Shown here: piece after piece, positions 1-52,068 of the stretch
Layout of the letters: each line of letters starts with the position of its first letter
Position numbering within the stretch: the first letter of the stretch is position 1
Origin: a bacterium
Lineage (GTDB): Bacteria; Electryoneota; Electryoneia; Electryoneales; Electryoneaceae
Assembly: GCA_043801585.1 (NCBI GenBank)
Contig: JAZDLX010000074.1
Coordinates: forward strand, 1-52,068
Direction: 5' to 3'
DNA: 52,068 bases
Position numbers and translations under genes: made by a program
The notes under the pieces: generated by a model
Told to the model about the DNA's origin: nothing
Database searches by the model: none
The model's input: only the letters and a program-made list of their open reading frames with translations

Positions 1-494
1 AAAACGGTCGGCAATCCGCTGACCCCATACCGTTCCGTGGAGGTTGTCTTGTAGGGATCCATCAAGACCGGCAGACCTGTTGGCACTTCTTCGAGAAAAC
101 CGGCGATCTGTTCGGGTTTATCACCCACGGAGACGAGGAACACCGAAACGTTCTCGCCCCACGTTTTCGACACCTTCTCGAGCTCAGGAATCTCTTTCCT
201 GCATGGCTGGCACCAATTCGCAAAGAAACTGATGACGACGGGTCTGCGAGGAGGTGCGTTCCACGGTTTCCTTGGTTCGCCACAATAGTCGCGCAGAGCG
301 ACATACTCCCCCTGGCCTCCGTAGAGACGAAGCATGAAAGGCGACAGGGTATCCCCAACGGCAACGTTCAACCCCTTGTCATCGCCATTCTGTCCGGCGA
401 TTCCATTCCCGGTCAGCATCAGCGAACCGAAGAACAAACCGGCAATGAGAACGCCCTCACGAATCATCCTTCTGCTCACGTTTCCACTCAGCAT
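1..494 (-). CDS. TlpA/ResA-family thiol-disulfide oxidoreductase (3' end runs off window)
   Basis: Not in ORF track. Manual translation from ATG 494 gives MLSGNVSRRMIREGVLIAGLFFGSLML...VVISFFANWCQPCRKEIPEL...YGVSGLPTV: N-terminal hydrophobic stretch, WCxxC motif, GLP cis-Pro loop; GAGG upstream. Confidence 0.85.
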   Translation of the reverse strand, partial: MLSGNVSRRMIREGVLIAGLFFGSLMLTGNGIAGQNGDDKGLNVAVGDTLSPFMLRLYGGQGEYVALRDYCGEPRKPWNAPPRRPVVISFFANWCQPCRKEIPELEKVSKTWGENVSVFLVSVGDKPEQIAGFLEEVPTGLPVLMDPYKTTSTERYGVSGLPTV

Positions 495-513
495 CGTTTT
501 TCCTCGATCTTGA

Positions 514-2034
514 CTATTTCAGGACGCTTTTCAGATCGGCTCGAATATCGCCGACCATCTGTTTCGCGCAACCCTCAATCGCCTTGCGGTGCGCCTTGCG
601 GCTGTTGTTGCCTGCTCCCTTGATCTCGCTGACCGTGGAGGTTGCGACAACACGCCCCGTCGCGAGATCGATGACTCGCACTTCCGCACCAGCACGGGCA
701 AAAACCATTGAATACCCGGCATTGACCGAGTCCGAGACCACGGAATGGATTTGTCCAATGACCGCGTAATCGGCGGCCCCGCGGACAGCGTCCGCAAGAC
801 TGCCGTCATCCTGAGCGTCGATCGCTGCAACCACCCGGTTGCGAGTCGCCGACGGTTCCAGAGCCGCGACGTCGATCACCCGGAACTGATCTTCGACCAA
901 CGCTCCCGTGAGAACATTTTTCGTGTAGGGTGACGTCGCGGGACGTTCTCCCTCCGTTTCACGAATGTCCACGAAAATCCGGATCGAGCTGGCGACATCC
1001 ACCTTGAAATCGAAGGTGCAGGAGGTCCGCTCGAGTTGGCTGAAGAGCGCCGGAAGCTGGGTGCGGAACACCTGCAGTTCGCCGAGATCGACACCCACAC
1101 GAAGCAGCACCACTTCCTCGCCGGCTTCGTCGATCCCCAGCACCCGGACGTCGAACCGGCCCATGTCGTCGGTCGACGATGAGGCGCTGATCCGCCCGGT
1201 GGCGTTCAGCAGTCGTGCGCCCAGAGGCATCGAACGGACGGGAATCGTCGCTCCCGATGAAGTGCGGTAAGTGGCTTCGCCGACGAGAGGATTCGGCAAT
1301 CCGCTGACACGGTCCGCTTTCTGCCCCATTCCGGAAAGCTGTCGCAGGGTGATCCGTCCGAGGATCGCGGCGAGCTCGCTCTCGAGGCGGGCCTGGACCG
1401 CTTCATTGCGGCCGGATGAGTCAAGGTCGCCCTCAATTTTCTTCTTCAGATACGCCTGCGCCGGGAACAGCTCCTCAAGCGCCCTGATGTAATTCCCCAC
1501 TGCCGCGTAAACGAGGCCATCGCCGACAGCTTTCTTCGCGTAGCGGTGATAGTCCGCTGCCATCTGGACCGCCCGGCGCGCCTTCTCGCGGAACTGCCGG
1601 TCCACCTCGGAGCGTTCGATCACCGCATAGGAGTAATAAACCTTGTTTTTCTTGTCGTACCAGCGATCGCGAATAGTTACGCCTTCGAGTGTTTCCTGGG
1701 CGTACTGGGAACTGATCCGCTCGACGTTTTCCTGCATCGTGACGTCGCCGGACTCCGTCGTCTCTTCCTTGTAAAACGTTTTGAGCGTGCTGGTCACCTC
1801 GACGTGGATCTGGCTGGCGATCTGTGCAATGGCAGCGTTGTCCGCGCGGGCGCGGTCATCCGCTTCGTTGCCGGAAGCCTGGGCGGCGCCGACCCCCTGG
1901 AGCAGCCCCGGCTGATCCTGAAGCCTCGTCACCCAATCCGGTGCACCAAGCAGAGTTGCCGGCAGCATGATCAGCAGAGCCAGCGTAACGATGAACCCTT
2001 GTGTGTGCCCGCAACGTCCGTTTGTTTTGATCAC
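514..2034 (-). CDS. Exported LPP20-like domain protein with C-terminal CsgG/FlgT-like domain
   Basis: Start reassigned to GTG 2034 (GTGA overlap with upstream stop). Signal peptide, then APDWV...GVG.A...A...A.AQIA.QI.V.V pattern typical of LPP20; C-terminal AEVRVIDLATGRVV. Confidence 0.65.
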   Translation of the reverse strand: MIKTNGRCGHTQGFIVTLALLIMLPATLLGAPDWVTRLQDQPGLLQGVGAAQASGNEADDRARADNAAIAQIASQIHVEVTSTLKTFYKEETTESGDVTMQENVERISSQYAQETLEGVTIRDRWYDKKNKVYYSYAVIERSEVDRQFREKARRAVQMAADYHRYAKKAVGDGLVYAAVGNYIRALEELFPAQAYLKKKIEGDLDSSGRNEAVQARLESELAAILGRITLRQLSGMGQKADRVSGLPNPLVGEATYRTSSGATIPVRSMPLGARLLNATGRISASSSTDDMGRFDVRVLGIDEAGEEVVLLRVGVDLGELQVFRTQLPALFSQLERTSCTFDFKVDVASSIRIFVDIRETEGERPATSPYTKNVLTGALVEDQFRVIDVAALEPSATRNRVVAAIDAQDDGSLADAVRGAADYAVIGQIHSVVSDSVNAGYSMVFARAGAEVRVIDLATGRVVATSTVSEIKGAGNNSRKAHRKAIEGCAKQMVGDIRADLKSVLK

Positions 2035-3263
2035 CCGCGCATCTCCATGTTGAATCGTTCGACGTTCCGTTTCCCCTTCTTGATCTTCCTGCTGTAATGC
2101 TTGAGCTGCTCTTCCAGCCGTGAGATTCTCTGTTCCAGTTCCTGCCGCGATCCATACCAGGAAAGGGAGAGCTGGCCACGGCCTGTCAGGCGGCCTCCCT
2201 CCTGCTCGTACAAGCGCTTGATCACCCTGAGGACACCGGAGGGATCGTACCCGGCGCGGGCTGTGATCACAACCGCGAGGGAATCCGCCTGAAATTCCTG
2301 GTTTCGGTTGTAACGCCGCCGCGCACTCGCCTGCACCTGTTTTGCCCACGCTTCGAGATCGGATGTGTCGGTGGACCCGGATGTCTCCTGTTCGAGCTCC
2401 TCGAACACACTCTCCGCACCGCTGCGCCACCCCTCCTTCTGAAGCGAGCGCTCCGCGTGATGCAGAACGGCGTGCGACATTTCATGAGCGAGCAACCCGG
2501 CCATCTCCGATTCATCCCGAGCCATCGCCAGCAGTTCGCCGCCGACAACCACCCATCCACCGGGCAGTGCCTGGGCGTTTGCCCCCTGCCGGGAAACAAT
2601 AACGACCGGTGCGATGGCATCCGCGCCGGCGCGTTCCGCCAGCCACAGGTTGACCTGATTGAGATAGCCCTCGAACCGTTTGTCACGTCCGCCCCATTCA
2701 CGCGCAATGTTGTCCGCAATCAACGGGGAGGCAGCCATAATCTCGGGCAGCAGGCTGAGCCCAACGTTGGAAGCGGAGAAGGGAGCTGGTTCATCCTCGA
2801 CATCGAAGCCCTTGCGAAATGTCTTCGTCGTGTTGGGATCGACCTGAGGATAGAGCGCCATGGTCGCCAGCGCATCTCCCTCCGGTCCCGCCTTCATACC
2901 CTTGATCATGGCGGAGACGGCTGCGTTCTTGACCGCACCCGAAAGTTCGCTTCTCTTCGAAATCTCCGCGATGGGTGTGACCGTCCCCTCCGCCTCGGCG
3001 TTGAAGATGTTTGTGGACACCCATCCTTCGCCCGCGGGGCTCTTTACTTTCTGCCATCCCATTTCAGGTTCACCGGAGGGGTTCACGGCAACACCCGACT
3101 GCAGCACGGCAAGCACGGGATAGAAGTTGCCCGGTCCTTCACGAAGGAGGACGCCGCCACGTTTCAATGACACAGGCGCCGCCATCGCCGTTGCCGCCAG
3201 CAGCAGCAAAGCCAGTGTCCAGAATTTCGCTGTGGTTTTACTTTGTCTTGAAGCTGACGACAT
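2031..3263 (-). CDS. SH3b-domain + M48-family zinc metallopeptidase, exported
   Basis: Signal peptide; LREGPG..YPVL...W.KV....GEGWV (bacterial SH3); NAQALPGG, LAHEMSH (HExxH), QEFQAD, AGYDP. Start 3263 preferred over 3308. Confidence 0.85.
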   Translation of the reverse strand: MSSASRQSKTTAKFWTLALLLLAATAMAAPVSLKRGGVLLREGPGNFYPVLAVLQSGVAVNPSGEPEMGWQKVKSPAGEGWVSTNIFNAEAEGTVTPIAEISKRSELSGAVKNAAVSAMIKGMKAGPEGDALATMALYPQVDPNTTKTFRKGFDVEDEPAPFSASNVGLSLLPEIMAASPLIADNIAREWGGRDKRFEGYLNQVNLWLAERAGADAIAPVVIVSRQGANAQALPGGWVVVGGELLAMARDESEMAGLLAHEMSHAVLHHAERSLQKEGWRSGAESVFEELEQETSGSTDTSDLEAWAKQVQASARRRYNRNQEFQADSLAVVITARAGYDPSGVLRVIKRLYEQEGGRLTGRGQLSLSWYGSRQELEQRISRLEEQLKHYSRKIKKGKRNVERFNMEMRG

Positions 3264-5319
3264 CGTCTTCGCCTCCGTGGCTATGTACGAACGGTTCCAA
3301 CCTGTCAAGCATGAGTTTCAACGCCTGATCGTCGGAACGATCCTTCAGCAGATCCTGGAACCGGCGCTGCGCGTCATTCCGCTGTCCCTCCTGCCACTCA
3401 CTCCAGGCCTCGTTCCATTCTTTCATCCAACCGTCGCCCTGGGCGGTGGTGGCCGGGAGGAGTTCAAAGATTTCCAGCGGTGTTGTCAATCCCTTCAGGG
3501 TGACTCGTCCAATACGACGCCGGGAGATACGATCCGGAAGCCGGCGCTCGAAGGAAGAACTGATCAACGCACCAGTGCCCAGCATCCGGTTCGCACCCTC
3601 AAGGCGGCTGGCAATGTTCACTCCGGAACCGATGGCGGTGTAGTCCATCCGGTTATGATGTCCGATGTTTCCAACAATCACGCTGTCAAGGTGCAGCCCG
3701 AATCTCATTTCGAGGGTCGGCAATCCCTGCTGGCTGCGTTCCTCGTTCATTTCCCGCATCCTGGACATCACACTAATCACCGCCTCGGCAGCCCGTTCAC
3801 ACGCAGTGTCATCCGCCTTCGGCGCGCCAAAAAGAACCATGATTGCATCGCCGATGAACTTGTCAAGGAAACCGTGATGGCGAAGGATGATCTCGACGAT
3901 GTTCTCATAATAGGTGTTCAGCATCGAGACCACCTGCTTCGGGGTAAGTGATTCACTGGCCGATGTGAACCCGACGAGATCTGCGAACATGATCACCACT
4001 TCCGCCTCGTGGCCGGTGAGATCCACCTCTTCCCCAGAATGGAGAAGTTCATCGATCACGCCATCGTGGAGATAGCGTCCGAATAACTGACGTAGTCTTC
4101 GCCGTTGCTGCCCCTCCAGACGCCATTCCGAAAACCAAAGGGCTCCGACCCCCCCGAAGGAGGCAATCATCGAGGGCACAACCGGAATCAGCCAGGATTC
4201 GAAGTAGGCATAGACCGCAAGTCCGGCGGTAAGCAGAAGGATGATCGGCAGCAGGGCGAGCTGCGTCCAGGCTTTTTTGGCAAGGCGCATCCCGACCAGG
4301 GAAAGAATTCCGAGTAGCAGCAAATAGAAAAAACCTCCGAGTCGGGAAATGGGTTTCAGTTCATCACCCTGGAGGATGTTGGAGAGCACTGTCGCATGAA
4401 TCTCGAAGCCTGGATAGGGGTGCTGTGGAGCCGCAACGGGGGTCGGTTTGTAGTCGAGCAGACCGGAGGCGAAACCGCCCACCACCAGGAGCTTTCCGCG
4501 AAGCTTCTCGGCGGAAATGCGTCCGGTGATGATCGCCGCAGCCGAAATGTAGGGAAAGACTCCGTGGTTGCCGCCGGGTCCGTAGTACCGCAGCCAGAAC
4601 CGTCCCTGATCGTCAAGATCCGGCGTCGGGCAGGAATCACCATAAACGAGGTGGAGCAGCTTCAGCGTGAGGCTGGGAAGTTGAGCGCCTTCAGTGTTGA
4701 AAACCAGCGGCACCCAGCGGATCACCCCGTCCGTTTCCGGGGTGACATTGGTCAGCCCCATCTCCGCATGGCGGAAACGAGCGTTTGGCAATCGCAAGCC
4801 GTCCATCTCTATGGCAAAAGGACGCAATTTATCCGAAGTCCAGCGCAACCCGACCGGCAGTGAATCAAGGGGAAGACCACCCGAAACCGTCTGTGCAGCG
4901 ATCACAACTGGAAAGGTCGTGCCCAACCAGCGGGCGAACGCCGCATCGGTTGAAGCACCGTCGCTGTTCAAACGATCGATCCCCGCGTCATCGAACAGGA
5001 CATCGAAGAGGACCCCTTTCGCACCGTTCTTCTGAGCGAGATACACCAAGTGTCCCCAGAGATCCCGGGGCCAGGGCCACAGAACCTGGTTTTCAGCGAA
5101 GAAATCAAGACCGGCCTGATCCACGGCGACGAGGAGAATCGAGCTGTCCGGCTGCTCAGTCGTCGCGAGCTCCCGGCTGAGAAGATCCCATGCGCCGCGA
5201 TCCCAACGATTCGCAACCCCAATCAGATAAAGCACGGCGATGAGGAGTACGACGACACCGCCGGATGCCCAGGGCACCAGACGAAGTATTGCCTCCCGAC
5301 GATTCCTGCCGGAGGTCAA
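3238..5319 (-). CDS. CHASE2-domain class III adenylate cyclase
   Basis: N-terminal TM, WPWPR, DGVIR, PGFEIHA (CHASE2), three TMs, then MFADLVGFT, DKFIGDAIM, YTAIGSGVNIASRLEG. Confidence 0.92.
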   Translation of the reverse strand: MTSGRNRREAILRLVPWASGGVVVLLIAVLYLIGVANRWDRGAWDLLSRELATTEQPDSSILLVAVDQAGLDFFAENQVLWPWPRDLWGHLVYLAQKNGAKGVLFDVLFDDAGIDRLNSDGASTDAAFARWLGTTFPVVIAAQTVSGGLPLDSLPVGLRWTSDKLRPFAIEMDGLRLPNARFRHAEMGLTNVTPETDGVIRWVPLVFNTEGAQLPSLTLKLLHLVYGDSCPTPDLDDQGRFWLRYYGPGGNHGVFPYISAAAIITGRISAEKLRGKLLVVGGFASGLLDYKPTPVAAPQHPYPGFEIHATVLSNILQGDELKPISRLGGFFYLLLLGILSLVGMRLAKKAWTQLALLPIILLLTAGLAVYAYFESWLIPVVPSMIASFGGVGALWFSEWRLEGQQRRRLRQLFGRYLHDGVIDELLHSGEEVDLTGHEAEVVIMFADLVGFTSASESLTPKQVVSMLNTYYENIVEIILRHHGFLDKFIGDAIMVLFGAPKADDTACERAAEAVISVMSRMREMNEERSQQGLPTLEMRFGLHLDSVIVGNIGHHNRMDYTAIGSGVNIASRLEGANRMLGTGALISSSFERRLPDRISRRRIGRVTLKGLTTPLEIFELLPATTAQGDGWMKEWNEAWSEWQEGQRNDAQRRFQDLLKDRSDDQALKLMLDRLEPFVHSHGGEDDVVSFKTK

Positions 5320-5387
5320 TTTTGACCTCTGTTCTTCAACCGGATCAAGGTTTACTGTCCCTCCATCTCCATCGGTTTTTCCGCAGG

Positions 5388-6008
5388 TTATTCTTCAGTT
5401 GGCTGTTTTTCCTCCATTGGGAGCTGCTCTTCCATTGCAGGTTCTTCAACTGGGACGGATTGCTCCAATTCCTGAAAAACCTGCGTCGAGCGCATCCGTG
5501 TCAGCAGCGCTTCCTGCTGTTTGATCTTGTTCAGGAGCTGCTGGTTAGCGGAGTTGAGATCAAGCTTCAGAAGCGCATAGCAACGGAACACCCCGCTTTC
5601 ATTGACCATTTCGAGGTCTTCCTGGGTGACGCCGTTGAGGGTGACATCCACGACCTCTTTCGTCGCCTGGGTGAATTGATCGAGGTACTGCGCTTCGGTA
5701 TCCGTTCCAACCTCTTCCTGGAAACGCTTGGTCAGCGCCGTCATGTGGGTTTCAAGTCCCCGTGCCAATTCCAACCGGGCGGTGTGGGAAGCCTTGTCCT
5801 TGGCCATCTGCATGTCGCGTGAAGTCGCCGTGCCGGGTGCGAACAGGTAACCCTTTTTGGTGGGTGGCGAAAGGAACCATTTAGGCGCCTCTTTGATCAT
5901 CTTGTTGCTCGCCACAGGGGTAATTTTCTTCGGCTGCTCGGTTGAGGCGCATCCTGCGAGCAGCAGGATGAACGACAGCATCAACAACACACCAATGAAA
6001 CGCTTCAT
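5388..6008 (-). CDS. LPP20-family lipoprotein
   Basis: Lipobox LLAGC; PKWF...G.ATS.D.QMA..KA...AR.ELA pattern; GAGAGG RBS. Confidence 0.75.
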   Translation of the reverse strand: MKRFIGVLLMLSFILLLAGCASTEQPKKITPVASNKMIKEAPKWFLSPPTKKGYLFAPGTATSRDMQMAKDKASHTARLELARGLETHMTALTKRFQEEVGTDTEAQYLDQFTQATKEVVDVTLNGVTQEDLEMVNESGVFRCYALLKLDLNSANQQLLNKIKQQEALLTRMRSTQVFQELEQSVPVEEPAMEEQLPMEEKQPTEE

Positions 6009-6047
6009 AGGACCTCTCCCGTTCTACGTTTCGGGATGAAAGACGGA

Positions 6048-7253
6048 TCATTCCATCCTGTTTCCGTTGTTCCGTTTTTTCTCTCTGATAAGACGAAATC
6101 CGACGTCGCTGTCTGTCCCGCGTTCTGACGGTATTTCCACGGGAATGGCGATCATCGTCGTCGAATCCATCAGCGTGGACCCACCGCAAAGGCGCCACTC
6201 CCCGGCCTGCTCATCGAGGCACCACTCCGCGACGTTGCCCAGCAGATCGTGCAGCCCAGATGCAGTCGATTGCTTGACGGCAACACGCTGCAGTTTCTCG
6301 CAGGAGTTGCCAAGGTGCCAGGCATAATCCGACAGAAGCGCACCGGACGGCGGCCATCCCTCACCCAGGGCGCGCCTCCACTCGCTTACTGTCGGCAAAC
6401 GATAATGCCACGAGTCGTTCCGCTGGTTGAGCTTATCCAACCACTCGCTGATCTCTTTCACATCCACTGCGGATTGAGGATGACGGTCATCCAGGACACC
6501 GCCGTTCCCGAGAATCCTTTCCCACTCCTCGCGAGTGACTTCATGCGACTGCATCTCAACCGGGGAGTCAGCGGTTGAATCACCCGGCAGCAGAACAAAT
6601 CCCCCAAGGATCGGATCGTACGTGGACATTTCCACAAGATCCTGCTGAATACGGTTGTAGAGTATCTCTGCCGGCAACAAATTCGGGTGGTCCGGGTATT
6701 GTTTTTGTAGACGGTTCACCCAAAGTTTGGCCTCGATCGAATCCTTCGCCAATCGGACCAGGAGATAGCATGCGTCCGCCGCCAGATCCCGATCCCGACT
6801 TTTTATCTCCACTTTTTCGAGTAACAGGCGTGCCCGTTCAAGGTTTTTGCTTTGATCGAAAAGTGCGCGAGCCTTTGCATACATCTCGTTTTCTTTTGGT
6901 TTCGCATCCGTTCCAACGGAACGCCCCATGGCTTTCAGGACCATGGAATAGGAGTCCGTTCAGGTGAATCCGAGATCGATATATTCCGGCTCGGTAAGCA
7001 GGCGAGATTCGAGCCTTTTACTGACCCATTCCGTTCGCTGCGGACCCTCAAGAACAGCGAGAGGTTCAAGAAGGACACCGAGTTTCTGAAGTGCTGTGAT
7101 TTGTGATGCAACGAGGGCGTCCGCACGTGCAGAATCAGGATGCGCTCTGCCGGCGTAAGAGGTTCCTTCGACGATTAACCTCACATCATCGGCATAGACA
7201 TTCAGTGCGGAGAACGCAAACAGTGCTAAAAACGACAATACACGAAACGCCAT
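6048..7253 (-). pseudogene. Exported protein with C-terminal FGE/SUMF1 domain, interrupted by one in-frame TGA at 6960-6962 (or two ORFs, 6960-7253 and 6048-6944)
   Basis: Both ORFs share a frame: ...GGA TTC ACC TGA ACG GAC TCC TAT TCC ATG. Upstream part has a signal peptide; downstream part has EVT, YRLPT.SEW, GLHDLLGNVAEWC, VGFRL. Confidence 0.6.
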
Positions 7254-7768
7254 CCCGTCCTCAAATCTGTCCCTTTTCGGAACACCCTCGAGGCGGAGGA
7301 AATATCTCTACGACAGGTATGAAACCATACAGGAAGATCGTCAACCCGGGAGAGTTGTTTCCCCGGCACCCCCTAACGTTACCAGGAGCTATCGTCAGGA
7401 AGAACTTAAACCTAATTCCCAATTAGAACGTTCAACAAGAGGGAAAAGAAGTGATGCAGCGCACCTTTTACAAAATAGTGGTTGTAAGGAGAGCCAATGT
7501 TTTCCAAGTGTGTGATGTGGAAAATATCGTTTGAGATGGGATCTCCGGATTCTCCCCGACAAAGAATGACAAATCGGGGATGAAATCTCACTTGCTTCGT
7601 TATCCTTAACTTCTTGATATTCCGAGTATAATCTGGATTCTAATCTACCCCTACGCCTTCTCGAGCCATGGACCACTTCCCACCGGATCGAGCATTCGGT
7701 CGTAATCACCAAAGAAAAACCCGTCTCCAAATTGGGAGACGGGTGGTGATTCGGAAGGGAACGCGGAT

Positions 7769-9079
7769 TTATTTCCCAATGTTTCGTCCGATCCCATAGT
7801 ACGTAAGTTCGGCTTTCTCGACGTACTTGACATTCCAGATGTTTCTGCCGTCGAAGACAACCTTGTCCTTCAAGACCGAGGCAAGCCGATCGAATTCCGG
7901 GGTACGATAATCCTGCCACTCGGTCACCAGCACGAGAGCGTCCGCACCGTTGCAGGCTTCGTACTCGGTTGCACAGAAGGTGATGCGGCTGCCAAAGACC
8001 TCTTTCGCAACTTTCATCGCTTCGGGATCGTGAGCGCGAACCTTTGCCCCGGCCTCCAGAAGTGCATTAATCAGAACGATCGAAGGCGCCTCGCGCATAT
8101 CATCCGTACGCGGTTTAAACGCCAAACCCCACAGGGCGATCGTTCTCCCCGTCAAGTTTCCGTTATAGTGCCGGGATATTTTTTTGAACAGAACGTACTT
8201 CTGCTCGTCGTTGACGTTTTCCGTGGAGGAGATGATCTTCAAATCACTTTCAAACTCATGTGCGGTACGCAGAATCGCCTTGACGTCCTTTGGAAAGCAG
8301 GAACCGCCATACCCTGCGCCTGCAAAGAGGAAGTGCCTGCCGATCCGCTCGTCCGTACTGATTCCCATGCGTACCGACTCGATGTCCGCACCCACCTTTT
8401 CGCAGAGGCGGGAGAGCTCGTTCATGAAGCTGATTTTTGTCGCCAGAAAAGCGTTGGCGGCGTACTTTGTCAGCTCGGCCGAAACAATGTCCATATAGAT
8501 GACGGGAGCGCCCGTACGCACAAAGGGGCGATACAACCGGTCCACCATTTCCTTCGCACGTTCATCATCCGTTCCCAATACCACTCGGTTCGGTTTCAGA
8601 AAATCGTTGACCGCATCGCCTTCCTTGAGAAATTCCGGATTGCTGACTACGGCAACCTCATGGACTGTATGTTTTTGGATTTCCGCCTTCACTTTTGCCG
8701 CTGTTCCCACGGGCACCGTGGATTTGTCGACAACGACCTTAAAACCGTTCATCGCCTTGCCGATACCCTTCGCAACTTCAATCACGTGCTGCAAGTCCGC
8801 GCTGCCATCCTCGTTGGGAGGTGTACCGACGGCGATGAAAATGATCTCACTTTCTTTCACTGCTTTCGAGAGATCGGTGGTAAAAAAAAGGCGCTCTTTT
8901 TTAACGCCATCTTCGACGATTTCCTCCAAGCCGGGTTCGTAGATGGGGAGTTCACCTTTACTCAACCTCTTGATCTTGCTTTCATCAATGTCAACACAGG
9001 TGACCTGGTTGCCCGTCGTCGCCAGGCATGCACCCGCGACGAGACCGACATACCCTGTTCCAATAACAGCGACACGCAT
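7769..9079 (-). CDS. ugd: UDP-glucose 6-dehydrogenase
   Basis: IGTGYVG, AVGTP, SNPEFLKEG, GYGGSCFPKD, GLAFKP.TDDMRE. Confidence 0.95.
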   Translation of the reverse strand: MRVAVIGTGYVGLVAGACLATTGNQVTCVDIDESKIKRLSKGELPIYEPGLEEIVEDGVKKERLFFTTDLSKAVKESEIIFIAVGTPPNEDGSADLQHVIEVAKGIGKAMNGFKVVVDKSTVPVGTAAKVKAEIQKHTVHEVAVVSNPEFLKEGDAVNDFLKPNRVVLGTDDERAKEMVDRLYRPFVRTGAPVIYMDIVSAELTKYAANAFLATKISFMNELSRLCEKVGADIESVRMGISTDERIGRHFLFAGAGYGGSCFPKDVKAILRTAHEFESDLKIISSTENVNDEQKYVLFKKISRHYNGNLTGRTIALWGLAFKPRTDDMREAPSIVLINALLEAGAKVRAHDPEAMKVAKEVFGSRITFCATEYEACNGADALVLVTEWQDYRTPEFDRLASVLKDKVVFDGRNIWNVKYVEKAELTYYGIGRNIGK

Positions 9080-9144
9080 GATCTTCTCCGTGCAGGTTTC
9101 GTGACATGAAGCACAAAATATAGTTTCTGACCGTCAGGATGGCG

Positions 9145-10197
9145 TCAGGTATGGACTTCCGAGTCTCCCGAGGTCCAGCGCAAATCCCTGTCGATCCGTT
9201 TCTCTTCCATCAGGTACCGCAGTTGTTTCAGGCGGGTGAACAACCGTCCCCGGAACATCTCGTCCGTCAGCACATTCTCCTGGAAAGCGTCCAGGAGCTG
9301 AGCGACCCCTCTCCTGACCGTCCACCGTGGCCGGAAATTCGGAAGCACGCTGCGGATTTTCGCAAAGGAAACGTTATAGGTGCGCGAGTCGGCGGCGGCG
9401 CCTTCAGCAAAGGTCACCTCGGTCCCCTCAAGCGATTCTGAAATAATCTCGGCAACCGTCCGTATCTGGTAGTTTTCCGTCTCGTCGCCCACATTCATCG
9501 CCTGGCCATGAACACGTTCGCGCGGAGCCTCAAGTGTCTCGCAGACCGCAAGACCCATGTCCTCGACGTGCACCATCGGCCGCCATGCACTCCCATCGGA
9601 GAGAAGCGTAACCTTGCCCGTGGCAAACCCCCAGCCCGTAAGGTTGTTGACCGCCATATCCAGGCGAAGTCGTGGACTCAACCCGTAAGCAGTAGCGTTG
9701 CGCAACGAGGTGGGGCTGAAGTCGTCGTCAGCCATTTCATTGAGGATCCGCTCGACGTCCACTTTCGAGCGAGCATAGGCTGTCAACGGATTCATCGGAG
9801 AGGATTCCGTCAGCGATGTCTCCGCGCTGGCGCCGTAGATGGAACAGGATGAAGCGAAGACAAACCGCCGGACATTCTGTTCTTTAGCAAGAGTCGCAAG
9901 CCGCTGTGTCGCTTCGGTGTTGATCCTGTGAGTCAGCAAGGGATCGAGCTCCCCGAGGGGGTCGTTGGAAAGAGCCGCCAGGTGAACGATAGCATCCACT
10001 CCATCGAGCAGACCGGCATTCAGCTCCCGAATGTCTCCGAAGTGCTGTGCGGCAAGGTGTTCTTCGACCGGGTGATAGAGCAGGCAATCTCGAAAATACC
10101 CGGTGTCGTATCCGAACACTTCATGTCCGCGCTCGGCCAGCATCGGCGTCAGTACCGATCCGACGTACCCAAGGTTGCCCGTAACAAGAACGCGCAT
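9145..10197 (-). CDS. NAD-dependent epimerase/dehydratase (extended SDR)
   Basis: MRVLVTGNLGYVG, HLAALSNDP, SSCSIYG, YARSK (YxxxK). Start ATG 10197. Confidence 0.88.
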   Translation of the reverse strand: MRVLVTGNLGYVGSVLTPMLAERGHEVFGYDTGYFRDCLLYHPVEEHLAAQHFGDIRELNAGLLDGVDAIVHLAALSNDPLGELDPLLTHRINTEATQRLATLAKEQNVRRFVFASSCSIYGASAETSLTESSPMNPLTAYARSKVDVERILNEMADDDFSPTSLRNATAYGLSPRLRLDMAVNNLTGWGFATGKVTLLSDGSAWRPMVHVEDMGLAVCETLEAPRERVHGQAMNVGDETENYQIRTVAEIISESLEGTEVTFAEGAAADSRTYNVSFAKIRSVLPNFRPRWTVRRGVAQLLDAFQENVLTDEMFRGRLFTRLKQLRYLMEEKRIDRDLRWTSGDSEVHT

Positions 10198-10201
10198 CCG
10201 A

Positions 10202-10975
10202 TTACCACACCTTCCAGGGAGCAGATCCATCCGCCCACATCTTTTCCAGCTCCCGCTTCTCGCGGAGGGAATCCATGGCGAACCAGAAACCTTCGTGACG
10301 ATATGCCATCAATTCCCCGGCCTCGACAAGATTTTCCAAGGGATCGCGCTCCCACACGGTTTCATCGCCATCGATCAGGTCAAGAACTCCCGGTTCGCAT
10401 ACAAAGAAGCCACCGTTGATCCAATCTCCACCCGCCCGGCTCTTTTCGCGGAATTTCTCGACCTTGTCACCTGTTGTGAGTTCAAAAGTTCCAAAACGCG
10501 ACGGTAAATGGACCGCGGTAACCGTGCAGAGTTTTCCGTGGGAGCGATGGAACTCGACGAGTTTGCGGATGTCCAAGTCAGCCAAGCCGTCCCCGTAAGT
10601 GAGCATGAAAGTGCCATCCCGAAGCTTGTCCGCAAGTCGTTTGATCCGTCCTCCGGTCATGACATCGGCACCGGTGTCCACCATGTTCACCCCCCAGCTT
10701 GGGCGGTTGCCATCATGGACGGTCAATTTCCCTGAACCAAGGTTGACGGTGAGGTTGGAGTTCAGCGCGTGAAAATCGAGGAAATACCTCTTGACGACTT
10801 CGCCCTTATAACCGAGCGCGATCACGAATTCGTTGAACCCGGCGGCAGAATAAATGTTCATGATGTGCCAGAGCATCGGATGACCACCGATTTCAACCAT
10901 CGGCTTGGGTCTGATCTCGGTCTCTTCCGAGAGCCGGGTACCCAATCCACCTGCGAGGATCACCGTTTTCATCAC
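10202..10975 (-). CDS. rfbF: Glucose-1-phosphate cytidylyltransferase
   Basis: ILAGGLGTRLSEET..RPKPMVEIG, TGGRIKR, TYGDG, WINGGFFV, APWKVW. Confidence 0.95.
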   Translation of the reverse strand: MMKTVILAGGLGTRLSEETEIRPKPMVEIGGHPMLWHIMNIYSAAGFNEFVIALGYKGEVVKRYFLDFHALNSNLTVNLGSGKLTVHDGNRPSWGVNMVDTGADVMTGGRIKRLADKLRDGTFMLTYGDGLADLDIRKLVEFHRSHGKLCTVTAVHLPSRFGTFELTTGDKVEKFREKSRAGGDWINGGFFVCEPGVLDLIDGDETVWERDPLENLVEAGELMAYRHEGFWFAMDSLREKRELEKMWADGSAPWKVW

Positions 10976-11080
10976 TATCTCCCCGTTCCTGCACCGGAAA
11001 GTTATTACCGTCTAACGTGACAATCGTTGTCAGCCATCAGATGCTCGGCCGAACGGCTCCCGGCATACACCCCTGATGTC

Positions 11081-12013
11081 TCAGCGAAGTTCCCCGGATT
11101 CCTTCAGGCGACGCCCCCACCATTCGACGGTTTCCGCCAGTCCGCTCTCAAGATCGTACTGCGGCAACCAGCCGGTTGCTTCGCGAAGCCTGCCATTGTC
11201 CGCCACCACCATTGGTGGGTCATCCACTCTCGGTTGGTACGCCCCGAGTTCGATCAATTCCCCTCGTCCCGTCAAACGGCCAATGGTTTCCACGATCTGC
11301 CGCACGGTGACAGGCACTCCACTGCCGACGTTGACCGCGCCGGTCAGATCACTGTCGAGCACCGCCAGCACACCGGACGCATCGTCGCCCACATGCAGAA
11401 AATCACGGACCTGCTCACCCGTTGAAGCTTGAGCTTTTTCACCCATCAGCAACTTCCTGATCACCGATGCCACCAGCCGCCGCTCATCTTCCCAGGGACC
11501 GTACTGATAGAAAAACCGGACCCAGGCCATCGGAAGCTCGATCATTTCCGCGAGTTTTGTCGCAGCGGTGAAGGTGGCGAGTTTGCAGGCGGCGTAAAGG
11601 CTGGAGGGTTTTGTCGGGCTGTCCTCCCGCATGATGTTGGTCTCGAAATCATACTCGAAACAGGTTCCAATGCCGACGAACTTCTTCACGCCCGCCTCAG
11701 CGGAGGCTTGCATCAGGTTCAAGGTCGCACCGATAAAAGGCACATTTTCAGTGGACGAGGGATACTTGCCGGGAACCGCGTACCAAGCGAGATGGACAAC
11801 GGTGTCGGGTTTGGCCGCCTTGACAAGCGCGCTGGCAGCCGTGTGATCGGTGACGTCCAGATCCACCATGCGGACGCGGTCTGCCACCTGCCCGATACGG
11901 TCGCGATTGGCTCCGGGAATGTCCGCCACGGTAACATCGTTACCCCGTCCGGCGAAAGCGCGCACGACGGCTGACCCTATAAACCCGCACCCCCCTGTAA
12001 CCAGGACATTCAT
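11081..12013 (-). CDS. NAD-dependent epimerase/reductase (NDP-4-keto-sugar reductase-like SDR)
   Basis: MNVLVTGGCGFIG, HLAW, GTCFEY, YAACK, RDFLHVGD. Start ATG 12013. Confidence 0.85.
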   Translation of the reverse strand: MNVLVTGGCGFIGSAVVRAFAGRGNDVTVADIPGANRDRIGQVADRVRMVDLDVTDHTAASALVKAAKPDTVVHLAWYAVPGKYPSSTENVPFIGATLNLMQASAEAGVKKFVGIGTCFEYDFETNIMREDSPTKPSSLYAACKLATFTAATKLAEMIELPMAWVRFFYQYGPWEDERRLVASVIRKLLMGEKAQASTGEQVRDFLHVGDDASGVLAVLDSDLTGAVNVGSGVPVTVRQIVETIGRLTGRGELIELGAYQPRVDDPPMVVADNGRLREATGWLPQYDLESGLAETVEWWGRRLKESGELR

Positions 12014-12017
12014 CGGA

Positions 12018-12548
12018 TCATTCGCTCCAATCCGCGTGTTCGGCGTCCTTTTCGGAGATGATTTCAACAGGAATCGGCCACTCGATGTCGAACGCCGGAT
12101 CGTTATAGCGTATCCCCCGCTCGGAACCGGGCGCATAAAACGCCGAAACCATGTAGAAAACCGCCGAATCATCGGTGAGAGTCAGATAGCTGTGTGCAAA
12201 GCCGGTGGGAACGTACAACATCTCCCGATTATCCGCGCTCAGCTCAAATCCCTGCCACCGTCTGAAGGTCGAACTGTCCGGGCGAAGGTCAACGATACAG
12301 TCCCAGATCGCCCCTTGAATACAACGGATCAGTTTCACCTCCTCGTGGGGAGGGAGCTGATAATGCATGCCGCGCAAGGTACCCCGTTTCGGATTTCCCG
12401 ACATGTTGCATTGCACAAACCTGCTGACAAGCCCGTGTTCCGAGAATTCCCGCTCACAGAAGGCACGCGCGAAATAGCCCCGTTGATCCTCATGGGCCTC
12501 CAGTGCGATGATGTACGCTCCAGACAGATCCGTTTCGCTGAATTTCAA
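12018..12548 (-). CDS. rfbC: NDP-4-keto-6-deoxyglucose 3,5-epimerase (RmlC family)
   Basis: D.RGYF.R, GTLRGMHYQ, VDLRPDS, GFAHSY; TTG start 12548 after GGAGG. Confidence 0.9.
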   Translation of the reverse strand: MKFSETDLSGAYIIALEAHEDQRGYFARAFCEREFSEHGLVSRFVQCNMSGNPKRGTLRGMHYQLPPHEEVKLIRCIQGAIWDCIVDLRPDSSTFRRWQGFELSADNREMLYVPTGFAHSYLTLTDDSAVFYMVSAFYAPGSERGIRYNDPAFDIEWPIPVEIISEKDAEHADWSE

Positions 12549-12759
12549 AGCGCCTCCACATTCGGAAGTACACATTCCAGCAATGGAAATACGGAACATA
12601 ACAACCGGGTGCGGGTAAAATAGAGAAACCGCTCCCGGTCTCCAATAAATCTCGACGGTTTTTCACGTATCAGGGTGGACAGCAACAGGAAAAGACACTG
12701 GCGCAGTGGGCGGGACAATCCTATCTTGTCCGCGTCCACCAATTCGTGGGAAGGGTATC

Positions 12760-13773
12760 ATGAATGTCCTCGTCACCGGCGGTGCAGGTTTTATCGGATC
12801 CAACCTCGTGCACTTTCTGCTGCGCCAACGTCCCGAATGGAATGTGCTCAACCTTGATGCGCTGACCTATGCGGGCAACCTGGAAAACCTGGCCGCAGCG
12901 GAAAAGAATCCCCGGTACCGGTTTGCTCACGCGGACATCACAGACCGCAAGGCGGTCGACGCCGCTCTCGAGGAATTCAAGCCGGATGCGGTGATGCACC
13001 TGGCGGCGGAATCGCACGTGGACCGGAGTATCCTCGACGCCACCGCGTTCATCCACACAAACGTGCTCGGCACGGAGGTTCTCCTCGACGCGGTGCGGGC
13101 CTCGGGACGCCCGATCCGATTCCTGCACGTTTCCACCGACGAGGTATACGGCAGCCTCGGCCCCGAAGGGTATTTCACCGAGGAAACCCCTCTTTCGCCG
13201 AACAGCCCCTATTCCGCGTCCAAAGCCGCGTCCGATATGCTCGTCCGCGCATCATTTCACACCCACAAAATGGACGTCGTGACCACACGTTGCTCGAACA
13301 ACTACGGACCCTTCCAATTCCCGGAAAAACTGATTCCGCTGATGATCGCCAACGCTCTCGAGGACAAGCCGCTGCCGGTGTATGGCGATGGAATGAATGT
13401 GAGGGACTGGCTGTACGTCGAGGACCACTGCAGAGCCCTGCTGACCGCGCTCGAAAAGGGCAAAGCGGGCGAAGTGTACAACATCGGTGGCCATAACGAG
13501 TGGCCGAATATCAAAATAGTCAAACTGATCCTGAAGCATTTGGGTAAATCGGACAAGCTCATCCAATTTGTCGCCGACAGGCCGGGACATGACCGGCGGT
13601 ACGCCATCGACGCATCGAAAATCGAACAGGAATTAGGCTGGACGCCGTCACGGACCTTCGAAGAGGCGTTGCCGCTGACGATCCAGTGGTACCTTGAGCA
13701 TCGGGAATGGTCAGACAGGGTAAGATCAGGAGCGTATCTGGAATACTATGAAAAACAATATGGTAATCGTTAA
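12760..13773 (+). CDS. rfbB: dTDP-glucose 4,6-dehydratase
   Basis: TGGAGFIGS, LTYAGN, AAESHVDRS, STDEVYG, PYSASKA, DRPGHDRRYAID. Confidence 0.95.
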   Translation: MNVLVTGGAGFIGSNLVHFLLRQRPEWNVLNLDALTYAGNLENLAAAEKNPRYRFAHADITDRKAVDAALEEFKPDAVMHLAAESHVDRSILDATAFIHTNVLGTEVLLDAVRASGRPIRFLHVSTDEVYGSLGPEGYFTEETPLSPNSPYSASKAASDMLVRASFHTHKMDVVTTRCSNNYGPFQFPEKLIPLMIANALEDKPLPVYGDGMNVRDWLYVEDHCRALLTALEKGKAGEVYNIGGHNEWPNIKIVKLILKHLGKSDKLIQFVADRPGHDRRYAIDASKIEQELGWTPSRTFEEALPLTIQWYLEHREWSDRVRSGAYLEYYEKQYGNR

Positions 13774-13928
13774 TTCCTGTTTATCAACAGTGAGTTCTCC
13801 TTGAGGGCAGCATCCTGACAGTAAACATTAAAAAGGCGGCATAATATTCGGCAGATCAGGCGAATTTTACGTAATTTCGTCCAGAATTTGATGAAAACGG
13901 TCCATTTCTCCTGAAAATGGGCCGCTTT

Positions 13929-15164
13929 TCATTCGTGCAAATCAATAGCTGCGGCGAGGATTCCCTCGGCCATCTCACCCAGGCCGGATAGACTGGCGTT
14001 CTTTTTTACCCATTTTCGCCCATTTTTTCCCCAGTTTTTCATCTTTTCTGGCGAATTTCGAACAGAATCGATCAAATTTGCGAGATTTTCATCGTCAGAT
14101 GGCGCGACGATTATCCCACACTCCGCTTCGTACATGATCGATGCCGTGTCGCAGTCGTCCTGAACCGCCGCGATCACGGGTCGTTCCGCAGCGAGATAAC
14201 CGAGCAGCTTTGAGGGATTCGAGGAGTGACCGCGCCCCGGGAGCAGAGTGACCACGGAAACGTCTGCAAGCGCTTGCAATTCCGCCAGACGGCTACGGGG
14301 AACGAAGTCGTGGAATTGAACGTTGTGCAGCTTCAGCTCACCGGCGAGTTGCTCGTTCTGTTCCCGTTCCACCCCCATTCCAACCATAAGAAACAGGATA
14401 TTACGATCTTCACGCATTCTGTTTGCCGCATCAATCAACACCCGTGTACCGTGCTGGCGTCCCATCGTTCCGGCGTAGAGGACGACAAATGTCTCCTCCG
14501 GAATGTTCCACTCGCGGCGCAAACCATTCACCCTTGGCAGCGGGCGCACCTCGTCGGTGTCAATCCAGTTCCAGATGCGGTGGAGTCTCTTCTCCGGCAC
14601 ACCTTTCTCTTTCAGGCGCTCGAAGAAATGGTTCCCCAGCGGACAGAGAAGGGTGGCATGGCGGTAGATCCACCGTTCCTGCCTTCGCAGCAACGCGATC
14701 AGCAGGGGATTGGTGATAAATCCGCTGTCAATGGAAGCGTCCGGGTGCATGTCCTCGATGTCGAGGACGCTCGGGCAGTGGAACCGTCCTGCAATGGAAA
14801 TCGCGGCGGTGGCAACTGTGGGTGGGGGAATCGCGGCGTAAACGAGATCGAACGGGCCGTGCCTGCGGCCCGCCAGACGCATCGACAGGCCCAGCGTCAG
14901 GAACGCCAACGTTCTGTGGAAAAACGAGTTGCGGCTGGGAATAAAGTGCCATGCCCGAACCACCCGGATGCTGTCGATCTCCTCGACATAGACCCATCGA
15001 CGGCGGTACCCGGTGTGCAGTTTCCCCTCCGGCCAGTGGGGATAGCCGGTCAGTACGGTAACGTCATGCCCCCGCTGCTTCCAGGCTGCCGCCAATTCCG
15101 CGAATTTCACCCCCCAGGGGAGATTCTCGGGCGGATAGGCTGTTGTCATCATCAGGATTTTCAA
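13929..15164 (-). CDS. GT4 glycosyltransferase (WcaI/WbuB-like)
   Basis: YPPE, GHDVTVLTGYPHWP, LYAGTMG..HG, PSKL.GYLAA.RPVI. Confidence 0.88.
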   Translation of the reverse strand: MKILMMTTAYPPENLPWGVKFAELAAAWKQRGHDVTVLTGYPHWPEGKLHTGYRRRWVYVEEIDSIRVVRAWHFIPSRNSFFHRTLAFLTLGLSMRLAGRRHGPFDLVYAAIPPPTVATAAISIAGRFHCPSVLDIEDMHPDASIDSGFITNPLLIALLRRQERWIYRHATLLCPLGNHFFERLKEKGVPEKRLHRIWNWIDTDEVRPLPRVNGLRREWNIPEETFVVLYAGTMGRQHGTRVLIDAANRMREDRNILFLMVGMGVEREQNEQLAGELKLHNVQFHDFVPRSRLAELQALADVSVVTLLPGRGHSSNPSKLLGYLAAERPVIAAVQDDCDTASIMYEAECGIIVAPSDDENLANLIDSVRNSPEKMKNWGKNGRKWVKKNASLSGLGEMAEGILAAAIDLHE

Positions 15165-16255
15165 GCCTGATCCTCAGCGTCGTCGGGGCGTTTCGGAGGA
15201 ACGTTGCGGCTGTCCGCCTGTTCCAGACGTTTTCCCGCCTTCCAGTAGAGCACCGCAGCGAAGACCGGCAGGTATGCGCCGATCAGCACCGGAATCGAAC
15301 GGTTGTCTCCAAGCACCACGGCGATCACCGCCAGGGGAAGCAGCCAGAAAACATCGATCAACATGATCGCGGTTGTCACCCGGGCATGGGAATGCCCCGC
15401 CCGGATTGCGTGATGAAACGCGAAGTCCCGATGCGCCAGGGTAATGTTTTCGCCCACGAGCAGCCGACGAAAGGTCGTCCAGGTACTATCGGTGTAAAAC
15501 ACCGCCATCAGGATCAGGAACGCGCCGAGGGGGACGGTTTCGGTGAGTTTTCCCCAGAGGCTCGTCACCGCGAAGGTTACCCCGAGGAAACCGCTGCAAA
15601 GGTCGCCCATAAATATCTTCGCGGGATGCCAGTTCCAACGCAGGTAGCCGGTGCTGGCGGCGGCGATCAGCAGGTAGACCGCCGCGAGTGGAAGGTTGCC
15701 GTTGATCGCGGCGATGGTGCCCGCGGAGAGGCCGATGAAAACCGCCTGTCCGCCCGCAAGACCGTCAATCCCGTCCATGAAGTTGTAGCTGTTGATGTTC
15801 CAGACGACGTAGAGCGTGATCAATGCCAAAGCCGGTGCGCCTGTCAATTCGAGGGATTTCGGAAAGATGATTTCCAGGTGACTGCCGATGTAGAGGACGA
15901 TGACAAATCCGGCAAGGACGTGGATCAGCAACCGCACCCGTTTGCGCACCCCGAACAGGTCTTCGACGAGGCCGATCCCAACGATCATGGAACCCGAGAT
16001 CACGAGTGTCCACAGCCAGGGAACCTGAAGCGGGATCGCGAGGGCGAGCGCCAGGATTCCGGTGAGGACGACAGTGACAATCGCCAGTCCACCGATGCGT
16101 GGAACCGGCACCGCATGGCTGCTGCGTTCGTTGGGGACATCAAGCAATTTGCTCTGAACCGCCAAGGAACGTATCCGCCCCGCGAGCCAGGAACTGACGG
16201 TGACAACAACAATGAACGTCACAACGACAATCGCGATCCATCCCCAGTCCGGCAA
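15161..16255 (-). CDS. MraY/WecA-family undecaprenyl-phosphate sugar-1-phosphate transferase (WbpL-like)
   Basis: D.PNERSSH..PVPRIGG, YNFMDGIDG, AKIFMGD, AHR; many TM helices. Confidence 0.9.
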   Translation of the reverse strand: MPDWGWIAIVVVTFIVVVTVSSWLAGRIRSLAVQSKLLDVPNERSSHAVPVPRIGGLAIVTVVLTGILALALAIPLQVPWLWTLVISGSMIVGIGLVEDLFGVRKRVRLLIHVLAGFVIVLYIGSHLEIIFPKSLELTGAPALALITLYVVWNINSYNFMDGIDGLAGGQAVFIGLSAGTIAAINGNLPLAAVYLLIAAASTGYLRWNWHPAKIFMGDLCSGFLGVTFAVTSLWGKLTETVPLGAFLILMAVFYTDSTWTTFRRLLVGENITLAHRDFAFHHAIRAGHSHARVTTAIMLIDVFWLLPLAVIAVVLGDNRSIPVLIGAYLPVFAAVLYWKAGKRLEQADSRNVPPKRPDDAEDQA

Positions 16256-16491
16256 CGATTCCTCCCACTTTTCAACCTATGGCAATGGAGCCCCGTTCCG
16301 TGATTTGCCTCCGCACAAACGTACTGCATCCCTTTCACCAAACCAACTTCTCCTGTGTCTGCGGGAAAGCACCGGTTTCCGCCACCCCACTTTGAGAACT
16401 CGACGCATGATCGTACTTTTGCCGGTGTCCATGGACGGCGTCGCACAGACCCTCAGCCTGACAACGTCACTACATCTTAGGAACATTTCGG

Positions 16492-17208
16492 ATGATCGAT
16501 CAGCAGGAAGAAACATCAAAGACGGACGCGAGAGCATTGACACTGAGCCGGCTCTGGGGAATGGTGCGTCCCACCTATCTCTGGACGAGGTACATCGATC
16601 ATCCGCCCGGCGTCCTGCTGGCGTGGCTCAGCCTTCGCCTGGGCATCGGTGCACGGATTCTCACGGTGCTGACCGCCATTCCGGTTCTCTTCGGCGCGTA
16701 TTCCCTGCTCGTTTTTCCCCATCCCTGGAACCTTGTGGGATTCCTCGTCGCCATTCAGCTCAGCTACATCGTGGATTGTGCGGATGGCCCGGTTGCTCGG
16801 GCAACCGGCGCGGCGTCCGGACCCGGCGCATACCTTGACCGCCTGATCGATTTCTTTTCCCTCGCTGTGATTGGAATCGGCTACTCGAGATACATCGTAG
16901 TGCACATTCCATCGCACAGCTTTATCCTCTGGAGTGCGGTCGCCTTTTTTGTCACACGGGCTTTGAGTTACTCGGCTCAATTCATGAAGCCAGAAACAAA
17001 AGGTCCGATGGCTTCTCTCTCCGAGAATCCCCTTGTCAAAACGGTTGGACAATTCACCGACACCGGTCTCTGGTGGTTTTTCCTCCCTCTCTTCGTCTGG
17101 AAAGATCCGTTATGGATTCCGCTGGCGTTCGGCGCCCTGTTGAATCTGTCCGTTTACCTGAAAGGCATCGCAACCGCTTACCGTGGAAATGTTCCCACGG
17201 CGAGTTGA
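16492..17208 (+). CDS. CDP-alcohol phosphatidyltransferase family protein
   Basis: Signature DCADGPVARATGAASGPGAYLDRLID; multiple TM segments. Confidence 0.85.
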   Translation: MIDQQEETSKTDARALTLSRLWGMVRPTYLWTRYIDHPPGVLLAWLSLRLGIGARILTVLTAIPVLFGAYSLLVFPHPWNLVGFLVAIQLSYIVDCADGPVARATGAASGPGAYLDRLIDFFSLAVIGIGYSRYIVVHIPSHSFILWSAVAFFVTRALSYSAQFMKPETKGPMASLSENPLVKTVGQFTDTGLWWFFLPLFVWKDPLWIPLAFGALLNLSVYLKGIATAYRGNVPTAS

Positions 17209-17237
17209 GGTGATGGTTCCAGCAAGCAGGATAACCT

Positions 17238-18401
17238 TTACCGCCCGAGGTGGATTCTTTCGAAGATCGCAAGGTGGGCGCGAAACCTCTCCTCCGCAGT
17301 TCCGAACATCGTTAGACGCTTTTCGCCATGTCGAATCTGCTGTCTCCTCAACGTCTGATCGCCCATCAACCTCAGAACAGCCTCGGCCAGGGCCTCTCCG
17401 TCGAATGGATCCGCGTAGAGAGCAGCATCCCCGCAAACGTCGTGGGCGAAGGGGCGGTCGGAGGTCACGATGGGTACTCCCATCGCCATCGCTTCCGGAT
17501 AGGATGCGGAGAACACCTCCATCAGGGTGGGCAGGAGCATGACGTCCGCCCGAGTATAGAGAGAAGGCCCCTCGACAGGTCTCACCGGACCGATGTTAAC
17601 CAGCATCTTTCCCACGCCCAAAGCATCTGCTTTTGTCTTTAACTCACCCCACGGCCCCTCGGGAAGTGTTATCACAAAACGCCAGACGGTCTCGGGCGAT
17701 TTGGTTTGAAGGGCTTTTGCGACCTCCGGCAAAACGGCGTGATTCTTGTGCGGATGTGGACCGGCGAAGGTCAACAGAACCTTCGCATCGGCGGGCAGGG
17801 CGTTCAGCATTGGGTGAGGTGGGGTCTTGCGCGAGTCCGCTGACAGGTAAATGCTCGAGCAGGAATTGGGGATGACATGGATCTCCTCGCGAGACCGCCC
17901 CAGCACCCTTGCCAACCCCTGCGCATCCACCTCCGTCTCGCTGATATACGCGGCGTGACCGCGAATCCACATCCACTGCCACAACAGCCAGAGGCGCATA
18001 CGGAGAGCCTTCCATCCGGGATAGGAGCGCTTCCAGGCTTCCTTATCGGCGGTCTGCGTCACCAGGAGAACGGCGTAGCCGGTGACATGCGGTGCTCGAA
18101 AGCGAACATACGCGGGACCGAGGAGAGTGAAAACGAGGTCCGGCTGAAATGTCCGCTCGATCTCACGGATACGAGCACGTCCCCGACGCCCACGTAGCCG
18201 TCTCGCCGGGGAGATGTCGAAGATTTCCACCTCGAGATGATCAGCCCTGTCCTCTGCCGTGAGATTCACGGCGATTTCGTTGGAAAGCAGCAGTCGCCAG
18301 GTGTGTTCTCCACCCCATCGACGAATCGCATGAACGAATTCGAAGGCCTTCTGGATTCCGCCGCCGATTTTCAAGTTGGTTGCGTTGAAGAGGATTTTCA
18401 C
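17238..18401 (-). CDS. GT4 glycosyltransferase
   Basis: PHKN, EVFSASYPEAMAMGVPIVTSD (Ex7E); GTG 18401 overlaps upstream TGA. Confidence 0.88.
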   Translation of the reverse strand: MKILFNATNLKIGGGIQKAFEFVHAIRRWGGEHTWRLLLSNEIAVNLTAEDRADHLEVEIFDISPARRLRGRRGRARIREIERTFQPDLVFTLLGPAYVRFRAPHVTGYAVLLVTQTADKEAWKRSYPGWKALRMRLWLLWQWMWIRGHAAYISETEVDAQGLARVLGRSREEIHVIPNSCSSIYLSADSRKTPPHPMLNALPADAKVLLTFAGPHPHKNHAVLPEVAKALQTKSPETVWRFVITLPEGPWGELKTKADALGVGKMLVNIGPVRPVEGPSLYTRADVMLLPTLMEVFSASYPEAMAMGVPIVTSDRPFAHDVCGDAALYADPFDGEALAEAVLRLMGDQTLRRQQIRHGEKRLTMFGTAEERFRAHLAIFERIHLGR

Positions 18402-19720
18402 GGCGCAACCTCCCGCGGCATCTCCGGCGAACCGATTCTCCACACCTGGATCGCAGCGAACAGCAACTCGATCGTTCTCGACGCAAGGTAAACCGCCGCC
18501 AACCCTTCAGCGCCCCAATGCGGCACCGCCCACAAGACAGCGAAGATGAAGATCAGATCGCGGGGCAGCGTGATCGCCAGGAAGAAACGCCAGATCCGTT
18601 CGTTGGACTGCAGGTGTTGCACAAGGGCGTTCCTTGTCACCTCGAAGAGGGTCGAGACGAGGAGGATCATCAACACCGGCGCGCCGGAGATGAACTCGCG
18701 TCCGAAGAGGTGCAGGACGGGTTTGCGCAGCAGCATCAGCAGTCCAGCCGCGACCGCGGTGGCCCCAACCATCATCAGCATGTTCAGGCGAAATACCCGC
18801 CGGTACCCGGACCGTTCGCCGAGCCCGATCTGGTTGCTCAGCAGGGAGAAGCCGACGCGCCCGATCACAATCGGAACGAACATGACAAGAAAACGAAGGT
18901 TGCTGGCAGCGGCGTAGATTCCCATCATCGAGAAGCCGTCCGTCTGCCGGACGAGATAGAAATTGCCGAACCAGGTGCTGAACACGGTTACATAAGCGGC
19001 GAGCGCCGCTGGCAGAGTGAACGAGATGAGCAGTGACATCTCACGGGAAATGCCCTTGGAGACGGCCACGATGCCCCGTTTTTTCAAGGAGTAAGAGAGG
19101 GCGAAGCGGTGTGCGGTCCAGCGTACGAACCCAGCTACCGAGAGGCCGATAATGGCGCCTTCCCGTCCTCCGTAGTACCCTCCGGCGCAGACGAAGATGA
19201 TCGAGCCAATCCCGCTGGCAATTCCCGCCCAGGCGAGCGGGCGGTAGGATTCGAGTCCGTTGAGCGCACCGATCTGGTAGCCGTTCACGGTCTGGAACAG
19301 CAGGAAGGGAGCACCGAGAGCGAGCATTAACGCGAGATACCCCGCATTCAGCAGCGTGCCCGCGATCCACGGTGCGAGAACCACAACCAGGACGGCGGCG
19401 AGCAATCCGAGGGTGAAGCTGATCCGGTTTAAAAGCACGACCAGCCGTCCCGCTCGTTCCGCGTCCGAATCCCGTGTTGTGGCGAAGTGTTTCATCGCCG
19501 TGAATCCGAGGGAGAGTTCGGCAAAGGTGGCCGCCATCAGCAGGGTGTTCTGCACGATGGCATATTCACCGAAGACTGTCTTTCCGAGAATTCGGGCGAG
19601 CAGGATGTTCACCAGCAGCGTTGTCCCCTGGTTGAAGGACATCGCCACGAGGTTCCAGAAACTGCCGACGATCAACCGTTCGCCAAGACCTCCCCGCCGC
19701 GAACCGATGAAACCGTTCAC
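18398..19720 (-). CDS. Wzx-like oligosaccharide flippase
   Basis: LARILG...FGEY, many TM helices, MGIYAAA, LFG.EF..GAPVL; polysaccharide context. Confidence 0.85.
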   Translation of the reverse strand: MNGFIGSRRGGLGERLIVGSFWNLVAMSFNQGTTLLVNILLARILGKTVFGEYAIVQNTLLMAATFAELSLGFTAMKHFATTRDSDAERAGRLVVLLNRISFTLGLLAAVLVVVLAPWIAGTLLNAGYLALMLALGAPFLLFQTVNGYQIGALNGLESYRPLAWAGIASGIGSIIFVCAGGYYGGREGAIIGLSVAGFVRWTAHRFALSYSLKKRGIVAVSKGISREMSLLISFTLPAALAAYVTVFSTWFGNFYLVRQTDGFSMMGIYAAASNLRFLVMFVPIVIGRVGFSLLSNQIGLGERSGYRRVFRLNMLMMVGATAVAAGLLMLLRKPVLHLFGREFISGAPVLMILLVSTLFEVTRNALVQHLQSNERIWRFFLAITLPRDLIFIFAVLWAVPHWGAEGLAAVYLASRTIELLFAAIQVWRIGSPEMPREVAP

Positions 19721-19759
19721 CTCTCCTCTCCCGTTTGTTCGTTCACCGGAAGGATAGGG

Positions 19760-19794
19760 AAAAAAGAGCCCGCCGGAAACAGCGGCGGGCTTTT
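19760..19794 (-). terminator. Intrinsic terminator after the DegT-family gene (possibly bidirectional)
   Basis: AGCCCGCCG / CGGCGGGCT stem flanked by A and T runs. Confidence 0.75.
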
Positions 19795-19817
19795 CTCCTG
19801 CTCATTTTCGCCCTGAA

Positions 19818-20930
19818 TCAGGCGTAGAACTCCGTTACTGTTACCACCACTTCCTCGAGCTGCGCCTCCGTCAATTCAGGATAGATTGGCAACGAGATCA
19901 CTTCCCTTGCGGCCTTCTCCGACTCCGGGAAGTCGCCCTCTTTGTATCCGAGGTAGCCGAAACATTCCTGGAGGTGCATCGGCACGGGATAATACACCGA
20001 ACAACCGACACCCTTCTCTTTCATGTGAGAGACGAGGCCGTCACGGTTGGGGACGCGCAGGGTATACTGATTGAAGATGTGACGGCTGCCGACGACCCTG
20101 GGCAAAACCACCCCTTTCTCAAGGAGCCCGGCATCGGTCAGGAGCCGGTCGTAAATCATGGCGTTCTTCCGGCGTCCCTCGGTCCAGGAGTCGAGATACT
20201 TCAGTTTCACCTTGACCACAGCCGCCTGCAGGGCGTCGATACGGAAATTCCCACCGACAAATTCGTGGTGGTACATCTGCACACCGCCGTGCACACGCAT
20301 TTTCACGAGTTTTTCGTGTCGTGCATCGTCCTGGGTCGTGACAATGCCGCCATCGCCCGCGCCACCGAGGTTCTTCGACGGAAAGAAACTGAAACAGCCA
20401 TAGGCACCGAGAGATCCGGCGCGACGCCCCTTGTCCTCGGAGCCTATCGCCTGCGCCGCATCCTCGATCACCGCAAGGTTGCGGGCTCCGGCGAGCTCGA
20501 GGATCGGGTCCATGTCCGCCATCTGTCCGAAGAGATGGATCGGTATGATCACACGGGTTTTGCCGGTGATTGCAGCCTCGATGCCGGACGGGTCAATGTT
20601 GAAGGTAACTGGATCGATATCGACGAACACCGGACGGGCGCCGACACGGTGGATTGAGCCGGCTGTTGCAAAGAACGTGAAGGGAGCCGTGACCACTTCG
20701 TCCCCGGCACCGAGCCCCTCGGACATCAGCGCAATGATCAGTGCATCCGTCCCCGAACTTACGCCCACGGCGTGATTTGCGTGGCAGTATTTGGCGATCT
20801 GCCCTTCCAGTTCCACAACTTTTGGACCGAGGATGAAATACTGGCTTTCCAACACCTCGGCGATCTCATGTTCGATCTCCTCCCGAATCGTACGGTATTG
20901 CGCCTTCAGATCGAGAAGCGGCACTCCCAT
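19818..20930 (-). CDS. DegT/DnrJ/EryC1/StrS PLP-dependent sugar aminotransferase
   Basis: MGVPLLDLKAQY, SSGTDAL, EDAAQA, SFFPSKNLG..GDGG; AAGGAG RBS before ATG 20930. Confidence 0.93.
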   Translation of the reverse strand: MGVPLLDLKAQYRTIREEIEHEIAEVLESQYFILGPKVVELEGQIAKYCHANHAVGVSSGTDALIIALMSEGLGAGDEVVTAPFTFFATAGSIHRVGARPVFVDIDPVTFNIDPSGIEAAITGKTRVIIPIHLFGQMADMDPILELAGARNLAVIEDAAQAIGSEDKGRRAGSLGAYGCFSFFPSKNLGGAGDGGIVTTQDDARHEKLVKMRVHGGVQMYHHEFVGGNFRIDALQAAVVKVKLKYLDSWTEGRRKNAMIYDRLLTDAGLLEKGVVLPRVVGSRHIFNQYTLRVPNRDGLVSHMKEKGVGCSVYYPVPMHLQECFGYLGYKEGDFPESEKAAREVISLPIYPELTEAQLEEVVVTVTEFYA

Positions 20931-21203
20931 CGCCCATCTCCTTACGAAATCTCCAGCCTCTCGAAGCTGGATCATGGTCATCCGAACATCCGACAGGATC
21001 GACACGGGTCATCCGTGGGCTGACAGTGTACGCACCGTCAGGAAACTCTGGCAAGATGGCTCTCGCAGCATTTCTATGTGGTAAAAAACACAAGGGTTGC
21101 TCTCGATGTGCTCCTTTTTAAGACGACACTTTCATTTCATCCCTTTTGTCCTTCTTACATTTCCCTTCCAATTTACGTACATCCTCCGAGCAGGAACGCT
21201 GCG

Positions 21204-22271
21204 ATGCAACAGGTATCGATCAAGGAAATCAAACCCGGCGCGATTCTGGCGACCAATATCAACGCCAGGGGAAAAGTGCTGTACCGTCGGGGGCACAAGC
21301 TTCTGAAACGGGATATCGACTTCCTCCGGCAGATTGGACTCCGCTCTCTTCCAGTCAGCGACAAGGACGGCGGTACGCACACTACCGGCACGATCGGCGA
21401 AGAAACGCGTGAAGAAGCCGTCAGCGTCGTCACCGACGTTCTCAACGATTTCGAGAACCTGACACCCAAGAAATTCGAAAAGGTCCGTTACATCGCAGAA
21501 AAGATTGTGGACGATATTCTCTCGATGAAGGATCTGAAGATCCAGGCACACGACCTGCGATCCCACGACGAATACACCTATCGCCACTCGGTAAACGTCA
21601 CCGCACTCTCAGTGTCCATCGCGAAACTGCTGAACTGGGACGCACGCGACCTGCGTTCCCTCGCCGCCGGTGCGTTGATGCACGACATCGGCAAGATGAA
21701 ACTGCCGCACGATGTGCTGCGCAAGGAGGGCCGTCTTGACCGGGAAGAACGCCTTATGGTCGAACGGCATCCGGCGTGGGGATTTCAACTACTTTCAGAG
21801 AAAAGCTGCGGCACACCTCATGAATGGGCTGTCGCCCGCCAGCATCACGAGACCCTTGACGGTCGTGGTTATCCGGACGGAAGGATGGATTCGGATATGC
21901 ACCCCTGGGCGAAGATTGTCGCCGTCGCCGACATCTGGGATGCGCTCCGCTCCAACCGCCCCTACAAGAAGGGATGGCCCGCGGACAAGGTGCTCTCCCT
22001 GCTTAACAGCGAAGAGATGAAGACCAAGCTCGACCTCCGTTCGCTGGAAGTGTTCAACCAGATCGCCGTGCCCTACCCGCTGGGCACCCAGGTCAGGTTG
22101 ACGAACAATGAAGTCGCCGTGGTCATTGAACAGAACTTCTCCACCCCCCTGCTGCCGACGGTACGAATTATCAAGGATGCCTCGGGGAATGACGTTGGCG
22201 GCAGCGGGGATCTGTACGTTCTGCAGAAAGAATACGCGATCTCTATCAGCGAAACCCTCGTCGCCGGATAG
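21204..22271 (+). CDS. HD-GYP domain cyclic-dinucleotide phosphodiesterase
   Basis: DEYTYRHSVNV, HDIGK, HHETLDGRGYP, VADIWDAL...RPYK. Confidence 0.9.
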   Translation: MQQVSIKEIKPGAILATNINARGKVLYRRGHKLLKRDIDFLRQIGLRSLPVSDKDGGTHTTGTIGEETREEAVSVVTDVLNDFENLTPKKFEKVRYIAEKIVDDILSMKDLKIQAHDLRSHDEYTYRHSVNVTALSVSIAKLLNWDARDLRSLAAGALMHDIGKMKLPHDVLRKEGRLDREERLMVERHPAWGFQLLSEKSCGTPHEWAVARQHHETLDGRGYPDGRMDSDMHPWAKIVAVADIWDALRSNRPYKKGWPADKVLSLLNSEEMKTKLDLRSLEVFNQIAVPYPLGTQVRLTNNEVAVVIEQNFSTPLLPTVRIIKDASGNDVGGSGDLYVLQKEYAISISETLVAG

Positions 22272-22441
22272 CCGCTGTCTTTTCGCCAGATACCTCTGGA
22301 TGGTTCCCGGACGCGTTTTCGTGCCTCTATGCCATGGACAGCGCATCGGTCTCGAATTGTCTGCTGTTTTTCACCGTTTGCCGTTGACGGCCTTGGACAC
22401 CGCCGCTACCTTACGCCCGGTTTATCCAGATGGAGACCTGA

Positions 22442-23848
22442 TTGGCTCAACCACCCGCCGGCTACCTCCTGCTCGAGGACGGCGCCCGTTTTGACGGCGA
22501 GGCGCTGCACGGGGAGGCTCCTTCCCTCGGCGAAGCGGTATTCAACACCTCGCACACCGGTTACCAGGAAATCCTCACCGATCCGAGCTACCACCGCCAG
22601 ATCATAACCTTCACCGCACCGCACATCGGCAACGTGGGAATCAACGCGCAGGATGTGGAATCGGAGAAGGTGCACGCTGCGGGGGCGGTCGTCCGTTCCC
22701 TGGCACCACGGCCGAGCAACTGGCGGTCGGAGGGCGGTCTCGCCGACTGGCTCTCCGCCCACGGCCGCTGCCTGCTCTCGGGTGCGGAGACACGGGCGAT
22801 AACACTCCACCTGCGCGAACACGGCTCCCAGCGCGCTGGAATCTTTCCGTCGTCCACACCCGTTGATGAGGCTCTCGAACAGGTCAAGGGTTTGCCCGAG
22901 ATGGCAGGGACCGATCTCGCGCGGGAGGTCACGACGGAATCCGCATGGACTTATAACGGAGCGGACCTCGACGAACGGTGGCACCCGAAGCTGAAACTCG
23001 GTGAGGGGCTGCGCATTGCGGTAGTCGATTTCGGGGTGAAACGAAACATTCTCCGCGAACTCGCACGGCGCAGGGCGACGGTCGAGATTCTTCCCGCGAT
23101 GACCTCGGCGGAGGATATCCTGAAAAGAGGTTGCCACGGCGTGCTGCTTTCCAACGGTCCGGGAGATCCGGCGGCGGTGACCTATGGCATCGAGACAACG
23201 CGGGCGCTGCTCGGCAAACTGCCGCTGTTCGGCATCTGCCTCGGGCACCAGATCCTCTCCCTCGCGGCGGGACTCGATACCTTCAAGCTCCGTTTCGGGC
23301 ACCGTGGAGCGAACCACCCGGTGCGGCGGGAGGAAGACAAAACGGTCGAGATCACCAGCCAAAATCACGGGTTTGCGGTAGTAGCGGAAACCCGGCTGAC
23401 GGAACAACTGGGCCACACGTCAGAAACCCGGCTGACGGGACAGCCGGGCCACATGGAAAAGTTGTCATTGCGAGGAACCGCAGCACCGAAGGTACAAGCT
23501 CGCATGTCCGAAGGACGTGCAATCCGTCAGCCGACGGATGACGAAGCAATCTCGAACCGACTGGCCAGTCTTCGCGATGCTACGACTTGGCAAGCGGGGA
23601 ACAAGGACAGCGAGATTGCTTCGTCGTCCGCCAGCTGGCGGACTCCTCGCAATGACACATTCGAGACAAACACCGGGCTGTGGGTGATCACGCACATCAA
23701 CCTCAACGACGGAACAGTTGAGGGTCTGGCGCACAGGGAGCTGCCCGCCTTTTCGATCCAGTACCACCCCGAGGCGAGCCCCGGCCCGCATGAGGGGTGG
23801 GTCTATTTCGACAGGTTCATGGAGATGTGCAGGAGGCAGTCATCCTGA
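22442..23848 (+). CDS. carA: Carbamoyl-phosphate synthase small subunit with in-frame repeat-derived insertion
   Basis: GEAVFNT..TGYQE.LTDPSY, SNGPGDP, GICLGHQ, TSQNHGF, QYHPEASPGPH; about 100 residues between NHGFAV and VITHINLND instead of roughly 10. Confidence 0.93.
   Translation: MAQPPAGYLLLEDGARFDGEALHGEAPSLGEAVFNTSHTGYQEILTDPSYHRQIITFTAPHIGNVGINAQDVESEKVHAAGAVVRSLAPRPSNWRSEGGLADWLSAHGRCLLSGAETRAITLHLREHGSQRAGIFPSSTPVDEALEQVKGLPEMAGTDLAREVTTESAWTYNGADLDERWHPKLKLGEGLRIAVVDFGVKRNILRELARRRATVEILPAMTSAEDILKRGCHGVLLSNGPGDPAAVTYGIETTRALLGKLPLFGICLGHQILSLAAGLDTFKLRFGHRGANHPVRREEDKTVEITSQNHGFAVVAETRLTEQLGHTSETRLTGQPGHMEKLSLRGTAAPKVQARMSEGRAIRQPTDDEAISNRLASLRDATTWQAGNKDSEIASSSASWRTPRNDTFETNTGLWVITHINLNDGTVEGLAHRELPAFSIQYHPEASPGPHEGWVYFDRFMEMCRRQSS
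23387..23452 (+). repeat. Two tandem GAAACCCGG-hairpin-GGGCCAC repeats (36-nt period) inside carA
   Basis: gaaacccggctgacggaacaactgggccac (23387) and gaaacccggctgacgggacagccgggccac (23423); encode ETRLTEQLGHTS-ETRLTGQPGH. Confidence 0.85.
23463..23657. repeat. 195-bp nested palindromic element (GTCAT..ATGAC type) inside carA
   Basis: Terminal IR tgtcattgcgagga (23463-76) / tcctcgcaatgaca (23644-57); inner IR gacgaagcaatctcg (23540-54) / cgagattgcttcgtc (23611-25); two short side hairpins. Confidence 0.9.
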
Positions 23849-24515
23849 ATCCGCCACTCGGCGGATGAAGGATCTATGAGTTTGTTTCTTGAAAAAATAC
23901 AACATCAACTCAAAGATCCTTCTGGCTGCGCCGTCAGGATGACTGAAAGGGAAAGTAAAGTTGGGTGACTTTGGTCTGTGCATTGGTAAATTATGAAACC
24001 CGGGACTAAAGTCCCGGGCCACCCTGACAGGATCGGACCACCCGAGTGAGGACGAATTAGAATAAACCCTGTTTGCGAGCAAACAGGGGCACATAGCCGT
24101 CAGGATGACGGGGGGGACTTTAAGGTGAAACCCGGTCCCGAACGGTCGGGATCAAACCAAATGACGATTTTGTAGTCATCCTGAACAAAGTGAAGGATCT
24201 ATGAGTTTGTCTGAGTTCTGGGAAAACTTCAACTCAAAGATCCTTCCTGCTGCGCCGTCAGGATGACTAAAGGGTCAAAGGCATATGAAACCCGGGACTA
24301 AAGTCCCGGGCCACCCTGACAGGATCGGACCACCCGAGTGAGGACGAATTAGAATAAACCCTGTTTGCGAGCAAACAGGGGCACATAGCCGTCAGGATGA
24401 CGGGGGGCGGGGCGGCATCAAGAGAGAAAGCGTATGGGAGAAGTAGGGGTTGAGTTGGATGGTGAGACCCGACTTGACGAGCAAGTCGGGCCACCCTGCC
24501 AGGATCGGGCCACCC
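23838..24515. repeat. Mosaic palindromic repeat cluster between carA and carB
   Basis: Two AGTCATCCTGA..TCAGGATGACT elements (23838-23944, 24174-24268); 124-bp direct repeat (23992-24115 = 24284-24407); several AAACCC-hairpin-GGGCCAC units. Confidence 0.9.
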
Positions 24516-24532
24516 AGTCAAAATGGTGAAGA

Positions 24533-27500
24533 ATGCCACGTCGTGACGACATACAAAGCGTGATGGTGCTCGGGTCGGGCCCGATTGTGATCGGGCAGGC
24601 CTGCGAGTTCGACTACTCCGGGACGCAGGCGGTGCGGGCGCTGCGCGAGGAAGGCATTCGTGTCATCCTCGTCAACAGCAATCCGGCGACGATCATGACC
24701 GATCCCAGCCTCGCCGACGCCACCTACATCGAGGCGCTCGAAGCGGACATGGTCGAGCGGATCATCGCCCGGGAACAGCCTGACGCCATCCTGCCAACGA
24801 TGGGCGGCCAGACCGCGCTGAACCTCGCCCTTAAACTCCACGAACAGGGCGTCCTCGACAAATACGGCGTTCGTCTGATCGGGGCATCCGTGGAGGCCAT
24901 CGAACTCGCTGAGGACCGCGAGAAATTCCACGACGCGATGTTGCGGATCGGGCTCGAGGTGCCTCGGGGAGGATTCGCGAGAACGCTCGAAGAGGCGCTC
25001 GCGGTCGTCGAAATGACCGGCTTTCCCGCGATCATCCGGCCCTCCTTCACACTCGGCGGAGTCGGCGGATCGGTCGTCTACAACCATGAGGAGTTCGAGG
25101 AGCGGGCACGCTGGGGCCTTTCGCGCAGCCCGGTCTCCGAAATTCTGATCGAAGAGGCGCTGACCGGCTGGAAGGAATTCGAGCTCGAGGTGATGCGTGA
25201 CGCCGCCGACCAGGTAGTGATTGTCTGCTCCATCGAGAACATGGACCCGCTCGGTGTGCACACCGGCGACAGCATCACCGTCGCCCCGCAGCAAACCCTG
25301 ACCGACAAGGAATACCAGGTGATGCGTGACGCCGCCTTCGCGGTGATCCGCGAGGTGGGCGTCGAGACCGGTGGCAGCAATATCCAGTTCGGAGTCCATC
25401 CCGGAACGGGGCGGATGGTGATCATCGAAATGAATCCGCGTGTCTCCCGCTCCTCCGCACTCGCCTCCAAGGCCACCGGTTTCCCCATCGCACGGATCGC
25501 GGCGAAGCTCGCCATCGGCTACCGTCTCGACGAGATCGACAACGCCATCACCAAGGTGACTCCCGCCTGTTTCGAGCCGGCGCTGGACTACGTTGTCGTC
25601 AAGATCCCACGGTGGGCCTTCGAAAAATTCCCGACCGTGAACCAGACCCTCGGCAGCCAGATGAAATCGGTCGGCGAGGTGATGGCGATCGGTCGAACCT
25701 TCCCCGAAGCGTTGCAGAAGGCGCTCCGCTCTCTTGAGCAGGACCGTCATGGCCTCGGCGCAGACGGACGGGATGTGATCGCCAGCGACAACGTCGAACC
25801 GCATCTTCTCTCGCAATGGCGAGAAATGGTCCGTGCCAAACTGGCGACCCCCCGAGCCGAAAACATCTTTTACCTGCGCCATGCGCTGAAACTCGGTTTG
25901 CCCGTCGAGGAAATCGCGAAGACAACCGGTATCGACCCGTGGTTCCTCGATCAGATCGCGCGGATCGTCGAAACAGAGAAGCGGATATCCGCCGCCGCAC
26001 CCCGAGGCCACGGCGATTTGACCACCTTGCGCAAGAGTGTCTCCGTCGACCTTCTCCGCCGGGCGAAACGGGACGGTTTTTCCGACGAACAGCTTGCCCA
26101 CCTGCTTCACACCGACAGCGATGCGATCCGTCAACTGCGCCAGGTGCACGAGATTCAACCGGTTCACCTGCCGGTGGACACCTGCGCGGCGGAGTTCGAG
26201 GCGTACACGCCCTATTACTACTCCTCCTACGAGACAGGAGCGGGCGAGGTCCGGCGCGAAGAGAAGAAACCGAGCGTAATCGTCCTCGGCTCCGGACCCA
26301 ACCGTATCGGTCAGGGAATCGAATTCGATTACTGCTGCGTGCACTCCAGCCGCACACTGATCGACGAGGGATACGACGGGGTAATGGTCAACTGCAACCC
26401 GGAGACGGTTTCGACGGACTACGACATCTCCAGCCGCCTCTATTTCGAACCGATCACCCTCGAGGATGTCCTGGCAATCTGCGAGGTGGAAAAACCGGAC
26501 GGAGTGATCGTGCAGTTCGGGGGACAGACCCCGTTGAAAATCGCCGAATCGTTGCAGGAGCACGGCATCACCATTCTGGGAACGCCCCCCTCGAGCATCG
26601 CGGACGCGGAGGACCGCGAAAAATTCGGCGCACTGCTTCGCCGGCTTGGCATCCCCCATCCTGCGTATGGCATCGCAAAACACTTCACCGAAGCTCACGA
26701 CATTGCCCTCAGCGTCGGTTACCCCGTGCTCGTTCGTCCAAGCTTCGTTCTCGGCGGACGTGCGATGGAAATCGTTTACGACAACGATGCGCTGGAGCAC
26801 TACCTGCGTGAGTCGGCGGGCGAGGTTACCCCGGACCATCCAGTACTGATCGACCGTTACCTCGAGGATGCTTTCGAGTTCGACGTGGACGCCGTATCTG
26901 ACGGCAGGGAAACGCTGATCTGCGGTATCATGCAGCACATCGAGGAGGCCGGGATTCACAGCGGCGACTCCGCCTGCGTGCTTCCCCCCTTCGTCCTCTC
27001 GCCGCAACAGCGCGACGAGATGGTGGCGATCACCCGGAAGCTTTCACGTGCATTGAACGTCGTCGGACTAATGAACATTCAGTTCGCCTTCCGTGACGGA
27101 GAGCTGTTCGTCCTCGAGGTGAACCCCCGGGCGAGCCGGACGATTCCCTTTGTCAGCAAAGCCACGGGTGTCAACTGGGCGGAGGTGGCAACACGGTGCA
27201 TTGTCGGGAGAAGCCTCGCCGAGCAGAAGATGCGAGAAAACCTCGATCCCGGTCGATACGCGGTCAAGGAGGTGGTATTCCCCTTCAACCGCTTCGAGGG
27301 GGTGCGGGTCTTTCTGGGGCCGGAGATGCGTTCGACGGGCGAGGTGATGGGAATCGCGTCGACCTTCAGCGAAGCCTACTCAAAAGCGTTGTACGCGGCG
27401 GGCACCTACCTCCCGGAACCGGGAACGGGAAAGGTCTTCCTCTCGGTCAACGACCGTGACAAGCCACGTGTCCTCGAGATCGCCCGCCGTCTTCATGAAA

Positions 27501-27817
27501 TGGGTTTCGCCATCGTCGCCACCCGTGGCACGGCGTCCTACCTCGAGGAGAATGAGATTCCGGCAGGACACCTGTTCAAAGTTCACGAGGGGAGACCGAC
27601 GGTTGTTGACCTGATGAAGAACGGCGAGATCAGCCTGTTGATCAACACGCCTCTTGGCAAAGAGTCCCATTACGACGAGCGGATCGTCGGGGAGACGGCG
27701 TATCGAATGGGGATTCCCCTGATCACTACCCTGTCAGCGGCAAACGCTGCGCTGGGGGCGATTGAAGCGATCGGGAAACGTCCTCTTCAGCCGATCCGTC
27801 TGCAAAGCATGGACTGA
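24533..27817 (+). CDS. carB: Carbamoyl-phosphate synthase large subunit
   Basis: [17 protein letters not shown], two ATP-grasp halves ([19 protein letters not shown]), C-terminal MGS-like domain; 1094 aa. Confidence 0.98.
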
Positions 27818-27877
27818 AAGCGAGCCGCGGCGCCGCTCGCTGAAAGGCGCCGTTGAAAACGGTCGAGTTGTGGTGCG

Positions 27878-28093
27878 TTATTCGCCTGGAACTTGATTCG
27901 CCTTTCGTACACCACGAGCAGCCGGTCCCTTGGGGCCGTCTTCAATCTCGAATTCGACCTCATCCCCTTCTTCCAAGTTCCGGAAACCCTGGCTATCGAT
28001 GCTGCTGTAGTGAACAAAGACATCAGGACCGCCATCGGTTTCGATAAATCCGAAACCTTTCTTGGTGTCGAACCACTTCACCTTCCCCTTCAT
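27878..28093 (-). CDS. Cold-shock protein (CspA family)
   Basis: [29 protein letters not shown]. Confidence 0.95.
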
Positions 28094-28215
28094 ACGTCAC
28101 TCGTCTTTCTGCTGATGATACCCTGGCGACCGTTCGCATGCGCCGCATTATGTTCGCAATGTACATAGCTGTCCATGTTGCGAAAAGTGAAGGGCTGAAA
28201 TTTGGATGACCGTAC

Positions 28216-28971
28216 TTATGCTCGTGGAGAGTCGGTTGAATTTCGTGATTTTGGGGTTCTGTTAAAATCATGATAAACCTGATCAAAGCTGACGGCGAGA
28301 GACTCCCGCACCCGTTTCCATTGCTCATTCGTCGTTTTCGTGAATCGTTGGTTGATCTCGAGCTCGATGCCCAGGTAGCGCTGCAAACCAAAGATCCGCC
28401 GGAATGCGGTGACGACGCCGTCACCGGTTCCCCGGTAAGGTGCGTTGAATCGTGCGCGCAACTCCGGCGCGACAAGCGCCAGTTCGCGGCGCCACGCTTT
28501 GCAGAAAGCGGCTGAGGCCCCGTCCGCGGGATCGTAGAGAAAACCGACGTCCACCGTCCTACGCACCCCATTCAGAACCGGAGTGAACGTGTGCACGGAA
28601 AGATGGAGCATCCAGCCCCGGCGCTCGATTTCCTCTTCCGCCGCGGCTTGCAACCCAATCCGATAGGGCCTCCAGTGTTCAGAAAGAATCCGCTCCTTTT
28701 CGTTCGCGGCGAGTCCGCGCGTGATCTCCGACCAGATAGCGGGATTGTGCAGGGATCGGTTGGGGTCCGCAAGCAGACGGGTGACCCTGCAGGTGTGCAC
28801 CTCCAGCACTCCGAAGACCCGGGCAAAGGTTTCAGCCGTTTCGAGAGCACCGGGGTCCCATCCGCGGTGGCTCTGCAGCAAACGCTGTTTTCCCCGGAAG
28901 AGGGACACCCATTCCTCGGGCACTTCATTGCCGGCATGTTCACAGCTGATGAGCAGGGATCTATGAACCAT
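28216..28971 (-). CDS. N-formylglutamate amidohydrolase family protein
   Basis: ISCEHAGN, HRGWDPGA, RLLADPNRS, HLSVHTFTP, N.PY.G, GIELEINQ; ATG 28971 overlaps upstream gene end. Confidence 0.88.
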   Translation of the reverse strand: MVHRSLLISCEHAGNEVPEEWVSLFRGKQRLLQSHRGWDPGALETAETFARVFGVLEVHTCRVTRLLADPNRSLHNPAIWSEITRGLAANEKERILSEHWRPYRIGLQAAAEEEIERRGWMLHLSVHTFTPVLNGVRRTVDVGFLYDPADGASAAFCKAWRRELALVAPELRARFNAPYRGTGDGVVTAFRRIFGLQRYLGIELEINQRFTKTTNEQWKRVRESLAVSFDQVYHDFNRTPKSRNSTDSPRA

Positions 28972-30223
28972 CCCGGAAGAGTCCCCCCTCCTGCAGAGCG
29001 TGTGCGATCTTGTGGTAGACTCGCTGCAGTTCAATCTTTCCATCACGAGAGGCGGCGAGTGAGACGCGGCTGGAAAGTGTGCCGGCTTCCCGGTAGAGAT
29101 CGTAAAACTGTTGCCACCCTTCCTGGCGGGCGGTGTCCGGGTCGATCAGTTGCTCCGCGAGGTGAGACCAGAGCTCGCCCGCTCGCGGAATTCTGTCGAC
29201 GTTCCATCCGAGAAGGTTGAGCAACGCCGGTTCCGAGACAGGCGTATTCTCCGCTGTGACTATCGTGCGAAACAGAAGATCCGCAAGTGATTTCGTCTTC
29301 AGGGAACGAAGTGTCTCTATCGACCCCCACCGTTCTTCCGTCAGCGCGCGGACGGTCTCGCTGATCAACGCGGTGAGGGCGATATCCGCGAGGGGACTCT
29401 CCTGGATATCCACGAGTCGAATCTCGATGGCCATACGCTCGAAACGGGCGATCGCACCGTGACTGTTCAGCCACTCCTGCTGCAGGACCCCATCCGGGTC
29501 GAGGGGAGCAATCTCCTCGTACATCGGCCGCAGGACCCGTTCGTGGTATTCCGGAATGGAACCGACATCCTCCGGGATGACATCTCCAATGGCGAGACGT
29601 ACACCCGGTTGATTCTTGCGATAGACCTCGAGACGAGTATCGGCAATGCCGGTCAGCACTCCATCTACGGCTGGGGATGACGCCGCCAACGCAGGGATCA
29701 GAGGCAGCACCGCACGAACCGCCGCGTGGAGACGCATGAATTCATCGTCGCCGTGGAAAGACAGATTGATATGGTTGCTCTGCAGATTGGACCAGCCGTG
29801 TCCCCGGCAACCGAAAATCCTGTCGTAGGCCAGGTAGATATTGTTCTGTTCGTGCGGCCAGAGTATTGTCTGGGTGAGCGGGTCCATCCAGGGGTGCATC
29901 CCTGACGAGAGAAGAGTCGCACTGTGCGCTTCGAGCAGGTCGGTGATTTTATTGACATGTTCCTGAAACGATTTGGCGAGACCGTAAAGACTTGGCGATG
30001 GACCATTGCTCTTGATCTCGATGACATGCATCGCCAGTTCATTCGACCAGGCAACGGGACCCACGGGGGGATTCCATTCGCTCGCTCCCTTTCCCGCGAC
30101 ATGGTCAATCAACTCTTCCGCCAACGGAAAAACGTTCAGCGTCTCACGGTCAACGATCATGTATTCCAGCTCCACCCCGTACCCTTCAAAGAGATGCAGC
30201 GAGGCGGGTACATCATGGCTCAT
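28961..30223 (-). CDS. Glutamate-cysteine ligase family 2 (GCS2) carboxylate-amine ligase
   Basis: GVELEYMIVD, ELAMHVIEI, GMHPW, HINLS, ASSP, AIEIRLVDIQ. Confidence 0.88.
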   Translation of the reverse strand: MSHDVPASLHLFEGYGVELEYMIVDRETLNVFPLAEELIDHVAGKGASEWNPPVGPVAWSNELAMHVIEIKSNGPSPSLYGLAKSFQEHVNKITDLLEAHSATLLSSGMHPWMDPLTQTILWPHEQNNIYLAYDRIFGCRGHGWSNLQSNHINLSFHGDDEFMRLHAAVRAVLPLIPALAASSPAVDGVLTGIADTRLEVYRKNQPGVRLAIGDVIPEDVGSIPEYHERVLRPMYEEIAPLDPDGVLQQEWLNSHGAIARFERMAIEIRLVDIQESPLADIALTALISETVRALTEERWGSIETLRSLKTKSLADLLFRTIVTAENTPVSEPALLNLLGWNVDRIPRAGELWSHLAEQLIDPDTARQEGWQQFYDLYREAGTLSSRVSLAASRDGKIELQRVYHKIAHALQEGGLFRDGS

Positions 30224-31704
30224 GCTTCACCCTTTCCATTGCGTCCTTCACGGCGCGCTTCCATCCGTTTCAGGAAGACTTCCATCACCGCACGGTACAG
30301 GGAGTCGCCAAGCAACTGATCCTCAATACCTCGATCCACGCTGGGGTTGTCGTTCACCTCGATGACGTAGAACTTCTTTGCTGTCTGTTTGACGTCGACG
30401 CCGTAGAAACCGTGCCCGATCAATCCCGACGCCTTCTCCGCCAGTTTCAAAACCTCCAATGGAGTATCGTCCAGCGGAATGCATTCTGATTCGCCGTACA
30501 GATCGTCGAGTTTTTTCGCCCCATAGTTGACGATCTGCCAGTGACCCGCAGCCATGAAATACTTCGCAACATAAATTGCCCGGCCGTCGAGAACACCGAT
30601 GCGCCAGTCGAAATCAGTCGGCAGAAATTCCTGGGCGATCAGCAGGTCGCTTCCCTCGAGAAGCTTCGTCGCCTCCTCGACCAACTCCTCCTGGGAGTCC
30701 GCCTTGATCACCCCAAGGGATGTCGAGCTGTCCGGTTTCTTCAGAATCAGCGGCAACCCAATCGGGATGTAAGAGTTCAAAAGATTTTCCTTGGTGATGA
30801 TTCTCGTTTTCGGCGTGGGGACGTGATTTCGTTCGAGGAGTTCAGCGAGGTAGACCTTGTTCGTACAGCGGAGGATCGAGCTCGGATCGTCGATCACGAC
30901 CAACCCTTCCGCTTCCGCGCGTCGGGCGAAACGATAGGAATAATGGTTGACTGCAGTGGTCACGCGAATAAACAGGCCGTCAAATTCGGAGAGTCGGCCG
31001 TAATCGTCCTTAGTGATCCGTTCGGTGGATATCTGGAGGGCCTGCGCCGCCTTCTCGAACTTTCTGACTGCTTTCTCGTTGCTTGGCTTGGTCGGATCGT
31101 TCTCGTTCCAGAGGATCGCCAGGTCGAATCGGGACATCGAAGGCCGCGCGCGGTGGATCCTTCCCGCGATCCAGGACTCCGCCGCGTCGATGGCGAATGC
31201 ACGGTGCTCCTCAGGAATCGCGGATGCCGCCATCGCCGACAGACCGCGGAGAACCCAGTCCCCTTCGTTGTCGCGAACGAATTTGGCCCGAAGCAACGGT
31301 GCCGGAAACAGCTTGAACAGAGCCAACGCCAGCGCGCCGTGCCGCTGCGCGAGGTTGCGACCGAAATAAACGGACAACTTGAACCGGTCGGACCCGATCC
31401 GCCGCAAACTCCGCTGAATCAACTCTTCCAGTTCATCGGAGGCGAGACGCAGCACCACCGGACTGCGAAGATCCTGCAGGGTCATGACACTCGGCAGGGC
31501 GCGCTGGCCCCTCGCCTCCGCCAGAAGACTGACATAGTAACCGAGGCTCTGATACTTGTACTGGCGGCAGAGATTGACAACACGCAAACGACGGTTTTTA
31601 CTGTAGAGAGGATCGGTCAGATAATCACGGGCAGTGACAACTTTCACCCCGCGAACGTCCAACGGCCAATCCTTGCGATGTGTCACGACGACAAGTGTAT
31701 CCAT
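30220..31704 (-). CDS. RimK-family ATP-grasp ligase with N-terminal RLAN-type extension
   Basis: VVNLCR.Y.YQSLGYYVSLLAEARG (N-terminal), FIRVTT, CTNKVY, ILKKPDSS.SLGV, QEFLPT.FDWRIGV, GVDVK, IEVNDNPS. Confidence 0.9.
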   Translation of the reverse strand: MDTLVVVTHRKDWPLDVRGVKVVTARDYLTDPLYSKNRRLRVVNLCRQYKYQSLGYYVSLLAEARGQRALPSVMTLQDLRSPVVLRLASDELEELIQRSLRRIGSDRFKLSVYFGRNLAQRHGALALALFKLFPAPLLRAKFVRDNEGDWVLRGLSAMAASAIPEEHRAFAIDAAESWIAGRIHRARPSMSRFDLAILWNENDPTKPSNEKAVRKFEKAAQALQISTERITKDDYGRLSEFDGLFIRVTTAVNHYSYRFARRAEAEGLVVIDDPSSILRCTNKVYLAELLERNHVPTPKTRIITKENLLNSYIPIGLPLILKKPDSSTSLGVIKADSQEELVEEATKLLEGSDLLIAQEFLPTDFDWRIGVLDGRAIYVAKYFMAAGHWQIVNYGAKKLDDLYGESECIPLDDTPLEVLKLAEKASGLIGHGFYGVDVKQTAKKFYVIEVNDNPSVDRGIEDQLLGDSLYRAVMEVFLKRMEARREGRNGKGEA

Positions 31705-31707
31705 CGC

Positions 31708-32454
31708 TCAGAAGTCCTTTCCTTTTCGCACGGACGGTGGTGTCATTTTCGTATTCTCCAGCACCAAGAGGTTTCCGTCATAGGTGAGTACGCCGAGCAG
31801 GATTGCGCCGATGAGACGGTGCATGCCCACCCAGTAACGGCGTTCACGGCTCCCCTTCATTTTACGGAGTGGGTCTGCAACGAGCACCCTTTGGCGCACC
31901 TGATCCAGTCCGCAGAGAACAACAAAATGACCAGCAGAAGTTCCCAGAATGTCATCGTGCTGGTCATCCCAACCGCGCTCACGCGCCGTACCATAGAGGA
32001 AGGTAGCGGACAATCCTGTCAGAATGGGATTGCCTTTGGAAAGATGTTCCTCGATCAGTCCCGGAGTCAGATCACGCCAGCGCAGCTTTCCTCCACGGTC
32101 AAGGTATTCCATGAACGCTTTTGACGCCGTGTGGAGTTTCTGGTCCGATTTTGCCTTCGCCTGAGCGTTCAGTCGCTGTTTCAGAATTTCCGTTGTGACG
32201 CTCGAACGAAACCAGGTGGGATCGAACATCCGCAGGTCAAAGGTGTACATCGTGGCGCGATATCCGCGCCGAAGGGCATGCAATGCCAACTGGACCGCCA
32301 GGGTTCCTCCAGCGGTCAGTTGAGGTGTCGTTGCAATCACTGCTTCAAGGGGAATGGAATCGCCGTACCAGGCGTACACGGCGTGCAGACAGGTCGGCCC
32401 ACAGGTAGTGTCGTCCGGCTGCTTCTGGATATCCAGGCGCAGCAACTTGCCCAT
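31708..32454 (-). CDS. C39-like papain-fold cysteine peptidase (stand-alone)
   Basis: QPDDTTCGPTCL (Gln, Cys), GHFVVLCG (His), VADP (Asp); no ABC transporter domain. Confidence 0.8.
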   Translation of the reverse strand: MGKLLRLDIQKQPDDTTCGPTCLHAVYAWYGDSIPLEAVIATTPQLTAGGTLAVQLALHALRRGYRATMYTFDLRMFDPTWFRSSVTTEILKQRLNAQAKAKSDQKLHTASKAFMEYLDRGGKLRWRDLTPGLIEEHLSKGNPILTGLSATFLYGTARERGWDDQHDDILGTSAGHFVVLCGLDQVRQRVLVADPLRKMKGSRERRYWVGMHRLIGAILLGVLTYDGNLLVLENTKMTPPSVRKGKDF

Positions 32455-32730
32455 AGTCACCACAAACACGCGCTGCTCTGATCAAACGGGACAGCAGCAC
32501 GACGCCCCGAGGCGATCCCGCCGCCGGATTCGGAGAATAGAGTAAAATCACGGATTCAAGCGGTTGATTAACAACAAGATAGCATGGCGCTGAAGTCCGC
32601 TTGTCCGTGTGAGATCAATGTACGCATTTTTGGAAGGTCAAGATGCAATGGATGATCTTTTGCCTCAGTCTCCATCGACTGCACTTGCATCGGGTATGTC
32701 ACCCCCGCGCTTGTCCCGATCCGTCGGGTC

Positions 32731-32783
32731 GAGTTGAGTGACATTTACCTAATTGGTAGAATTAGGTAACTGTAACTCAACTC
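32731..32783. promoter_or_regulatory. Long inverted repeat in divergent intergenic region
   Basis: 24-nt arms gagttgagtgacatttacctaatt / aattaggtaactgtaactcaactc, 22/24 complementary, 5-nt loop. Function unknown. Confidence 0.5.
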
Positions 32784-32936
32784 CCGAACTCCCGGTGAGA
32801 CCAGGAGTTTGACAGGCCAAACTTTTACGCGTAGATTCCGGCAATGTTCTGGGGGCGCGGTGTTTTCCTGAACGGGAAAACATCGCGCTCTCACGTTATT
32901 GAAAAGTCACCCCATACCGAATAGAGGGAGTACCCG

Positions 32937-33257
32937 ATGTTTGTAGCGATGAACCGGATAACCGTTCAGCCCGATTATGTCGAGCGATTCGAATACCTGT
33001 TCTCCACCCGTGCCAAAGAGGTCGACAGCGAAAAAGGCTTCCTCGAGGCGCAGATCCTCCGCCCCCGGAAGGAGAACCTTCCCTACATCATCATGACCTA
33101 CTGGGAGACCGAGGAGGATTTCAACCGCTGGGTCGAGACCGGCGCGTTCATGAAAGGCCACAGCCGGGGCTTCGGGGACATGAACAAAGCCCGCCAGGAG
33201 GGTAAGCAGGTGCCGATGAAGAGCGACGTCGAAACCTTCGAGGTGTTCGCTCGTTAG
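32937..33257 (+). CDS. ABM-family monooxygenase (IsdG/HmoA-like heme-degrading candidate)
   Basis: MFVAMNRITV (Asn), TYWE..EDF..W (Trp), AF..GH (His); GGGAG RBS. Confidence 0.8.
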   Translation: MFVAMNRITVQPDYVERFEYLFSTRAKEVDSEKGFLEAQILRPRKENLPYIIMTYWETEEDFNRWVETGAFMKGHSRGFGDMNKARQEGKQVPMKSDVETFEVFAR

Positions 33258-33283
33258 TTCGGTTCGGAAACACTTGACAGCTT

Positions 33284-33351
33284 CCCGGCTGGCGGGGCAG
33301 CCGGGCCACCCGTCTACTTGAAACCCGGCTATCAAGCTGGCCGGGCCACCC
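33284..33351 (+). repeat. Two CCCGG-hairpin-CCGGGCCACCC repeats between convergent genes
   Basis: cccggctggcggggcagccgggccaccc and tgaaacccggctatcaagctggccgggccaccc, followed by a T tract; may act as terminator. Confidence 0.8.
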
Positions 33352-33378
33352 ACAATTTTTTATTTGTCTTTTAGAAAC

Positions 33379-34233
33379 TCAGTACGCGATTGCCTGATCG
33401 ATCCAGTCAATCAACGTCTGCTCATACACTGCAATCCCCATGGTCTGTGGAATTGTGCTGTGCTCGGCCCCCGGAACGAGAATCAACCGTTTCGGCTGTG
33501 GAGCATTATCGAACACAATCCTGCCGTTGTCACGCCAGCGAACCTTGGCGTCCGCGTCGCCGTGCAGATGAAGCAGCGGCGTGTGGATGTGTTTGATCCT
33601 CTCCGCGTTGTCAAACGTTCCCTCGGTCAGCCAGCCGCCCGGGAGGTCGAGCAGCGTACTTCCCTGCTGGAGTGAGGTTGCCGAAGCGAAAGGCGCTTCC
33701 GCGATCAGAGTCAGCGGGTCGATCGACTCCGCCGCGAGAGCGATCGAGACAACGTTGCCGAGCGAAAAACCGTAAATCACCAGCGAGTCCGGATCCACCT
33801 CGGAGCGGGAGAGGACAACGTTCAGCGCCTGCCGTCCATCCTCGATCAGACCATCCTCGGATTTCGACGTTCCCTCGGAACGGCCGTACCCCCGATAGTC
33901 GAAGATGAACACGTTGACCCCGAGGTCGTGCAACATCATCACCCGATCCCAATAGTAATCGATATGGTGGTAGTTGCCGTGGCAGTAGAGGAGGGTGATC
34001 CCGGGCCGTTCGCCGGAGGAGGCGACCCAGTAACCGTAGAGGGTGTTGCCTCCGCTGTTGAAGGTCACCTGCTCAAGCAGACTGTCTGGAATGGTGTTAT
34101 CCGGCAGTTCATAACGGTCGAGCTCCAGGGCACTGTAGAGAAATCCATCCAGCGAACAGCCGGTCAGCAGACCGGAGAGCAGCAGCAGGGACAGCAGCGC
34201 GCAGGCTGCCGGGAAGGTTCGAATCGTTTTCAT
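33379..34233 (-). CDS. Alpha/beta hydrolase lipoprotein
   Basis: Lipobox LLTGC, YCHGN, DYRGYGRSEG, GFSLG nucleophile elbow, HGDAD, GAEH. Confidence 0.88.
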   Translation of the reverse strand: MKTIRTFPAACALLSLLLLSGLLTGCSLDGFLYSALELDRYELPDNTIPDSLLEQVTFNSGGNTLYGYWVASSGERPGITLLYCHGNYHHIDYYWDRVMMLHDLGVNVFIFDYRGYGRSEGTSKSEDGLIEDGRQALNVVLSRSEVDPDSLVIYGFSLGNVVSIALAAESIDPLTLIAEAPFASATSLQQGSTLLDLPGGWLTEGTFDNAERIKHIHTPLLHLHGDADAKVRWRDNGRIVFDNAPQPKRLILVPGAEHSTIPQTMGIAVYEQTLIDWIDQAIAY

Positions 34234-34901
34234 CTCAGCCCCCATTCCAGGGCAACGAGTGTCGAGATCGCGCCGTGTCCTGCAACCGGCAGGTATTTCA
34301 CCGCGAGTTGATCGCTCTGCGCGTTTGCCCCCTGCCATTTCATTTCCGTGGAGAGCCACAGGTTGGAGCCAAGCCGCCATTTCACTCCGAGGAAGGGCGA
34401 GAAAATCGCTTTCACGGATTGGCTGTCGTAGTCCGGCAGTGTCATCGGGAGAACAAGATCACTGCCGCCGTAATACAGACGGCTCCCCTTTCTCCAGGCG
34501 AGGGTCGGCGTCACCATCGGGTAGATACGGAAACGGTCACCGATTCCCGAACGCAGGCTGACGAATCCCATCAACCTTGCCTGAAGGCCAATGGTGGGTT
34601 TCCGCTGTTCCTGCAGGATTGGAAACCAGGATGTGGAGAGATCGAGTCCGGCGACTTCATAAGCGAGTGGGAGCAGATGCAGGGTCGCGGCGCCGTTGAC
34701 CCGTTCGCTCACCCCCGTGACGACTCCCGCCGTCAGATAGGGCACGGGGAGATGGGTGCCGAACACTTCGATGATCGGTCCGCCGAACCCAACGTTCGCG
34801 TGAGTGTTTCCTTTTCCGAGCGGTTCGAGGCTCGTTTGTGCGGCACACCCAGTGAAAATCAGGAGAAATGCGAGGAGGGTGCTTCGAGTCAACTTGTTCA
34901 T
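34230..34901 (-). CDS. Hypothetical lipoprotein, beta-strand-rich
   Basis: Lipobox IFTGC; amphipathic beta-strand-like segments; ATGA overlap with hydrolase gene. Confidence 0.65.
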   Translation of the reverse strand: MNKLTRSTLLAFLLIFTGCAAQTSLEPLGKGNTHANVGFGGPIIEVFGTHLPVPYLTAGVVTGVSERVNGAATLHLLPLAYEVAGLDLSTSWFPILQEQRKPTIGLQARLMGFVSLRSGIGDRFRIYPMVTPTLAWRKGSRLYYGGSDLVLPMTLPDYDSQSVKAIFSPFLGVKWRLGSNLWLSTEMKWQGANAQSDQLAVKYLPVAGHGAISTLVALEWGLR

Positions 34902-35200
34902 GGCACAGACCTCACACAAGAAATGACATGCTCCCCCACGCTGATGCTGTTCCGAAATAAAAGCGCCCGTTAAAACGGCAAGGTTGAATTTAGCACCCGA
35001 TAGAGTGCACGACACTGTGTCCTGCCGTCAAACGGGTATTTAATAAATGTAACTATCTTATTTTACTGATCCAAGATGCTGACGACACGCCGACATTTTT
35101 CCCAATCCAGGAGAAAACCGCCCGGTCCGTTTGGGCTTCTTATCGACTTCACCGTACTTTGAAAACGAACAGTCTTCCCGTGGAAAGGCGGATTGGAAAG

Positions 35201-36928
35201 GTGCACAAACTTCTCTTCGTCAGTTCGCCGATGCCCGAACCGGGTATGTTCGCCACCGCCATCGCCCACCGTTACACGGGGGATGAGTGGGAGGCGGAGT
35301 ACGCCTGCGATGTCACTCGTCCGATGATGGATGAAGCCGCGCAACTCCTTCGCGCCAGGGGGTACGATCCCCCGACCGCCCTGCCGCTGCACCTGGATGA
35401 TCTGCAGACCGTTGCCTATGACGCAGTCATCACCTTCTGTGAGTCGTCCATCCAGATCTGTCCTACCTTCTCGGGTCTTCCCGCACGATTCCACTGGCCA
35501 CTGGACCACCTCGTCGATTGCGGCGGCAATCCCACACCAGAGTGCATGAGTGAACTGATGCTCCACCTCGAAGAACGGGTGCGAGCCATTTTCGAGTACA
35601 ATGCACTTGCCGTCGTCACCCAACTTCGTGAGACCTTCACCACCCTGATTGACCACCTGACCGACGGCGTTTTCGCCATCGACCAGGAAGGGAAAGTTTT
35701 TGTATTCAACAGCGCGGTCGAGGAAATCACCGGCTACCGAAACTCCGAGGTGATCGGCCGGGATTGCCAGATGCTGTTTCCCGAATTGAGCAACACTGTT
35801 CGCGTGGAGCTCGCGGAGGATACCACCACTTCCCTGCTGCGTCATCCGGTGCGTTTTGTTACCAAGGACGGATCGATGCTCGACCTAGAAGTCTCGGCGA
35901 TTCCCATTCGTACACCGGACCGTCGAGCGGCGGGAACGCTGGTCATCGTGAGGGATCTGACAGAAGTCAACCGTCTCCGCCGCAGCCTGCAACGGTCAAA
36001 GGGTCTGCACGGAATCGTCGGGCGCAGCGAAAAGATGGCCCGGGTGTTTCAGTCGATCCAGGAACTCGCGCCGGAAACAGTACCCGTTCTTGTCCTGGGG
36101 GAGTCGGGAACGGGCAAAGAGCTCGTCGCTGAGGCGCTGCACCGGCTCAGTCCACGCAGGGACAAACCGTTCGTGCCGGTCAACACCGGAGCATTGCCGG
36201 AAACCATCATCGAGTCCGAACTCTTCGGCCATGTGCGCGGCGCATTCACCGGAGCGATTCGTGACAAGAAAGGCCGGTTCGAACTGGCCGACGAGGGAAC
36301 CCTGTTCCTCGACGAGATCGGCGAGATCAGCCTGCCGATCCAGGTCAAGCTGCTGCGTGTGCTCGAAGAAAAGTCCTTCACTCCGGTCGGAGGAGAAAAG
36401 CCGGTACAGACCGATGTCCGTGTGATCTGTGCGACCAACCGGAACCTGAAGGAGATGGTTGATCAGGGCAGGTTCCGCGAAGATCTCTACTACCGCCTCG
36501 CAGTGGTGCCGATTCAGCTTCCCCCGCTAAGGGATCGAACCGACGATATTCCGTTGCTCGTTGAACATTTCATGGAACAGTTTTCCAACGAAACAGGGCG
36601 GCGGTCCTCAGGGATCAGCGATGGTGCCCTCGATCTGCTCATTCACTGCACGTGGCCGGGAAACGTTCGCCAACTGGCGAACGCGGTGCAGTATGCCCTG
36701 ATCAAATGCCGGGGTGGACAGATCGAGCGCGATCACCTCCCACCCGAACTGCTCGACAACACCCCGTCGATCCGGTCAAGGCAGGCTGGGCGACCGCCTA
36801 AACTCGACCCACAGGAGGTTAAGGACGCCCTGAAGAAAAACCAGGGCAACCGCGCCAAAGCCGCCCGTGACTTGGGCGTCGCCCGCTCGACGTTCTACCG
36901 TTACCTGAAAGAACTCGAGATCAACTGA
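35201..36928 (+). CDS. Sigma54-dependent activator: ArsC/LMW-PTP-like domain + PAS + AAA+ + Fis-type HTH
   Basis: GESGTGKE, ESELFGH, GAFTGA, LFLDEIGE, FREDLYYRL, WPGNVRQL, C-terminal HTH; PAS FNSAVEEITGY..SEVIGR. Start GTG 35201 (alternative TTG 35159). Confidence 0.92.
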   Translation: MHKLLFVSSPMPEPGMFATAIAHRYTGDEWEAEYACDVTRPMMDEAAQLLRARGYDPPTALPLHLDDLQTVAYDAVITFCESSIQICPTFSGLPARFHWPLDHLVDCGGNPTPECMSELMLHLEERVRAIFEYNALAVVTQLRETFTTLIDHLTDGVFAIDQEGKVFVFNSAVEEITGYRNSEVIGRDCQMLFPELSNTVRVELAEDTTTSLLRHPVRFVTKDGSMLDLEVSAIPIRTPDRRAAGTLVIVRDLTEVNRLRRSLQRSKGLHGIVGRSEKMARVFQSIQELAPETVPVLVLGESGTGKELVAEALHRLSPRRDKPFVPVNTGALPETIIESELFGHVRGAFTGAIRDKKGRFELADEGTLFLDEIGEISLPIQVKLLRVLEEKSFTPVGGEKPVQTDVRVICATNRNLKEMVDQGRFREDLYYRLAVVPIQLPPLRDRTDDIPLLVEHFMEQFSNETGRRSSGISDGALDLLIHCTWPGNVRQLANAVQYALIKCRGGQIERDHLPPELLDNTPSIRSRQAGRPPKLDPQEVKDALKKNQGNRAKAARDLGVARSTFYRYLKELEIN

Positions 36929-37038
36929 CTTTCCATGGCCAAGAGAACCAGTGCACTGAATCATAGGCAATGTTGCGCGATTGCATGTCGCGAGCTCAAT
37001 CAGCTGAACAATGTGATATTCATCTGCCTGCTTCAGAA

Positions 37039-37114
37039 AAATGTACCAGGTACATTTATTCAACAACCTGACTATCGCTTAAATCCTGATTTTAAAATGT
37101 ACCTGGTACATTTT
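37039..37114. promoter_or_regulatory. Pair of palindromes AAATGTACC(A/T)GGTACATTT
   Basis: Copies at 37039-37057 and 37094-37114, reverse complements of each other; operator or REP-like doublet. Confidence 0.5.
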
Positions 37115-37207
37115 TCTGTGAAATATATCTCAAACAATCGTTGCCTGACGCGACGACTCGCCTTACCAAATCGTCCTGAAAACATGTGTTGTCTTTCAAT
37201 ACATGTG

Positions 37208-37346
37208 TGTCCGATAATTATTACAGGACATTCGAACTCTCCTCTACTTTTTCAATTAACTCATTGTTTATCATAAGTAAATATTGTTACAAATCCCACA
37301 AATCTTTCGCGACACCCGCTGGGAAAAGTGTCCTGTAATTGTCCTG
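37208..37346. promoter_or_regulatory. Candidate upstream activator sites
   Basis: TGTCC-N13-GGACA (37208-37230); ATTACAGGACA is mirrored by TGTCCTGTAAT (37329-39); 100-240 bp upstream of the -24 box. Confidence 0.45.
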
Positions 37347-37445
37347 ATCGTTTGGGCTTCCGAAACCGAGTTATTTTAACATCCGCCTGTTGAACTTCTT
37401 CGTTTTACTCAACTTAAAATACCGTTTGTGAAGCATCGTGCAAAC

Positions 37446-37460
37446 TGGCATACCCATTGC
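37446..37460 (+). promoter_or_regulatory. Sigma54 (-24/-12) promoter
   Basis: TGGCATACCCATTGC: GG-N10-GC spacing matching TGGCA..TTGC, downstream of a sigma54 activator gene. Confidence 0.85.
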
Positions 37461-37510
37461 CATTATGTACCATGATTCACATGATAACGTTCCTGTTTCA
37501 GGACAGCTCG

Positions 37511-37801
37511 ATGATGGAAAAGCACAACCAGAACCTGCTCGAAGTGCTGCGGTTGACGCAGACGATGCTCGACCTCGCTGAACGGGGGGACGAGGAACGT
37601 GTCGACACGGGGTGCGGCGTTCTTTACGGAACCCTCCGTGACGCGGCGTTCAAAATCCGCCGACTCGCGCTCGACGAGCGGGATGTGCACATCGCGATGG
37701 AGATGTGGGATGGCGAGGGGCCCCTTCACCACGAACAGAAACTGGCTTCGAACGAAGGCGAATGCGTTGATTTTTCTTTAGCCTCTCTTGTGACGAAATG
37801 A
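37511..37801 (+). CDS. Small hypothetical protein, first gene of the sigma54 operon
   Basis: AGGA then ATG 37511; helical sequence with GD..R.DTGCGVLYG..RD motif. ORF-track start 37457 lies inside the promoter. Confidence 0.65.
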   Translation: MMEKHNQNLLEVLRLTQTMLDLAERGDEERVDTGCGVLYGTLRDAAFKIRRLALDERDVHIAMEMWDGEGPLHHEQKLASNEGECVDFSLASLVTK

Positions 37802-37848
37802 ACAATATCTGACCGATCCGAACCCGGATAAAGCTTATCGAGGAAACG

Positions 37849-40044
37849 ATGGCCATTCAGATGCGGCGAAGGACATTCATCAAACTCGCCGGAGGCGCGG
37901 CCGCTGGAGCCGCGATGACGTACGGTCTCGGGGGTACGGTGCTGCAGGCGGCCCTGGTGGAAACCAGGGGCAAGAGCGAGGTCCGCGAAATACCGACCTT
38001 CTGCGAGCTGTGCTTCTGGAAATGCGGGATGATCGCGAAGGTACGCGACGGAAAAGTTGTCAAACTCGAAGGCAATCCCCGTCACCCGCTCTCAAACGGC
38101 AAACTCTGTCCCCGAGGCAACGGCGCGACCGGGCTTACCTATGATCCAAACCGGATCAGGCAGCCGATGATCCGCGTCTCCAAGCGCGGAGGCGACGAAT
38201 TCCGTCCAGAGACCTGGGACAAAGCGCTCGATTTCACCGCTGAAAAGATGGACCAGATTCGCCGGCAATACGGTCCCGAGTGCATTGCGCTGTTCAACCA
38301 CGGCTACGGCGCCAGCCAGTTCCAGCATCTCTGGAAGGCCTTCGGAAGTCCCAACATCGCGGCACCCTCCTACGCCCAGTGCCGTGGTCCGCGCGAGGTT
38401 GGTTTTGACCTCACTTACGGCGAAGAGATCGGCAGTCCGGAGCGTGTGGACATTGCGAACACACGGATGCTCGTCCTTTTGGGCAGCCACCTGGGCGAGA
38501 ACATGCACAACACCCAGGTGCAGGAATTCGCCCACGCGGTCGCCAACGGCGCGAAGATCGTCGTTGTCGACCCGCGTTTCTCCACAGCAGCCGGAAAAGC
38601 GCACTATTACCTGCCGATCAAGCCGGGCACCGACATGGCCCTGCTGCTGGCGTGGATGCATGTGATCATCAACGAGGGACTCTACGACAAGGAGTATGTC
38701 GCGCAGTACACCATCGGCTTCGACCAGCTCCGCGCTCATGTGCAGCCCTACACACCGGAACGAGTGTGGACGATCACCGGAATCAAGCCGGAGCTGATCC
38801 GTGCCACGGCCCGTGAGATGGGCCACCAGAAACCGGGTGTGCTGATCCACCCGGGACGGCATGTCACCTGGTACGGCGACGATACACAGCGCGTCCGCGC
38901 CATTGCGATGCTGACGGCGCTGCTCGGAGCCTGGGGCCGCAAGGGCGGTTACTTTTACCCCGGCAGCGTGGACGTCCCCGGATTCCCGATTCCCGACTAC
39001 CCGAAACCAAACCGCAGCCGTGCGGACCTGATGGTCAAGGAATATCCCCTCGCCTCCCACGTACTGGCGAGCGGCCTCTGCGACGCCACCTTCCCCGTTC
39101 CCAACAGGCAGTGCCAGATCAAAAGCTGGTTCGTTTACGGCACCAATCTGTTGAACAGCCTCCCGAAACCCGAACAGACCCGGCAGGCGCTGGAAAACCT
39201 GGAATTTGTCGCGGTATCGGACGTGCTGCCGATGGAGATCACCGGTTGGGCAGATGTGATTTTGCCCGACGACACCTTCCTCGAGCGCTATGACGATCTG
39301 CACGTCGGCGCGTGGCGCGAGCCCTTCATCAGCCTGCGCCAGCCGGTAATCGATCGTCTCTACGACACCCGCCCGCCGTGGTGGGTGGCTAAGGAGTTGG
39401 GCAAACGCCTCGGCCTTGAAGAGTACTTCCCGTGGAATGACATCGAGGACTACCTCCGCCAGCGGCTCGCACCGACAGGAATCACCCTCGAACGGCTCAA
39501 GGCGGAGGGCGCTGTGACCTTCCCGAAACAGCCTCTCTATTTCGAGGACGGCATTCAACCGGAATTCTGGACGGAGTCGGGCAAGATCGAGTTGTACAGC
39601 AGCAAACTGGCACGCCAAGGCCACGACCCGATGCCGACCTACACCAACCATGGAGACCCACCCGACGGCTATTACCGGCTTCTGTTCGGACGCGCCCCGA
39701 TGCACACCTTCGGCCGCACGACGAATAACCGGGTGCTCAACCGGATCATGGACGAGAACGAAATCTGGGTGAACCGCAAGGAAGCGGCGAAGTGGCGTCT
39801 CAGCGGCGGCCAGATGGTGAGGTTACAGAATCAGGACGGCGTCCTATCCGCCCCGATCCGTGTCAAGGTCACCGAGCGGATCCGTTCCGACGCGGTGTTC
39901 ATGGTTCACGGATTCGGCCACACGTCAAAGCGGTTGTACAACCACAAAGGGGCCAACGACAGCGAGCTGATTACCAATTACAAGACGGACCCGATCATGG
40001 GCGGCACGGGCATAAACGTCAACTTCGTCACCTTCATCGTCTAA
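37849..40044 (+). CDS. psrA: Polysulfide/thiosulfate reductase molybdopterin catalytic subunit (PsrA/PhsA-like)
   Basis: Tat motif RRTFIK; CELCFWKC..C [4Fe-4S]; AQCRGP candidate Cys Mo ligand; VVDPRFS, PIKPGTD, ADVILP..TFLER. Confidence 0.85.
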   Translation: MAIQMRRRTFIKLAGGAAAGAAMTYGLGGTVLQAALVETRGKSEVREIPTFCELCFWKCGMIAKVRDGKVVKLEGNPRHPLSNGKLCPRGNGATGLTYDPNRIRQPMIRVSKRGGDEFRPETWDKALDFTAEKMDQIRRQYGPECIALFNHGYGASQFQHLWKAFGSPNIAAPSYAQCRGPREVGFDLTYGEEIGSPERVDIANTRMLVLLGSHLGENMHNTQVQEFAHAVANGAKIVVVDPRFSTAAGKAHYYLPIKPGTDMALLLAWMHVIINEGLYDKEYVAQYTIGFDQLRAHVQPYTPERVWTITGIKPELIRATAREMGHQKPGVLIHPGRHVTWYGDDTQRVRAIAMLTALLGAWGRKGGYFYPGSVDVPGFPIPDYPKPNRSRADLMVKEYPLASHVLASGLCDATFPVPNRQCQIKSWFVYGTNLLNSLPKPEQTRQALENLEFVAVSDVLPMEITGWADVILPDDTFLERYDDLHVGAWREPFISLRQPVIDRLYDTRPPWWVAKELGKRLGLEEYFPWNDIEDYLRQRLAPTGITLERLKAEGAVTFPKQPLYFEDGIQPEFWTESGKIELYSSKLARQGHDPMPTYTNHGDPPDGYYRLLFGRAPMHTFGRTTNNRVLNRIMDENEIWVNRKEAAKWRLSGGQMVRLQNQDGVLSAPIRVKVTERIRSDAVFMVHGFGHTSKRLYNHKGANDSELITNYKTDPIMGGTGINVNFVTFIV

Positions 40045-40060
40045 GAGGAGATCCGGAATC

Positions 40061-40600
40061 ATGGCACGCTATGGAATGGCGATAGATACAAAGCGGTGCG
40101 TCGGCTGCCACGCTTGCGTGATCTCCTGTTTCATGGAGAACGATGTCCCTGAAGGATACACCCGGGCATGGATCACCGAAACGGTCACCGGGGAGTTTCC
40201 CGAACTGACCGCGGAGATCCACTCGCAGCGGTGCAATCATTGCGATGACGCACCTTGCGTGGAGGTCTGTCCCACCGGCGCTTCCTACATCGACGAGAAA
40301 ACCGGCACGGTGCAGATCGACGCCAGCAAATGCACAGGTTGCAAAGCGTGCATCGCCGCTTGCCCCTATGACGCGCGATTCGTTCATCCCGAGGGGTACG
40401 CGAGCAAGTGCACCCTGTGTATACACCGAATCACGAACGGCGAAACGACCGCCTGCGCGCAAACCTGTCCGACCTCAGCGGTTGTCGTCGGCGATCTCGA
40501 CGATCCCGGCAGCGAGGTAAACCGTGTGATGCATGGTCGTAAGATCAAGACACTGAAACCGGAAGCCGGCACAAAGCCGAAAGTCTACTACCTCGGTTAG
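40061..40600 (+). CDS. psrB: Four-cluster [4Fe-4S] subunit (PsrB/NrfC-like)
   Basis: CVGCHAC..C, CNHCDDAPC..VCP, CTGCKAC..ACP, KCTLC, C.QTCP. Confidence 0.88.
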   Translation: MARYGMAIDTKRCVGCHACVISCFMENDVPEGYTRAWITETVTGEFPELTAEIHSQRCNHCDDAPCVEVCPTGASYIDEKTGTVQIDASKCTGCKACIAACPYDARFVHPEGYASKCTLCIHRITNGETTACAQTCPTSAVVVGDLDDPGSEVNRVMHGRKIKTLKPEAGTKPKVYYLG

Positions 40601-40639
40601 AGTGAACACCGCGTAAGCGATCAACGATAGGAAACGACC

Positions 40640-41602
40640 ATGTACACCGAAGTCACCACCTGGCGTCACGTACCCCTCGTGAACCCGCACCTGGAAGTGT
40701 GGGAGTGGCAGATTCCCGCCTATCTCTTCCTCGGCGGACTTGTCGCCGGACTGATGATCCTCAACGCCTTGTGGCGGATGCAGGGACGCACCGCACAGGG
40801 TCGTGCCGTGACACTATACGGTGCGATCGCCGCTCCCGTCCTGCTCTCGCTGGGGATGCTCTTTCTCTTCCTCGACCTGTCCAATCGGGAGAATGTTTTC
40901 CGCTTCTACATGGTGTTTCGTCCCTCCAGCCCGATGTCCTGGGGTGCATGGATCCTGATCGCCGTCTATCCGGTACAAATCCTGCTGCTCGCTCTCCCGG
41001 GCGGTCTGGAACAGTTCGGTGGAAGACTGACGTTCCTCAACCGGGTGTGGGAATGGATCAAAAGATTTGCCTTGAAGGTCGAACGCCCGGTCCTCTGGCT
41101 GGCGGTGATTCTCGGTGTCGGACTCGGCGTCTACACGGGAATTCTGCTCAGTGTGAACGTCGCCCGTCCCCTCTGGAACACTGGACTGCTCGGACCGCTC
41201 TTCCTGATTTCAGGGCTCTCGGCGGGCAGTGCGTTTGTGATGCTGGCGAAACCGACTGAACTCGAAGCGCATTCCGCCGCACGCTGGGATGCCGGCCTGT
41301 TGATAGCAGAAATCGCCTTCCTGTCGCTGGTCCTGGTGAACCTCGCCACCGGTCTCGAACCGCAACAGCAGGCGGCCTCGCTGCTGCTTGGCGGAGCTTT
41401 CACACCTTCATTCTGGATCTTTGTGGTGATCCTCGGGGCGTTGATGCCTCTGTGGCTCGAGATGCGAGAGATCACCCGCAAACCGACGCCGTCATGGCTT
41501 GCACCGACCCTGGTGTTGATCGGTGGATTCGCGCTGCGCTATGTGCTGGTGGTGGCCGGACAGGTAAGCCACATCGCCGAAGTCACGGCGATGTGCCATT
41601 GA
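40640..41602 (+). CDS. psrC: NrfD/PsrC membrane anchor
   Basis: W.WQIPAYLFLGGL, DL, SPMSWGAW, YTGILL....RPLW, LRY. Confidence 0.85.
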   Translation: MYTEVTTWRHVPLVNPHLEVWEWQIPAYLFLGGLVAGLMILNALWRMQGRTAQGRAVTLYGAIAAPVLLSLGMLFLFLDLSNRENVFRFYMVFRPSSPMSWGAWILIAVYPVQILLLALPGGLEQFGGRLTFLNRVWEWIKRFALKVERPVLWLAVILGVGLGVYTGILLSVNVARPLWNTGLLGPLFLISGLSAGSAFVMLAKPTELEAHSAARWDAGLLIAEIAFLSLVLVNLATGLEPQQQAASLLLGGAFTPSFWIFVVILGALMPLWLEMREITRKPTPSWLAPTLVLIGGFALRYVLVVAGQVSHIAEVTAMCH

Positions 41603-41640
41603 AACAACAATTCCAGAAACGATACAGAAGCGAGGAAGAA

Positions 41641-42165
41641 ATGAGCGAACTTCGCAAACCGCAGCCCTACTGGTCACCCTATCTGGCTGGAACCATGCTG
41701 GGGCTGGTGCTGCTGCTTTCCTACCTCCTGCTGGGCACCGGACTCGGGGCTTCCGGCGCTTTTGCCCGGATGCTTTACAGCGTGATGCATGTCTTCGCTC
41801 CCAGGGCGGTCGAGAGCAATCCCTACATGGGCCACTACTTCGATAACGGCGCCAACCCGCTCAACAACGGACTCGTTTTCGTGGTACTCGGGGTTTTTGT
41901 CGGCGGGCTGATCAGCGGCCTGCTCGCGGGACGTGTCCGCAAAGCCGTCGAGAAAGGTCCGAGGATCACGGTTCGTGGCAGGATGCTTTTCGCCTTCGCC
42001 GGCGGCGCCCTGATGGGATTTGCGGCTCGCCTTGCCCGTGGATGCACCAGCGGCCAGGCTCTCTCCGGGGGCGCAACCCTCGCGCTCGGCAGTTGGGCGT
42101 TCATGTTTGCGTTCTTTGCCGGCGGATTTACAGCGGCTTATTTCGTAAGGAGACAGTGGCGATGA
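41641..42165 (+). CDS. YeeE/YedE sulfur-compound transporter (half-size)
   Basis: YWSPY.AG..LG, LGASG, GFAARLARGCTSGQALSG. Confidence 0.85.
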   Translation: MSELRKPQPYWSPYLAGTMLGLVLLLSYLLLGTGLGASGAFARMLYSVMHVFAPRAVESNPYMGHYFDNGANPLNNGLVFVVLGVFVGGLISGLLAGRVRKAVEKGPRITVRGRMLFAFAGGALMGFAARLARGCTSGQALSGGATLALGSWAFMFAFFAGGFTAAYFVRRQWR

Positions 42166-42773
42166 ACTTCCCGATCAACGCTCAGCCGGGCTTCAGCCCT
42201 TACATCGGGCTGCTGGTGGCCTTTTTCGCCGGCATCGGATTTGGTTTTTCTCTGGAACGTGCCGGTTTCGGTTCGGCCCGCAAGCTCACCGCCCAGTTCT
42301 ACCTGAACGATTGGGCGGTGCTCAAGGTGATGTTCACCGCGGTCGTCGTCGCGGCGGTCGGTTTCTGGTGGTTCGTCGCCCTCGGGATGCTCGACCTAAC
42401 CGTCACCTTCATCAATCCGACGTTCCTGCTCGCGCAGATCATCGGCGGCCTGATCATGGGAATCGGATTTTCAGTCGGTGGCTACTGCCCCGGCACGAGC
42501 TGCGTCGCCGCGGCCACCGGACGTCTCGACGGTTTGATGTACCTCGGCGGCGTGGTGTTCGGCATCCTTGTCTACAGCCTCGCCGAACCGCTCTTCGATG
42601 GCCTGATGAACGCGATGCCGATGGGTGAGTTCTTCGTCTGGCAATGGCTAGGCGTTTCTCCCGGTGTGGTCGTCCTGACCGCGGTGCTGATGGCCGTCGG
42701 CGCATTCACCCTGGCGACAGTCGTCGAACGCAGGAAGAATCAGATCGTGATGCCGTTGGGCAGCGAGAACTGA
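42162..42773 (+). CDS. YeeE/YedE sulfur-compound transporter (half-size)
   Basis: GIGFGFSLERAGF, D.AVLKVMFTA, GGLIMGIGF..GGYCPGT; ATGA overlap. Confidence 0.85.
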   Translation: MNFPINAQPGFSPYIGLLVAFFAGIGFGFSLERAGFGSARKLTAQFYLNDWAVLKVMFTAVVVAAVGFWWFVALGMLDLTVTFINPTFLLAQIIGGLIMGIGFSVGGYCPGTSCVAAATGRLDGLMYLGGVVFGILVYSLAEPLFDGLMNAMPMGEFFVWQWLGVSPGVVVLTAVLMAVGAFTLATVVERRKNQIVMPLGSEN

Positions 42774-42840
42774 ACGAAAAAACGGAATGAGGAAGACCGA
42801 TCACAAATTGTGTCTCCTTCATTCTCGCGGAGGATAAACG

Positions 42841-43449
42841 ATGAAGAATTCCTGGTGGCCGAAAGTGGGTGGAACCGTGCTGATCGTGCTGGCGGGCTCG
42901 CTGGCCCTGATGGGCACTCCAACCTACCAGTTGCCGGTGAAACATGTCGAGGATTGGGGCAGGATCGTCGCCTCCCACTCCGATCAGATCTCCCCCATCG
43001 AACTCGGCGAATGGATTGTCGAGAAGCGCCCCGGAATGCGGATCATCGACGTCCGTGATGCCGCCAATTTTACCCGCTACGCGATCGACGGTTCGGAGAA
43101 CATTCCGCTTGCTGAACTTCTGACAAAAGCGGGGATCGCACGGTTGTCGCCAAAGGGTCCGCACATCCTTGTCAGCAGGGATGGAGTCGAAGCGGCACAG
43201 GCGTGGGTGGTTCTGCGGGGCATGGGGTATGAAGCCTACATTCTCGACGGCGGCCTTGAGGGCTGGGTCAGCCAGGTGCTCGAAGGAAAGGATGTGCAGG
43301 ATCCCGACCTCGCGGCGAAAGTCTATGCGCTGAAAGAAAAATTCCTCGGCAACGGCGCCTCGGTGGGGTCGGCGCCACCCCCACCTTCCCCGGTGGCGGT
43401 CACGCCCGTGGTTCCCACAACAAAGAAAAAGAAATCGGGCGGTTGCTGA
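42841..43449 (+). CDS. Membrane-anchored rhodanese-domain protein with C-terminal GGC tail
   Basis: IIDVR..F....IDGS.NIP, LDGGLEGW; active-loop position reads SRDGVE; Pro-rich linker then KKKKSGGC. Confidence 0.82.
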   Translation: MKNSWWPKVGGTVLIVLAGSLALMGTPTYQLPVKHVEDWGRIVASHSDQISPIELGEWIVEKRPGMRIIDVRDAANFTRYAIDGSENIPLAELLTKAGIARLSPKGPHILVSRDGVEAAQAWVVLRGMGYEAYILDGGLEGWVSQVLEGKDVQDPDLAAKVYALKEKFLGNGASVGSAPPPPSPVAVTPVVPTTKKKKSGGC

Positions 43450-43641
43450 CATTAACTCCACGAGAATGAATCATGCCTTGAAAGGTAATAGATTCCTTCC
43501 GGGGCATTTATTTTATATTATTGCGTTCTTAGCGAACGAGCCCGACGTGATCGCGATCAACTCGCCTTTCCCCCGCCGGAATCATCTTTCGTAAAGGTGT
43601 TTGGGAACTTACGGCACGTTGTTGATGGTTCAGGAGAGGAC

Positions 43642-45624
43642 ATGACCCGCTACAGTGCTGCAGTACTTCTCGTTTTAGGTTTCGTATTCTCAGCCGTTTC
43701 AATGCCGCTGCATCCGAATCTCATCTCTAAAATGGATGCGAAAACCCGTCAGGCTGCCGCACTGAACCAGCGGATGCTCGAATCCCGCGGTATCGATAAC
43801 CCGGCCCTGTGGCCGGTTCCACCGGTCTATCGCGAGATCCCTTTAAACGGTGCGATGAAGACCGACTCGGCGCCGGATTCATTTCGCGTGATCGTTCTTC
43901 TCGTGGATTTCTCTGACCATCCGGCAACCACCGACGCAGCCTTCTTTGACTCGCTGATGTTCGGTAGCAGTCATGGCGCGGTCCGGGATTTCTACCGTGA
44001 AGTCTCCTATCAGGCCCTCGAGATCTCCACCAATGACTCCTGCAACACCATTGGATGGCTGCGGATGCCAAACCCCTACACCTATTACGTGGACGGTCAA
44101 AAGGGCTTTGGTACCTATCCCAATAACGCTCAGAAGCTGGTCGAGGACGCCGTAACCGCAGCCAATCCTTTCGTTGATTTCACACGTTACGACAATGACG
44201 GTGATGGTTATGTCGATGGATTGATGGTTGTTCACTCCGGCACCGGCTATGAATTGTCCGGCGATGTGAACGATATCCATTCTCACGCTTGGTATGTATA
44301 CGGTTCTCATCTTGGCATGCCGAAATACAGGATGCCTGTGGACGGTATTTTTATCAGCAGTTACGCGATGCAGCCTGAATTCTGGGAGTTCGGCCCAATC
44401 AGCTTCGACATGACACTTGGTGTTTTTGTCCATGAGATGGGACACTCAATCTTTGGCCTTCCGGATCTTTACGATTATGATTACGATTCTGAAGGACTTG
44501 GCAGCTGGAGTTTGATGGCCAGTGGTTCCTGGAACGGTTTTCTCGGCGACAGTCCGGCGCACCCGGATATCTGGTGCCTCACCAAGATGGGTTTTGTCAC
44601 CCCGATCAATGTGACGGAAGATGTCGATTCGTTCGCCCTGGCATCTATTCAAAGCGGCCCGAACGCGCTCCGGCTCTGGACAGACGGAGGATCCAGCCAG
44701 GAGTATTTCCTCGTGGAGAACCGAAGGAAGACCAGTTACGACAGCACGCTTCCGGGTGAAGGATTGCTTGTCTACCATGTGGATGAATCGGTGTATTTCG
44801 GCAATGATCACCAGTGGTACCCCGGACATACCGCAAGCGGTCACTATCTCGTCGCGCTGGAACAGGCGGACGGACTTTATGAGCTCGAGAAGAACGGCAA
44901 TGCGGACACCAGCGATCCCTATCCCGGATCATTGAACGTCCACACCTTCAACCAGTTCACCACTCCCGCCTCAAAGTCTTATGCCGGGGAAGCCACGTAT
45001 GTCGCCCTCAGCGATTTTAGTGATTCGGCTGACATAATGAATTTCAACATCAATGTTACAACACCCTCTGCTCCCATCCTTTCCGAGGCAACCTTTGATG
45101 CAATGACCGGTATCGTCTCTCTCGCCTGGGAACCCTACGACACCTCAAATCCCGGAGGCACCCTTTACAACGTTTATCGCAACGATGCCCTGCTCGCCTC
45201 GACAATAAATCTCGCATGGAGCGATACATTGGACGTTGGTGGTTTTTACAGGTATGCCCTGACGATTGATGATGATCTATTATTGGAAAGCCAACCCTTT
45301 GACGTGTTCTGGGAGGGGCTATCGTCGGTTGCCGTGGAAGTCAGCCATGCACTTCCGTCGCGCTTCACCATGAGTCCAGCCTATCCGAATCCGTTTAATC
45401 CAATGACGACCATTCGTCTCCAATTGCCACAGGGAACGCACCTCACCGTGGATGTGGTCAATACATTGGGGCAGCAGGTTGCGATTCTATACGATGGTTC
45501 CGCTGGTCCCGGAGACTTCCCTTTGACAATTGACGGACATTCCTGGTCATCCGGGATCTACCTTGTGCGGGGTAGAACCTCTTCCGGAAATTTTGCCGTG
45601 ATGCGAATTGCGCTGCTTCGATAG
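43642..45624 (+). CDS. Immune inhibitor A (M6) metalloprotease with C-terminal sorting domain
   Basis: Signal peptide, LVDFSD, YDNDGDGYVD, HEMGHSIFGLPDLYD, WSLMASGSW, EYFLVENR, YPNPFNP. Confidence 0.9.
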   Translation: MTRYSAAVLLVLGFVFSAVSMPLHPNLISKMDAKTRQAAALNQRMLESRGIDNPALWPVPPVYREIPLNGAMKTDSAPDSFRVIVLLVDFSDHPATTDAAFFDSLMFGSSHGAVRDFYREVSYQALEISTNDSCNTIGWLRMPNPYTYYVDGQKGFGTYPNNAQKLVEDAVTAANPFVDFTRYDNDGDGYVDGLMVVHSGTGYELSGDVNDIHSHAWYVYGSHLGMPKYRMPVDGIFISSYAMQPEFWEFGPISFDMTLGVFVHEMGHSIFGLPDLYDYDYDSEGLGSWSLMASGSWNGFLGDSPAHPDIWCLTKMGFVTPINVTEDVDSFALASIQSGPNALRLWTDGGSSQEYFLVENRRKTSYDSTLPGEGLLVYHVDESVYFGNDHQWYPGHTASGHYLVALEQADGLYELEKNGNADTSDPYPGSLNVHTFNQFTTPASKSYAGEATYVALSDFSDSADIMNFNINVTTPSAPILSEATFDAMTGIVSLAWEPYDTSNPGGTLYNVYRNDALLASTINLAWSDTLDVGGFYRYALTIDDDLLLESQPFDVFWEGLSSVAVEVSHALPSRFTMSPAYPNPFNPMTTIRLQLPQGTHLTVDVVNTLGQQVAILYDGSAGPGDFPLTIDGHSWSSGIYLVRGRTSSGNFAVMRIALLR

Positions 45625-45771
45625 CACGTCAGATGAAACCGGGTTCTTACTGTACGCCAGCTCGGATCAATTGCATTTGGTGATCCACACCAGGAGCATT
45701 AAAGTGGTTCATTGCCTATATTTCCTGATCTTGTAAAGGCATCGAAAAACCAAGTCGGAAGGATCATTCAT

Positions 45772-47844
45772 ATGAGATTGATAAGAATTCTGCTGCCAGG
45801 CGTGCTTTTCTTCGCTTTGGTGACTGCAGGTCTGGCAAAGCCGATGACCAACGCTGAAGAACTCCGTCGCATAGCGCTATCGGAGAAACAGCGTCATGCA
45901 CTCCTCCGTGGCCCTGCCTATCAGCAACTGAAGCTGATGAATCGCGCAAAAGGCGTGACTCCTGATGGGCGCAGGTATGAGCTTGTTGGAGTCGAACCGG
46001 GCGGACGACGTCTCTATTTGATCACCGATAACATCAACGCCGCGAAAACGATCTCCACTTTCAATCTGCTGCCTGGTGGGATTTCCAACATGGATCTGGA
46101 CGGCAGCGGCACATCGGCCAATCAGCTCGCCGTCTGGGATGGCGGCAGCATCCTGACGACTCACACCGAGTTGGTGGGAAGGGTCACGATCGTGGACAGC
46201 GTTGCCGTGATCGATCATGCTACACATGTTGCCGGTACCATGATAGCCTCTGGCATCGATTTGAACGCTCGTGGAATGAGCCCCGCAGCCGAACTTTCCT
46301 CTTATGATTGGAACAACGACACCGACGAGATGGCTGCTGCAGCGATTAACGGACTGCAGGTTTCAAACCATTCCTACGGGTACATCCGTGGTTGGTCGTA
46401 CGGCGACTACGACGGTACACACACCGGTTATTATTGGTTTGGTGATGTCACCGTCAGTGACACCGAAGATTACATGTTTGGTTTCTATTCCAGCGAAACC
46501 CGAGTGATCGATCAGATTGCCTATAACGCGCCTTATTACCTGATCGTCAAATCTGCCGGCAACGACAGAGGAGACAACATTCCGTCAAGTGAAGTCCAAC
46601 ATTTCTTCATGGACTCTCAAGGCAACTGGGTCATAGGCACAGGCAATGGAGGTCGCGAACGCGACGGCGGTCTGGATGGATTTGATTGTATCGGAGATGT
46701 CGGAACCGCAAAGAACATTCTTACTGTCGGCGCTGAAAAGGATCTTCTCAACGGGTATCACTCTACCTTGGACCTTCGGCTCAGTACCCTCGAATCCTAT
46801 TCGGGATTTGGGCCATCAGATGACGGCCGGGTGAAACCGGACATCCTGGGCAATGGACAGGAGCTGTATTCCACCCTCAGCGGCAACAATTGGGCTTATG
46901 GATATTTTTCGGGTACATCCATGGCATCGCCAAACGTGTCAGGATCGATCAATCTGCTGCTTCGATTGTTTGAATCCACTCACCATGATACCATGCGATC
47001 CGCGACCATCAAAGCCTTCGTTATCCATACAGCTGACGATGACGGCATTTCGAAGGGACCGGATTATCGTTTTGGGTGGGGTCTGATGAATACCACGAGC
47101 GCCGTAGACCTGATTGTTCAGGATACCACCGACACGATGACAATCAGCGAGCACGTTCTGATGGATGGCGACGCACACGCCTGGGCGTTCTCCTGCGATG
47201 GCACTCAACCGCTGAAGATCACCATCGTTTGGACCGATCCACCCGGGATTGTGGGTTTGGATCGCCTGAACAACCGCTCCTCGAAACTTGTCAATGATCT
47301 GGACATTTGGGTTGCCGGACCGAACGACGAACTCTACTATCCGTGGACACTGGATCCCGACCATCCTTCGCTCGCGGCAGTTCGCGACAAACCGAACCAC
47401 GTGGACAACGTCGAACAGGTCGTTGTGGACACTCCGGCGGTTGGTCAGTATACGGCATACATCATGCACGACGGTACTCTGTCCAGTGGCGAGCAGGCGT
47501 ACAGCATGATCGTGACGGGCGCCAACGGGGATGTGCAAGTCACATCAGCGCCCGATCATGCAAAACTGATTATGCCGTCGCAGTTTGACATCCTTGGCTC
47601 CTATCCGAACCCCTTCAATCCGGCAACGACCGTGCGGATTGCGTTGCCGGAAAACGGAAATCTTTCGGTGATGGTCTACAACGTTCTCGGCAAACAAGTG
47701 GCGACACTCATGGATGGAGTGCAGAGCGCAGGTGTTCACAGCTATCTCTTCAACGGCCGAAACCTGCCAAGCGGCATCTACTTTGTCCGCGCGCAATCCG
47801 ATCGCTTCGGCGTTCGAACCCACAAAATGGTATTGGTGCGATAG
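45772..47844 (+). CDS. S8 subtilase with C-terminal sorting domain
   Basis: Catalytic triad VWDGG, HATHVAGT, GTSMASP; SAGN oxyanion motif; YPNPFNP...GIYFVR. Confidence 0.92.
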   Translation: MRLIRILLPGVLFFALVTAGLAKPMTNAEELRRIALSEKQRHALLRGPAYQQLKLMNRAKGVTPDGRRYELVGVEPGGRRLYLITDNINAAKTISTFNLLPGGISNMDLDGSGTSANQLAVWDGGSILTTHTELVGRVTIVDSVAVIDHATHVAGTMIASGIDLNARGMSPAAELSSYDWNNDTDEMAAAAINGLQVSNHSYGYIRGWSYGDYDGTHTGYYWFGDVTVSDTEDYMFGFYSSETRVIDQIAYNAPYYLIVKSAGNDRGDNIPSSEVQHFFMDSQGNWVIGTGNGGRERDGGLDGFDCIGDVGTAKNILTVGAEKDLLNGYHSTLDLRLSTLESYSGFGPSDDGRVKPDILGNGQELYSTLSGNNWAYGYFSGTSMASPNVSGSINLLLRLFESTHHDTMRSATIKAFVIHTADDDGISKGPDYRFGWGLMNTTSAVDLIVQDTTDTMTISEHVLMDGDAHAWAFSCDGTQPLKITIVWTDPPGIVGLDRLNNRSSKLVNDLDIWVAGPNDELYYPWTLDPDHPSLAAVRDKPNHVDNVEQVVVDTPAVGQYTAYIMHDGTLSSGEQAYSMIVTGANGDVQVTSAPDHAKLIMPSQFDILGSYPNPFNPATTVRIALPENGNLSVMVYNVLGKQVATLMDGVQSAGVHSYLFNGRNLPSGIYFVRAQSDRFGVRTHKMVLVR

Positions 47845-47865
47845 TCCTGATGTTGATAAAAACAC

Positions 47866-47895
47866 AAGCCGGACCTATGGGGTCCGGCTTTTTTT
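47866..47895 (+). terminator. Intrinsic terminator
   Basis: AAGCCGGACC / GGTCCGGCTT stem followed by T run, after the subtilase stop. Confidence 0.85.
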
Positions 47896-47935
47896 GTCAG
47901 TACGATTTTCCGATCGCCAATCATGCTCGATGTGG

Positions 47936-48481
47936 TTACAAATCCTGCTCCAGGGCAAGGCTGAACGCGGTTGTCAGTTTCAGCACGTTCGCATTGGTCT
48001 CGATCAGACGCCGCGCGATGATCGCTGACAGGTTTCTGTACAGCGCCATGCCGAAATGGGGATCGGCCTCCGCCACCTGTTCCAGATCGACCCGTTTGAA
48101 CAGACCGAGCATCACATCGGTCGCAGCCGTGAGTGTCGCGGAACGCGGGGTGTTGGCGCAGAGGGCAATTTCGCCGATCACCGGGTGCTGAACCGCCGTC
48201 AGATGAATCAGCGCCTTGTCCCGGGATTCAATGCCGGCCTGGGATGAAAGGAGGGTCAGACGGTGAGTAATGTCGACTTCTCCCTGCAGCAGCAGCCCCA
48301 CATCATCACCCTGTTCGTTCTCCCGCCAGATGATTTCACCTTTCTGATAGGATTTCATCTGGAGCCTGCTTTTGGCTTCATTCACCTGTGACGCGGTCAT
48401 TCCCTCGAAGATGGAAAAAGCCGCCAAATCCTGCATCACTTCACGGACTACCTGCTTCTTTCCTTTCTTCTTTGCGATCAT
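47936..48481 (-). CDS. Stand-alone cyclic-nucleotide-binding domain protein
   Basis: Y.KGEIIWRE.E.GD, IGEIAL....PRSAT phosphate-binding cassette; no HTH. Confidence 0.85.
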   Translation of the reverse strand: MIAKKKGKKQVVREVMQDLAAFSIFEGMTASQVNEAKSRLQMKSYQKGEIIWRENEQGDDVGLLLQGEVDITHRLTLLSSQAGIESRDKALIHLTAVQHPVIGEIALCANTPRSATLTAATDVMLGLFKRVDLEQVAEADPHFGMALYRNLSAIIARRLIETNANVLKLTTAFSLALEQDL

Positions 48482-49677
48482 GCGCCCCCTCCTCGCACTG
48501 TTGCCTCGACATCCGTAGCAACCAGCACGATCGCCACATCATGCGCTCCAACCTCATTGTCCGGATTCGGCAGGACACGGAGCCGGCTGCGAGTCAGGTC
48601 GTCGGACTTGCGCCCGGCCTCCTCGAATTTTCTCTTGATGAAGGCGTCGATGGAGGAGAGATCGTCCGTCAGGATGTCCGTCATTTCCAACACGGTTTCC
48701 TTTGTGATCAGGGCAATCAGCAATCCGCCGTGTTTCTCGCGAGCCCAGCTCTCGAGTTCACGCACCGGTTTTCCGATCAACGAACGGGGAATCTCGATCC
48801 GGTCGAGAAACGTGCCCGAGGTGGGGTTGAGGATATCCATCAGCACTTCCGGCACACCGGGACGGAGAGCGTGGCTGGCGAGCAGCATCGGCGCGATGGT
48901 ATCCCGGACAACCACCTTGTCCGCTCCCGCACTCTGAAGGTGAGCCACCATCTCCTGCTCGAGGGCGTAGACGAAGAGGGGTACTTTCCGGTTGCACTTC
49001 TTCGCCGCCAGAGTTGCGAGCAGGGTGCGTTGGTCCGAATGAAGAGCTGTCATCCCTTCACGCACCTCCGGCAGAATGATCAGCGACCAGGCGCGTGTTA
49101 CCCCCGCACGCTTCCAGACAGTTTCCTGGGTAATATCCCCCCGAACGAATTTTGGCTGAAGCTCCTTGTACCGCTCGAGCAGACTGGACACCTCGTTCTG
49201 TGTCAAATTGTTCATCAGGACGATGCGCAGTTCCCGGTCACGCATCGCGATGAGCGCGTCAACCACCCGCTCCGCCCCGGAAAACCATCCGGCGATGATC
49301 AAGTGGTTGCTGTAGACGATATCCTGCAATCCCTGGCCCTCCCGGATTTTCGCAGTGACAAACACGGAGGAGATGCGTGCCGTGATCACACCAACAGCCA
49401 TCACGCCGGTGAACATCACGACCATGGCGACGAGCCGACCGGATACGTACTGCGGAGTGTAGTCTCCGTACCCCACGGAGGTCATGGTGACAATCGCCCA
49501 CCAGAGGGCGTCAAACGGGGTATCGAACGTCTGTTTGCCTTCGAGCAGCCACAGGGATGTCCCGCCGAACATCGCCAGCAGGAACAGGACAAGAAAAATC
49601 CACCCCAACCGCGCTTCGGCAAACAGTTCGCCAACCCGCACCACACGTTCCCGCACAGCCTGCCACAGGGCACGCAT
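48478..49677 (-). CDS. 2-TM potassium channel with RCK domain
   Basis: DALWWAIVTMTSVGYGD selectivity filter; NHLIIAGW, FVRGD, RAGV..A. Confidence 0.9.
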   Translation of the reverse strand: MRALWQAVRERVVRVGELFAEARLGWIFLVLFLLAMFGGTSLWLLEGKQTFDTPFDALWWAIVTMTSVGYGDYTPQYVSGRLVAMVVMFTGVMAVGVITARISSVFVTAKIREGQGLQDIVYSNHLIIAGWFSGAERVVDALIAMRDRELRIVLMNNLTQNEVSSLLERYKELQPKFVRGDITQETVWKRAGVTRAWSLIILPEVREGMTALHSDQRTLLATLAAKKCNRKVPLFVYALEQEMVAHLQSAGADKVVVRDTIAPMLLASHALRPGVPEVLMDILNPTSGTFLDRIEIPRSLIGKPVRELESWAREKHGGLLIALITKETVLEMTDILTDDLSSIDAFIKRKFEEAGRKSDDLTRSRLRVLPNPDNEVGAHDVAIVLVATDVEATVRGGGA

Positions 49678-49786
49678 CCAGCCGCATCCTCCTCTTGTGG
49701 AATCTGCCGTAAGTTAGCTTTTCAGGGGACTTATCGCACGATGGAAGGGGGATTGGGGAAAATTGGGATAGATCAGCATGACACTA

Positions 49787-50627
49787 TGAAACCCGGGTGG
49801 TCAAGCCACCCGGGCCACCCGGCTTTTTGTCATTCCCGCGGGCTGTTGAGCGGGAATCCATGTTGACGTTGCAGTTATGGTCGTTGTTGTAGTTGACGTA
49901 AATCTGGGACAGTCCCTGAACTGCCTATAGGGCCAGTCCCGATTTACGCCATTTATGTGTGTGGCCCGGGATGTGATCCGCAGGATCATTTCCCGGGTTT
50001 CATGACTTTGCTATGTAGAACGTGTCCTTTCTCTGAGTCCCGGGTAATCCGCCGACTGGCGGACAACCCGGGCCACCCCTCTGATCCACCATCATTCCAG
50101 CACTACCTGTCATTCCCGCAAAGGCTGGAATCCATGTTGTCGTTGTTATTTTCGTTGTCATTGTCGTCATCATTATAGGTGACGTTGGCGTAAATCTGGG
50201 ACAGTCCCTGAACTGCCTATAAGGCCAGTCCCGATTTACGCCATTCATGTGTGTGGCCCGGGATGTGATCCGCAGGATCATTTCCCGGGTTTCATGATTT
50301 TACCATCTTGACTTTCCACTTCTCAGAAACCCAGGAAATGCCGATAAACCCCCAGCACAACCCAAGCCACCCTACGGCGAAGGGAGATTCGTGTTCCGTC
50401 GGATCGTGAATGCCGTCATTTCGGCATGGAGATCCGACGGAATCAGGTGTCGGGTCTCCGTTCCGACCATTCAGGACTAACGACCTGACACAACTGGAAA
50501 AGGGGAATTGGGGAAAATTGAGGTGTACGTAAATCGGGACAGTCCCGGAACAGCATTTAGGGACAGTCCCGATTTACGTACAGTGTGGCCAAATGAAACC
50601 CGGGTGGACAAGCCACCCGGGCCACCC
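49787..50627. repeat. Mosaic palindromic repeat cluster
   Basis: 109-bp direct repeat (49897-50005 vs 50189-50297, 2 mismatches); GGGACAGTCCC doublets (third at ~50528-50578); GTCATTCCCGC..GGAATCC units; near-identical TGAAACCCGGGTGG.CAAGCCACCCGGGCCACCC at both ends (49787, 50594). Confidence 0.9.
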
Positions 50628-50636
50628 TTCGCTCTT

Positions 50637-51389
50637 CTAATCTTTGCTCCGACGTAGATAAGCAAATAGTTTTTGAAGAGTAGAAACGAATTCACTCATA
50701 TCTGCATCCATGTCTACATGTTTTACACGCTGGTTGCCATGTTTAGCATTCCTCCGTCTAGTTTTCAACCTCGTGAGAACTTGCACTTGCTTGGGATTTA
50801 AGTTTGCTAAATCAGCTACATCAAAAAGGCGAGCCGAGAAAGGTCTATCCCGATCTTTTTTTGGCAGGCATGCCTTTAAAAGGGCATCCGCTAGAGTATG
50901 GATATCCTCCGCTAATAGAGATGCTGAAATCATACCATTATAAAAAAGTATCAGAGAGAGTTCTGCATCACGGACTTGAGCACTAAGATGTGTTGCAACT
51001 CCTTCATTGAAGAAGAAGGAGTTTGGAGTTCCAGCAAGCACCTCGGCGATTTTCTCAATATTATTTCGGATTCCCTGCAGACCTTCACAGTAATTATCAA
51101 TTAAACGAAGAACAACGCGGCGTCGACGATTAAGACTCTTTGGATGTGAAAATCCCTCACCAAAAGGCATGAGCTGTAGAGAGATCGTATAAAGCAGAAC
51201 CTGCATGGTCGGAAGAGATCCATCTACCTTAACATACCAACCTTCAGTATTAATTTTGTATTGGAGACTAAGATGTTGGTTTCGGGCTATGCGTTGTACA
51301 CGAAGCAAGAGAGCTCGACCGAGTTCCCTATCAACATCATCACACCGAAAAGTAAAGTCAAATCCAGCCATTTCGTTTTTATTCTCCAT
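50637..51389 (-). CDS. AT-rich hypothetical protein with possible C-terminal HEPN domain
   Basis: 250-aa ORF visibly AT-richer than flanks; helix HTLADALLK and RRNAKH (Rx4H) near C-terminus. Confidence 0.6.
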   Translation of the reverse strand: MENKNEMAGFDFTFRCDDVDRELGRALLLRVQRIARNQHLSLQYKINTEGWYVKVDGSLPTMQVLLYTISLQLMPFGEGFSHPKSLNRRRRVVLRLIDNYCEGLQGIRNNIEKIAEVLAGTPNSFFFNEGVATHLSAQVRDAELSLILFYNGMISASLLAEDIHTLADALLKACLPKKDRDRPFSARLFDVADLANLNPKQVQVLTRLKTRRRNAKHGNQRVKHVDMDADMSEFVSTLQKLFAYLRRSKD

Positions 51390-51464
51390 TTTGTTTCATA
51401 AAAACACAATTCTTGAGGATGCCTTGAGCTTTTTAGACTGAGGTCACTGACCTCGGTCTGTGGA

Positions 51465-52068
51465 TTACTCTTCCGATGGCAAAGACTCTTTGACATTGCT
51501 ATTCGCTCGATCCCTTTTCTGCAGGTCGTAGGCGACGCCAATCAGAATGGACACCAGGACCAACACTACCACTGAGAGAAAACTGTTGTAGAAGATCGCC
51601 GAGGCTTTCGGGCCGAAGGTCGTCGCCAGAAGGATGTGGCCAAAGATAAGAAACAGGCCATTCGCAGCGGTGATCCCGAACACCCACGGCCACACGGCGG
51701 CGAGGAAACTGCGAAACTTCCCGCGAAAGATCTTCTGCCAAAGGGTAAACGGCGAATGGATGCCCATCCCCCCGATGCTCGCCACAATGCCGATCATCGG
51801 AGGACCGCCGCCCCCGCCGAACAGCAGCATGACGATGGAGAACAGGAGCTGGATCAAGCCACCGCGTTTCCTCTGCACGAAAAAGGCCGACCAGGTGATC
51901 AGCGCCAGCGCGGCGATCATCGCCAGGATGCCTGTGGCGAGGAAGTTGTGCACGATGGTGATCGCTGGATCGCCATCGATGAATTGCGCGATCGGGCCGA
52001 TCGCCCAGGATTTGATGAAACTCCCACCGGTCGGTACATTCCCCTGCAGGACCTCACCGATGCCGTGG
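51465..52068 (-). CDS. Hypothetical membrane protein (5' end outside window)
   Basis: Frame stays open to the window edge (HGIGEVLQGN...DPAITIVHNFLATG); about five TM segments. Confidence 0.75.
   Translation of the reverse strand, partial: HGIGEVLQGNVPTGGSFIKSWAIGPIAQFIDGDPAITIVHNFLATGILAMIAALALITWSAFFVQRKRGGLIQLLFSIVMLLFGGGGGPPMIGIVASIGGMGIHSPFTLWQKIFRGKFRSFLAAVWPWVFGITAANGLFLIFGHILLATTFGPKASAIFYNSFLSVVVLVLVSILIGVAYDLQKRDRANSNVKESLPSEE

Follow-up and report, generated by a model that had tools for sequence, protein, structure and literature searches.

An in-frame mosaic of intergenic palindromic repeats in carA, with different inserts at the same site in related lineages

How does a conserved enzyme come to carry a hundred residues in a loop that usually holds nine? 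The question is raised by the carA gene (22442..23848, plus strand), which encodes the 468-residue small subunit of carbamoyl-phosphate synthase in the Electryoneaceae assembly GCA_043801585.1. By "the window" we mean the whole stretch analysed, the 52,068 nucleotides of contig JAZDLX010000074.1, and all positions refer to it unless a contig label is given. An earlier note on this DNA had described an in-frame loop of about 100 residues between the segments NHGFAV and VITHINLND, and its coordinates proved exact: the loop spans 23381..23683 on the plus strand (residues 314-414), which is 303 nt or 101 codons inside an open reading frame of 468 codons that contains no stop. The repeat-derived part, here called the insert, occupies 23387-23656 and comprises 270 nt, or 90 codons, open and in frame.

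The gene is a genuine carA. Its product scores 418.6 bits against TIGR01368, for which the cut-off is 307, and it combines CPSase_sm_chain and GATase domains, a Cys-His-Glu triad and a neighbouring carB, which lies downstream, intact, at 24533..27817 on the plus strand (1094 aa). The catalytic residues on either side of the insert are in place, as had been claimed: the codon of Cys266, in the motif GICLG, is at 23237..23239 and aligns with E. coli Cys269, and His442-Pro-Glu444, verified on the sequence and likewise aligned with E. coli CarA, is at 23765..23773 (both plus strand). Cys266, His442 and Glu444 are invariant across an alignment of 119 homologues. A comparison of the flanks of the insert with those of a genome from the same genus (G001; the genome under study is G000) gave a dN/dS of 0.11 at a dS of 0.80 over 360 codons, and the flanks are thus under purifying selection. 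Only one PF00988 match, carA itself, was found in the assembly, which is 92% complete and has three genes of carbamoyltransferase families.

The length of the loop is exceptional among homologues. In a survey of 144 homologous proteins, 4 of which did not parse, the loop has 9 residues in 118 of the remaining 140, 10 residues in 8 and 8 in one, in agreement with the expectation of about 10. The long loops comprise five of 37-38 residues, five of 42, two of 104, and the 101 residues of the window. On the alignment with E. coli CarA the insert falls between approximately residues 319 and 327, directly after the NHGF segment, which we take to help bind glutamine. Loops of 33-51 residues occur at the same CarA site in unrelated lineages (L049, L050, L088, L095 and L124; P0099, P0108, P0113, P0116 and P0119), and the site therefore tolerates length in general. 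Several of these unrelated loops have in common a P-[AE]-A...D-[ST]-x-[FH]-G pattern, and the 37-38-residue loops of P0099 and P0113 had no match in G000 at E<0.1.

The insert is a mosaic made up of REP-type repeats that also occur between the genes of this genome. It opens with two tandem units of 30 nt on the minus strand, each with a GTGG tag and a hairpin. Unit A1 (23387..23416), which encodes ETRLTEQLGH, is a decayed copy with a hairpin of -7.8 kcal/mol, whereas unit A2 (23423..23452), encoding ETRLTGQPGH, is nearly intact at -16.7 kcal/mol. Allowing 4 mismatches, A1 has 8 other copies in the genome, all intergenic, and A2 has 22, of which 21 are intergenic. Read on the minus strand of 23423-23452, element A shows GTGG and then an 8-bp stem, in accordance with the definition of such REPs as hairpins of 20-40 nt whose 5' foot bears GT[AG]G. 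A linker of about 8-10 nt follows (23455..23462, plus strand) and ends in GAAAAG, which matches the 3' end of another repeat, H, and may be a remnant of it.

The remainder is element B, a TGTC-tagged dimer of the CGTC superfamily whose arms lie head-to-head with the tags outside. The left arm (23463..23554, plus strand) is 87% identical over 99 nt to an intergenic sequence at C26:6932-7030, and its core has 10 other copies, all intergenic. Nested within it, at about 23476-23512 (plus strand), is sub-repeat J, with 3 other copies, again all intergenic. The spacer between the arms (23555..23610, plus strand) contains a further hairpin and sub-repeat I, whose one other copy is intergenic (C209:6857-6898, 88% identity over 42 nt). 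The right arm (23611..23657, minus strand) pairs with the left and has 11 other copies within 7 mismatches, none of them inside a gene. Both arms show TGTC-ATTGC...GCAAT-CTC, and the tag, the stem starting with AT, the short tail and the head-to-head arrangement are all present; however, the arms are 92 and 47 nt long with nested hairpins in place of an 8-9-bp stem with a 4-5-nt loop, so that B is an expanded variant with loops much longer than those of the CGTC REPs described by Di Nocera et al. (2013, PMC3733652). The loop closes with a non-repeat tail, TFETNTGLW (23657..23683, plus strand), a predicted strand that has no other copy in the genome; it begins in the same way as the tail of the G001 loop, TFEMESGPW. 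The earlier note had derived the insert from two palindromic repeat families. The two tandem units and the 195-nt nested palindrome (23463-23657) stand, but the count of families was too low, because the palindrome itself holds sub-repeats J and I.

For each block of the insert, copies exist between genes elsewhere in the genome. Repeat-rich reads could have been joined into carA by mistake: the assembly is a draft of 225 contigs, the exact insert is known from this assembly alone, the exact protein is encoded on this contig only, and the protein forms a singleton cluster. Such a chimera is nevertheless highly improbable. No block is identical to any other copy (identities of 87-97%, with private substitutions), the reading frame is preserved through 90 codons, carA has no second copy, and inserts are found at the same site in related lineages from other sources (see below).

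Outside carA these repeats are almost confined to the spaces between genes. The 3.3-Mb genome holds about 500 intergenic repeat units of ten families. The division into coding and intergenic DNA relies on our own dicodon model, which called 2609 genes and is not a standard annotation. By this measure 135 A units and 54 B units, 189 together, are intergenic, the A units being 135 of 138 hairpin-filtered matches. The count of coding copies against intergenic ones is correspondingly lopsided: the 2.25 Mb of coding interiors hold 6 A or B units in 3 genes, and carA has 4 of them. The other two are A units, one in an MrfA-like helicase gene on contig C144 and one in a gene on C188 that reads as kinase-like by its motifs, though Pfam gave no family. 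A BLAST search of coding interiors with 615 intergenic copies from the ten families, in which matches below E 1e-4 were accepted, returned the same three genes and a J-like piece (G000:C123:18575-18625). The latter lies close to the 3' terminus of a predicted gene at the edge of a contig; it is uncertain and was left out of the count, as was an A match in a doubtful 43-codon frame on C146. Weaker matches were inspected for five genes, and none was accepted beyond the C188 gene; short-motif matches inside genes were mostly chance and were dropped after the hairpin filter and BLAST. Repeat H gave six pattern matches, two of them partial and within 20 nt of tRNA-Pro genes (G000:C128:19987 and C152:13619), which leaves four convincing copies.

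The intergenic repeats also lie close to one another. Another family is found within 150 nt of 60 of the 135 A units (null mean 16, maximum 27) and of 41 of the 54 B units (null mean 8, maximum 15; 200 shuffles each). The null assumes even placement over intergenic DNA, and the excess may thus reflect either targeting of repeats by repeats or the shared tolerance of certain spacers. The spacer between carA and carB (23849..24532) holds such a cluster, composed of GTCATCCTGA dimers, A-type units and an exact 124-nt duplication with its copies 292 nt apart; it is the ordinary intergenic form of the mosaic seen in the insert. In G001 the same spacer has a different repeat cluster and an assembly gap. 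More intergenic clusters occur in the window at 49780-50630 and 33270-33351, including a 292-nt-spaced duplication with GGGACAGTCCC units. Of 168 frames of 90 codons in intergenic repeat clusters, only 4 are open. The filter that the reading frame imposes at each step is weaker than this fraction implies, because single units are often open alone: the 5' parts of 50 of the 54 B units are open in the insert's frame, and 73-121 of the 135 A units are open, depending on the frame.

The protein model places the insert outside the enzyme proper. In the AlphaFold model of the carA product 331 residues have a pLDDT of 90 or more, and the model matches E. coli CarA (1cs0_B) with a target TM-score of 0.92, so that the CarA fold is modelled as intact with the insert outside it. 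Residues 318-365 and 375-403 fall below a pLDDT of 50, and the insert has one weak helix. These values suggest that the insert is disordered; they do no more than suggest it, because low pLDDT is expected for a stretch that has no aligned homologues. With intergenic copies of every block, a single carA and this position in the model, the proposal that intergenic selfish repeats colonised a loop of a housekeeping enzyme is well supported; the new protein sequence that the earlier note drew from it is a prediction.

Related genomes show that the window is not alone. Among CarA genes from 20 other genomes of the phylum, the loop has 9 residues in 18, 10 in one and 42 in G001. The four closest CarA lineages, namely the window, G001 and two lineages known as proteins only (P0004 and P0005), have loops of 101, 42, 42 and 104 residues, respectively, and all four are different. 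In a tree calculated with the loop removed (37 of 38 rows; P0036 did not parse and was left out) they form one clade (100/99), with P0005 outside, then P0003, then P0001 with P0004, and the sister pair P0007/P0010, placed at 81/94, has a 9-residue loop. A search with the N-terminal 313 residues, which like all protein searches favours intact genes, also put the four lineages on top (70-100% identity), and none of the next 116 matches (69% or less) belongs to the clade, as judged for the 37 rows in the tree. Alignment with the closest relatives thus revealed different inserts at the same site in three related lineages and the usual 9 residues in the sisters. A metagenome scan returned 80 loci, none of them from the clade, and P0002 was set aside as a duplicated GATase fragment, which is no insert-bearing relative. 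The carA of another genome (G003; L013:202-2622) lies inside an open frame of 807 codons, of which about 435 upstream codons have no Pfam match; this is possibly just an open antisense or upstream frame.

The G001 insert uses the same junction as that of the window, after the Ala codon and before ACATTCGAG, and is a different palindrome. It is 74 nt long, contains the TIRYT-type motif GGGGWSAS, and its terminal AAAAGGGGACACTTT is common to an intergenic TIR family of G001. A search of 1.59 Mb of G001 yielded 9 TIR elements, and 3 of them share its 15 terminal nucleotides. Locus L165 is flanked by GGGGACAC TIRs. The inner arms have no other exact copy in 79 genomes, matching only each other, and the G001 loop peptide had no match in G000 at E<0.1. 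At E<0.1, all 6 G000 matches of the 42-residue P0004 peptide and 36 of the 37 of the P0005 peptide are intergenic, and they include A units, a B arm and family H. Both loops open with the H peptide and close with a B arm. These peptide matches indicate that the two loops are probably repeat-derived. On contig C26 of G000 an H+B composite lies between genes, in which H immediately precedes the sequence that matches the window's left arm; at this position the window retains just GAAAAG.

Could the structured insert be kept for a function, either as an mRNA hairpin that tunes the expression or stability of carA-carB or as a peptide that binds a partner? The claim that the palindrome at 23463-23657 is strongly structured is borne out by its predicted fold (-109.1 kcal/mol, z = -11, with none of 200 shuffles as good). 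Some insert is retained in all four lineages, the 42-residue loop of G001 being identical in four records (NCBI, Logan, JGI) and the 104-residue loop of P0005 in ENA and JGI records that possibly derive from one sample. Yet across the four loops no sequence is conserved except scattered repeat words, and the A1 hairpin has decayed. The promoter and terminator scan placed no site in the insert. In an Rfam search of 23200-24600 at E<=1, five weak matches below the gathering score appeared, none inside the insert. No family of NCBIfam (two frames) or Pfam (one frame) matched the insert, although these libraries may lack RPE models. We therefore regard selection for such a function as quite unlikely. 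Least plausible of all is the removal of the insert, either after transcription or translation in the manner of an intron or intein, or by reversible excision from the DNA. The ends of the 195-nt block do pair perfectly, as in elements cut at the feet of a hairpin, but Rfam gave no intron match on the insert, the Pfam and NCBIfam searches gave no intein family there, and the frame is preserved in all four inserts, although an element that is removed would have no need to preserve it.

A more serious alternative, though still an unlikely one, is that each lineage received a ready-made composite in a single step at a permissive loop or preferred target, with no accretion of repeat upon repeat. 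The intergenic composite on C26 means that composites could move as units, and the inserts of G000 and G001 have no clear internal sequence in common while using the same junction. Against this, no intergenic locus in the genome covers the whole 270 nt, the best being the 99 nt at 87% on C26; A1 has decayed while A2 is nearly intact; the first and last blocks are common to P0004 and P0005; and all four lineages of the clade are filled, yet the repeats are in almost no other gene.

The few other genes with such inserts display the same seed-and-accrete pattern as carA. In a census of indels between orthologs, the proteins of G000 were set against 81 pieces of G001, roughly half of that genome. 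The 956 pairs obtained had 35 internal indels of at least 7 residues, and those with repeat motifs fell in only two genes, carA and the C188 gene (G000:C188:725-1450; L188/L254). Among 79 genomes the latter turned up in G000 and G001 alone. It has one antisense A unit in G000, and at the same place the G001 loop is 63 residues longer, with a TIR-type hairpin, an A-type unit and GTCATCCTGA units. The second case is the linker of the MrfA-like helicase/RNase H protein (G000:C144:2881-2911), where an A unit sits in frame in G000 as well as in G001. In two genomes of genus g11 the linkers have a reversed A-type start in common and differ in what comes after it, a GTCATTCTGA dimer in G015 and another perfect hairpin in G011. 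No such units were seen in the linkers of most of the other 12 genomes of the family, which measure 77-100 residues on the same scale; that of G014 (L151) has a GGGGACAC hairpin. The linker loci compared were L146, L158, L159 and L151.

Taken together, we think it probable that a founder repeat entered a tolerant, predicted surface loop of CarA and that units were then gained and lost as in REP clusters, with only open frames kept. The loop is likely a tolerated landing site where selfish repeats accumulate and turn over. In the simplest history, one founder would have entered in frame in the ancestor of the clade and would later have been overwritten. The sequences point to an H unit with a B arm as the likely founder, because the two most distant lineages having it, P0004 and P0005, share both. 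The existing hairpin would then have drawn in further units, probably through enzymes that cut hairpins in single strands (RAYT or TIRYT Y1 transposases, or Ssn-like GIY-YIG nucleases), the cuts then being repaired with other copies as the template. Selection on carA would have removed frameshifts and stops without acting on the peptide, which would be translated as a mostly disordered loop of no function.

Candidate enzymes of both kinds are encoded in the genome. There are 13 Y1_Tnp loci of RAYT/TIRYT type (L032-L044), and most have a REP or TIR family of their own on both sides. Six of the 13 have A-type units no more than about 1 kb away, and the A2 subtype of carA occurs three times around the RAYT-type gene on C208; other loci are flanked by long inverted repeats, which in one case carry the TIRYT motif GGGGACAC. 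The genome also has three small GIY-YIG genes. One of them, the 98-aa gene on C15, lies between TGTCATTGC...GCAATCTCC dimers, which have this frame in common with the B element of carA and differ in the loop, and are thus a related, non-identical B subtype. Adjacency suggests that these transposases and the C15 nuclease are linked to the repeats. A small GIY-YIG gene at G000:C174:22544-22818 lies immediately downstream of tRNA-Asn, with the 3' end of the tRNA repeated beyond it, and resembles an integrated mini-element.

A stronger version of this explanation, for which we consider the case evenly balanced, is that the loop is a self-feeding landing pad: an in-frame hairpin, once fixed, would be targeted by three unrelated kinds of selfish repeat, RAYT REPs, TIRYT TIRs and Ssn-type CGTC repeats, which would replace one another within the span of a genus. 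If so, a core enzyme keeps gaining and losing 30-95 residues of new protein sequence, and the targeting of repeats by repeats is directly testable in three natural replicates, namely carA in its clade, the kinase-like gene and the linker of the MrfA-like protein.

In-frame palindromes are usually seen as single events. At carA, a single codon position of a conserved enzyme would have seen different repeat families arrive and displace one another several times across related species, with the reading frame as a built-in filter. The flanks are fixed, and the junctions of REP insertion, a process still poorly understood, can be read against them. The locus also offers a natural experiment on the amount of random sequence that a core enzyme can accept beside its substrate-binding segment.

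The carA insert is no new kind of system, and in-frame REPs are already in print. In the account of Di Nocera et al. (PMC3733652), GTAG and CGTC REPs are tetranucleotide-tagged hairpins, including GTGG and TGTC variants, that form head-to-head dimers and are mostly intergenic, with some in frame; in-frame clusters encode 43-82 residues in Thauera and R. conorii, and recB of two Xanthomonas species has different REPs at about the same site. The carA elements conform to this description, A being GTGG-tagged and B a TGTC-tagged head-to-head dimer. They differ from the cases described there in that 90 codons, two superfamilies and nested sub-repeats are combined in one loop, and in that four lineages have four different composites. 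A search for carA in the main text of that paper, and for carA and carbamoyl in four of its supplementary files, found neither, although ORFs listed by number in tables could hide them. A literature search, with a coverage that excluded most subscription papers, found no report of repeat inserts in carA.

The comparison with Rickettsia palindromic elements made in the earlier note was correct in kind and not in detail. As cited in PMC10969869 and PMC3733652, Ogata et al. (2000, 2002) described in-frame selfish palindromes inside housekeeping proteins that encode a conserved peptide in many genes, and nearly half of the RPEs are in ORFs (PMC10969869, PMC3184786). The insert is likewise palindromic selfish DNA in frame within a housekeeping gene, and its B element, with a TGTC tag, belongs to the CGTC superfamily, to which RPE-4 and RPE-6 have been assigned (PMC3733652). 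Unlike RPEs, the repeats here are nearly always intergenic, about 3% of the A and B units being coding; these are concentrated in one loop, and there is no conserved peptide and no NCBIfam match.

The putative mobilising systems offer further parallels. Y1 transposase genes have been described with flanking GT[AG]G-tagged hairpins or GGGG[AT][CG]A[CG] TIRs (PMC6006769, PMC3733652), TIRs with GGGGWSAS surround TIRYT genes (PMC3733652), and tnpA-REP genes of subclass 2.4 have in-frame REP insertions within themselves (PMC6006769). The Y1 genes of G000 are similarly flanked, whereas the host of the insertions is here a metabolic enzyme, and units of RAYT, CGTC and probably TIRYT type occupy one site across the clade. 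Ssn nucleases cleave SRM/NTS hairpins in single-stranded DNA, and moving them is not among the activities shown in PMC11893778. The C15 gene, bracketed by GTCATT-tagged hairpin dimers, resembles these systems, but its flanks are of a B subtype different from that of carA. What is new is the probable repeated replacement, by multiple families, at one site: carA differs from known cases in the size of the insert, the mixing of superfamilies, the four fillings of one site in one clade and the two replicate genes.
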